NCBI GenBank assembly: GCA_965644295.1 | Contig: CBFFRP010000009.1 | Span: 75,298-139,297, forward strand | Length of the DNA stretch: 64,000 bases | From: Paraphysomonas bandaiensis | Lineage: Eukaryota > Protista > Chrysophyceae | Direction of reading: 5' to 3' | Shown: one piece after another, positions 1 to 64,000 of the stretch | Position numbering within the stretch: position 1 is the first letter of the stretch | Layout of the letters: every line of letters begins with the position of its first letter | Translations under genes and position numbers: made by a program | Notes under the pieces: model-generated | Databases searched by the model: none | Seen by the model: the letters and a program-made list of their open reading frames with translations, nothing else | Told to the model about the DNA's origin: nothing

Positions 1-3000
1 AATATGGGTTGTTAGATCGGCTGTTTCAATCTCCAATTTACGTATCCTTGATGTCAAAGATGCAATGGTGTTATCTCTGTCAGCAATAGTATCACTCTTG
101 TTTTTTAAATCAGATGATGCTTTGCGAATCCAGGGAACAAGTGTATCAGTCATCGTAACACAGTTTTTCAACTGGAGTAAATTATCTGTGGGCTCAGTTG
201 CTTGGTGTTGCTCACCATCAAATGCAAGTTCAGCCACAGAAAAGATATCACTGCAGGCTGCATATAAATTCGAGATAAACTCTAGGGTACAGTCTTCGTT
301 ATGCTTCGCTACTGACAGCTGATCAGTCAGTTCTGCCACCGTTTGGCTGAGCAACGTGCATCGCACCTCTGATTTTTCATATTTCGTATCGGTCACGCGT
401 TTCGCATCCATTAATGCCGCGATTTCTTCGCGCATTTGACGCATTGTTTCGGCACTAGCTTCGATGTCATGAAGAAAGCGGGGATTCTCAACAATTTTAG
501 CTTCAAGCAATTTCTATGAACAAAATTATATGTCGCAAAATATAAGCAATTTTGATCACCATAGTTTCGCTTTTTTCAGCTTCAAGCTTCAAACGCTGTC
601 AAGACGCAAAATAAAAGATGCCAACGATACAATACTGAACTCACATGTTCTTCTAGAACCACGGCATACTTTCTCCTAGTAGCACTCCCACGAAAGGCTC
701 TCTGTAGTAATTGCACGGAAGATATCATCTTAGACTTTACCATACGTGACAGACAACCACGAATAATCTTCTGTGAATAAATCGTGGATTTCTTCATGTA
801 TTGGAACTTTTTGTGATGAATATGGCATCGGAAATTCGATTGGATTGTTGTTGCAGCGTTATTTTTAATACGTTTGACGAGTAGTCTATCCATATATCCT
901 CTATAACATGCTTTAAAGTGGGTGACTCCAGATATCACCCTCTTTCTTCGGCACACAGTCAGAAATACCCTTGACACTCGTTGCAACGTAATCCTTGCTG
1001 CTATTTCGTCTCTCACGATCCTCTTCTTATAATCAGAGAAATGCATCAATGCAGAAACAGCAGTATATTTAAATGTTTGTCCTAACGCCTCAGCAGACTT
1101 AGCTAAAACTCTCGCTCTCCATCTGCGCTGCAATCGTCGAGCAATCATGCTTACGCAGCACACATAAAGCCGCTCAAGATATTCGAATATAGTGGCACGT
1201 AAAAATATGCCCGTGCGCCCCAACTGAAGGCCACTGTAAACATCCACCTCAACAGGAATATCAACTTTATCAATAGTAGCCAAAACCGTTGCTGTTAAAC
1301 GAACAATATCAATAAGCTTCGCAGCAGCAGATCTCCAGTAAATCTCCAAACCGGTGTGTTGAGCACGAGCCATACATTCGTGAACATCCCTGGTTAGGTA
1401 GTTTTGCCCACAGGCACACAGGAATGCTGCGTAGCGCAATACAAAATATGAAAACTCCATTCGATTTTGAAATCCAGCACGAAACACTTCCACAGCCTCC
1501 AGGGCTCCTCCACAACGTAACTGCGATAAAACCATCTCATTATCACACACCACTGGCTCTAAATTCGTATTCGGTTTTATACATCGAATAAAATGAGACC
1601 TCGTTGAGCGAATTTTAGCAATCAGACCTTGCAGCTGTTTCGAGAACTGCGAGGCAACAGTGTTAACCTTTTTGCCTACACGTATACCCATTCCACTTGA
1701 GTTCTTCCTCTGAAGCGAGTAACTCGTGCTACGTCGGGAAGATGAGTTCGACCGCGACAATCGAGGAGATGGTTCTGCAGGGACGTCATCAAATGCGCCA
1801 CATATCCCAATCCCAAGGATTTTATTCAATGAACTACTTATACAGTCATTGATTTCTAGGGCAACTTCACTTCGGTTCTTATCCAAAAATCCCAATGTGC
1901 AATATTTGACGTTGCACGCAAAGTGATGAACTGTAAACTCCATACTTGATTGCTCTATTTTGCTCGCCGAAAAATGAGTTTTTACACAACACTTTGCGTA
2001 CAGCGTTTTCGCAAGTTTATCGTCCGTGGGTTTGGCAACTTTAAGTTGCTCGTCGCACAGCGCATATATTCCAGTTGTCTTGTGCTCAAACAGCTCAAGC
2101 CGCTCCGAGTTGTCCGGGTAGTCTACAAGAGTCCAACGCAATCCTTCTTCTATATACAGCTCCTGTTGGCTCTTAAATGTAGCATAGTTGAAATGATCTT
2201 GTAATTTCTCATTTGCGTAATTAATGCACAGCTGCTCAAACGAGTTTTTATCAAAGTATTCGAAGCCAAATATGTCTAGCACGCCAATGGATGACACGAT
2301 TTCATCATAGGAATCCGGACAGAGAGATTTGTTAATGCTCTGAATCATCCATTTGAATACGATATCGTACAGAGTCTTTGCCATAGAGTCTCTTGCACTT
2401 GCGGCATTTACTATGTTGAGTGCTTTCTCTATTTCACAGCCAGCGACGGAGAGGGTGCGCTTCGTTATGGCACTCACAAGTTTGGTCTCACTTATTCCCA
2501 ATAGAGAGCAAGTGTGATCTATAGAACTCCTAGAACTTTCAGATAAAACCGCGCCCTCCGATCCTAGTAGAGAAGATTCCTCGAATGATATATTACCAAG
2601 ATGAAGAATACCAGCTACGATTTCAAACGTCGACATCCGTTCTTCATCAGTTAATCCTATTTGAGATATTGCCTGCTCCAGTTTGCGGAAATTCTCCTCC
2701 TCACACACTCCATCATATCTGTCATACTCACCGGACTGGTTAGTATAACGAAAATCTTTTGGACTGCTAAGTCCCCATTGACTCTTTACATCATAAGACA
2801 GGCCAGCAAATGTCTCGTAAAACACATGATAGTTCCTCTCTCCTCTCATTTGGAATACCACACGGACATTTTCAAGGAGATAGGTTCGTATGGTCGCACC
2901 ATCAATGTAGCCATCGGGCACGTACAAGAGTTCAATTATTTTACCAAAACGGGAAGAGTTATTGTTTCGAGATGTCTTACCATTTCCAAAAGACTCAGTG

Positions 3001-3727
3001 ATAGGATTAGCAGCGGTGATAAGTGTCTCGAAATCATAACCAATGATTTCAACAGCTGTTTCCTTCAGCACTCGGGCTGATACTGCGGCCAGGTACTGCA
3101 GTACCTGCTTTGTTGCCTCCGTTTTACCTGCATTAAAAATTAAAGCAGGCGTCAACAACTGCAGGTGGAGAGGTCACCTGCTCCAGATTCCCCATTGACC
3201 AGTATGACCTGGTCTTCGCGTTTGTCAGGGTTAAATTTGTCAATTAACATTTTCCGATAGGCCGTGTCACTGAGTTGATATACATGTGGACCAAGCGCTT
3301 TCGATTCCATATGATCCGCTTCATAGTACTTATCGATGTGTTCTTTGCTATATATAGGAAGATGCTCAAAGGGATTCATGGCTACTAATATTGGCCCAAT
3401 ACCAGTGTATATACGCTTACTAGAAAATCTTTTAGTAATACAGTTCAACATCTCAGGCTCATTTAAATACAACAATGATGTCATATCTGCGACAGGTAGT
3501 GCAGTTTCTGAATCAGGATTCCGTCGTTTAATCACATCAAACTCTGTATAGGATCCGTCCACTGACAGTGCAGTGATCTCATATGATGTATTATTAAGGT
3601 CTCTTACAGTAAATACCCATGATCCATTCTCTATTTCCTCATGTTGGGTGATCAATCCAGCTTGCCATAGTCTATTAGGAGGGATAATAGCCCATACAGT
3701 AGCATGATGCCATATGTCCACAGACAT
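1..3727 (-). CDS. Myosin heavy chain (motor domain, several IQ motifs, coiled-coil); 3' end lies outside the window
   Basis: Removing the 50-nt intron 3128-3177 restores the P-loop GESGAGKT. Switch I NNNSSRFG, switch II DIFGFE and HFIRCIKPN are present, followed by IQ-like motifs (LQRRWRA, IQSNFRC, LQRAFRG). Two more short introns near 515-644 lead into an open coiled-coil frame running to position 1. Confidence 0.95.
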
Positions 3728-4142
3728 ATTCAGGACACAATAGAGAAGTAGTTAATGAATGAAACTGATCAATTTATCAGTAGATTGATTCCTTATAATG
3801 TGTTTGATATACCATATTGATACGATCTTACACTGTGCTGTGTGATAGCTACAGTATATGGCGGGTGTTATCTATACGAGGGATATGCATGTATTTAACA
3901 CACACGGCAGGTGATTCCAATGCCTGTTATGACGATCATAAAATATCAGATTTTTATATACAATACCACAGAAAATCTATGATTTATAGACTTTTGGTGA
4001 AAAGTCCTAATATTCTTTTTGGAATGTCGGTGTTTTTAGGATTGTGAGAGTGTCTATTACTGCAAATACTCCCACATACAGCAGACGCGTAGCTATCCCA
4101 TATATAGATATGCAGTACATTAAACATATATGAGATTATAAG

Positions 4143-5817
4143 ATGCTGTATAAAAGCACACGTGGAGGGGAACATGGACTCTCATTTGAACATGTTTTGT
4201 TCTCGGCTTATGCTAGAGATGGCGGGTTGTATGTACCTGAAACTATACCTGCTATCACACATGATATGCTGGTGAAGTGGAGGCACCATACGTTTCCTAT
4301 GATATGTGCTGAAGTGATGCATCTTTTCACTGATATATCAGTTGAGGCTCTCAATACTATGACAGTAAAGGCATACTCCTCTTTTAATGGGGGAGATGAT
4401 CCACTGCCTATGACGCAGATAGGTGACCTTATCCTTTTAGATGCATCATGTGGGCCTACTCTTGCTTTCAAAGATATTGGACAACAAATAGTTGCTCAAC
4501 TTCTTAATCATTTCTTGTCTTTACGGAAGTCAAAGGCCAGTATTATGGTCGATACCTCTGGTGTGTTGCCTTCTGTTATATGTGTTCGAGGCGTGATGTT
4601 GTCTTGTAGGAGATACCGGCCCTGCGGCTATTGCTGCAGTTCGTTCCTGTCCTAATCTAGAAATTACTGTACTTTACCCACACCAACGCGTCAGTGAAGT
4701 CCAAGAGCTGCAAATGATCACTGCTGTTGACAGCAACGTGCACGTATATCGCACCGAAGGAAACAATGATGATCAAAGCAGCGTTCTCAAGGAAATATTT
4801 GCTGATGAAGAGTTCGTAAAAAGCAACAATATTTGCAGTATTAATAGCATTAATTGGGCACGAATTGCTGCTCAATCTACCTATTATATTTACGCCTACT
4901 TACAGGTAAAATGTACTCGTCATGTATTAATACTACTGAGTTAATGTCGTTGGCTTCATTAGATCTACAACACAAGGTTTTCGATTGGACGGCCAGTGAA
5001 TTTTTGTATTCCAAGTGGGGCGTTTGGGAATGGTGCTGGAGGACTACTAGCGAAACTGATGGGTCTGCCAATAGGTGCATTCTTATCTGCTTGCGTACGG
5101 CTATGACTATAATTCTACACCAGTAGTTAATGCTATTTGTTGTTCAAAGTTATCCTTCATATATTGTAACTGGTCTGTTCAGGTCGAATCATATGCGCAA
5201 CTAATGCGAATGACATCGTTCATCGCACAATAACCACAGGAGATATGCGCATGGGTGCGAACCACCAAACGATATCTCCCGCAATGGATATACAGTTTGC
5301 ATACAACCTGGAGCGGCTGGTGTACTTTTGCTGTGGTGAGAGAAGTGATGTACTGAAGCCAATTATGAGCGAAGTTGATGCACAGTTCAGTTCTCTTCCC
5401 GGAGCCTGTGGTGTTATTCTTCCTGATGAGATTGTGAAAAATATTCAGAAAACGTTTTCCTCGTGTTCTGTTTCTGACAAGGACACGTTATGCACCATAC
5501 GTGAGGTATATGAGGCTTACGGCTATGCACTTTGTCCGCACTCAGCTATTGGGGTACATGCTGCCCAGCACCGGTTTTCCAACCTCTGCAGCGACCCAAT
5601 GGTTTGTGTGCTCACTGCTCACCCATCAAAATTCGAAACAGCGTTTCATGAGGCCACACATAATCCCCCTCCGCAGTTAGTGTCAAACCCTGTGCATATC
5701 CTCAAGACTCTACCACAGCACTTTGAATGGCTACGAAAAAATGACGATCCTGATTGGCGGAACGCGTGGATTCAAACTCTGAAGGAGGCAACCATTCGTA
5801 GAAGAGACGCTTGCTAA
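4143..5817 (+). CDS. THR4: Threonine synthase (PLP-dependent), 4 exons
   Basis: Motifs MLYKSTRG, DGGLYVP, PLP-lysine GPTLAFKD, TSG/DTG (joined by intron 4561-4609), NSINWARI, PSGAFGN, SPAMDIQ, CPHSA and TAHPSKF. Confidence 0.95.
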
Positions 5818-6014
5818 AGTGTGCAATCATGGTTAGAATTAGTCTGATATCGATATATATCAGTTTTTAATCCATGATATAATACAGACTTACCTTATGG
5901 GCACTATAACTTTTTTTCAGTGTTTGACATAGAATTTGTGATCGTTGTCCCTGTTGGCATCGTGCTTATATGCTGAAGCTCACCTCACATAACTTCATGT
6001 TGTATGTGGTTATC

Positions 6015-6189
6015 TCAATCATTTTCATACGATCTTATACAGTTAATGTATTTCAGTTTTACTACTCAACCACGTCAATAGTCCTTTTAATACTACTGTT
6101 AATCACTACTGTATTCTTCATGTAACAATCATAATTCAAATAGCTTAGAACTACAGCTTTTAATTGCTCTTGAACAGCAAAACTCAACA
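6015..6189. mobile_element. Diverged LTR relic related to the LTR of the copia element at 58493-64000
   Basis: Shares tacgatctta, tatttcagtttta, actactgtattctt and the terminus actacagcttttaattgctc...aacagcaaaactcaaca with LTR 58493-58812. Left boundary and TSD not resolved. Confidence 0.75.
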
Positions 6190-6570
6190 CACTGTACTCT
6201 TATTACTCTCAAAATCTTAAATACCTAAATATGCATATCGTTGTCATCATTCTGGAAGGCAGCTAGAAGCAGTTTCCCAATCGCAAATAGCTAGTTTCTA
6301 CATCCAGAAATAGGCATACAGAAATTGCTCTCTTACTCAACACAAAATCTCATTCGAAACTATACATTATACTATAGGCATATATACTGTGAACTAGATG
6401 GAGCTGATGTCTATATTTCGTTGACTACAGTGTGCAGGTGTCAAGGAGTATTTAGCCTATAGTCGCTAGAGGATTAAGTAAAGTTATCATTTATATATGT
6501 TACAAAATTTTACTTTAACTTCTGATCCCCATTACTGACAAATGCGCAAGTTGTATAATGTCATTTACAT

Positions 6571-7100
6571 TCACTTTCGTCTACCCTTCGATACAGCTGT
6601 CGCCTTTGTCGTATACATATTAATCAGTCTATCCATATCGCGATTGTGATTTATCGCATCCTCGATATCAGCACGAGTGGCTTGTACGGAACTATCTACT
6701 GTAATGTCTGCCTCACTATCCTCCGGATTTATTCTTGTACTTAATAAATAAGGCACTACAATATTATCGGCATCAATATCCATCACCTTATACCGAAACA
6801 CATACCTTCAGATGGGTGTTCAGTGGGCATTCTAGGCAACACATCCATCAGTTGAAACAGCGGGTCCATATCACTCCACATAAACTCTAGTTGTTTAAAG
6901 GCCAATGAGGTATGTGATAGAAGTAGTCCCCTAAATAATCATATTCATTATATCGTATATATATGTATGTATCAGGGTGTAGTTGTTTATTACCAGTCAG
7001 GGTTGGCATTAGAGACAACAGAGCCGTAAACACCTTGTTCCACTGTACTCCGCACCACATTAGTCGATGTATCAAATTTACGAAGTTTAGCGTCCTCCAT
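6571..7100 (-). CDS. MED8: Mediator subunit 8-like protein, 3 exons
   Basis: Spliced product MEDAKLRK...NPDW/GLLLSHTSLAFKQLEFMWSDMDPLFQLMDVLPRMPTEHPSE/VPYLLSTRINPE... follows the Med8 pattern PxW..LL.....QL....VLP....VP.LL.T..PE. Both introns are GT-AG. Family call is by recognition only. Confidence 0.6.
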
Positions 7101-7541
7101 GTTAGCAATGTACCTCTAATGACACTATGACTTATACATACATGCCATGCCATACCATGCATATGCTGCTCTGTTATATACACATACGTCCCATATACAG
7201 GAGTGTATATACCTGCTGCTGTATCCTGCTGTGCAAAACATAAAACCCGGGATTTTTACACTATACTGTGTACACACAGATGGAAATTGCAATATATTGG
7301 AACCGCGATATATCGCGAGTAGTCCTTATAGTGCATCTGCCCTCCTGTAACTGTTGTGTATATGTATATATAAACGATTACATTCTTCTATGCTCTGATT
7401 GCTAACAGCAATGGAAGAGATGTACATATCAACTCTCTTACACTGTCATTACCTCCCACTCATGCTACACATGTGTTATCTTCATCTTCACCATACCATC
7501 TAGATACTGTAGATTACCCTGATTATATATATACTCTACAG

Positions 7542-10165
7542 ATGTCCAGACCTGTCACTGGTAGAGGTCCATCTGAATCAATGTCTTCTCCTGTTGGATC
7601 AGATCGACCAGGATCACCATCTCCATTAGTAAGTAGAGCGAATTCTCGATCGAGGAAGCCTATTGTATTGGAAGATATAGGCGAGCTGACTGAAGAAGAG
7701 AAGCTCCGATCAATGCTAGGATATGTGGATCAATCTCAAAAGAATGTGTACATGAGAGAGGATTTCTGTGGTGCTTGTGGCATACAGCATCCGAACTATA
7801 GAGTACTCGATACGTATCCTTTGTGCGAGAGTTGCCATAACTGTCTAAGAGATCAGGCAGATCTGCGAAATCGATTCCAGGGAACCGTGCAGAGTGTCCC
7901 ACTAGAAATTTGTTTCGCAACATACGGTAAGACAGTAATGAATTTTTACTATTTGATAAGTTCTGTAGGCGATGTCAATAACAGCCGACTTGCATATGAA
8001 GTAACCGACACTCTTCAGGGCATCGTAAATGACTATGCCTGCAAAGACAGGCTCATTCTTCGCGAAATTCAGAAGCTTCATCTCATGTTTAACGGGGATC
8101 CAAGTCCTGACAAACCGAAACAACTAAGAGTTCGATACAGAATGAATGGGGTACATGGTATGATAACTATTGATGTCATGGCCAATAATCAGGTGTGTCA
8201 ATGTACATAAGTTATTGAATGAGAGTCCCATAATAGATGTACTTCCGTTGCATTTTATTTTACCCATTGTATGTTGAACATACTGTTATGCGATATATGT
8301 AGGTACCAGAGCCTATTATGCTAATGTGCTCTCCCACACGCGACCTCACCATTCTGAGAGGGGCATATGGCCATCCAAAGGGACGGACCTCCACAGGTCG
8401 CATGTCATACGATGTACGTAGTTTCGTTGCAGTCTTCGATTATGGTTTAATATGTAATCGCTTAGGTGCGAGAGAATCTACAAGGATTGGTTGACCTAAA
8501 CTACGGATCTTACCTATACATCAGTGCGATGATGCCCATATCTCTCAAGTTCGGGGACCCCTGCATAGTAAGAGAGGACTGCCTTATGATACGCCTTTGT
8601 ATTATAGTGTTCGTTAGGGTTACGTAAAAGATTTACAAATAGAGTTCGACATTAGCGGGAAGTTTGGTGCGTATGTTAGTGTGTTTGCGTTAAAATCCTG
8701 TAATCGGCTCAGCTGCTCTCAGAGAATTTTTGTGCATGATGTTATAGCGTTCTAGTGTGACTGCTCATTGTTGTTTGGGTAATGTAGGTCGTATAGAGAT
8801 TGGGGAAAACAGAGGATACTTAAAGAAAGACCTTTCGTTACGTACTTCTCCAGCTGTATCACCCCTCATATATGTCGGTAGGTCGACTGGTAGCTCTTTG
8901 TAGTTGAATGCTAGATATCACTGATGCGAGTGGCTTATTTTATCGACTTTATATATAGCGCACGCAACTTATGGTCTAACTGAAAACGGAATTAAAGTAA
9001 GGCTTTATGTATGTCAATTATCGTAGACCAATTACCGTTGTTTCAGGAGCGAATCCAAGAACTGAATAGATGGCTTCATCAAATTGAGATACTGGTGAAC
9101 AAGTAATAATACATAGTGTATCAGTATCTGTTTCATATGATGGAGTAGGAGAAAGATAGGACTTCCCATAAAAGTTAAAGATCGGCAATTTATTAAGAAG
9201 GAGCCCGATTTCAAGTAAGGATCAAATCTTGCAATTAGTTCCTAAGTATGTGTCGCTTTTAGGGCAGAGCGAGATCAGCTCTTACAAGCGGAGCCCTCTT
9301 CTATCGACATCACTGTGAAAGTGCAGCGTATGGTAGAGATGCAGGGAGGGCTAGAACTTGTAATTGACAAAGACGAGTTTGACGCCAATTTTACGTTCGG
9401 CAATCCTTGTAAGGTAGTACAGTTTGCACTTTCCGTATTTTTATCTTGGTTGGGTGATATAGATGTTTTTCAGGGAAGGAAGATGCTGGAAATCAGTGTC
9501 AAGTGTTATGGTCATGATAGTGAGATACGCACGGACAGCAGAGAGGTGAGATAAGTACTTATCACTTTGAGATGAATACTGAGCATGGGTAATCAGGTTA
9601 CGGCAAAAGGGTTTCAAAAGAACTTTATCCTGGGCAAAGCACACCGTTTCCTAGTACCTGTTCTTGATGACAAAGAAGGTGGAGTAAAATACTTGTGGTG
9701 TTGTGTGTAATTTGCACCCTATGCGGCAGGGCGTGGTATTTTGCAAAGCACAATTGAGTTTAGGACTAACAATGTGTTACCTTTAATGAATATTGAGCGG
9801 GCAATGTATGGGCACCCGAGAGATCATAGAAAGGTATACCCTGTTCGATACTTTTTTGCAGCACTAATTTTGTGTGATAGTGTTTTGACGTGACATCTAC
9901 GATACAAAATCTCGTCAAAGGACGAATGTTAGTCATTAGAAGGAGGTGTGTTACCAGCAAATATGCATTGCGTGTCTTAATCGTTGAAATCAGTGAAAAT
10001 CTGTTGAAGCTCTTTGGAGAACCATGCCATGGAGTATCCAAAGTCCTTCGTGTGGATTATTCTACACGGGGATTTACTGGAGCTCTACGAGTTAGAGAGA
10101 AAAATGACTGCCTTGTTGCAGCTGTAGAACTTGGGTTTCCGCCTGAAATACCAGAGGATGTTTAA
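7542..10165 (+). CDS. Multi-exon protein with an N-terminal CxxC..CxxC motif and four tandem DUF3395 (DNAJC11 C-terminal)/SUEL-lectin-like repeats
   Basis: Four copies of the pattern A.YG...(D/E)(V/I)(T/R)..(L/V/I)Q..V....L......G(D/N/E)P...K.L: GDPSPDKPKQL, GDPCIGYVKDL, GNPCKGRKML and GEPCHGVSKVL. CGAC...CESC lies near 7766-7836. Confidence 0.7.
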
Positions 10166-11044
10166 TCTTGTAAAGTTAGCATGTTATTGTAGAATATTGA
10201 GTTTCGAGCCATATAAGTGTTATTATTTCTATGGACCAGGACTGCGAACAATTAAGTGTCTACTACTTGACCCAGGTTGTAGTCAATTACTCACTGCCCC
10301 AATTAATTGAATTGTAATTAATCGCAATTTAATTTATACAGAACTACGACCCCATGTAGCTATACACTAGCTGACAGCATAGCTCGTTCAACGGTTACTT
10401 CATCCCAGGGTGGACGATATATTAAGTCGATTCTTTACCATCCGGGAAATTGATGTCTTGTTGTCACCTTGAATCTTCACGACTGTCTATATTCGAAGAA
10501 GTGCTATGAATAATAATGTTTGCCTTCTCGTGTTATATTCTATTAATACATATTAGGATTCATCTTAATATAAGATAGTGTGTGTGAGTTATGATGTTCA
10601 ATGAAATATATCACGAACTGAATTAATGATAGTATCTGTTCAAGATACATGATCGTCATCATAACGATCGTCATTATCAGTTACACTTCTAACTATTCCG
10701 TTGTACATGATAGTTATGTTCTATTTGACTATTCACTCTTTATCACTTCTTTACTGTGTTCATTACTTACACTCTAATAATCACAACATTGTTTTACTAA
10801 TAAGCTTAAATCTTATTTATCCACATTGAAAGAATATCAAGTCGTCCCGTAATTTCACCAGCATGACATGCTCCATTTCACTTTTGGAATTACATTTAAC
10901 ACAGCAGAACCCAACCCACATGATAGCAAGTGACAAGTGGTCAATCACTACAAATGTGGAGTCCCTCCCGCTGGTATCTTGTTTGACTACTGTGCATGAA
11001 AGGTCTTAAATGCGGAGCTCACTAACATTATTTCCCTCAATAAA

Positions 11045-11495
11045 GTTGGACTCGCACCTTTTCATGTGGTGTTCTGGAGGATAAGTACCGGAGATATATA
11101 TCCGGGAAACTGAAGTGAGCCACATACATAGCCAGCCTCATAGCCAAATGCTTATGTGGTACAAGAGACACTAATGTAAGTGTCACTTGTGTAGTAGACG
11201 TCTTTGTGCCATAATTATGTATAAACAGGTCTACCTCAAGGGTATCCGGGGTATTGAGATGCCTACTGCAGTTCACCTTCAGCCTTCAAGACTCAAATAT
11301 CTTACACTCAGCAGATGTCAGGTATATCAATATTCTGCTCTGAGGGATAGAGCAAAGGTGGTTGTGCCTTGGTGCTTGCAGTGACGTACGAGCAGCTTTT
11401 GTAGGATATCAGAGTTGAAGACATTGCAATAATGTTTGAATAAGTTCTGACTCGTACACGCCTATTGCTAATAATAAGAATATATTCACTACTAG
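11045..11495 (+). repeat. Dispersed non-coding repeat family A, copy 1
   Basis: ggtgttctggaggataagtaccggagatatatatccgggaaact...atagccaaatgcttatgtggtacaagagacactaat...cctattgctaataat...attcactac recurs at 11730-12350, 22085-22535 (-), 22720-23160, 49815-50272 (-) and as a fragment at ~54700-54736. Confidence 0.85.
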
Positions 11496-11729
11496 CATAT
11501 TTTAGAGTCCGCAATTGCCGGCATAAACTATCAAAGAACAGCCGTTCAGAGACTTCTGGCACACTACTAAAAGCTAATCGCTCTTATTGTGGAAACCATT
11601 TCGATGTTGAAAATGATTATTAACTACCATGAATGATTGAGTATGCTTCAGACTTTCAGTTAGACGTCTCAATTAAACTATTTTGAGAAGCCAGCAGAAA
11701 AATTGTATAATTAGTCTCTCAGTTTTATA

Positions 11730-12350
11730 TAACAAAGTCGGAGTCGTACCTTTTTATGGTGTTCTGGAGGATAAGTACCGGAGATATATATCCGGGAAAC
11801 TAACGTGAGTCGCATACATAGTCAGCAGATTATTTTCTGCCCACTCATAGCCAAATGCTTATGTGGTACAAGAGACACTAATATAAGTGTCACTTGTGTA
11901 GTAGACGTCTTTGTGCCATAATTATGAATAAACAGGCACCTCAAGAACATCCGGGGTATTGAGATGCCTGCTGAAGTCAAGCATCCGGGCTAGTTGCTAG
12001 TTCATCATAAGTCGGTGTGATCGTGAAACCTAGTAAACTAATATAAAATTTATTAAATGTTTCTAAAAACACGTCCTCTTTACACCTACTACATTACTTA
12101 TTGCAAAACACATCAAAAACACAACTTAAATCGACACTTTTAAAATTTCACCAGGTTTAGAGCGTTTCTCCAGAATTGTTCATCACATCAACTTCATAAG
12201 GACAGAGAGCGGAAGTGGTTGCACCTTTCGTAGCGCTAAATAGAAGGATATCAGAGTTAAGCACTAGTTAGTTAAAGTGATTAATTGCTACATGAGTTCT
12301 AACTTGTACACACGTACACACCTATTGCTGATAATGAGACATTCACTTCT
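11730..12350 (+). repeat. Dispersed repeat family A, copy 2
   Basis: Direct near-identity to 11045-11260 over ~200 bp, and shared 3' motifs (gatatcagagtt, cctattgctgataat, cattcact). Confidence 0.85.
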
Positions 12351-12896
12351 ACATATGTGAACACATGTTAGTGATCCTATAAAAATATACGCTTCAATCA
12401 ATTACAATTTCAACTATGATTTGCGGTCCCAATTTCAATTGTTGCAATTAATTGATACACAGTCCTCCATTAGATTTAACCAGTATCGAATATGTTCATC
12501 ACTCGTTGGGCTACAACTAGACATCCTAGTATCACAGCAGAAAGCAACATTTGTGTGGTAAATTTCACGTACACCACTCAATGGCAAGGCGCAATATTTT
12601 TGGAAAGAAATAACACAGTATAATTGGTATTTATATTGTTATTTACCACACGAATGTGTGACATATCGTGCGGTTGGGTCAACATGTAGCTGGTCTATCA
12701 ATGTAGTATCTACAGCAGGGACAGTGGACAATTCCACTTGTACTGCTTATAAGAAACTGTATACACTGACAGTATAGGGCTCTATCCATTCAACATCCAT
12801 ATAAGAAAATCGACAGTAGGCTACTGAACTAAATATCTTTACAAAATCGCAAGAAACAACTCCTGTGAATCTTGCATTCGTGACCGAGTGATTATA

Positions 12897-13271
12897 CTAC
12901 TCGCTTCCTCCTCCCGAGTTGCGGTTTGTGGGAATTTTTGTGAGAAACCATGAGTAGCACGTAGAGCAATCTTTGCTGCAAAAGTTGGAATCCCCTATTC
13001 GAGAATACTGTGGAAAAAAAGCGCTTTCACAATTGATACATTTCGCAACAGGCGTAGTAACATATTCTTCGCTGCTGCTACAAGAAGAATAAACACTACA
13101 TGATTCACTCATCGTAGTGGTAATTTCATCTGTGGGGGTCGTTTTATTAGAGGGGTCACAATAACTGTGTGTAACGTTCGTTTCACAGCGGAGAGAAAGC
13201 ACTTTCCTTGTGATTGCTTGAGGTTTCACATGAGATTCCTCATGTGATTTCGTCAACATTGATCGAAGCAT
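12897..13271 (-). CDS. Small protein with a C-terminal FCS-type zinc finger (CxxC-x15-FCSxxC)
   Basis: ATG at 13271 (MLRSMLTK...), a Ser/Thr-rich linker, then CINC-ESAFFPQYSRIGDSN-FCSKDC. Head-to-head with the channel gene. Confidence 0.55.
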   Translation of the reverse strand: MLRSMLTKSHEESHVKPQAITRKVLSLRCETNVTHSYCDPSNKTTPTDEITTTMSESCSVYSSCSSSEEYVTTPVAKCINCESAFFPQYSRIGDSNFCSKDCSTCYSWFLTKIPTNRNSGGGSE

Positions 13272-13999
13272 CACGTCAAAGCAATCCACAATATTGCTCT
13301 TGTGATATATACATACACTGTGGTTTGAATCTGTTACGTTATTATGGTATCGTATGTACAGTATCTAAAAATTTCCCCTTCGTCGAATGTGTTTTTGTGT
13401 TCCCTCTCTGCCCGTACATCCCTATAGTACATCCCATCCCTATAGTATATTCCATCCCTACAGCAGTACATCCCATCCCCGTTTGCCTCTAGGAATTCCT
13501 ACTCTGTACTGAGTCGTACTGTATAGTACCATCGTATCTCCGTATTCGGGAAATATCTACACATATTTCAAGACAAAAATACGTTACATTTATTATGAAA
13601 CACGTGTAGAAATTCCTATACTGGATATACACAAAGTGTGAATATGAATACAATGTATGTGTATATACAGAGTGTATACAGTACTTTGTACCTACCTATT
13701 GTACCTACAGACATCCCGTGTGTAGATTAGTACAGCACTACACATGTTTTTATGCCCTATTATTCCTCACTTTTGGAACTCTCGGAAGACGAAGTATGAA
13801 GTGATCTCACCAAAAGTTGATGTGAGTGTGTTCTATTTTCTAGTTCTCTATCGAAGTGTTTTATATCTACTACACTTATAAGTATCTTATATCTTCAGTG
13901 ATATATACTGTACTAGCTTACATACATGCCTTCCAGTTCAATCGAAGTGACTAGGAGTGTCCTGGCGTTATAGTCATAACACTCCAAGTCAGTTGTTGC

Positions 14000-16900
14000 A
14001 TGTCAGAGCCTGAGTATGATTCTATTGCTCCACCTGCCCGTGTTTGGAGATGGTTCGGTCAGAAGTACAGCGATAGCGGTGACAAAGAGATAACTAAGAA
14101 GAAAAAGCATGACCAGGGCACTCATGGGTATCACCGTGACCCGAATATGCACACCGGTATAGTGAAGCTTTATCTTACTTATGCCTCACGGGTCAGGGAT
14201 ATTATACATAAAGATGGCTTTAACTACTTTATAATATCAGTTATATGTGTAGCTGGAGTGAATGTTGGGATCCAAAGTTACGAGGAGATGGATGATATAC
14301 TAGCGCTCGATGTACTGGACAATGTTATCCTGATTGTGTTCTCTCTCGAGATCATCTTGAAAATAATTGCGGAGGGGCTGGCTCCTATGTTATATTTCAT
14401 TGGTGATGAATGGAAGTGGAATACTTTTGATTTTAGTATTGTTTTCATGAGCCTGCCGCTTTGGAATGGCTTGTTTGGTGGGGGGTCTTTAGCACTGCTG
14501 CGTTTAGTCCGCCTCATGCGACTAGCAAAGATCATAAAAAAGATTCCAGCACTGCAGGTGATAGTTCATGGTCTAGTTGGCGGTCTGGCATCGATTGGCT
14601 ATATTCTATTGCTATTGATTCTGGTGCTTTATATGTTTGCCGTTGCGGGAGTTTATATGTTCCGTTCGAACGATCCATTCCACTTTGGAACTCTTCCTAT
14701 TGCCCTCATGACTATGTTTCGGTGCTCCACTCTTGACGCCTGGAGTGATGTCATGTTTCTGAATATATTTGGGTGTGATGGCTACAGTTATTTATATGTA
14801 TCGGAAGAAGAGAAGGACGAGTCGAATAAGCTTTTCTGGTGTAGGAACCCGAAGAAACAGTTTGTACTATCAGCTTCGTATTTTGTCTTTTTTGTGGTGG
14901 TTTCTGCTCTAGTTATGCTTTCCCTCTTTATTGGTGCAGTTACTCTGAGTATGAACGATAGCCTCAACGAGTTAAAACGGAAGGCAGAAGAGAAGAAAAT
15001 GCGTTCCCGGTTTGAAAAGAATATAAACAAGCTACGATTAGCGAGCTCAATTTTGAATTTGCGCACACGAAGCCGAGTACACAGTAGTAATCAATTAAGT
15101 GCCGATGCTGGGTCCAGTAATGCGTCCTACGACTGTGGACAATCAACTTCAATGCGAAGTGATATATCACCAAGCTTGCGGATGTTTTACTTCCACTCCC
15201 ATGGTCATCCTATGGCTAGGTCACTGACCAGTTCCAATGCAACCAGCCCAAATGTTTCTACTCGTAAATTGGTTCAGGGTGATGTGAAGTCAGCTTCCAC
15301 AGACGTAGAAAATAATAGGGGAGAGTTACGGCTTGGCTCAGCGATGTCTGAGCGAGAATCACCGACATCCATACATTTATCTAACGCGTCACAGGACCGT
15401 GATCATGTAAAGCGTATGATGAGTTTCATGGGAAAACACTCAGAGTTTAGTTTTCGTGATGATGAAGTATCAGGTGCGACACTTGAAAAGTCATCATCAC
15501 TCTTTAACCTGGATCCATGTTTACCTGAGTGGTACAAAAAATGGCGAGAGGATCAGACAGCCTTAGCGTCCCTTAACCAGAGAATAGAGATTGGACGTCT
15601 ACTACGCATTGGCATGGGGGTCGAGCCTCATGGAATTGAAGATGATCCCAAAAGTCTTACAACGTTTATTAAGCGATTGATTGAAGCAGAGAAGTGGAGT
15701 CAGAGCTATGAAATATTGGTAGAGCACTCAAAATATATATCGGAGCACAGTCATTTTGTGAATTTTGTCACGGCTGTAATCGTAATTGCAGGCATAAATG
15801 TGGGTGTTCAAACTGATGAAAGGATTACAGGTGTCGAAGAGATTTATGAAACCTCGGTGGTATTAGACAAGTTTATATTGTCTGTGTTTACTTTTGAGTG
15901 CGTTCTGAAGATTCTGGCAGAGGGTTACAAGCCGTGGGTATACTTCAGTGACAATTGGAACAAATTTGACTTCATTATAGTTGTTGGGTCGTATACGCCT
16001 GGTGCAGGCTCACTGTTGACTATGTTACGACTGCTGCGTCTGCTACGTGTTCTCAAGCTGGTCAAGTCTCTTCCACAACTGGCAGTCATAGTCAATGCAC
16101 TATTGATGGGAATGAGCTCGATTGGGTACATCGGAATGATATTGTTCTTGTGTTTTTATGCCTTCGCTATTCTTGGGATGCTCTTATTCCGCGACAATGA
16201 TCCGTTCCACTTTGGTAATTTACACATATCAATGTTTACGTTATTTCGATGCTCCACATTGGACGACTGGACGGAAATAATGTATGTCAACCTTTATGGG
16301 TGTGATCGATACCCTGGAGTATATGAGGACTTCCCGGAAATGTGCGACAAGCCAAATGCCATTGGAATAATTGCTCCGCTGTATTTCAATATATTTATTT
16401 TAGTTGGGGCACAAATACTTTTAACCCTATTCATAGGTGTCATTACAACGAGTATGGAGCAAGCACAGGAAATTAAGGACAGAGATATGAAACTGGAACG
16501 GCAGTGCAAAAGTTTGAAAAATTCGCTTGACCTAACTGATGTTCAGATGAAATGCTTTAGAAGAGTATTTAAAATGTTAGATGATGGGGTGACTGGTATA
16601 CTTTCTGAGGCGGATATGGCAGTTTGCTTTGAGTCTATTGAAGAGCTGTTGTATCCCTTTTCTATAGAGGATGAAATCAGAAAAGCGGATCCCGAAGGTC
16701 GCGGTGTTGACCTTGTTACCTTGATAGTAGTGATTTGCAACTTGCCAAGTTGTAAGTACAAGAGACTATTGAGAAGAACTCTAAGAAGATGGATAGTCAA
16801 TCGTAGGGCGAGAGGATTGCTCCAGCCAGAAAAGGTATCTGTGCGTCAAGTGGAGTTCAACAGTAGCAGCTCGGATAAGCGTGTCATGAGCATTAGAAAT

Positions 16901-17011
16901 TTGGCTGTGAAGATTAAAACGAACATTGTATATCCTGGAAGTGCGTTACATAATGTACCAGATGATACTACGCCTCACATTGCCTGTATAGAGAAACCTT
17001 TGAATAAATGA
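14000..17011 (+). CDS. Two-domain (2x6TM) voltage-gated cation channel with BacNav/CatSper/EukCat-like domains and a C-terminal EF-hand-like pair; intronless
   Basis: Each domain has S2 (F..E..LK), S3 (WNxFDF), an Arg-rich S4 (LLRLVRLMRLAK; LRLLRLLRVLK) and pore DPFHFG...FRCSTLDAW / FRCSTLDDW. C-terminal FKMLDDGVTGILSEADM and ADPEGRG resemble degenerate EF-hands. Confidence 0.9.
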   Translation: MSEPEYDSIAPPARVWRWFGQKYSDSGDKEITKKKKHDQGTHGYHRDPNMHTGIVKLYLTYASRVRDIIHKDGFNYFIISVICVAGVNVGIQSYEEMDDILALDVLDNVILIVFSLEIILKIIAEGLAPMLYFIGDEWKWNTFDFSIVFMSLPLWNGLFGGGSLALLRLVRLMRLAKIIKKIPALQVIVHGLVGGLASIGYILLLLILVLYMFAVAGVYMFRSNDPFHFGTLPIALMTMFRCSTLDAWSDVMFLNIFGCDGYSYLYVSEEEKDESNKLFWCRNPKKQFVLSASYFVFFVVVSALVMLSLFIGAVTLSMNDSLNELKRKAEEKKMRSRFEKNINKLRLASSILNLRTRSRVHSSNQLSADAGSSNASYDCGQSTSMRSDISPSLRMFYFHSHGHPMARSLTSSNATSPNVSTRKLVQGDVKSASTDVENNRGELRLGSAMSERESPTSIHLSNASQDRDHVKRMMSFMGKHSEFSFRDDEVSGATLEKSSSLFNLDPCLPEWYKKWREDQTALASLNQRIEIGRLLRIGMGVEPHGIEDDPKSLTTFIKRLIEAEKWSQSYEILVEHSKYISEHSHFVNFVTAVIVIAGINVGVQTDERITGVEEIYETSVVLDKFILSVFTFECVLKILAEGYKPWVYFSDNWNKFDFIIVVGSYTPGAGSLLTMLRLLRLLRVLKLVKSLPQLAVIVNALLMGMSSIGYIGMILFLCFYAFAILGMLLFRDNDPFHFGNLHISMFTLFRCSTLDDWTEIMYVNLYGCDRYPGVYEDFPEMCDKPNAIGIIAPLYFNIFILVGAQILLTLFIGVITTSMEQAQEIKDRDMKLERQCKSLKNSLDLTDVQMKCFRRVFKMLDDGVTGILSEADMAVCFESIEELLYPFSIEDEIRKADPEGRGVDLVTLIVVICNLPSCKYKRLLRRTLRRWIVNRRARGLLQPEKVSVRQVEFNSSSSDKRVMSIRNLAVKIKTNIVYPGSALHNVPDDTTPHIACIEKPLNK

Positions 17012-17292
17012 AGCTGCACATCGTGAAGGATGATCAGAATATACTCAGACAGTTCACTACATGGTTGAATTATTGTATATTACTATGTGCAACTACATTA
17101 CTACTTTGAGTCATACATATTTTAGCTTACAAATTTCACGCTATATTTTGTCTTGTGTTGTTATACCCGCTTATTACTTCTTTCACATTTTATATTTACG
17201 GCGTTGATAGCCAGTAATTGCTTTGCACCATTTATAAAGCCGCCATATATTTAACATTAAAATACTACTCTGTTTCATTACAATGTTTTGTA

Positions 17293-17531
17293 AAAAAGTA
17301 GGAAAATAGTTACATAAATTACAGATAATAATCCTGAGGATAATGATTACAAAGAGTAGGAAAATAGTTACATAAATTACAGATAATAATCCTGAGGATA
17401 ATGATAACAAAGAGTAGGAAAATAGTTACATAAATTACAGATAATAATCCTGAGGATAATGATAACAAAGAGTAGGAAAATAGTTACATAAATTACAGAT
17501 AATAATCCTGAGGATAATGATAACAAAGAGT
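17293..17531. repeat. Minisatellite, 4 copies of a 58-bp unit
   Basis: Unit aaagagtaggaaaatagttacataaattacagataataatcctgaggataatgataac starts at 17293, 17351, 17409 and 17467, with a partial copy at 17525. Confidence 0.95.
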
Positions 17532-17694
17532 GCTAAGTATGTTGACTATATGTTGAAGTGTTAACATTGAAAATTGAAATGTAGGCTATCCATCTAATAC
17601 TTGTGATAAAAAAAAGCTTATAGTACTAGTTTATTATCTTTATGTAATCGATAATGACCTGCAGAAATAAAGAATGTCAGATACTATATTGTGC

Positions 17695-18627
17695 TGACCT
17701 GAATGAGGTTTAACAAAATTCTCATATTCGCACCAGGCTAATATAGACCTTCAATTTCAATATTCAATTCGAACAGAAACACTCTTCTATCTTAGTTATG
17801 ATATTGAAAGTCGTTTATTAGAACTTTCTTTATTACATTACACAATCTTAGAGAAGCCGCCACAATGATGAGTCAAATTTCAAAATCAGATCATTAAACA
17901 CACCAAGCTCTATTTCAACGTTTGTTTGATGTAAAAGATCATAGTGAGGTCAGTGAAAGTGATCTATCATCACAACCAAGACTTCGAAACAAACTTCAAG
18001 AATATTACAGGAGAGTTCAAGTGCCAAATCTGAGGCAGAGGTAATATAGAGCAGCGACACCCAGTCCTTTCAGGGATTAGGTCATGTCGTACTTATCAAG
18101 ATTATTTGCGTCATCATACACACAGCACTCGTGGCAGGTGCACTGGCAGAGATTTAGCGTATTGTATATAAATGTGATGATGATGTCACCGACAACAAGA
18201 AGCCCCGTGCGACTACAACTTTTTTGCATTCATCGCCACATTTATATACGAATTGCTGTTGCTATATTACCTTCCTACCCTTCTGTGCTCGAGGTACATT
18301 AGTTGTAGCACGTATTGAAATTTGAGGATTTGCTGTCAGGAATTAATCATGCACAATTACCACTACATTACTATTGATTTAAAACAGTGCTTTGATTTTA
18401 TTTCTTAATATCAATCAGAGAACACTTATTTCCTCTCACAGCAAGAAAGCTACAAACATAGATATTAGGTTTACAACATAATGAGGATAAGCCACAACTT
18501 AACCTCGGGATAGGGAGTTTACTCCCTTGTCCAAACTTTAAAAACTCGGGCGTTTCTTCCTCGTTTCAAAATTTTGAGCGTGGGACGATATGGCCTCCAT
18601 ACTACTCGTGGGTAAATATAACTATAG
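17695..18627 (-). pseudogene. Degenerate coding relic (repeat family B), probably transposon-derived; paralogous to 37885-38713
   Basis: The reverse complement aligns in collinear blocks to 37885-38713 (ctatagttatat, ctcaaaattttg, aacgcccga, gaatgcaaaaa-gttgtagtcgc, tggcacttgaactctcctgtaatat, gttgaaataga, tcaatatcataactaagata, attcaggtca). Contains stops and frameshifts. Confidence 0.75.
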
Positions 18628-19228
18628 TATGCAACTGTTAGTAAATACAGCCCCACTATACTGATGCCAATAACTTGCAATGATTGATAAAACAGTTTCA
18701 TATTTCTTAACTGTTTATTAATGTATTCACAGCGTCATAGTTACCCTCTTGATCTCTCATGTGAGTTCTCCTCTACCATGATATATGAGACTCCGTTCCT
18801 CCAGAATATGTGAACCCAAAGTGTTTCTATGATTGTGGTAAGTATACAAGAGTCAAGCAATAGCCAAGAGGACATACCATACATGTCAAACTGCTGTACA
18901 TGTACCTACCGACATGTACCTATATACATACATATCTAGACGTAAGAATTAGTACTTGAAATTCAAAATCGAAAAGTACACTTTCAAAATATACCTGTAT
19001 ACTGTATACCATATACAAGGCCCATTGGACTACACACTCTCTCTGTTGTACACGGATATACAGATCCCTCTATACAGCAGTACACTGCTGTGGTAGATGA
19101 CAGCGAGCACTGCATGCTCATTCTTTAAGTTCCCATGCACTCCTACTATTAGAACTCTCGGTCAATTGCTTTAAATACCGATATATCAATGACTCAATAG
19201 TCATCTTATTATAATAGTAGTGAGTGTC

Positions 19229-21432
19229 ATGACAGAGTCGTCTACAGGTAGCGGTGGTTTCATATTTACAGGAGGAAAACAACGACAATTCCACTGCCAC
19301 TATTGTCATATTGATATTACACAGCAACTGAGAATACGATGTGCTGAATGTGATGATTTTGAATTGTGTGGGGATTGTTTTTGTTCAGGTGTTGAGCTCG
19401 ACTCCCACAAAAATACACACAGCTACAGGGTTGTCGATAGTCTCTATGTTCCTCTGTTTTCCAAGGATTGGACAATACAGGAGGAACTATTGCTTTTAGA
19501 GGGCATTGAGAAACATGGACTTGGTAACTGGAAGAATATCGCTGACTACATTGGCAGTAAGTCTGCGAAGCAATGTGATGAACATTACTGGCAGGATTAT
19601 ATGGGTACATTTGGACAGTGCCTACCCGCCCAATCCATGGTGGGGGATGCACAGGTATGAGAACTATACTTAAGCTATGATTGCAGTGATAGTTTTTTCT
19701 GTTTCTCTTGTTCTGATATGTTGCTGTTCTATTCTTGATGTGACTTTATCGTAGTTTAACTATTTCAATTGTGGCCTTGTAGGTAGATACTTCTTCTCTG
19801 GTTTGGCCTGGTGCTCCACCTCAAAATGATTTTGTCATCGTCCCCTCCCCTGATATGATTGGTACCTCTGTAGCAGCTGTTGCCCATATGAGTGAAGATT
19901 CTGATGTGCTCCCAACTTCAACGGGGAAGAGTATTCGAGAGAGTACTGGGGCAGCTGCTACTCGTAAAGAGCAAGAAGTGCGGGAAAAACTTGCACAACT
20001 CACCGGGGCAGAGATTGCCGGATTTATGCCATTACGGGAAGACTTCGATACTGAGCATAACAACGACGCCGAATTTCTACTTGTGGATATGGAATTCCAC
20101 CCTGATGACCATCCGGCGGAGGTGGAAATGAAACTGAAAGTCGTTGACATATACAATTGCAAGTTAGACGAACGAGATGAGCGGAAACGGTTTGTGATTG
20201 ATCGCGGACTTGTGGACTTGCGCAGACTGCAACAGGCAGACAAGAAACGTAGCAAGGAAGACAGGGAGCTGATCGGACGACTAAAGATGTTTTCAAGGAT
20301 GGTGAGCCCCGAGGAGGCTGACGCTCTGGTGGAGGGAATTCTTACTCAGAGAAAACTGAAACGACAAATTGATGCGTACAAATTGTACAGGTCAATGGGC
20401 ATTAGAACCATAGATCAGGTAAGGTGTTGGTATAGGTATTGACGTAGAATAATCAGTATCTACGTTATATCACTGCTTGTTATTCGCACTTTTCTTCTAC
20501 CTCTGTGTATCAGACAGTCACCAATTGTACATCTAGGCAAGGAAGTTTGAGACTGATCGTAAGAAGCGAGAGTACCAACTTAAAGCTCAAAAATCTCGTC
20601 AGTCGTCCTCTTATCTGCAAGCGTCACCCAGTGTGTCGTTGTCGCTGCAAGCAGACGATAGCGACCCCAGCACTGGCGTTTCGACAGGTAGGCGAATGAG
20701 TTTTACATACGCCTGTTTACGGCGATATATTTGTTAAATTGATTTGTTTCTGATGATAATTTTATACCCTTAGATTCTCCTAAAGAAGTCCTGGAGAGCA
20801 CTCGTAATGCACCTTGGGCAGATCTCTTAACAGAGCAGGAACTAATGCTGTGTCAGGAAGTTTCTCTCCTTCCTCTACAATATGTGGCGATCCAGGAAGC
20901 AATTGTGAGGTGTGTATGCTCCTTGACAGTAAATATTCAATCTTGTTGACAATTTTATTGTACAGAGAAGCGTACCGTAACGGCATGCTCACCCCTGAAG
21001 GGTTTAGACGAGTTATTAAGGTACATATATCGTATCATGTTTTCCGCTGTTTACTACCAGGGAGTATTCCGTTTTTGCCTACAATTTGGGCGTTTGATAT
21101 TGTACGTTTTCCGCTATTGACATATCATACAGGTACAAGGGTACGAGGAAGTAGAAGAGAGTGACATAGATGCAGGCGGATGCGCTGCTCGAGCCATCCG
21201 CCGAAGACGTCTGCGTGATGTAGCGGACGACACTGGAAAAGAACAGACATCATCAGATGGTATACCAAAAGCTGTTGCAGAGAGACTTTTCGATTTCTTT
21301 GTTGAGCACTCCGTGAACGGAAATAAAGCGCAGCTACAAGAAAAATATTCAGAGTTCGAACAAATTGCAGCCAAAGGAGCGTTCTCAGAGATTGATGACG
21401 GAGAATCAAAAACTAAGAAACAAAAGCGGTAA
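19229..21432 (+). CDS. ADA2: Transcriptional adaptor ADA2 (ZZ zinc finger, SANT, ADA boxes, SWIRM), 6 exons
   Basis: CHYC...CAEC...LCGDCF..H...H.Y (ZZ); WTIQEELLLLEGIEKHGLGNW (SANT); GFMPLREDFDTEHNNDAE; after splicing, LLTEQELMLCQ..LLPLQY and RLFDFF (SWIRM). Confidence 0.95.
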
Positions 21433-22084
21433 CTTGGAGTAGTATATAGCCTCGCATGTGTCCGTATTGACAAGTCGTTTATATCTTATCGTCGTTGGGA
21501 ATTATTAGTATTATTATAATTAAGCCTCATAAATATATTTTCAATACTTTCTCCATTCTGATATTTTCGAAACACCCAAAAGTACAGAATCCTATATCCT
21601 ATTATGCTCGATATATATATTATAATGTGTAAGATTTTGCGGTAATATATTTGACTAAATTTAACCGACGTTCAGTGGTATATTTACTGCAGTGAATGGA
21701 ATGCTATATGATGTTACCTATATTGGTCGTCGTACTGATTGACTGAAGTCATTGTATTTAAGATTTAAGACCACAAGTAGTTAGAAACAAAGTAGGTTCG
21801 AGTAGGACAATCGCAGCTGGCAGCTACACATATGTTGCTCGTGATAATCAATGGGTTGACAGTGGTAGTATAAGGGCAGATAACGTGGTTGCTGGTCAGC
21901 GAAAGCGCGCTTCTGTTAAAACCTACAGGACTTAAATGCTAATAAAGTTATTAGTTTTGTTCTCTAACCCTAATACTATAAATAGAATAGTTGTTTAAAC
22001 ATTATTTCTAGTTAAATTCTATGAATACTCCTAAATTTCCCAAAATATCGTAAAATTCCTACGTTTGCATAAAATGCTTACTGG

Positions 22085-23160
22085 CAGTAGTGAATGTCTT
22101 ATTATTATCTGTAGTGTCAGAACTAATGTAGCATTGCAATGTGCTTAACTCTGATATATCTTACAACTATTTAACGCTACGAAAGCTGCTTGTACGTTGT
22201 ACGTCACCACAAGAACAAAGGTGCAACCACTTTCGCTCTTTCACTCAAAGCAAATGCAGTGAGCAAGCAGAATGTTGATATATACCTGACATCTGAGTTC
22301 TTATGGTGAACAGCCCGGATGCTTCGCTTCAGCAAGGCAGCCCAATACCCCAGTTACCCTTCTCCAGGTGGTCCCTTTCCCGGATGCCTGATTATTCTTC
22401 ATTGCTTAAAGACGTCCATTACACAAGTGTCACTTATTAGTGTCCCTTGTACCACAAAAGCATTAGGCAATGAGTGGACAGAAAATTATCTGCAGGCTAT
22501 ATTTGCGGCTCACGTTAGTTCCTGGTACTTATCTCTTATAACACCTCAACTTGATAATATTATATATATACCTGACATCTGCTGAGTTTAAGATTTTGGA
22601 GTCCTGAAGAAGGCTGAAGGTGAACATCCCGAATTTTTGACTTCAGCAGGCAGCCCAATACCTCAGTTATACCCATGAGGCGGTCCCATTCGGAATTCGC
22701 AGATGATGTCGGCCATACACGAAGTCGGACTTTCACCTTTTCGTGTTGTTGTGGGGGATAAGTACCAAAGATATTTCTCTGGGAAGCTAACGTGAGCCGC
22801 AAATATAGCCAGCAGATAGTTTTCTGTCCACTCATAGCCTAATGCTTGTCTGAGAGTGCCACTCTTGTGTAGACGTCTTTGAGCATTGACGAATAATCAG
22901 GCATCGGAAAGGGACCACCTCAAGAAGGGTAACTGGGGTATTGGGTATTGAGCTGCCAGCTGAAGTCTAGCATCCGGGCTGTTCACCTTTAGGACCCAGA
23001 AATCTTGAAGTCAGCAGATGTCAGGTATATATCAACATTCTGCTTGCTCACTGCGTTTGCTTCGACAGAAAGAGCGAAAATGGTTGCTTGCGGAGACGTA
23101 CAACGTACAAGCAGCTTTCATAGCGTTAAATAGTAGGATATGAGAGTTAATCACACTACT
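22085..23160. repeat. Foldback: two family-A copies in inverted orientation around a spacer holding a further partial copy
   Basis: 22141-22535 is the imperfect reverse complement of 22757-23155 (e.g. gcagtgagcaagcagaatgttgatatatacctgacatctg versus cagatgtcaggtatatatcaacattctgcttgctcactgc). Confidence 0.9.
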
Positions 23161-23512
23161 TTAAATTGAAATCTGAGAATAATAAATTGATTTTTTCCCC
23201 TTCATCATTCCGTCGTCTTGTGTGTATTATACTACTAATATGATCAAGGGAATATGTCCAGTGATGAAAAAATTGACTTGGGAGTAGAACGAACCTATTG
23301 AAAATAAAATTTAAAACCGCATATCGACAATATGCCACATTCAGAAAACATGAAGGCAAGACAGTTGCCAAAATGTGGCTTGTTTTCCTTGCAATAGTCG
23401 TCATAAATCATGGACCAAAGCTACGATATATAACACAAATAAACTCTGATTATTTTTTCAGTTTACGTCATAAACAGTCTTGACAAAAAAACTACAAGAA
23501 CGTCCATACTTC

Positions 23513-24953
23513 TTAATCAATTTTACTGACAGCAATGTCCGCAACGGAGTATGTGTGCACGAGCTGCGTAATAAACGTTACACAAAGTCTTGTTAAACAA
23601 TGTCGCATCTCACCTGATGCCTAAATATAAATGAATTCAGTCTGAAGAGCAAGAAGGCTATAACAATGAAGAAAGCCATGTACTGAATCCAGGCAAACTT
23701 TAACACCTCCGAAACCGTCGGGGTGTATCTGTAAAAAATGTAAGCTACTACCCAACAACATATTAACTATTCTTACAAAATGTGTTGTGACGGTATACGG
23801 AGTGTCAGTGTCGTATTAAATACACTCGCGGCGGCCGAAGCATAGGTTGGATCATCTGGATTTATTGGGGCGCTGAAATACGAAAAATTTGGTTCGAATG
23901 ATAGGCTGACTGCAGCAAGAGAGCAAGAACCAAATATCAGGGTATAATATATTGAAAAAATAGCTACACGTACGGTTTCTAGCTGCGCTTTTCCTCAACA
24001 CAGCCGGGAAACTAACTTCTGAAGCTGACGTGTACTCGTATATAGTGGGGAGAAGAGGTTCTTTATCATAAGGGGATCGGAATCTGAACATAAAATTCGG
24101 AATTCAATCAGTCGAAGTTGATATCAACAACTCTCAAAGGTACAAAAAAAATAGCAATGGGATACTTAATTTGGTATAGGACTACAATCAACTGGCAGTG
24201 GCAGTGCGTTGAATGAAGGTAAAATCACACTTACCCTCCTTTCGCCCTCATGGGCCATCGCTGTCTGATCACCACATCGCCGTCAATTTCTAGCGACCCC
24301 ATGGCAGCTGTACCACTTGAATGTGTGATGTAGACAGCCCCATCAAAGGAAACTTTAGCTTTTTCTTGTACCCGTACATCCGCGAATATCAAAGCATCTA
24401 AGCGAGTAATCTTCTCTCCCACCGCCAATGGAAGGCGCACCCCAATCTCGACACGGTCCGTTAGACCGTCTCTGTTATCGTCCAATTCAGCACTGGTTAA
24501 GATAGATGATCGAAGCAAATCGCTGCGACTATAAAGATCGTTGATAGCAGTGGATGAACTCCAGAACAAATTCAGAGGAGAGCCATCAGAACTACACAAA
24601 ACGAAACAATTAGACATCAAAACAAAAACACACAATCCATCACCTAAATCCATGAAACTGAAAAAGGGCATTGTAGTTATATTGAAAGTCGGGTTGCTCG
24701 TATACTGTGCTTTCCTTAATCCAAAATGCTAAAGAAATATAAGTAAACACAAATACAAAACCAACCCACTCACATGATGAGCTATACGCGATAAACAGAG
24801 GCAAAAATATTAATATAAATGCATAAAATACTGTATAGAGACACGCGGCACTAGATGACTGGGCATAGTAGCGTCTGTATAAGGGCTCTCGAAACACCTG
24901 TATGTATATTAGAGGGGCGCTGAGATACCAACAACCCAAACCTCTAATGCCAT
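23513..24953 (-). CDS. TMEM231: TMEM231, ciliary transition-zone (MKS module) membrane protein; multi-exon
   Basis: MALE/VFREPLYRRYYA...IFLPLFIAY../FWIKESTVYEQP...DDNRDGLTDR...GDVVIRQ.../YTPTVSEVLKFAWIQYMAFF matches the recognised TMEM231 pattern. Stop at 23513-23515 after the last intron. Confidence 0.9.
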
Positions 24954-25105
24954 AATACTAATAGCAATAATAAGGAACTAAGAACTACTAGATCACAATC
25001 CACGATACACTGATTAGGTTAAAAATGAATGAGAACGTGGGGAGCTCTCGAAAAGATATTGAATTTATATGGAGGACCTGGTTAACAACCACTTGAATTC
25101 AAACC

Positions 25106-25108
25106 ATG

Positions 25109-25140
<32 letters not shown>

Positions 25141-25358
25141 TGTATGTATGTATGTATGTATGTATGTATGTATGTATGTATGTATGTATGTATGTATGTA
25201 TGTATGTATGTATGTATGTATGTATGTATGTATGTATGTATGTATGTATGTATGTATGTATGTATGTATGTATGTATGTATGTATGTATGTATGTATGTA
25301 TGTATGTATGTATGTATGTATGTATGTATGTATGTATGTATGTATGTATGTATGTATG

Positions 25359-25392
<34 letters not shown>

Positions 25393-26175
25393 TGTATGTA
25401 TGTATGTATGTATGTATGTATGTATGTATGTATGTATGTATGTATGTATGTATGTATGTATGTATGTATGTATGTATGTATGTATGTATGTATGTATGTA
25501 TGTATGTATGTATGTATGTATGTATGTATGTATGTATGTATGTATGTATGTGTATGTATGTATGTATGTATGTATGTATGTATGTATGTATGTATGTATG
25601 TATGTATGTATGTATGTATGTATGTATGTATGTATGTATGTATGTATGTATGTATGTATGTATGTATGTATGTATGTATGTATGTATGTATGTATGTATG
25701 TATGTATGTATGTATGTATGTATGTATGTATGTATGTATGTATGTATGTATGTATGTATGTATGTATGTATGTATGTATGTATGTATGTATGTATGTATG
25801 TATGTATGTATGTATGTATGTATGTATGTATGTATGTATGTATGTATGTATGTATGTATGTATGTATGTATGTATGTATGTATGTATGTATGTATGTATG
25901 TATGTATGTATGTATGTATGTATGTATGTATGTATGTATGTATGTATGTATGTATGTATGTATGTATGTATGTATGTATGTATGTATGTATGTATGTATG
26001 TATGTATGTATGTATGTATGTATGTATGTATGTATGTATGTATGTATGTATGTATGTATGTATGTATGTATGTATGTATGTATGTATGTATGTATGTATG
26101 TATGTATGTATGTATGTATGTATGTATGTATGTATGTATGTATGTATGTATGTATGTATGTATGTATGTATGTAT
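25106..26175. repeat. (TATG)n microsatellite, ~1.07 kb
   Basis: Nearly pure TATG with only two visible interruptions (~25361 and ~25551). Confidence 0.99.
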
Positions 26176-26271
26176 TGTGAGGATTCAACAGATGTGTTTG
26201 TCTATTTGCATCGCTTCATATTCTCTGCTCTGGGTATCACAAGATTAAAGTAGCATCTGAGTGGTGTTGCC

Positions 26272-29200
26272 ATGTCTACATCTAGTAAGAAGATGTATGA
26301 TGCCTTTTTCTGGGTTAAGCCCATCAAATCATCTGATGAATCCAAGGTAAGATATCTCGTATGTCATTTAACTCCTCTTACCTCTATATAGGTGTATGAT
26401 AAGGCTGAAGTTGTATGGCATTATCCAGAAGATGTCTCTCGTGTGGTTGCGGCATTTCGTGACATTCCGAACTTTTGTTTCCCTGATTTAGAAACACTTA
26501 AGTTGGAAAAAGCTCAGGAGGCTAGAATCGAGCACTTCACCTTTACTTTGACCGACGAGGATGGGGGGAGGGTGTATGGAGTGTGTATGAGGCATCTGGA
26601 TGGAGGGGTGGGGCAGAGGTATGATGTGAAGAGGCGTCCACGGCACTGCCTTTGCATTATAACTAAGAATCCTTTTTTTGCTATGTTTCGGTCGTGCTTG
26701 CTACAGGTATGCTCCTCTGAATCATATGCTGGTGGTCATACTTTTCTTACTTAAGGTACATTCAATGACGCTACTCGACCAATCCGAGAGCTACTCGTCC
26801 TCTAGTTGCCAGAAGCACTTCTTGGCAGCCCTGTACGCCCACAAGGTGCCCTCTGTTGGAGAGAGTGTGACTATACCCCCTAGCCCTTCCCATTGGCGCT
26901 ATACGTCCTTCTCGATGACCGCCACGGCTGGTGGATCTACTCATTCAATTGCCCCCCTTATGGAGGTCCTTGGGATAGAAAAGTTTTTTTTAATCCTCTC
27001 TGCGATATTGTGTGAGAACAGAGTGGTATTTATTGCAACCGATGTGGACAGACTCTCCGATGCTGTACATGCAGTTACATCTATGCTCCTTCCCTTCCGG
27101 TGGCAGCACATATTTATTCCCCTTTTGCCATCTAAACTCCTCACTTTTGTGTCTTCGCCAATGCCATTCATTATAGGCGTGCGTCGTTATCTCCTACCGG
27201 CCCTACTCAAGGAAGCTCTCTCGGATGTCATATTAGTGGACGCCGATTCCGGAGAGTGTACTGTAATGGGCGAGGTCAGTATCCGTGACATTCTGGGGGC
27301 CGAAGCGGCTTCCAACCAATCATCATCCTCCGCCGGAGCGCTTTCTGGTATGGGTCTCATGCGAGCAGGAGTTAAAATGTTTAGAGACAGTCAGTTGTCT
27401 GCTGGATCAGCTAGTGGCCAGCCTGTTACAGACGGACTTATGAACTCTATTCTCAATGTCATTCGGCCAGTAATGCAGAAAAAACCAGCAGGTAATTCGA
27501 CAGTGTATTCTCGGGTTGTTCGTTTGTATTGTACGGAGTAAGTACTAGGGCTCGACTGTGTTTTCAGTGGTGGTTTCACTGTACGCAAATGTTAATGAAT
27601 TCTGTAGGGGCTGGAGTAGGCATGATGCGTATGGGCCGATCTGCAGCTGACACTTCTCGAGACAAGTAAGTTTCCTTGCTAATTGAAGGATATAAATTAT
27701 CCTGGTGATATCTCTGTGGTACAGATGGATGGCAGAAGTCGATAAAGCAACACGGCAAGCACTGCTGTTATTTTATGTTTATTTGTTTGGTGACATATCG
27801 GACGACCTTAACCCCGCTGCTGCCCGAGCATCTATGGGAAACGATGATAAGACCAGTCGTGGAGAGGCGAAAAAGGGTGAAAGTTTCGGGATTGGTGATA
27901 GCCGAGCGGCTTTTAATTTACAGAGCTTCTTGGTGCGTCGACGACAGATGGGCACATCAAATTCCATTATGGAATTCCTTGATTCATTTACTCACTCTCA
28001 AATGTTTGAGCGCTTCTGTGCAGAACGAGTTCAGCTCCATCACTCACGTCATTCTTTAAGGAAGTCTGTGGGTGAGCCTCATTCCAGCGGTAAGACGGTG
28101 TTGGAGGTTGTGGAGACGGAGTACGACAAAGTATGTGTTGAGATGCGTATGCAACACTTGTCGTCCACGTTGCACAATATTCGTCACATAATCGACGAGC
28201 AAAAATGGAAAAAGCGCGGTGTAGGGTCAAGTACTGCAAGTGAATTGGGCGAACAATTTCACTCACTGGCGTTGCAGCTTACGTCGAACACATCGACAGT
28301 GGCATCCAGCGGAAAGGAGGAAATAGGGAAAGTAGTGAAGGGAAGCCTCGAGGAGGTGTGTATGAATGCAGTGTCGGATGCTGTACAAATGGAAAGGGTG
28401 CTGAAGACTGTTTGGCTGCGACTGGAGGATTGTAAGCAGTTTAATTGGAAACATGGCTTGAGGGGACTTCAACTTCTTCATGTGTTGTTGTTGCAAGGCC
28501 CACATGCTGTGCTATCTGAAGCACTTGACCACTTTAGTTTGATTCAGTCCTTGACAGAGTACAGGTATACATGCGTTTGCTTTTAGTTCTCGAACCCTGA
28601 TTTCTATTGTAGTTTCAGTCATAGTAGTACATGCCCATCTGAATCACGGCAGCTAATCAGGAGAAAAGCACATGAGATACTTTTGTTGCTGTTGGACAAC
28701 AGTTTGTTGGCATTACAACGTAGATGGGTGAGTCTCAGCCGTGTTGGGGCATTTCCGTTTTATTGCCTTCAGGAGATCATAGTCAAACAGAGGAAGGTAG
28801 ATGCTGCGAAGCTGAAAGATCGTAATTTTAACTTTCAGAGTCCAAACCAAATACCCTCATTCTCTAACTTGCATGAGTCATACCGTCCTCCTGAGTGGAC
28901 AGGAAACAGGGAAGGTCCAATTCCTTCTGCCAGTCATCCCCAAGAGCAGCCGGCGACAAGTCTCATTGACTTTGACGAGGGCTTTTTTACTCAAATCCCG
29001 AGTGAATCTACTGTAGGGGGGGTTGAATCTGTCAATGCCTGCGACACCTTTTCATCTTCCTTTGGAGACGATGTATTCGGAAACGTGCCGAATAGTGATT
29101 CTGATAAAATGGGCTTCAATTCAATGGAAAATATGAAGCAGGACGGATTCGAAGAGGTTGATAGCAACGCGTTTGATTCATTTGGAAGTACGAAACAAGA

Positions 29201-29978
29201 CAGAGACAAAGAAGTATTTGATCCATTTTTTGGAAGCTCCGCGAAAAGCTCTGGTGACGAAGACTTCGCAGTCTGTGGGTTTGATCCGTTTTCCGCAAGT
29301 TCAGAGAAAGGCTCTGTGCCTATCAACAACAATACTTTTAGTGCTGATGACCCATTTACATCAAGTCATGTTGATTTTGGATCTACACCAAATGATCCGT
29401 TTTCTTCGTTTGGAGGAAATTCCTCAGGGAGTTATTCAGATCCATTTGCCCCAACTTCTAGTATTGATCCATTTGCTGCCGGCGCCGACTCGAATGGCTG
29501 GAGTAGTGTAAGTTCCACTACGACGTCGACTGATCCTTTTGGAACGACGTCATTTGATGCATTTTCTTCAGGTAATACAACGTGTATTTCGAGTGTACCT
29601 TCCTCTGCATACAGTAGTAGTTCAGTGTTTTTAAGCAGCACAACAGTTCCGACTGCTTCTCCCGTACAGTCGAGATCTTGTGGGAGCGGATATCATGACC
29701 CCTTTGCTGACCTAGCGGCACCCCGTACTGCCCCGATTCAGCAACAACAAATAAACTCCCTCCCCTTGCCAGGTGGAAGTGGGATGATGAGCTACGGCGG
29801 TGCCTCCATGTCATCAGGATATACTCCGCAATCTACCACATTCAGGCCACCTGCAGCACACCAACCAAGCTCGTGGCCTAATGGGCGGCAATACCAAAAT
29901 TCTCAAGTTGATAGCCAAGGTAAAGAAGATCCGTTTGCCAACATATTAAGTAGCTGGGGCTCTCCACAAAAGAAGTGA
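26272..29978 (+). CDS. DENN-domain protein (uDENN/cDENN/dDENN) fused to an ENTH-like domain and a DPF-rich disordered tail
   Basis: IPNFCFP, FTFTLTDEDGGRVYGVC and CLCIITKNPFF; ILCENRVVF and PFRWQHIFIPLLP...SPMPFIIG; FTHSQMFERF. ENTH-like VWLRLEDCKQFNWKHGLRGLQLLHVLLLQG. Clathrin-box-like LIDFD and nine DPF motifs. Confidence 0.88.
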
Positions 29979-31017
29979 TACGTTGATATATTACCGTTGA
30001 GGATGCATTTACTGAGCTTTATACTCTGATATTAGCTGGTGAACTAAAGTTAGTAGCAACTTCGTGTACATGATATAACGTGGTATATTTTACGGCTGCT
30101 TGTAGAGAAGTAGGTACTGTGTTTGTGCTGATTGTTTAAGAATGAACTTCGATATGAGCTAGTAAATTTCATTACAGATGTATTACTGTCTGCAACGTGA
30201 ATATGCAAATCATTTTCATTATAATACAACAATGACTTTCGCTGGGTATTATTTTACTGACTTAGACTAGAGGCCGAACGGAATAAATGAACACTTAGAC
30301 TTTGAGCGCTGAACATGCAACAATTTCGTCTTGGTGCTTCTTCGAAAACATACTTTCGAGGATCATGTACTATTGAATATTGAATACTGTCTTGTATTAT
30401 TAGCAACAGGCGTTTAAGAGTCAGAACTAATTTATCATTCAATTTAACTAACAAGGCGATGTTAAACCTTATCCTGTCCTGATCCACTTCGCTTGGTAAA
30501 TCGCAAGACATCAATATCAAAATCATACCCACTCAAATGAGTGAACAAAGCTATGTACTCGATTTGATGCTCTTTTGTTCTTAGCAGGTGACGGTTTATT
30601 CTTGCTCAGCTTGCTTTTGCACTTTTCAACTGGCGTAGTAGTTTAGTGCAGAGTTGGACAAGATTATCCGCCAAGTTGGAGTACCCCTCCGTTGCAAAAA
30701 TTTCATTGCAGCTAGGTTCAACTAGTGCCATCAATGTAATATCACAATTATAATAAAAATATTTGGTGTAACTTCTTTGTTGGTAGTTTAGTAGAAAATG
30801 TAATTATAATTATTACGAAAGTATCACTTGCATCAACAAACACCATAACCTATCAATACTCATGCTTAAGTGTACTCATTAGAAAGTGCGAGGATAAGGA
30901 GCTCTAGAGCTCCTTCATTGTACAATGCTAGCCAATATATATCCCTCCCAGTAGATTTCAATATGTACTTTTGAATGCTTTCGACATGATAGCTCCACTA
31001 CAGCTGCGCTAACTGTA

Positions 31018-33550
31018 CTACTGGTATTTGTCAATGGCGTCAATCATCTGCTTACACTCCGAAGAATAATTAATGGGATCTACTTTCATAATCGAGCTCT
31101 TCACCCTCATTTCATCGTTCACACTTTCTTGTTTAATCCGTGCCTACAAATTGGTACGTTAATAAAGTATTCATAAACTACCTTAAGGATGCTTACTTTT
31201 CCAATGAGAGTCTGGAAGAGAGCTTTCGAGAATACCGCTTCATATCCGGCTTCATCGCCATTTAATTTCATCTGATGTAAGTCTTCTGCAGTGCACCCGA
31301 GAATTTGCTCTGCCTAAAATTACACAAAACAATGAGTAAGTCATTATCGGTTAAGGAAACTATCACTGACCGTGTCATTGAATAAACTAAACCATGACTG
31401 ACCGGAATGATCTGACATAGTTAAAGACAAAATAAACCGCCGCGTGCACTGTAAATATCATATAAAAAGGACTTGGTCAATGCAAAGTCTTAGTATTACA
31501 TAGGACTTACAGTAGGAAACTCTTGATTGCACTTTTCACAGTTCCACATTTGATTGAACCCCTCCAGCACCTGATGCACACAATTAGAGTATACCATTAC
31601 AATGAACTTTGCAACCTTTTTGTTGCAGTTACCGCTCGGACATGCAGTGTACCAGGGCTCATTGTCATGTCGGATGTAAGTAACTGTCCCTTTAAAGGAC
31701 ACATAGTCAGGCTTCTCGCCCATACCGAGACCATCATCTTTAATAGATGCAATGCTAATCCGTTGGTCAAGAGCAGCTGTTGTACCACCTACACAGCTCC
31801 AATGTCAACAATGAAGCGGAAGTGAACGTTCAACCAGAACGTACCTGTACCAGCTGCAGAAAGAGAGTTTGAGGGAGCAGAATCTCCACCCGATGCGCGC
31901 CATTGGTGCAATTGCATAGCCTCATCTATGGGAGGATTGATGGCCATATTAGAGCTCTGGCGCATACCTAGATGCAGATTAGTTTTTTCACAGCCTTTCG
32001 TCACAAACTTAACAAACTTACCCAGAGTGCGACCGTTATAATCCCCAACTACAACCCCCTTGCATGCAACAATAGGGCCTTCGTGCCAAGCTGTATCAGC
32101 CTGAATTCCACGTTAAATACTTAAAACTACATGAACTTTACAGTGATTTCATACCAGTGCCTTATCTCCCCACAAAGTGAGTCTCACGTCATATCCCGAG
32201 TCGTCATAAAGGGTCAGATCTCTCTTGTGTAGTACCTTTCCACCCATCTTCTGAGACACCACTTCAGAACAATCTGTGGCACTACGGACGATACCCAGAA
32301 CATCCACAGTGGAGTTAACTTCAACAGTTGACAAGTTCGCAATCTTCGTAAAATTATAGCTCATGGACTTGATGTCGTCATCGTCAGCTGCTGGTCGAAT
32401 TTCACTATTTGCGTCGAATGTCAACTCGTAGTCGTTCTTTATCGCGCTGTATTTTCTATCTCCGACTTTCAATCGCCCACCAGCAAACGTATATACCTAT
32501 CCCATGATTATATCTTTCCTGACAATATATAGTATGAACATTTGCACCTTTTGTTGCTCAAGAAGTTGGAACCACTTTTCACAGGAGTCCTTAAAAAACG
32601 TAGCACGAATCTCACCACCGTCGCTGTCTAACAAATCAATAGAAAAGAGAGTACCCTCGCCACGGGCGTTAGACCAACGACGAATATCACTCTTGTTGGT
32701 AATTCTAGCTTTTATGGTCCACCTAGTGCAACATATATATTACATACTGGCTTGATGATCACTGGTATTCAACCTGTTGGAGTAGGGGTTCAGTGCACGG
32801 ATGGGTACAATGCCCTGATTATGCCCGGGGCCATCCCTTGCAGTTGGCCGATGGCTAGACTGCATAGTGTCATATACCGAGGTACCACCAGATGGTCGGG
32901 AAGAGTATGGTGACGATTTATAGTCAGCGATACCACCGGTGCGTGGAGGATAATTAGCTGCTGGCGGCTGCGGTGGATGTGGTGGAAGTGAGGAGGGAGG
33001 AACATTAGGGACATTTGCAGCTGTCATATCGCCAGCGTCATCACCATCAAATCCGATGACATCAAGATCAAGTAGCACTATTATCCTGAATTTATAATTA
33101 CTGAAGGTCAAAGACACACATATGGCACGTACTGCTGTCCTTGTAGATTATTCAGTACGAAATCCGACAGCTTTATCACACTCCCAACTTTCAGTGTCCC
33201 GCCAGCAACCATCTAAATTACCATCATATAAGTTTATTTATGAATTATATGAATAATAAGAGTGTATTACATCATTTTTTTGTGTCGCCAGCATAGCATG
33301 AATTGTATCTCTCCCATCCATAAGAGATAACCTGTTCACACTCTTAGTTCAAGACACTCTCTTAGTCTATACCGTCATACCTGTATCTCTGTGGTTTGTT
33401 TTCACCAGGCTGTGTCAGCCCCTTTATTTGAGCTATCTATACAACAGCATCAACACACTCACTCATCCTATCGTCAAGTCTTACCTTCACCACGGGGTGA
33501 AAGTCTGTTTCCCCACTAAAAATTCGGGATATTGAACCGGGAATTGCCAT
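31018..33550 (-). CDS. RPA1: Replication protein A 70 kDa subunit; multi-exon
   Basis: PIRALNPYSNR/WTIKARITNK, GEGTLFSIDLLD, IKNDYELTF, VDVLGIV, VRLTLWG, and the zinc ribbon WYTACP...CNKK...CEKC; SDHSG. Confidence 0.96.
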
Positions 33551-35031
33551 GTCAATACCTCAATAGAGTGATGTGATGTATTTAATGTACGTAGAGGATG
33601 ATATGAAGTCAATCGATCCAATTCAATGAGAGTAATTCAATAATTCACTTACTGCACTTCACTCTTCAGACATGATCAGAACATCATGTTTTTTTAGGCA
33701 CTTCTTTAATCTACATAAAAAAAAAGATTCGAAATTTAAATTCGAAAGTTTGAAATGAGTTTTTTGTGCCAATCATTTTAGTGCAATCTACTGATGTCCA
33801 CATAAACTTGATATGAAGCACTTGATTGGTCCCACTGAATATCATGCATCCAGATATTGGACCGTATCTCAATTCTCAATAGTGTAGATATCTAGATACA
33901 ACATCGTTAGCTTAGGAGTTCACTACAGTGCCGCAGAGTACTGATTAGTAAATACTTATTCCTGAGGCATGATTGTATGTCAAAGATCTGGATTAAAGCA
34001 ATGATGAACTGCATGTATTCGGTGTAGATGTGAAAGAGATGACGCGACAGACTCGACAAAACAAACAAATAATCATAGAGGGTCATGAACTATTGTCGGC
34101 GTCACTAAACACATAGCAGATATGGAATATCCATGTTTTGGGAGAAAATGTCTATTACTATATGTCAAAGGGCCCACTAAACAGTATAGAGATATCGAAA
34201 AGGGCAGACACCAACTATATTCATGACGACTAGTTAACAATTGCAGGTAGATTGAAGCGTGTTATCACAAAATACGTATCAGCAATATTATTACTACAGT
34301 ATTATCTACGGGACTGTTTGTTCTGTGTAGTCAATTGACGAGAAGGGCAAAGAGTTAGTGATTATTGAGTTGGAATTGTTCATTAATGGGTTTATTGGAT
34401 GTATTTTTCGTGGATCAAGACTGACGGGAAGGTGATGAACGGCATCTTACAGATGATATGTACGACATTATCATTTATGGTAATAAATTTTATGACTGTG
34501 ATTATGCTGCCGTGTATTGCTGATAGAAATTATTTAAATCATGATAGAGAATTACATGTACTGTTGCGCAGTATCTATTTAGAACTATCATTTCAACTTA
34601 TTCTAGAATGAAGTAATAGTTCTAATGCTGTAGCTATGAGGTGAATAATATTGTATATTCCGCGAATGTCTGAGCATATGTAATATGTAACACTGCCGTG
34701 CACGACACAATAGTCAGTACATTGTAAATTAAAGTAATAGCTTCGTATATGTATATCTACGGAAGTGAATAGCACAGTCTACTTTATGACAATTACTCAT
34801 TTTAAGAACATATTTGTTTATATGATATTAAGTATTTAAGTCCACACTTATCGCCTACACATTAGAAAGTACAATAATACAGCCATGTGATGTTGTTCAA
34901 GGTTCAAGATTCAAGAATTTCTGGGCATAGAAACTAAGTGCCCATATATTCCAACGAATTAGAAAATACATGTATATAATACCCACATTTAGTATGTGAA
35001 GTCATTCGTGAAGCCTCATGAGCAAAGAGCA

Positions 35032-36053
35032 TTATTCATCACCAGTTTGGAGGGAAAACTCTCTAACATTCTCGCGCGACGATATGTTCTCTGAAGACTC
35101 CACATCAGCATCGCATGGAGCGTCTTTAGAATATAAGATAGAGAAAAGAAACCCTTTCCATTTCTTACGAACATTTGGTAGCGAATGGTATACAATGGCG
35201 TTGCAAAATCCTACGCAGTAACCCGTGTAGAATAATTTTGATAGCCATGGGCGGTGATACCCAAAAAAAGATGCAATTCGAAATACACACGGAAAGAAAA
35301 AACAAACCAGAATTACGACAGGAAACCATATGAGTTGTCGAACCACAGTTTGTATCGCAAGTGATGTGTCAGACACGCAAAGACGCTCCGGATATACAGT
35401 ATTAGATATCTGTTGCACTGATTACAAAAATATAGGCGAGAAGATAACTTTACCAGTAAAGTTCTTACACGACCGCTAACAGAAATATACACTGCGATAT
35501 CGTACACCATGGTAATCCAGAGGGGTATGTAGAAGCACACCAGGATCATAAAGACCCTTTTCTCGCTGCTAATGTCATCGCGAATCCAACTACAAAAGAA
35601 CTATGATCTACTATTCTTGTTAATATTAGTAAACTCGACTTACCAGATGTGTCTGGAGTTATCTCTGCCGTATGCATCCACTACAGCTGGAACGAGAGAT
35701 AACAGAGCTGGTATCCCCCATATAGCTATCATTTCACTACTGTTAACAATAGACTGGGTAATGTTTCTCTTTCTTCCGCGATAAAAAAGAATAAATATGG
35801 TGCGCGCAATGAAGAATGAAGTCGTACAAGTAGTGAGGCCAAAGTAATTTGAACATACAGCTTGTATTCGGCACCACGTATCAGTAGCATTCGTAAAAGC
35901 CCCAGATACATACATTCCGAAATCAGATAGCGCCAGAAAAAATAAGAGCTGGCCACATCCTGTTCTGAGGCTACTAAACATGGCTAGACTGAGAAATATT
36001 GAGCATGATCCGAGCACGCTGAAGCTGAACAATATGATCAAAGCAATATTCAT
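35032..36053 (-). CDS. 7TM GPCR of the cAMP-receptor/GCR1-like class, 3 exons
   Basis: SVLGS..I, LLFFLALSD, CRIQA, AIWGIP, C/WI across an intron, FYIPLW, LIWFPVVILVCFF and GFCNAIVY; seven hydrophobic segments. Confidence 0.8.
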
Positions 36054-36564
36054 GAGTGTGCAAAAGTTGCACAGGGTTTGATAAGCAGTAATGTAATATT
36101 ACTGGTAATGGTGATTGGTCTATATGGTAGATAAAGTAGATGATTCAACGTTGCTTGTGATTCACATCAAAGTGATAAGAATCGAGTAAGCAGACTAGCA
36201 GATGAATCCTTTAATTAAAGGAAAGGTGTGGACATTGATGTGGATAGATTGAGAGAAGTTAAGAACCTGTGAATTCTGAAGCATGGTGCGATAATTCACC
36301 GCCACCAACTAGCCAATGATAGAGCTCCTTTTCTCCGGCTGTTTGCAGAAAACATACTGAATCCCTAGTTTTTTTATTAATTTCTGTATTTTACTGTAAA
36401 CTGTCCAAAAAAACAACACAAAAATATAGGTGGGTGATTCACCAATCAACCTTCATAGAGGAGCGATGGGATAGATACTGTGAATCGGATATGATATTAT
36501 GTACATGACCGTACTCCAGTAATAGAGTAGTGGTTAACTGCAATGAGAATGGTATGGTAGCATG

Positions 36565-36705
36565 TCCAACTAGCGAATGTTGTTGAGAGGCTCTTTAGTC
36601 GTGCAAAGTTGATTATGACACCTGAGCGTAGAAACATGAATCCATATCGTCTAGAAGCCAATTACATGTTGTGGGATGCTTATACCCTCCATGAAGCCCT
36701 GCAAG
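36565..36705 (+). pseudogene. hAT-type transposase C-terminal dimerisation domain relic
   Basis: Translates, with one frameshift, as PTS..VERLFSRAKLIMTPERRNMNPYRLEA..LWDA, the hAT dimerisation consensus. No upstream open frame. Confidence 0.7.
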
Positions 36706-37884
36706 AAGGTCCTGATGTGCATGTAGAGAGAGAAGTAGTTACAATCGTTGTCTGCTATTTAACTAAAAATTAGTATATATATATTTGTATCAGGTATAGT
36801 AAGCAGTCATGACTGATTATGATGACGTTGTCTGATATGATTTTCATGTAGTATAATGCATCGACATGTGCACTTGCAAGCGTCTAGAACAGACCATCAT
36901 CATTCACCAGGACAGGCATTGTGGGGATTGGGAGGCGATGAAGAAGCCCCGTTGAGATATACTGAAAGGAAATCTTTAAATGCCTGTGTTTGACGAGTGT
37001 TAATAATGGACTGAAGGCATCAGAGTTAGCTTGAATTTGCAGCAGATTTTGGAAGAAGTGTCCTTCATGCGTCAGCGTGTAAAACTGTACCAGTGAGACT
37101 GTTTCGTTAGTTGGTTGTCATTACCGTGGGAGGACCCAGCCCAAGAGTTCCTATCCTAATACCTGCTGCTGTGAAAACTATCTTAAAGGGTCCTAATATC
37201 TGCCACTAGTATAAGAGGTATATATGCCAACGACACGGACCGCAAGTTGTTTGCATTAGTAAAAGTAGATTGGGCAGGAGCGTATATGTACCAACTTCGA
37301 CATGGTACTCGTCGTATATTCATGTAGCTATCTATATTGTTTCGGTGCATGCAATAGTAATTTGATCAGTCATCTTCAGCGTTGCTGAATTATTTAGTTG
37401 GTTGCGGTAATGCACAAGCTTGCGCTTCTTGCGTGTACCTGTCTGGGAGATGTCTGCGTCGGGTAGGGCTAAGTGTGTCTACATTGATTGGCTCGCATTT
37501 CGGCATATCCTCTGTGCAAACATCGGTCAATGACGCCCCCGTCGGCAACCAATCTACAGCTCAACCAAACTCAGAAATGTTTGTGCTAATAAATAGAACA
37601 GAATCTATCATTGGACCACCAGTCAATTTGCTGTAATTTCCTAGTCACATCGAAAATAGTGTAAAAACAAGCCATTAAATAATTCCTTTATTTTCAGTTT
37701 ACAATGACTATGTTGATTTAGTGATTATAATGGGAGAATATACTGAAGTTAACTCTGCTCTTCACGTTACACGTGAACCTTCAACTTGAGTGTTGCACAC
37801 AACCTACTTCAAGAATATATTATAATTTTAATCAAAGCACTTCCCATAGCATCTGTTTATCATATACATGTTCACCAGTGTATC

Positions 37885-38713
37885 CTATAGTTATATATAA
37901 CCACGGATAATAAGGAGGCTATATGGTACATGGCTATATGTGCTATATCGTCCGGAGCTCAAAATTTTGCCCACAACGCCCGACTTTTCAAATCTAGACA
38001 AGGACCGATACTTAGGAAACATCTATTTCTTGGTACTGCAGGATAGCTGTATACAATCTAGATATCAGGATTAGCTACAATTTAACCTAATAAAACACTC
38101 ATATTGTTTTATACCAATTGTATCTATACTACTGTGTGCTTATGGCTTATGGAATAATAGCAATTGTACTAGATTAACTCTAAACTATAAATCCCCAAAT
38201 TTTAACAATAGCTATATAACAAAAGTGTCCCCACCACACGATGTTGAGGGTTGAGGTAATAGCAACTGCGTATTGAAATTCGTACATGAACGTGATGCTG
38301 AATGCAAAAAGTTGTAGTCGCGATGGGCTTGTTGTTGTCATTTTTGATATATATCACACTTATATACAACTGCTTAATCTATGTCAGTGCAACGAACTCG
38401 AAATGCTGTAAAATGTATAAAGTGACCCTAACTCTGCTCTATAACACCTTCTGCATCAGACGTGGCACTTGAACTCTCCTGTAATATAAAGATAGGTTGC
38501 TTTAAAGGTTGAAATAGAACTTGGAGTGTTTAATGATCTGATTTCGAAATTTTACTCTTCATTGTGGCGTTTTTTCTAAGTTTGTGCGTTTGTGCAATGT
38601 AAAATGTATGAAATCACTTTCAAATGTCTGTCAATATCATAACTAAGATATTAGAGTGTGTCTACATTTGCCCAGAGCTAATATGGGCGTTCTGTTGAAC
38701 CCAATTCAGGTCA
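37885..38713 (+). pseudogene. Degenerate coding relic (repeat family B), second copy
   Basis: Collinear similarity to the reverse complement of 17695-18627. Residual peptides KVEIELGVFNDLISKFYSSLWRF and SASDVALELSCN. Confidence 0.75.
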
Positions 38714-39091
38714 AAAAATGCTTTTTAAGACAAAATGGGGATAAATATCTTGAATAGACGTATCATTAACTGAACTTCCTTAATTATATTCATCCGCTAC
38801 AACTACGTGTTGGTTTCGATAGCTCACTATTACCTCACTTCAATTGTACAATCTACATCGTACATCGTATCAAACAGTAGAACTCAACATGGACTGTTCA
38901 CTTTATTTTAACCTTTATCTCATAACGAGAGGTACGCAAAACTAGAATTGAATTTCTACATTCTACTTGTTACGCTACCTCATCTAAACAAACGCATTGA
39001 GTTGTCTGGTAGACTGAGCTTTTCGGACGCCATATCGGCAACATACTCAGGGTAACTTGGAAGCATAATTGCAACTACGAGTAGAATACGC

Positions 39092-42000
39092 TTAGAGAGC
39101 ATGACTCGTTCCAACAATACAATCATCCTCAGAAGTAACAATTTGACTTTCAGAGTTACTCTGTCGAGTGGTCTGGTGATCATCATTTTGATCGCCTATA
39201 GAATCGCAGTTCTCATCTGGTACTCCGAGCTCAATATCCCCAGTGTCGGCGCTATCAACGATATTATCATCGTCTTCTTCAATGGCTTCGAACTGATTTC
39301 CCGCGCTCGATTTCCGGCGGACAGAAGATCGTATGGACCCCGCCGAATGCTACAACAATCACGATCATACATTTCAAAATAGTAGTCGATACATACCTCA
39401 CTGACAACCCTGGGCTCAGAGGTAACAATGGTGTTTCTGCGATGGCCTTCGTCCATTCCACCTGTACATATACTCATTACGGGTTTTAGTACAAGGTTTA
39501 CGATTGTGGGTACCTGAAGAATAGGACACATACACACTTGATCCATCACGATAGAAAAACTCGAATAGGTCATTCGTAGCGTCAGGAGTGGCACCAATAT
39601 TAGCGTCCTGGTTCAGTGGATTGTTACCAACGAATGCCATCGATGACTGATCTGTGTCAGTTGCTGAAGGCAATGATATACGTGGTGTACAATCCAGAGT
39701 CTTGATAGTTTTCTTACTGCGGGGGTGACATCGTTGAAGCATTCCTGTCCAGGAAGCATTTAAAAACATATGGTATAACACATATTTCAATACCGTGATT
39801 AGGAGGTACATTGGGAATATACCACAGTAAGCACTTCAAACGGCCATGAACGGCGCACATAATCAAGAAGAAATTGAAAAATGGACTGAGTAATACTGTC
39901 TCCAATTTGACCTGCAACTGCGGCTGGTTTCTCCAGCATATATAATTGATATAGAGATTTCGCAGAAGTGGCCAAATGAAGAGCATAAACTTAAGCAAGA
40001 AGAATTCAATAATAAACCCTCTTGACAATATCACCACGCAGAACGGGATGTACATCACTTGAACAAATATGATTTTGTATTCACGAAAGCGATACATACG
40101 AAACGCAATGTTTGACAAAATTCCTCCCTTGGTGTCGTAAGTAAAGAACGAGTACAGACTTTTTCCTGTACATTTTATTATCGAACACATATACATGTAT
40201 AGAAGGCGCACTTCTATCGACAGCTTACCGGTAATGCGAAGAGCGGACACCGTCCATCTATGAGCCCTTTGCTTCCATAACGATGAGGCGCCATATCCCT
40301 GTACTCTTCCTCCACCCGCGCAGTTAACCAGGATTCCAGGTGCAAATGTTGTAACCATACATCTGGTTTCAGCACGGATGGCATACCCCTACCACCAGAA
40401 ACAGACGATAAGAAACAGAAAAGGAATAACTAAAATTTAACATACCATGTTCAGTGTGGTGAATCCACCAAATATGTCCTCTCCAAACGGAAGTGCTGGG
40501 TGAGCCCCAAACACTTCAATAAATCTATCCCGTCGCCACATGCCTGGTGAAAGGAGAATTAATATACAAGATGGAAATATATCAGTTGTCAACACTGCTG
40601 TACCTGCGGGCCCAGGTACAAACGCACGAGTAGCTATCTTAGCCTGTGTTGCATGAAAGTGGTCTGTGATCTTGTACCAGAAATCAGTGAAATTAGTAAG
40701 TCGGTTCTCGCGGTGAGAGCTTCTTAGGAATGCTACTGCTGAAACATGCTCACCGCCGTCTCTTTTGAAGTGAGTCTCGTCGAATACCATGTGGTCAGAC
40801 AGCAACGTGTCATCATCCAGATGTATAATATACTGGCAGCGCTTGGGAAGTCGGTGGCATCCAGTCCAAAGAGCGCGAGTTTTATGACCCTGAGATATGA
40901 AGCAGTATTGAATCTTGGGATCAATGGCCTTGACGACTTCGAATGTATTGTCTGCTGGCCAGTTGAAGTTACCGTTGTCGCATATACATATATTTTCTGC
41001 AGGAATATACTTCAACACCTATATATGTATATAAATGATATGATGTTGGGCAATGATAAAATATACAAAAGTTATTTTACCTGCTTCACAACACCACCAA
41101 TCTCTAGTGCACTCTTATGGCATGGAATGACGACCCCAATACGACGTAGGTATTCCGGGTCATTCTTAAAATTCTTACCCTCATCAATTTGTTGCGGGAG
41201 AAAGAGTAGCGGGATAAAGAATATACCTGTCAATACACAAGAATTACTACCTAACCAAACACTAGAGAGGTGCAGAGTATCTTCAAGAGATTGGCCCTAG
41301 GTGTCACACAGACAATACGTACCAGTGTAGGTGAAGGTAACAGTCATGTACGTGGCAATGTCCTTGACAGTCCACTCGTGCACTTTCGTCCATGGTAAAA
41401 GGCCGTCCTCGTCCGTGACAGGGTTTCCGTAAAGAACCATCGAGAACAAAATCATTCCCATGACAGAGCCGTATCCAAATATATACCAAAATATCTTACG
41501 TTGCATAGTTGCCTGCCAAGGTTCCTCCCAAACAAACCTACGCACACGAATCACAATATACTCTACCAATTATTTCGGCAATATCTGACAAAAATATAGA
41601 GCGCTAGTTTACGGAATTAACCACAACTGCACTTACTGAGAGTCGTGCACGAAGTCCTCTTCTTCAGCCCACACGAAGGTGTCTCTCAGGGCATTCATGG
41701 CCACCAAAGAGCCTTGCATGGAGCTCTGGCGACTGGCCATAGTAAAGGTTCTAGTCCGAGCACCAGTGGCGGTGTAGGCTCTGGAGCGTTGTGGGGTGTA
41801 GCTCTGGCTTCGCTGCCGTTCCAAAACATCTTTCGGATTACTAGCATTGGCATCATCCAGCCCCTGATATATCGGATACTATCAAAAGAGAATATGACAA
41901 CCACTAGATACATACCGTAGTTTCTGCGTCTGCAAATACACTTTCAAATTCGTGTTCGTACTTTTTATCAATTGCTCGATTTGCCCAGTAGAACATACAC

Positions 42001-43261
42001 ACACAGATCATAATGCAGAGTACTGGTACGGCAGACATAAGCACAAGCTCTCCATCAACATCGTTAAGATCGAAATGTTTCTTGTCCTACACACATGTAA
42101 GCTTTTATGATAATTTCCCGCAAAACAAAGCAGATGAATAACTCCCAAGTAGACACAATACATAATTGTGAACGTCACGAAACTGAACAGGAGCAAGAAT
42201 CACCTTCGATTCGTTATCGTCACCAACGATATCGTCGTTAGTGACTGCGTCGTCGTCACCCTGGCATGGGGCCCCACAAAGCGCACCATTTCCTGTGTAA
42301 ACCTCATTGTAGCTTGACGATATATCGCCAACTCGAATAGATGCAAAATCGAAAGCTGATATAGATCAAAGTTATGACATATCGTAGAGAAGCACTCCCA
42401 CAAACCGTTCCACGTCGTGCCGGTCTCAAAACCAAATTTCCACTGCAAAGAATAAGTTCCAATTTTAACATACGGAGCGTTGGTTCGATTGTAAGACGTC
42501 GCAACATTGGTCGCAGCGACAATTTGCTCGTTGTTCCTCCACACATTAACATATCCTATAAATTTTATATTGGTACAAAGGTGAAAATATTGGAAACCAT
42601 CCACCTGTCGTATCATATGCCACCATGTCAATCTCAACCACCCAGTCTATCCATTCCCCAACTACAGTTTTCCCGAGGGATTTGTAGATACACGTAGCAT
42701 CGGTGTCTTCAGGTTTACTATACCCGCATATATTCAACTCAAACGTTTCCCCTGTAATCAATAAGACTTCAGACCTACGAGTAGCCCACGACTGCATCAT
42801 ACCTAAATTTCGCAAACCAAAATTTGGAGATAGTCCCAAGTTATCTCCGCTATGAAGCTGCATGAAGTATACCACATCCTTCCTATCAAAATGTGAGTGT
42901 GCATGACCACATACAGTGTACTTATAAATTACTCTGTGTCATTTTGTCCTCTCCATTCCCAAGAGGAGGGGATGCGCACTGAAAGTCCGAACCAATATGT
43001 CCCAATATCGTCTGCTAGCACCTCATCTCTAATGGATTGTAACGTTGCAACTTCCGCACGAAAACAATATTCAGATGGCTCCGTTGTTGCACAGTAAGTC
43101 AGATTAGTTTCCAATATTTCAGAGGATAATAATTGTGCATGCGCAGAATCTCCACTCAAATCCAACTGCCAACTCGCTAAATCTTGAAACGTTTCATTTA
43201 AAGTCAATGTTGCAGATATGGTGGCCGGAATTAATAATAGCAAGACAAGCCGTGCACTCAT
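39092..43261 (-). CDS. Fusion protein: signal peptide + polysaccharide lyase-like domain (heparin lyase I/PF14099-like) + TM + processive GT2 polysaccharide synthase; ~16 exons, roughly 1,050-1,100 aa
   Basis: Lyase part: RAEV, YWFGLSVRIP, QLH, GEWIDWV, GYVNVWRN, PYVKIGTY, FASIRVG. Phase-0 GT-AG introns 42087-42203 and 41864-41915 join it in frame through a TM exon (42086-41916) to the GT2 part. GT2 part: VVIPCH, ICDNG, GHKTRAL, HLDDDT, GPAGMWRR, GEDI, QRAHRW, then C-terminal TMs. Stop at 39092-39094. Confidence 0.8.
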
Positions 43262-46183
43262 ATTTGTTGCTTCAATCAATAGTAGAGAGTAAGATGTAGC
43301 TGATTCAATCTATAAATAGTGTATTATCTATTGCACTATATTTGGGGTCTACGATCACAGCTGTACACGATCTTCTATATTTTAAAATGCACAGTTGTGT
43401 GTGTACCACACTCGACGTTGAGGTGCATACCCCCCACACACTGTACATATATACACACATATCCTTGCTGCTGGTGTGCTTATTCGGGAGGGAGCTATTG
43501 GTAGCAACTGATACCGTACTCCGGATAAAAAACTAAAATTTTCAGTGAGTGTTGCACAGTGTGAGAAATCTCATACTGTACCTCCAAAACACAAAATCTG
43601 GGGTTTTGATGTGCAAGTTCCCAATGTGTTCTAGAAATGATATGTACACAGTATATCTACATATCTACGATATATATAGCGCTGATATACTATTCCTATC
43701 AGCAGATCAAGCAACTGGAACTGTGCTGTGCAGTGAGAACTACAGCACACAGTTCATTGCGCTTATATCCAGTCACCAGAGAGTCTCCTTGCAAGGAGTG
43801 GATACGGTTACTATTGTTACTGATATCACAGTGTTGTCGCATATATACATGTAAAAATATCAACAGTGTTTCGCTACTATGATTTAGAAGTAACAACATA
43901 AACTGAAATCTTTGGATGAAACGCGTGAGTGGTAGAAGTTGTCATCAGACAGCAAAGGCGGATACAGCGGCGACTATTGGAACCCGAGTTGTATAGTGAC
44001 TCTCATAACAGTTTTAGCCGGAGTATATTACTTTCGGTCTACATAGCGGACAAATAAAAGCCGTTGTTCAGTACTAGGGAACCTATACTTGTGATGCGCG
44101 TATATATTGCAGTACAGTCCTACGCTCGGATTTTTGCAGATAATACATCAATAATTACCCTGGTGAAGGATTTTAGTGAAAATCACAAGAAGGCGACGCT
44201 TTACATCATATTAAAAAGCTTCCGTCAAAGAAGTATGTTGCTGGCACGTTATGTCGTCCCAACTGCGTATTATATTGGACGTATAGGCCTATGACACAAA
44301 GCAGAAGTTTTATTTGCAGATCATTTGGACAATAGTCTATGTCACGGTTTCTAATTTCTTGCATTCGTATCGATAGGTATGTAGACTTGGACTAGTCATA
44401 GGAGGGTGATTGTAATCCCCGTTGAAGTTAAAACAAGTTAAAAAGATTGTCCCCTATTATCAACTTGTGGGTGGTTCTTGCATTATAAAAATATGACAGA
44501 AATGGGTGTGCAACCTAAGCTCTGGTCGCTATAAGTTGTACCACATAGATGTAGCAGAATAGATTATATCAATATTATTGACCCGTTTGGAGCTCTTGCG
44601 ACACCAATATTTAAAAGCAAAACATGCAACAAGTCATGTAGTGACGTGCAAAAGTGTGCCATTTCTTTGTGCTAAGAATTCAATTTGAAAGATCTCATGT
44701 AACTATGAGACATTTTGGGATGATATCTAGTAGCACCTTTGTCAAAAATACAAGATTTCCTCGTTGATAAGTGTTCTGTTTGGTGGGAGGAATTTAAAAG
44801 TGAGAAACCAGTCTCAAATGGCATTTCTGAATTCAGAATGGAGTGAACACTGAGCATGTTGAACTCATGTTTTTTCTTAAGGCTTCCTAGAATTGTACAC
44901 CACAGCCCGTAAGTGACGAACTGCTTCACTGATAATATATTTAGATACGTTTGCATGTATGTGTGTTAGCAATACTTAAAATTGAGTCACACTTCCAATA
45001 GTGTGTCAGAAGTTAGGTTAGGACTCTTGTCGGAAATTTAAATGCCCGTCTAGCTCACATTTACACTAAAAGTTAGTCATTGAATACCTCCAATGAGTGC
45101 ATGAAATAAGTATCACGACGATCATTGTGGAGGTGCTCAGTTTTTTCTTTCTTAACGACATTTGATACTTTATTGTTTTTGCTTGGTGAGGTTAAAGTGT
45201 ATACTGATCCTTATACTGTCTACTGCCTATATTTATACTATTCGCAGCAGGAGGGTCATTGCTTAGGCAAAAAAAAAACAAGCTACAATATCGACTATCG
45301 ACGCCATCTATATATGCATAATCTTTGAATGGAAAGGGAGTTTTGAGTTAGCTTAAAGCATAGGAAATAAAAGCTGTAATTTATGAAAATATATATCCGT
45401 TTAAGACGAATACAATGTTGCTAATAAAGATTTTAGTTGAAGTGTTATGAAATATATTACTAGATAAACCGAAGTATATAGTGACTGCTTTTATTAGATT
45501 GTTGTAAGTATATATTTTGAAATACTAAAAATTTTGATATATTTTGAAATAAGAAGATAGTTTGTATTCAACTAAATACTAAACACCAATCATCAGACCT
45601 TAAATAGACTCAATCTCATACACTCTACACTCAAGGTATTATAGTTTCTCTAACATATAATTCATAGTATGACATTAATTTATGTGCTACAGTTTTAATC
45701 TACTGTATTCTACAATTAGCGGTCATAATTCGAATTTTTTAATAGCACAAGTAAGTAAAACTCAACATTCTCTACCTTTTTTAATAGAGTTTCAATACAT
45801 GGCACATAAATATCAATTATAAAGTTACTAATGTATAGTTTATGCTCACGTAATGGGTGCATTGGTGCTATTCAATTTCAGTACTTTCAACAAGTGATTG
45901 GAATTGTTACCGTACTATGAAGGGAAAATAAACTTCCTGCAAGCATTTCGAACAATAGACAAGCATTCCTAAGAGCAAAAAAACAAATATATTAATACGA
46001 ATGTAGTCACTAAGACAGTGGTATTATTCCAACAGAAATATGTGTCACGAAATCCAAGAAACATCCACTACGGGACCAAACAAATATTCAAATCACGAAG
46101 TATTTCCCATGCCTTTTTTCCATGTGTTTTACAAAATCAGTCACATTCACATTCACATGCCTCTTGAAGGTACTGCATGTTTA

Positions 46184-48434
46184 TTATTTTTCCACACCAA
46201 CATCATAATTGCTCGAAATGTTATGGCTGGATAAGGCAACCCCGTAATGTTTTCGTCGATGTGATGTCGACCTTGCGGCAAGACGGGGGACGCTATTGAA
46301 TTCAATCTGTCGATTTGGTAATTCCTGTATGACAGCTGGGGTAGAAACTTGGAAGTCATGAGGCACTCCATTCAACAAACTACTCCGGGCAGAGATTTGA
46401 TCGCATGCTTTTTCCTGACGAACACGCCTTCTATCTTCCAGGAATTTCTCCAGTTCATTCCTCACAACAGACTCTCTATTGCTTTCCCGAGTGAAAGCCT
46501 GCCCATACTCTGAAGTGGAAGAGATGTCAACCGCAGACACAGCAGCTATTCTGTCAATTGCACCACCGCTCTCACTAGACAACATAGCAGCTGGGCACGA
46601 GTCGAAGTGCTCGCCGACACTTAATTCGTCCATAGCACTACTTCTATGGCGCGTGTTAGAGTGCTGCTCCTCCTCCGGTTCTATGAGGTCGGTATATGTT
46701 AACATACCTTCTGTCCTTGTATTCGAAACAGATGCATCGTTGGCGCCGACAAAAAAGCGGCTGATGAGAGGATTGAAACCGCTGTCTGCGTTGTCTTGTA
46801 CACTGGTGTGCCTCTTGTCATGATGGTTCATGACCCTAATGCTGGAGAGGCCTCCATTGTTATCACCGCTACTACTCTGATGACCACCATTCATATATCT
46901 ATGTTCTACCGGTGTGTCCTGGTTGTACAAGTACGATGTTACAGAATCTCGGAGCTGCTTCAGGCTACGTGACTGCTCGTACGCGGCTTGGTAAGCGAAT
47001 GAATTTGGGGAGTCAGTATTACGAGTAGAGTTCCTCTCACTATCTTTCTCGTGTACGTATGGACTGTGAAGAGGGTCCGATGCAATGGTAGAGAAGTGAC
47101 TACCATCATCATTTACGCTACCAGAAGAACTTTGTCGATCAAAAAGTGGCCCGCTATTAGCGGGGAGCGATACGAACTGCTTTCGTTGTCTGCTTGCACC
47201 TATGCTACGGGATACCTCCCAATCTAGTCCACGAATATCTCCTTGGATATGCCGCGTAGAAGAACTGATGCTTTTAGCAGATATCGAGTCATTGTTCTCT
47301 TCGATACTCTGCGTGTTTTTTTGGAAAACTCTATCTCGAGAGGGACTTGGGGTTCGGCTCAGTGAAGTGTCCACCCATAAGCCACCTGGACTAGCTGCCC
47401 TCTGCATTCGGGCAGCACGGTCGACTCTCGCTACTTCCCTCTTATATACCAGTGGCTTCACTCGTAAAAGACTGTGCTGATTCAGCAGGGGGCGGGTAAG
47501 AGCCTTCGGTGATGGACTTGAGACTGTTCCGCTGCACACATACCCTCCACGTACTATACCGCCAGCCACAGTAAACCTCTACAATACATATTATTATTCT
47601 CTGGAAAAGCTATTCAATATAGGTACACCTGTAGAGGTAAGCTTTTCTCCCCCTTGCTATCATTAGCAGTTGAGGTGATGAAAATTTCAAACTCGGCTGG
47701 TAGTTCAAACTGCTTCTCCAGTGCATGCATCATATGCTCAAGTGTGCATTTAGACCGCAGCACCACCATGCCCCTGTGTGTGGGCCGCTTATCGTCACAG
47801 TACTCGGCAGGGAGAACTAGCAGAGAAAAAGTATGGTCAGATAATGAAGAAGTTGTTGGGGTGTTGACAGTCGGGGAACGAACACGCGGGGGGCTTTCAG
47901 GCCGGACCCGGAGCGGGGCCTGTCGGCTCGTACTTTCGCCTAGGCTAGACTGGTGCCCTAATGAAATGCCTGGTGCATAACACATGATACGTGAAAACCA
48001 AATAAGTAAAACAACTCACTCTCGTATAGTGACCCTTGATGGGAATGAAATAGCGGTTGCACATCGTCAATGGGATGTCGGTAATGTCGCCGCGAGTATA
48101 TCGAGTCAGAGCTTCTGCTGCGACGACTGCGAGTAGTGCTTGTCGAGTTATTTCTACTCCTACTTCTACTTCTACTGGTGCAGGTGGAGCCAAATAACCT
48201 CGATCCTTTATATCCAGATGTGCTGTTGCTATTACTTCGACTTCTTCCGCCCGCAGAGCCAGATCGTGTTCTGGACCGTCCACGGGATAGCAGACTCCCG
48301 TAAGAGCTAATGCTTGCATCACATCTGCCCTCATTCTCAGACACAACCGATTTTGGGGGAGAAAATCTCCTTTCTGATATATGTAGTTTGCTCTTATCGG
48401 CTACAATAACGGGGGTTAGTTCGCCTATGCGCAT
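46184..48434 (-). CDS. Hypothetical Ser/Arg-rich, largely disordered protein; 3 exons, 5' end uncertain
   Basis: ORFs 47958-48437, 47614-47985 and 46184-47569 join in frame through two GT-AG introns (YE/SISLGHQ; LPLQ/RFTVAGG). No family recognised. Confidence 0.7.
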
Positions 48435-49606
48435 CAACGGATCTTACCAGTGTACAGCCCATACATATGAGATCCAATGGCTCGAGAATTAATTACATCT
48501 CGTTTAGCGGCTTCCAAACTGCTTTCCCTTTTATCTCGTATTGTATTCATTCGAGCAAGAAATCGATGCGAGTATGGATATATATATTCAAAGGGTGTAG
48601 ATGCACTCATAATTAAATATATATATGTATATATATCGACCAGTGCTCTCTACTGATCTACACGTACACACACAACTCACACATCAGAGGTATGCCTATC
48701 ACTCAGGTGGGGGCATATATAATTACCTTCTGCTGGAGTTGTGCGCAGCGGAGACTCTTTACGTCGATGTGTTAAAGTAGCACAAATTTGATATGATTAC
48801 AACGCACATACAGCACATACACTGCATGCGAACATACACATAATACGGTGGTATACTCTGTATTGTATTCTGGTGTGGTGTTGCCTCCATATCCATGTAG
48901 GTATATACCATATACGTATACTATATCTGCAACCAGCGTCGCATGGAGAATGAGGAGAGCATGCATAACCACGGAACCAGCGACGAAATGCAGCTCACTG
49001 AGTGGAAGAGAGAAATGGAATGTTATCCTCCATTGCCATTTTCAGCAATGCTCGCATTCATATCTAGTATACAGTTAACATCAGTTATATTCTGAGGATA
49101 CTGAGAAGTGGTGCTCTAGATGAAGCAGGAGTTCATTGTGGATGTGACAGCAGCTTGTTTTGGGTTGATATGGGATTAGAGCTATGAAACCTCGAAGACT
49201 ACATTGAATATTAGCATGGCAACATGGATGATGACGTGGACCGATTAATATTTTAAGAACTCATTCTTCATGATGAGGAACATATCGAGGAAAAGGAACA
49301 TATCGAGGTTACGTATATCTCTGATAGGAAAAAATCGTGTGAGTACCTTTGAATGTTACTCATGTGATGGGACGTTTCTATTTGTCAATGATCCAAGGAT
49401 GAGACATTGGTCCCTTTTATCATTATTAGATGATAGTGCGTAGCTTTGACCACGGTGGTGTAGTATATAAGGATAAATAATATATTTAATATATTAGATC
49501 TGTGCGTGGATATCAAATCCACAGATGCTCTACAACTTCACTCTCGATACGATAATGCTTTCATACCTTGTACATATTTTACTCTTTGCTGGGCCTTAGT
49601 CACCTG

Positions 49607-49715
49607 CAGAGCTGCGTAACAACTAATTGACGCAGGTTGCAGTGAATTATAAGTGTAATTACTATTCGATGTCTCATTTTCAATAACTGCAAATCAATTA
49701 ATTGTTACGCGTCTG
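49607..49715. mobile_element. Small TIR element (MITE-like)
   Basis: Left cagagctgcgtaacaactaattg and right caattaattgttacgcgtctg are imperfect inverted repeats. Related termini occur at 10237 and 12466. Confidence 0.5.
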
Positions 49716-49814
49716 AGCTGCATATTGAAGCATGGCATACATTCGTCAGCATATATTTAATATTTACAAATTAACAAGTTCTATTAAGTTATAAGCAGGA
49801 TAATACAGGCAAAC

Positions 49815-50272
49815 TGATGTAGTGAATGTCTGATTATTAGCAGTAGGCGTGTGAGTCAGAACTAATGTAGCAAAACGATTTAACTAACTAGTGTGATTAA
49901 CTCTGATACCCTACTATTTTTCGCTACGAAAGGCTGCATGTGCGTCACCGCAAGCACCAAGGTGCTACCACTTTCGCTCTATGTCAATAATGTGAACTAG
50001 CCCAGATGCTTGACCTCGGTAGGCAGTTCAATACCCCGGATGCCCTAGAGATGGGTCCATTCCCGGATACCTGTTTAAATTTGTCAAGGCCCAAAGACGT
50101 CTACACAAGTGATTCTTATTAGTGTTTAGTGTCCCTTGTACCATGCATTTGGCTGTGAGTGGGCAGAAAATTATCTGCTGACTATATATGCGGCTCACGT
50201 TAGTTTCCCGGAGAAATATCTCTGGTGTGTATACCCCAGATCACCACGAAAAGGTGCGAGTCCGACTTTGTT
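49815..50272 (-). repeat. Dispersed repeat family A copy
   Basis: Reverse complement of the 11045-11495 motifs (aaaaggtgcgagtccgactttgt, gcggctcacgttagtttcccgga, aaagacgtctacacaagtga, gtagtgaatgtctgattattagca). Confidence 0.85.
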
Positions 50273-50417
50273 GAAGGGGCAAATTTATGTGTACATCGTA
50301 TGTTTATAAATGCTTACGTAATATCTTAAATCAGAAAATAAAGTAAGGTTGGTGTTAAGTTAAATTCGTGCTTAGATGTCCTTATTACTACACTCAAAAA
50401 CTAAAGTTATAAACTAT

Positions 50418-51762
50418 CTATACATCGTCATCGTCAAGCAATTCATCCAAGTCGTCATCATCTACGTCATCTAAGAAGAGATCTTCTTTCACTTCCACCG
50501 CAGGCTCATCAACAGATGCAGTTCCAGTGGCACGTCTAGTGGCAGCAGTCATGGCAGCTGCTATGTTAGCCCCTGTTTCTTGTTCCCCAGCAGCAATAAG
50601 TGCTTCCTCCAATCCGGCGCGATTGGACAAAAACAACTGCTTTCCAGTAGGCTGGTTTTAGACATGGTACGTCAGCCAGGTAACGGAAATATAGGGTTCA
50701 AACACCTACCCTATCATCTGTATCCTTGTCGCTTGGAGCCCCTTCTCGGGCAATCTTCAGGGCTCGTCTCTCAGCGTCGAACTTTTTCTTCCACTCATGG
50801 AACACTTCGACTGTCACGGCGTGCCCGGCTTGGCGCTTACGCATTCTCTCCTCTTCTTCAGGGTCGACCTCAGAGCTCATTTTCTAACACACCATATATC
50901 CTTTACAATAGCATATATCTCAATACTACAACATAATGTATTGCCAGACTACAGCGTCACTAGCACGGGGACCAAAAGTACTATGATATCAACACAATGA
51001 ATACACCATATATTGTCCCCCTGAAACTTAGACAAAACTAACCTCTGAATCAGCAGCAGATATAATAGCAGCCTTCTCTTCTTTCTTTTTCTTCTCAATG
51101 TCTTTTTGTTGCATACGACGCATCATATCGGCATACATCGACCCATCCTACACAACCATGACTTGAGCGAGAATTTGAAGGTGTAGATATTGCACCTGTC
51201 CAGCCACATTGTTGTCAATCAGCCATTCCCGCACTACTTCCGCTATAGTATATATAGATGGCATACCCAAATTCTCCAATGCCTACTCATTATGAATCTC
51301 ATAGAATATTATATTGATTACACGCTTACAGTGGCATTTATAAGTTCCATGAGTTCTTCCTTATGCTTCGATCCCAAGCCCTTCTTTATCTCTACATTGA
51401 TATCAGGTACTTCACTAGGATATTCCGGTGGTATGTTGCACACAAGATCTATTGCCACTGTGAAATTGATAAGAATTTTAGCACATAAGGCTATATATTG
51501 CGTCAGCAAACCGTGATTGTCGTCCTGGCCGGGGTTGGGAACCAAATGCACCTTGTAGCTATAGGGCTCCACACTAGAAATGCTCTCGAACTCATCTGGG
51601 TATATAGCCTATACTTGATATCAGAACTAGGTCTGCGTATAAGAACAACTGCATGCAGATACCTCCAGAGCTTCGATTTCTTCCGCCTGAACTTCAGAAT
51701 TTTCTGTTTGAAATACACAATTAATACCGTACAAAGGCTGCCATAGTTGCTTCACCTCCCAT
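50418..51762 (-). CDS. RWDD1: RWD domain-containing protein 1 (Gir2/DFRP2-like); multi-exon
   Basis: QAEEIEALE/AIYPDEF, YPSEVP and ENLGMPSIYTIAEVVREWL (RWD). GHAVTVEVFHEWKKKF, TGKQLF and DLFLDD with an acidic tail (DFRP C-terminal). Start M-G/E inferred via a 50-nt intron. Confidence 0.9.
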
Positions 51763-52343
51763 AATGTCCTCCCTATACAAATGCGTAGAATTCCAACTAG
51801 CGCAGAAGGAAAATGCCCTCTTGATGCATATAATATGTGGCTTGACCAGTTATGATTAGACGATATGCTCTTGCCACCGCTATCCACTCTAGTGGTATTT
51901 TTGCATCACCCACTACGTACTTCATGTAATACCGCCCTACTCTCCTAAAAAGTGCAGTAGGGGAAAAAATCTCTGTGGATACCTCAAAAATCGGTATTTT
52001 TTCATGAAAATATGGTGTGTGGGATATACAGCTCAGATATTCAAGATCGTTTGTGAAAAAAACATGGGGTTTCGTCAACAAAATAGTGGAAAAAACAGGA
52101 TACCCTTTTTTTATATATCTACGTCGTTTTCAGTTTGTCTGTTGAAGGTTCGACACCCCAACTTCTAACACGAAGTCTGTTTTACAAATAAATACCACAG
52201 CAATCGGATTCTACAAACTGCCCGACTGAAAACACGACCCAGCTTGCATCTGCCATATAGCATAAAAGCCATCGGGGAACGAGTGTATTTTTATCCACTA
52301 TATTTTGGATTTGATACAGTGCCTGGATAGGTTCTTTCTTGGC

Positions 52344-54090
52344 ATGAAAGGATTTCTGAATAAAGTGCAGCGCCGGGTGAGTGGGTCTGGCCCGTCCACT
52401 GGAACAGAGAGCAAGAATGGTGAAAAACCCTCAACTCCTATCGCTACGGCTAAAGCAGGCGCTCGCACAAATGGAATAGAACCCACCCCTAAAGCAGATG
52501 TTACTCTTCCGCGGCGTGAAAGAAGGTGCGTAGTATGGGCGCTAATTTATAGGATGTGACGATATATATGCAGACGATCTTCTTTCATGAGGGCTCAAAA
52601 GATGCAGGTTCTCAAAGATCTTGCCCTTCTATCAGACACCCCTATGCAAAAGAGAGAAGTATATTATATCCTGTGTAGATGTTATTCGAGATGATATTAT
52701 ATTTTTCAGGCATTGTTTAAACAAAAGCTTCAGCTTTGTGGCGTTATATTTAACTTTGACGATGCTGAGTCTGATACTCGAGGGAAGGAGCTAAAACGAG
52801 AAACCTTATTAGAACTTGCTGAGTATGTTAACTCTCCTGTGGGGCAGAAAATATTTACGGAATCTTTAATGCCTGATGTTGTGGAGATGGTACGAACAAA
52901 TTTGTTCCGCACACTTCCACCACAGACAGACGATTTCGACCCCGAAGAAGATGAGCCATCCATGGAGGCTGCGTGGCCTCATTTGCAGGTAATTATATAT
53001 CATTTCGTATGGTTGATACCCGAGTGCACAATGAAGCTTGGTGTGTTTAGCTTTCGATTTCCGTAGTGTGATTATTTTTTCCGTGCAGGTTGTGTATGAA
53101 TTTTTCCTACGATTTGTTGTGAGTTCTGAAGTCAATGGGAAAGTAGCAAAGCGGTATGTCGACCAAACTTTTATCCGAAATTGGATCGAGCTCTTCGATG
53201 CTGAAGACCCTAGGGAGAGAGACTACGTGAAAACTATTCTGCATCGCATGTACGGAAAATTTATGTCATATCGTTCTTTCATCAGAAAGACAATCTCGCA
53301 AGTGTTTTACCGATACATATACGAGACTGGGAAGCATAATGGTATCGGTGAGCTGTTGGAAATCCTCGGTTCCATTATCAATGGGTTTGCTATTCCTCTT
53401 AAAGCGGAACATTTGCAATTTCTCGAGAAGGCACTCATTCCGCTACATAAGCCGCGGGCATTGTCCGTTTACCATCCCCAGCTCTCCTACTGCATATCAC
53501 AGTACGTCGAAAAGGATGCAGAGACTGTGGGGGTCATTGTTACAGGATTGATTAGGTTTTGGCCGTGGAGCTGCTCCAGTAAACAGGTGCTGCTACTCAA
53601 TGAACTCGAGGAAATAATGGAGCTGTGTCGCGGGGAGCAGTTGAATCAGGTCCAAGATCAAATATTTAAACTTCTTGCCGCCTGTCTTGCCAGTGAGCAT
53701 TTTCAAGTGGTCGAACGGGCATTGTATTTTTGGAATTCAGAGCATCTATGTGCGAATGTGCTTGCTCAGAATAAAGCTCACATATTTCTTCCCTACATAT
53801 TTGGCCCCCTCAGTAGAAACGCACAGGGTCATTGGAATCAAACTGTTGAGAGTCTTGCACAAAGTGTGCTTAAGATGTACGTATTGAATATGTGTATATA
53901 TTCGTATTAACTGATTTCCTGTGCACTGAACAGGTATATGGAGCTTGATATCAATCTTTACGACAGGTGCGCTCGCGAAAACAACGAGAAAGAACGTATG
54001 AAAGAGTCCCAGCGTGCGGCATCAAAGACCAAATGGCAGTCTATCACTGAGGCCGCCGCAGAGAAGGGCGTCAAGCCTGATCCCAACTAG
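52344..54090 (+). CDS. PPP2R5: PP2A regulatory subunit B' (B56)
   Basis: LFKQKLQLC, NLFRTLPP, DPEEDEP, WPHLQ/VVYEFFLRF, EDPRERD, HNGIGELLEILGSIINGFA, HFQVVERAL and HWN. Confidence 0.97.
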
Positions 54091-54894
54091 CCCATCCTTC
54101 CTTTCTCGTATTCCTAGAATGTGAAGTATCATCCCGTCACCTCCCACCTTCTCTGCTAAATGCTGCTGATGAAGAGATTCTCTGTGATCAATGAACATAA
54201 CAACATACAACTCTCATTCATCGAAGATTTCGCCGTATCGTGTACATGCCACCTATCTGCAGTAGCATTATTCCGGGATGAAATTTTTGTTGGTTTACAT
54301 GGTTTAGTTAGTACGTGAGTGAGTGAGGCTGTATTGTTTAGTAGAAGAGTTGAATTGTTGGAACAGTATCGCATTGTGCTGATAATATAGTTTCTAGCAT
54401 TCTATTTGGCAACTATTTTGCAGATGACATTATAATTCCGTGAGTGGTAGTAGTTGTAGTGTGCTGTCATTTTGCGCTTATGGACCACCTTTAGAGGTAA
54501 AATACGCAGTATTTAAAAGGATATTTACCAAAGATATACATACCAAGTACTTCAGTTTTAAGTTTGGTTATAGAGATGCCAACAGGCTAAATATTACTAG
54601 GTTGTGTAAGTTGAGTTTTGTAAGGCAGAGCACTTGCTAAATTATATTAGGAGAGATAGTAAAAATTATTGCAGAGCAGTAATCACCAATATTTCTCAGT
54701 AGTAGTGAATGTCTGATTATTAGCAATAGGCGTGTGCAAATAGTATTAAGCTACTAAACATCCAATATATCAGAAAATAGACTTGCAATTTGATATTATC
54801 TTTAGAAATTACTTACGTAGAGATGCATGCTTAACGCTCCCGGTAATTTAAAAGTATATACATATATACATTCGGATGGAAAATCCCCTACCAC

Positions 54895-56711
54895 CTATGA
54901 GTGACCACTCGTCAGCGTAGTTGTAAATGTCCCTGAAAGTTTCTTCTCGCTCTCTGCCTGATCTAACAACATCTGTGTTTTCCATCCCACTGAGGGAGGC
55001 AAAAACACACGTGTCTCAGCTCCCTCGTGGCGCCCAGCAAAGTAAGTGTAGTCGACCAGCTCCTGTCGTTTGGTTCTATCTTTCTCCTCGTTGTCCCCAA
55101 ACGCTGATATTGGTATCTTTAGCATTGCTAGCTGTCTACCGTCTAGAAGGTGACTACGAGCTAAATCAGTGCCAATATCCACAGTGCTTCCATTCACAGG
55201 TACTTGTTTGGTGCGCATGGTGAGATCTTTCGCTCTGGCATCGACATCTGACCCATGATGGCGGAGAAGTGTAATACTTGATGCGTATCGCGGCGTTCGG
55301 TCAGCTTCCCTTAAGTCCCTGGCAATCTAGACTTCCATGTGAACAATTGTTTACAACCAGAGTATTATTCATACCTTGAAATTATCTCGGGCCTGGTCGA
55401 ACATGCACTTCTCTGCGTAGCGCTTGCCCAAAAATTCGAAGACATCTGCAAACAATGACAAACACGCGCATTAGTCATATAAATACAAGCTCACTATAAT
55501 ACCAATGTTATTCGGATCAAGAGCACTCAGCTCATTAAGAACAACTATGTGGGCATCCTGTAGCACCCCTGCGGTGCCGGATGCGGCTAGTAAGAACGCA
55601 CCCGTTTCTGGAGTCGAAGGAGGCTGAATAAAATGAAAGTATTACAAAGTAGCGAATGTATCGGCACGTCATGTACACAGAAAGTAGCTGTCAACTCACC
55701 AGCATTTCCTTCATGACCGCATGGGCAAAACGCAAAATTCCCTCATAGGCCTCGGTCCTTTCGGGATGTAAAGCTCGAAATGATGCTCGCAAGTGCGCGT
55801 GAGATTTATTAAAGAAATCGTCACGTTTCCTTTCTGCAGCACGCAAGAGAGAAGAGGAGGAAGATACACCGTCAGCCTTAGGAATAATCACACGACAGCC
55901 CTGAAAAATGCACCACATGTAAATATCCAGACATGCAATATAAAACTTGTCACATACAAGTATGAGGAACACGCGAAAAAGGCGACAGTGAGCATCTTGA
56001 ATTCTCTTTTCTTGTTTTATCTGCTCTGCTAGGATGAGTTTATCTCGCTTTTCATTCCGTAATCGCAGGTACTCTACTCTCTGTTTCTTTCCTAAACGGT
56101 CAATTTTCCTTCGCTCAAGATCTGTCATCGGCATCAGTTTCACATCTACTATATGCACTGGATCAGTGGCCTTGGTCGACTTAATATAGTACTTCACTGC
56201 GCGGTCGTACCTATATTCATAAGTATCAATAACCCTATCAATCTGGTTACAATACACACATACATCTCAAGGTTGTCAAATAGCATTGCACCCTCATGAA
56301 AGCACGTATGCGGGTCATCAGCTGTTTTTGCACTATTTACATGTTCAAATGCAAGAGATAGCATTTTGCTATTTACAGCATCTTTGGTAAGCAATGGTGC
56401 GAGGCTTTTCTTGCTGTTATTACGTACTAATCCCAGAGCCTGTACACAAGTTACAACGCTAGAGGTAACGTAAGAAACTAAACCTCGAGACTGACAGAAG
56501 GATTCCCAACCGGCTTTTTCCCGGGTGATAAGTTTCCGGAGAGGTTTCGGTTTACATCTAATCCGTAAGGAAGTGTGCTAATTTTCCTGTTGGCTGTATC
56601 ATATATGGCAGATAGAAGCCGGGTTTCGTCTCGGTCGTCAAGTGTCTCGCGAAGTTCTTTATTGTCCACCGTCTTTTGGAAGGAGTTAACGCAACTACGC
56701 AACCCTTCTAC
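54895..56711 (-). CDS. Hypothetical multi-exon protein; start exon not resolved
   Basis: A chain of open exons bounded by GT/AG sites (56478-56738, 56194-56394, 55691-56257, down to 54895-55218) with charged helical sequence. No family recognised. Confidence 0.6.
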
Positions 56712-58492
56712 CTGCATTTGTGATACCGTCAATTTCAATTATAGTGTTAAGATGTGTTTCGATAGTGGAGACTGTCACTCATATACAGACATTCGCTCAA
56801 AGAATTCATAACATGACAAGCAGTTCTAACAGCTTAACTAATCAGACGACATCATCTCTATGACCTCAAGGAATGTTGAAGGGTCGTTAGACAAACTGTC
56901 CCGTTGATGTCACTCTCATTGGTGCGTTATTTTGCAACTGATGTTTTTATGACGTTGAGTGCAGTTATAAAACAGGGTTTCGGCAAAAATGCGACATATG
57001 CTCCTATAAATTGGAGATATTCTGCTGTGGTAACAAACGAAAATTAAGAATTTTTTCGTTTCTTTGTCAATATTCGCTCTGTATGGTGTGTATGGAATGA
57101 TATGATCATGTGTGCTGTAAGGACACCCATTCCTGTCATGTGTGCCATATCTAATATGTACAGTACATCAGTAGAGAGAGTCAGCAGAAAAATACTCCTG
57201 TGCTTAATGATAGTCCCTTCGGAGTTGGAGGTGATATAGAGAGCGAGATAGATATCAGGGCAGGAGATATTAAGGGACAATTACGGTTGAAAGAGGACAT
57301 CTGCACCGGTTGAGTGGGCATTGAGCGGAAGTGGAAAACAACTGATTTAGTAATGATTTGAGAAGCTGCTGATACGTTAAGATGAGTGTGTTATCAAAGA
57401 GATGGCCGCCTCCAGCAGAAACTCAATAGGGCGGGTAAGCCCCTCTTGGACACATCCACTGGGTAGAGGAGGGGCAGGGAAGACACGATCAATACCTTGT
57501 CTTCACTGGTTCCAACACTGGATTCTCTGGAGAAGTCGGCAACGGAGCAGTATATTGAACAGAGCTCTTCTCCCCTGGAAAGGGCTGTGGACGTTTATGT
57601 AGAAATTCCGGATGCTGGATTTTAGTTTATAGGTCACAAGTACTCTTTTTTTCTAGGGAAAGCATAGATACAGGAACCAAAGAAGACAACAAACGCGTGA
57701 TTGAAGAGTTTACGCGTTTTCTCCGCTAAAGACTGTCCCGCGTAATACTGAATGAAAGGGATTTTTGATGAAAGTGTGACCCCGTGTGCCGAACTCCCAG
57801 TGGAGAAACAGGGACCGACGGGTTGTATCATCTGCATTGTAGCATACATGGTATACATTAGGTCATTCTATAAGGTGGCCTATATTTGTTGGTGACAGAG
57901 TGGCGCTCCCACTGTGGCTAAGAGTTCATCTCAACGAGATTATAGGGGTAGCCAAATCGGAATGAAATTGTTCAGCTTGGTTATAACAGCTTTGAGCTGT
58001 GCAGGGTGTGACGAAAACATTCCTAGCTTCCTGCGAGCATTGTCAGTTGTGCGTTGGCCGATTGCCTAGTAGCAAGTGAATTAAAATCTGCGTTTTCTTT
58101 TTACGCGAGGTGATTACCCTTGAGAGGAGGAACGACTTTGGCACAGCCCATTGATGGACATGTAAGCTGATGTTGCTGTAACAAGCAGAGATTTCACGAG
58201 ACCGAGATGAGATAGAGTACGAAATTAAACGACTTCAGGAGGAAAAAATATAATTGAAAATAAAGCTTACTCTCGTTACTTTCTTGTTATTACTAATGAA
58301 GTAAAGTTTGAAGACGTATGTAGCATGTGTATACCATGCCACAATGAGCATATAATAATTAATAGGATTCACTTAAATATAATACTTCTTTCTTCTTTCT
58401 AGCAATAATCTAGTAGAGTCTACTCTATTCTAGTAGTTAATCTAAAAGTCCGGGGGATGCGAATGCTTGCGTCTCATACTAAATGTACAAAT

Positions 58493-58812
58493 TGTTAGAA
58501 ATAGACATTTTTAGTAATAAGACCTTTGTTAACACTTATATGGAATATTATATAATTATAAGAGATACCATACTTCATTCATTGACGTTCACCAACTCTT
58601 TCTATCTCTACTACACCAACCATTTCTAGTACGATCTTACATCGTCACTATCTTGTACAGTCAGTATATTTCAGTTTTATCACTACAATGGCTATCATAT
58701 TATTGGTTCTCATACTACAGCTAGCTACTACTGTATTCTTTGAGTAACGGATATAATTCTAATATCTTGGAAACTACAGCTTTTAATTGCTCACAAACAG
58801 CAAAACTCAACA
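58493..58812 (-). repeat. 3' LTR of the copia element
   Basis: Reads identical by eye to 63684-64000; TG...CA ends. Confidence 0.97.
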
Positions 58813-58939
58813 CTCCCTCTCAATTCAAAGCTGTAACACATGGCATAACTGACGGATACGCAACCACCGAAACCGTATAGGACAAACCGGTGGACGTATG
58901 GCTCCGACGTTTCAGCTAGCCTCTCCGTAGACAACACGT

Positions 58940-61900
58940 TTATGAGCCTCTGTTTCGTTTGTATGAATTCTCTCTGATGACATCCACAGATGACTTCTGA
59001 TCTTCTCCTAGACATCTCTTTCTATGCTTCTCGTATATAACGCCACACAAAGATTTCGTAAATATGTCTGCAGTCTGGTTATCAGTTCCAACGTGATACA
59101 ATATCGCAGTGTTAAAACGTCCTTCTGGATCTACATGTTCACGCACCCAGTGGTATTTGATTTCAATGTGTTTTGATCTTTTGTGGAACACTGGATTTAA
59201 TGCTAGATCACGAGCACTCTGGCTATCTAAAAAAAATGGAGTGGGTTCGTACAGTCGAAGTCCCAATTCGGCCAACACCGCCGAAGCCACACCAGTTCTT
59301 GCATGCCAGCGTACATAGCTTGGTACTCACTCTGCATTGAAGACGTAGACACAGTAACTTGTAAGATTGATTGCCAGGTGAGTGGTCCACCTGCTGCAAA
59401 CACAATGTATCCAGTTGTCGACCTTCGTGACACAGTATCGCCTGCCCAGTCAGCGTCTGTGAAAATATGCATGTCAAAGCTCTTACCACTGAACCGAATA
59501 CCTTTCCGCACAGTACCCCTGATGTATTGTAACAAATAAGTCATCAACTTGCATGTAGCCTTTGTTGGTTTCGAAGCATATCGTGACAATAGGCCAACAG
59601 CATACGCAATATCTGGACGCGTATTCATTGATAGATATAGCATGGCACCTAGTAAGCTACGATAGGGATAATTGTCGACTCCCTCTTCCTCCTGAGATGA
59701 GTTCTCACTATCAGTGCAATTAATCCTGTCCATGGCATCTACAGGTAGTGGGGATTTGCGAACTTTGTTTGAAGGTCCAAGGAATGCTGCATATTTGGTG
59801 AGAATTTTTTCAGCGTATGTCGATTGGTCAAGTTGAATATAATTCTTGGTCCTTGTAACTCGAACGTTGAGAAAATGCTCTAATTCTCCCATGTCTGACA
59901 TGTCAAATCTTTCACAAAACCGTTTCTTGATTTCTGTCAAAATAGTCAGATCCGCACAAGCGATTACTATATCATCAACGTATATGGTTAAGTACACACG
60001 ATGACCTTTGTACATCATATAATATAGACATGGTTCTAAAATGCAGGGTTTGAATCCCAAAGACTTTATAAATCCATGTATGGTCTTCCACCATGAACGT
60101 GGAGAACTCCGAAGGCCATATAGTGAGCGATATAGTTTGAAACAGTGTCCTGGTGGCAACTGAAAATCGGGAGGAGGGTCCATGTACACGTCTCCTTCGA
60201 TTTTAGCATAACAGAATGCATTCGACACGTCAAGTTGATGGATGTGCATACTAAACATGAAAGCAAGGGCAATGATTAGTCTAACCGTAATCGATTTCAC
60301 CACAGGAGCAAATGTATTTTCGACGTCTATACCTGTCCTTTGACCATATCCCAGAGCGACCAGACGAGCTTTATGCTTTTTTATTGATCCATCTTTATTG
60401 TATTTTCGTTTGAACACATATCTGGACTTTAGAGGTCTAACACCAGGTGGCGTCTCAACGACATTAAACACTTCCCGCTTGAATAATGCATTCCGTTCTA
60501 ATCGTCTAGCTTCCTTCCAATTTGAAGCTTCAGGACATGTCAATGACTCTTCATACGTCTCAGGCTCTCTATAAGTAGACGAGTTAGACATAAGTGCGCA
60601 ATCACTCTCATCACACAAGTTAACAATCTCCTCGTCATGGAGAAGGTTTACCTCACCCAGGGTGGACACATTAGTCAACACCCTTCGGATTCGCGTACGT
60701 TTACCACTGGTCTCCCTTGACTCAGCATGTACAGTACCACTATTCTCACTTGGCACACAAGAAGGTACATTCTCAAAGACACGATTCGCGCTGACCCCAC
60801 TCGGTACAGCACCCGCACTACTCTCCGGCAAAGTACGAAGGGACATTCTCTTCCCTGGAATCTCATCCGCCGTAGACTTATTGGGCGTGTCACCCGAAGC
60901 CGGCGTAGATGACGATCCACCTCTCTTGTCGTCACAAGAACGAGGTTTTGAGTACAGCCTGCGGTTATAGTCACCAGTCAACTCGGCAATATCACGTACG
61001 TGAATAGGGACTTTTTCTTCTATCTGCTCTTTCCCAGCAGTTACTAGCGCCCTAAACGCCACAATTAGTCCTTTTCGCACCACAACTCTCGTAGTCTTGA
61101 AGAGAAACCCGTCGTCCACATGATACGAACCAATCAGATGTTTAAACTCTTCAACTGATCGATCTAATGGGTCAGTTTTGACTAAGGCCTCTTCAAGCTC
61201 TGCATAGTACTCCTTATCTCTTGGAGGTATACTTTCATCATACAGAACATGTACTGATACGACTTCTTTGTCACCAAGCCACACACGGGATCCCTTTTTC
61301 GTATTGGATAGACCTATGAAATACCCAGTCTGCGACTTCTCCTGCCAGTCCTTTCGACGATCACCTTTGGGAATAAGCACATAAGCCTTGCACCCCCAGC
61401 GTCGAAATCTCGATAAGTCAGGGACTGAACCTCCTGGGACGCATTCCATTGGAGACATCCAACCTCGATATGTACGTGTAGGCATTCGTCGAACTATCAT
61501 GCATGCATATACATAAGCATCCCACCAAAAAATTACGGGTAATCCTGAGTCCATTAACAGAGCCAGAGTCATTTCTCCCAATGTTCGATTCCTACGCTCA
61601 GATACACCATTCATCTCAGGGCTGTCTGTGGAGCTCCAAGTGATGCTAGTTCCAAACTTGCTCATTAAGTATTGCTGAATGGACTTGTCGATCAACTCAG
61701 CCCCCCATCCGAATGGTACTGTATCAACCGGTGTGAACCGGGATATGTAGGGAGTTTACGCTCAACCCAGTCCTTCACGCAACTCAACACCTCATTCGCA
61801 GACCGTGTCTCCAACGGATATTCCCAAAACTCCTTGGTGGCTATATCTGATAATGTCAGAACATATTTGTATCCTTGTCTGGATGGGCAATTGAAATATA

Positions 61901-63684
61901 CAGCAATGTCCACAGAAACCTTCTCAAGGAACTCTGTAGCTTGCAGTTCGTCATCTCTCTTTGCGGTGAATGATTTCCTTGTCATCTTTGATTTTGCGCA
62001 AGCTTTACAAATACCTTTCATTTTTCGTAAACTCTTCTTGCTGAGATGTCGTCGGGTTAATCCGCTCCCGGTAAAAAGTCTGTGTTTAAACGCTTCAATC
62101 AGCTTATGTTTGCTGACGTGTCCACAGCGCTTGTGTAACATCTCTAACGGATCTTCATGCACCTTGTCGGACAAATATACTTCCTCCAGCATTGTCAAAT
62201 TTGGAAGATCAAGTATTTCCTGTAAATTTACATAAGGCATTCCGTTGCTTGAGTAGGTTGCCTCCAATACAGTCTCCCCAGTATCAAGTCGCACAACAGT
62301 GGGCTTGTTCAACAACTGCAATCCATACCCGTGAGAACGGAGTATTCCTCCAGAGCAGATATTCTTGACTGATCCAGGGCAGATCTTGATGTCAGTCCAA
62401 TCGCCAAAGCCTCCAGTTTCCTCATAGTGTAAACTGGATCCAGCTCTGGTTGTCTGTATATTTCCATCCTCCTTCTTGACCGTATGAAGGAAATTTCTGT
62501 CCTTAACAATGAACAGTTTATTAGAGGCACAGCTGTCTAAATACACGGGTTCATCGGAAGTGTGTAGCACCTCTTCAGAGACACATGAATCATCATGCGG
62601 TTCCTCATACATAATCATGTTCACAGAGTCCGAATCTTCCTCTTGCTCCTCTCTCCGCAAAAAACGATTCCAATCTGTGCGTTTTGCAGGCTTTTCGTCC
62701 AAAAATGGCCGGTTTTTGTCTCCTTGGGCAGAGTCACTACGTACTTGAGCACGAAATTTGCACTTATACGCACGATGTCTGGTGTCTCCACATACATAGC
62801 AGCCATCTGATTTTTTCTTCTCGTTGTTGTCTCTGCGACTCTCAGATCGATTCCTAGCGCCACGACTCTTTCCCTGCCTTCTTAATTTCGCGATCTTAAG
62901 GTCTCTCTTCTTCTTCCAGCACGATTTCTGTGAGTGACCCCGTTTGCCACATTTGGGATAGCTGCACACCTCATTTTCATCAGCAGTGGAATTCATGTTT
63001 ACTTCGTCGGTGCCTTCTTTCGGGACACCTTTTGCCTGATCGTATCTCCTGCATATGGTGATCATATCAATAAAGGTTATGTCACCTTGTAGGTAGAGAT
63101 TGGTGTACAATTGCTCCAAATCGCTTCGTGTTTCGAGGGCAGTCTGTAACATCGTTTTTTAGCGATGTCAGTGGGTGGTTCCCCCAACTCGGACATTTTT
63201 TGACAGATGCCGTTTAGTCGATCGATTGCTGCGCACACGAGTTCCCCCGGTAGAATTTTGAATCCTGCAAACTTCTTATTCAATTCAACTAATTCATATT
63301 GGATTTCCCTCGAAACCGAACAATTAACCTAGAGATGAGTTCACTCGCTAACTGCTCTTTATCAGGATGGTCCTGCGGGAGCATATCCTTTTCCCGGAAG
63401 TACTGATCCACGATCTCAAGGGCTTCAGCGACTGGTTGAACAGCTTCAAATATCGAACTGATGCACGTGTCTTTCCTCTCCAGCCACTTGTCCAGATCCT
63501 CCTTGTACTTATTTCGGACTGTCACTGGCGCATTATTTGCTGGTCTTACTGGACGGTCCTCTAGACCCAGATGGTTCCTGTTCTTCCTCATCAACCACAC
63601 TTTCAGATTCTTTGACCAATTCACTACACCGAACTGATCAAATTTAGGAAGAAGTTTCCACTCCGAACTACTGTCTGCTACCAT
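58940..63684 (-). CDS. Copia gag-pol polyprotein with four single-base frameshifts
   Basis: Five successive ORF pieces, each offset by one missing base, at ~63308, ~63157, ~61703 and ~59281. Confidence 0.85.
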
Positions 63685-64000
63685 GTTAGAAATAGACATT
63701 TTTAGTAATAAGACCTTTGTTAACACTTATATGGAATATTATATAATTATAAGAGATACCATACTTCATTCATTGACGTTCACCAACTCTTTCTATCTCT
63801 ACTACACCAACCATTTCTAGTACGATCTTACATCGTCACTATCTTGTACAGTCAGTATATTTCAGTTTTATCACTACAATGGCTATCATATTATTGGTTC
63901 TCATACTACAGCTAGCTACTACTGTATTCTTTGAGTAACGGATATAATTCTAATATCTTGGAAACTACAGCTTTTAATTGCTCACAAACAGCAAAACTCA
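63684..64000 (-). repeat. 5' LTR of the copia element (truncated by the window end)
   Basis: Matches 58493-58809. Confidence 0.97.

Follow-up and report, generated by a model that had tools for sequence, protein, structure and literature searches.

A single spliced gene of Paraphysomonas bandaiensis encodes a membrane protein with a polysaccharide lyase-like ectodomain and a GT2 synthase part

The lyase-like domain and the GT2 synthase encoded on the minus strand of the window (the analyzed stretch of contig CBFFRP010000009.1, 64,000 nucleotides in length) are parts of one gene, one mRNA and one membrane protein of 1071 aa. The gene contains 16 exons and 15 introns and its coding sequence is 3216 nt long. 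All 15 introns have GT-AG borders and lengths of 47–117 nt. The original prediction had assembled about ten ORFs into one frame through splicing of this type; the frame was confirmed, but the number of pieces was larger. The phase of introns 5 and 6 at the junction of the two parts (phase 0 in both cases) and the junction peptides (NESK/DKKHF and AETT/GLDD) were the same as first described. In terms of function, it is proposed that the GT2 part makes a 4-linked uronic acid polymer and the tethered ectodomain cuts the chain; we give this proposal as a whole an even chance of being correct.

The gene model was compared with RNA contigs from four runs belonging to four studies (X1, X4, X5 and X6). 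The contigs contained all 15 joints, with CT..AC intron ends on the plus strand. Both junction introns were among those removed within single contigs in the four runs, and single contigs of 3.0–3.2 kb bridged the lyase-like and GT2 parts. Transcripts spanning the junction had been proposed as a check of the single spliced frame, and their presence in four runs with 15 introns spliced bore this frame out. One of the four runs with spliced fusion contigs was a polyA metatranscriptome. An MMETSP transcript ORF (P0253, 1071 aa, “type:complete”) coincides with the model at 1070 of 1071 residues; the sole difference, L44I, corresponds to an A>T variant observed at position 43132. Another protein, P0174 (930 aa), matches residues 142–1071 of the model with 100% identity.

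An in-frame stop codon (42107–42105) lies within intron 5 and would be the terminator if the region were read as two adjacent genes, namely a gene for a secreted lyase that ends at 42105, followed by a gene for a GT2 protein starting from the ATG at 42038. This reading is favored by the hydrophobic tail at the end of the intron 5 read-through and by the position of Met 304 upstream of a transmembrane segment. However, intron 5 was absent from every RNA contig of the four runs, single contigs span both halves, and the complete 1071 aa ORF exists in MMETSP. Moreover, the paralogue on contig C19, identical to the Paraphysomonas MMETSP peptide P0176, has the same domain order and its fusion junction is located inside one exon. 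The transcripts and the paralogue thus refute two genes as the source of the main product, and we consider this arrangement extremely improbable. A possible GPI-signal-like tail resulting from the intron 5 read-through was set aside because no contig retained this intron. The contig data are compatible with a possible minor isoform in which intron 5 is kept and which would yield a protein with the lyase part only. No clustering of sugar-pathway genes was found among the neighboring genes examined. The positions of the features are given in Table 1.

Table 1. Features of the fusion gene and its neighborhood (positions in the window)
Feature	Position	Strand	Evidence or note
Transcribed region	38884..43352	-	5' end reaches 43352 or beyond; polyA site at 38884; RNA contigs and T22 loose end
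Coding region of the 1071 aa fusion, ATG at 43261, stop codon included	39092..43261	-	Model, RNA joints, identity with P0253 and P0174
Exon 1: signal peptide (aa 1–17), jelly-roll start, FRAE (43063–43052)	42933..43261	-	
Exon 2: QLH motif (42860–42852)	42803..42882	-	
Exon 3: core strands of jelly-roll	42605..42751	-	
Exon 4: WRN and YVKIGTY (42472–42452) motifs	42406..42555	-	
Exon 5: jelly-roll end, acidic stalk start	42204..42355	-	
Intron 5, 117 nt, phase 0	42087..42203	-	Joint 42085>42203; absent from RNA of all four runs
Exon 6: remaining acidic stalk, TM1 (42047–41991), start of predicted cytosolic linker	41916..42086	-	
Intron 6, 52 nt, phase 0	41864..41915	-	Joint 41862>41915; removed in all four runs
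Exon 7: predicted cytosolic linker, four R-x-x-S/T sites	41637..41863	-	
Exon 8: TM2 (41482–41426), short predicted outer loop, first part of TM3	41323..41537	-	
Exon 9: TM3 end, GT-A domain start	41081..41226	-	
Exon 10: GT-A core, DNGN (within CDNGN, 40982–40968), DDD (40817–40809)	40604..41018	-	
Exon 11: GED motif (40484–40476)	40446..40543	-	
Exon 12: QRAHRW motif (40271–40254)	40229..40388	-	
Exon 13: post-GT interface and transmembrane helices (channel region in HAS-like enzymes)	39794..40165	-	
Exon 14: C-terminal tail, predicted cytosolic	39514..39744	-	
Exon 15: tail	39397..39461	-	
Exon 16: acidic, Ser-rich tail end, stop codon (39094–39092)	39092..39349	-	
Neighbor gene, 7TM-like protein	35032-36053		
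Neighbor gene, OB-fold protein	near 32149		
Neighbor, Ser-rich ORF	46184-47569		

The fusion protein consists of a signal peptide, a PL20-like jelly-roll domain, an acidic stalk, TM1, a linker, TM2, TM3, a GT-A domain, interface and transmembrane helices with the arrangement of class I hyaluronan synthases, and a tail; the linker between TM1 and TM2 comprises 117 aa and the C-terminal tail 190 aa. The hydropathy profile contained the signal peptide, TM1 (residues 300–318), TM2 (438–456), TM3 (482–500) and C-terminal helices (approximately 800–880). This profile is consistent with the originally proposed topology, with the lyase outside and the GT2 in the cytosol: the jelly-roll domain would face outward, with the linker, GT-A domain and tail on the cytosolic side. 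The motifs of the jelly-roll domain are located at residues 67–70 (FRAE), 118–120 (QLH) and 214–220 (YVKIGTY), and those of the GT2 part at residues 553–556 (DNGN, within CDNGN 552–556), 607–609 (DDD), 698–700 (GED) and 750–755 (QRAHRW).

Single exon-sized pieces gave only sub-threshold Pfam hits (13 and 23 bits for PF14099 and 13 bits for GT2), which was resolved by querying with database proteins that coincide with the spliced product. With P0253, which differs from the window protein by a single variant residue, as a query, the Pfam HMM of PF14099 (Polysacc_lyase) matched residues 75–227 with 63.1 bits against a gathering cut-off of 29.9, and PF13641 was found with 29.4 bits against a cut-off of 27; P0174 gave 42.1 bits with PF14099. 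Thus, both the PF14099-like and the GT2 match expected on the spliced protein were obtained by HMMER. A search of the PDB with the profile of the lyase-domain family revealed a single match, 2ZZJ (E 1.8e-7), the PL20 glucuronan lyase of Trichoderma (TrGL). The fold was modeled on the homologue P0165, which is 36% identical to the window domain, with moderate confidence (pLDDT 68.5). 2ZZJ was the top Foldseek match of this model (E 1.1e-12), and VIA-align superimposed 225 of 238 residues (Z 20.9, rmsd 3.4 Å, about 14% identity). The second-best fold in VIA-align was GH131 (Z 17.3), and the Foldseek matches also included lectin-like toxin binding domains. The lyase-type fold of the N-terminal domain was therefore supported on the homologue model. 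As for the family, the domain had been described as PL7/PL13-like with RxE, QxH and YxKxGxY boxes; the lyase-type jelly-roll and the motifs were confirmed, but the nearest family was PL20.

In PL7-type enzymes, Q-x-H together with Tyr is the signature of a lyase. Among the 18 GT2-fused homologues, R68, Y214 and Y220 were kept in all sequences, E70 and Q118 in 17 and H120 in 16, and Lys216 of the YxKxGxY box was variable. The catalytic residues of TrGL are R51, H53, E55, Q91, Y200 and D206 (PMC7601620). In the profile alignment, Tyr200 was aligned to the invariant Y220 and D206 was opposite a non-conserved position; the R51–E55 strand was outside the HMM alignment and Q91 was six positions off the family Gln. 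The jelly-roll ectodomain is considered a putative lyase, based on family-level resemblance.

Another reading is that the jelly-roll ectodomain lacks catalytic activity and serves as a binding or guide module that holds the nascent chain or tethers it to the silica-scale coat. The lectin-like fold matches fit this, as do four related unfused ectodomains of single-pass membrane proteins from the same genome, in which R/E, Q/H and the second Tyr are lost and two of which bear C-type-lectin inserts. Among the fused homologues, the lyase-type positions are degenerate in P0186 and in the first domain of the tandem pair in P0007, and tunicate CesA provides a precedent in its GT2-GH6 fusion, where the activity of the fused domain is uncertain (PMC6523144). 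However, the lyase-type residues are retained in 16–18 of the 18 GT2-fused domains despite an overall identity of only about 35%, and the residues are lost exactly in the unfused paralogues, which is the pattern expected if the fused domains are enzymes. A binding role is thus rather unlikely in our estimation, and the putative lyase assignment is preferred.

In the GT2 part, the columns of D, DDD and Q-R-x-x-x-W and the Asp of GED were invariant in an alignment of 31 sequences, and the Gly and Glu of GED were nearly so. A model of the homologue P0003 (residues 470–900, pLDDT 88.6), which is about 65% identical to the GT2 part of the window protein, was used for structural comparison. Hyaluronan synthases (HAS) were its top matches in two aligners (Foldseek E about 1e-14). 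The VIA-align comparison with the Chlorella virus HAS gave a Z of 26.2 with 349 residues aligned, including the helical region; Z was 23.2 for Xenopus HAS1 and 17–18 for cellulose synthases. The hydropathy profile of the window protein is in line with this helix packing. Searches of PDB sequences revealed only weak generic GT-A matches and no HAS with the family profile, and nothing with the GT2 part as a single sequence; NCBIfam gave no match for this part. According to the model, the GT2 part resembles class I HAS in fold only and is not a sequence-level member of this family. The motifs and the fold model agree with the synthase assignment made originally and indicate the membrane-embedded processive type; the predicted function of the GT2 part is polymerization and export of a chain.

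To evaluate the sugar supply, the genome was searched for nucleotide sugar dehydrogenases and one UDPG/MGDP dehydrogenase locus (PF00984) was detected. It matched human UGDH with an E of 5e-139 and GDP-mannose dehydrogenase with only 1e-11; no GDP-mannose dehydrogenase was detected in the genome by this search, which scores only the best candidates. The presence of UGDH together with this negative result favors a glucuronic acid polymer over alginate. Of the uronic acid polymers named in the original prediction (glucuronan, alginate or GAG-like), alginate was therefore set aside within the scope of the best-candidate search, and a glucuronic acid product was favored.

The lyase-GT2 fusion was also found in Ochromonas and in many environmental contigs, and overall it occurs in at least three chrysophyte genera. 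No described GT2-lyase fusion was known to the original prediction: no paper describing the lyase-GT2 architecture was found in the literature searched, but it is not unique, being a conserved chrysophyte family present in databases as “hypothetical protein”. Relatives of the GT2 family carry GH16 (PF00722), PL7-type lyase (PF08787) or sulfotransferase domains in place of PF14099. The SAR protist proteins P0036, P0188, P0190 and P0194 are GH16-GT2 fusions of the same GT2 family with 35–40% identity. In the ESM Atlas, the look-alikes of the whole fusion protein were GH16-GT2 fusions from bacteria, and a query with an exon piece that included intron read-through yielded nothing informative. Since relatives carry GH16 hydrolase-type domains joined to a GT2 of this family, the outer domain need not act on a uronic acid polymer, which stands against the uronic acid assignment. 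These fusions and the second rank of GH131 among the folds are consistent with an ectodomain that is a GH131- or GH16-like hydrolase or transglycosylase, trimming or cross-linking a neutral beta-glycan with no uronic acid. Nevertheless, the PL20 lyase ranked first in Pfam, in the profile search of the PDB and in both structure aligners, and the conserved residues are Q-x-H plus Tyr rather than a pair of acidic residues, so we regard this possibility as quite unlikely.

In the proposed mechanism of synthesis and cleavage by one protein, the GT2 part would polymerize UDP-sugars in the cytosol and thread the product through a channel of its own. This product would contain 4-linked uronic acid, with glucuronic acid as the most likely one. 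As the chain emerges, the tethered ectodomain could cleave it by beta-elimination. Such a cut would free the chain or determine how long it becomes, and the released piece would carry a 4,5-unsaturated uronate at its newly formed non-reducing end. The protein would thus be a single-chain form of the pairs in which bacteria combine a synthase with a lyase or glucanase. The flagellate Paraphysomonas is phagotrophic, and the lyase domain could instead target a foreign polysaccharide of the prey or biofilm matrix and be merely co-located with the synthase; an unfused membrane-anchored copy in the same genome (C39) does retain the catalytic set. We find this very unlikely, as the fusion is conserved in both paralogues, in at least three genera of chrysophytes and in numerous environmental contigs, which argues for coupling to the synthase.

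Chain release and length setting are a problem common to processive GT2 synthases (cellulose, chitin, hyaluronan and alginate). To our knowledge, the known GT2 synthase systems rely on separate hydrolases or lyases. A single-chain fusion that chrysophytes have conserved and that polyA metatranscriptomes show to be expressed in the sea would be a compact system for synthesis and cleavage, and it points to a surface polymer, probably containing glucuronic acid, in an abundant marine bacterivore. A broader but unlikely possibility is that the chrysophyte/SAR GT2 clade represents unrecognized synthases of acidic polysaccharides (glucuronan or hyaluronan-like) with a built-in lyase that releases and sizes the chain, and that the relatives fused to a PL7-type alginate-lyase domain, sulfotransferases or GH16 make other matrix polymers. 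The fused outer domains (PF14099, PF08787, GH16 and sulfotransferase) could help to guess the products of the orphan SAR protist GT2 family; if so, the outer domain would indicate the product of each synthase and provide a handle on orphan stramenopile synthases. This clue could extend to the mannuronan synthase of stramenopiles, which is still unidentified (PMC11468063).

A comparison with known systems indicated that the ectodomain shares a Pfam family and the beta-jelly-roll fold with TrGL, its best structural match and only PDB sequence match. However, TrGL is a small secreted fungal enzyme and not the ectodomain of a multi-pass synthase, and the R-x-E/Q-x-H arrangement of the fusion protein is PL7-like, in contrast to R51-x-H53-x-E55 plus Q91 in TrGL. 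The GT2 part has the D, DxD, xED and QxxRW motifs of class I HAS (Chlorella virus HAS and Xenopus HAS1), two TM helices before the GT domain and several after it. Despite this, the identity in structural alignments is 13–17%, there is no sequence-level match, and the fusion protein additionally contains the N-terminal ectodomain, TM1, the linker and the long tail. The product of class I HAS contains glucuronic acid, and the fusion protein is likened to these enzymes by fold alone. In bacteria, Alg8/Alg44 with AlgL and BcsA with BcsZ are separate proteins that form a periplasmic complex; AlgL adopts the PL5 alpha/alpha barrel and BcsZ belongs to GH8. In the proposed mechanism, the cleaving domain would likewise lie where the chain leaves a processive GT2 synthase, but the alginate precursor pathway of the bacterial alginate system was not detected in the best-candidate search of this genome. 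The uncharacterized GH16-GT2 fusions of SAR protists and of the bacterial ESM Atlas clusters also join a Glyco_tranf_2_3-type GT2 to an outer jelly-roll domain from a family of glycan-cleaving enzymes, and differ in that the outer domain is a GH16 hydrolase/transglycosylase and not PF14099. The tunicate cellulose synthase CesA, in which a GT2 is fused to a GH6 cellulase-like domain (PMC6523144), is similar to the fusion protein in that a eukaryotic processive GT2 and a domain of a polysaccharide-cleaving family are located in one chain; nevertheless, its domain is C-terminal, of the GH6 hydrolase type, with another fold and chemistry and an unrelated sequence, whereas the domain of the Paraphysomonas protein is an N-terminal lyase-type jelly-roll.

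The fusion gene was rebuilt on the window as a minus-strand coding sequence of 3216 nt (1071 codons), running from an ATG at 43261 to a stop codon at 39094-39092, with 16 exons and 15 GT-AG introns of 47-117 nt each. As the original prediction had stated, both junction introns are in phase 0. If intron 5 were read through, a TAA at 42107-42105 would close the first half, and the following ATG is at 42038. Positions 38600-43800 were compared with four public sets of RNA data, each from a different study: two are transcriptome-like runs of cultures, and the others are metatranscriptomes, one of the cDNA and one of the polyA type. All 15 joints were seen in RNA with CT..AC ends on the plus strand. 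Individual RNA contigs (3051-3203 nt) extend from the lyase-like exons as far as the final exon and lack introns 5 and 6, which is the transcript evidence that had been proposed as a check of the fusion. The transcript is polyadenylated at 38884 (T22 loose end) and its 5' end lies at 43352 or beyond, according to the RNA contigs. The mRNA of the fusion is present in spliced form both in cultures and at sea, and the contigs are compatible with rare isoforms. The two-gene reading, with a stop in intron 5 and a new ATG at 42038, was refuted as the main product.

Two database proteins offer independent support for the predicted gene model: P0174 (930 aa, source contig 3028 nt) is 100% identical to residues 142-1071, and P0253 (1071 aa, an MMETSP ORF labelled 'type:complete') has a single difference, L44I. 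This difference corresponds to an A>T variant at 43132 that is also present in RNA contigs. The contigs of runs X1, X4 and X6 showed single-base differences from the assembly at 43132, 43265, 41114, 40122, 39695 and 39085, of which only L44I is non-synonymous; these are strain or allele variants. Run X5 matched the assembly exactly wherever its contigs cover these sites. Downstream on the minus strand lie two ORF pieces of a multi-pass (7TM-like) membrane protein (35032-36053) and an OB-fold, replication-protein-A-like fragment (32149-32472). No sugar-metabolism genes adjoin the fusion gene.

Main features of the fusion protein, its gene and its relatives in the genome
Feature	Position	Strand	Remark
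Junction intron 5	42203-42087	-	phase 0
Junction intron 6	41915-41864	-	phase 0
Signal peptide	residues 1-17		hydropathy
Ectodomain			five N-glycosylation sequons, six cysteines
Acidic stalk	residues 267-299		39% Asp plus Glu
TM1	residues 300-318		hydropathy
Linker, putatively cytosolic	residues 319-435		four R-x-x-S/T sites
TM2	residues 438-456		followed by short outer loop
TM3	residues 482-500		
GT-A domain, putatively cytosolic	after TM3		followed by helices at about 800-880 and a 190-aa tail
GT2 motifs	DNGN 553-556, DDD 607-609, GED 698-700, QRAHRW 750-755		
Second fusion copy (paralogue)	contig C19, about 53240-49500	-	tblastn
Degenerate unfused ectodomains	contigs C577 (L007), C412 (L008), C173 (L009), C168 (L010)		

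The expected PF14099-like match of the spliced protein was recovered, since Polysacc_lyase was assigned to residues 75-227 of P0253 with 63.1 bits (Pfam cut-off 29.9). The fold was judged on an AlphaFold model (pLDDT 68.5, pTM 0.75) of the homologue P0165, which shares 36% identity with the window domain. The top Foldseek match was 2ZZJ, the Trichoderma PL20 glucuronan lyase TrGL (E 1.1e-12), which also ranked first in exhaustive VIA-align comparison (Z 20.9, rmsd 3.4 A, 225/238 residues). Both the Pfam match and the fold support the lyase-type N-terminal domain that had been proposed. The runner-up was GH131 (17.3); heparinase I came next (15.8), ahead of alginate or glucuronan lyases of PL7 (about 14-15). 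One main rival reading is that the ectodomain acts on a neutral glycan with chemistry like that of GH131 or GH16.

Conservation was counted in 18 jelly-roll domains from GT2 fusions (about 35% identity overall). R68 was found in 18/18, E70 and Q118 each in 17/18, H120 in 16/18, and Y214, Y220 and W224 each in 18/18, while K216 is variable. The R-x-E / Q-x-H / Y...Y set is the arrangement of PL7 lyases. The catalytic residues of TrGL are R51, H53, E55, Q91, Y200 and D206 (PMC7601620). Only Y200 could be placed residue by residue in the HMM alignment, at Y220 of the window protein.

Another main rival is that the ectodomain is a non-catalytic binding module. Five further jelly-roll ectodomains of this kind, which serve as an internal control, were found in the genome, all on single-pass membrane proteins; that of contig C39 retains the residue set, and the four degenerate ones lack R/E, Q/H and the second Tyr. 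That these residues persist specifically in the copies fused to GT2 speaks for catalysis by those copies. The intron-free C39 ORF (G000:C39:84985-86508, plus strand, within L006) encodes a signal peptide, a PF14099-like jelly roll (CYRAE / QIHGGDN / HYIKLGSY kept), a single TM and a repetitive cytosolic tail rich in Ser and Arg; its predicted product is a lyase-like protein that is anchored in the membrane and has no GT2 domain. In C173 and C168, two or three C-type-lectin-like units are inserted inside the jelly roll.

The GT2 family is small (163 proteins at E <= 1e-3 among 1.84 billion representatives). An alignment of 31 sequences shows no variation in the D, DDD and Q-R-x-x-x-W columns or at the Asp of GED; the other two residues of that motif, Gly and Glu, are nearly invariant. 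PDB sequence searches gave generic GT-A matches only and NCBIfam gave no match; judged by sequence, the GT2 part is not a HAS-family (hyaluronan synthase) member. The fold was judged on a model of P0003:470-900 (pLDDT 88.6), a homologue 65% identical to the window protein there. Its best matches were class I HAS (Foldseek E about 1e-14, TM 0.62-0.67). VIA-align gave Z 26.2 for Chlorella virus HAS (349 residues aligned), 24.0 for an archaeal membrane mannosyltransferase, 23.2 for Xenopus HAS1, 17-18 for cellulose synthases and about 15 for chitin synthases. The HAS-like fold suggests that the GT2 part would work like a compact channel-forming synthase. The topology inferred from hydropathy agrees with the proposed placement of the jelly roll outside and the GT catalytic domain inside.

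The window belongs to contig C9 of a 62.6 Mb assembly, and the paralogue on C19 has the same domain order (signal peptide, jelly-roll domain, TM, GT2). The GT2 cores are about 80% identical, and the N-terminal half is far more diverged (32% in tblastn over residues 5-491, intron-derived gaps counted). The jelly-roll end, acidic stalk and TM1 lie within one unbroken exon. All 12-residue words of P0176, a 750-aa peptide of Paraphysomonas (Chrysophyceae; MMETSP1103), are present in the translated C19 locus, which indicates that the fusion of the paralogue is transcribed too and that the genome belongs to this Paraphysomonas or to a nearly identical relative.

PF14099-GT2 fusions were found in Paraphysomonas (both paralogues), Ochromonas (P0223, MMETSP1105), further EukProt transcriptomes and many environmental contigs of up to 358 kb; the environmental protein P0007 has two lyase-like domains in tandem. 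A 1051-aa fusion filed as 'MAG: glycosyltransferase [archaeon]' (P0205, NCBI RYH27474.1) clusters at 90% identity with the EukProt transcriptome peptides P0177 and P0206, which have the same chrysophyte-type fusion, and its contig is probably mis-binned eukaryotic. Distant family members, from SAR protists including Chrysophaeum, carry other domains instead of PF14099, namely GH16 (P0036, P0188, P0190, P0194), PL7-type Alginate_lyase2 (P0038), sulfotransferases (P0200) or sulfotransferase plus EamA/TPT transporter-like domains (P0026). With these combinations, the family has the appearance of a modular set of synthases for matrix polysaccharides. The look-alikes that a language model gave for the entire window protein were bacterial GH16-GT2 fusions.

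Beyond the observed architecture, transcripts, fold assignments and residue conservation, a mechanism may be proposed. A uronic-acid-containing chain would be made in the cytosol by the GT2 part, extruded through the synthase's own channel and cut outside by the ectodomain through beta-elimination; in a further main rival, the ectodomain would act on a foreign polysaccharide. Lyases of this fold require uronic acid. A UDP-glucose 6-dehydrogenase (G000:C64:121209-122276, L011:1210-2277; E 5e-139 vs human UGDH) was the only UDPG/MGDP-dehydrogenase-family gene detected in the genome and no GDP-mannose dehydrogenase was detected there, which favours glucuronic acid over alginate in the polymer.

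The PF14099-GT2 fusions, their other-domain relatives and the GH16-GT2 look-alikes all either lack an annotation or are called 'hypothetical', and the literature yielded no paper about them, in line with the original prediction, which knew of no described GT2-lyase fusion. The joining of a lyase-type domain to a processive GT2 synthase appears undescribed so far. The nearest known counterparts are TrGL (PL20) for the lyase-like part and class I HAS for the GT2 part. Among known systems, the bacterial pairs Alg8/AlgL and BcsA/BcsZ come closest in logic, and the cellulose synthase of tunicates, a GT2-GH6 protein (PMC6523144), comes closest in architecture.
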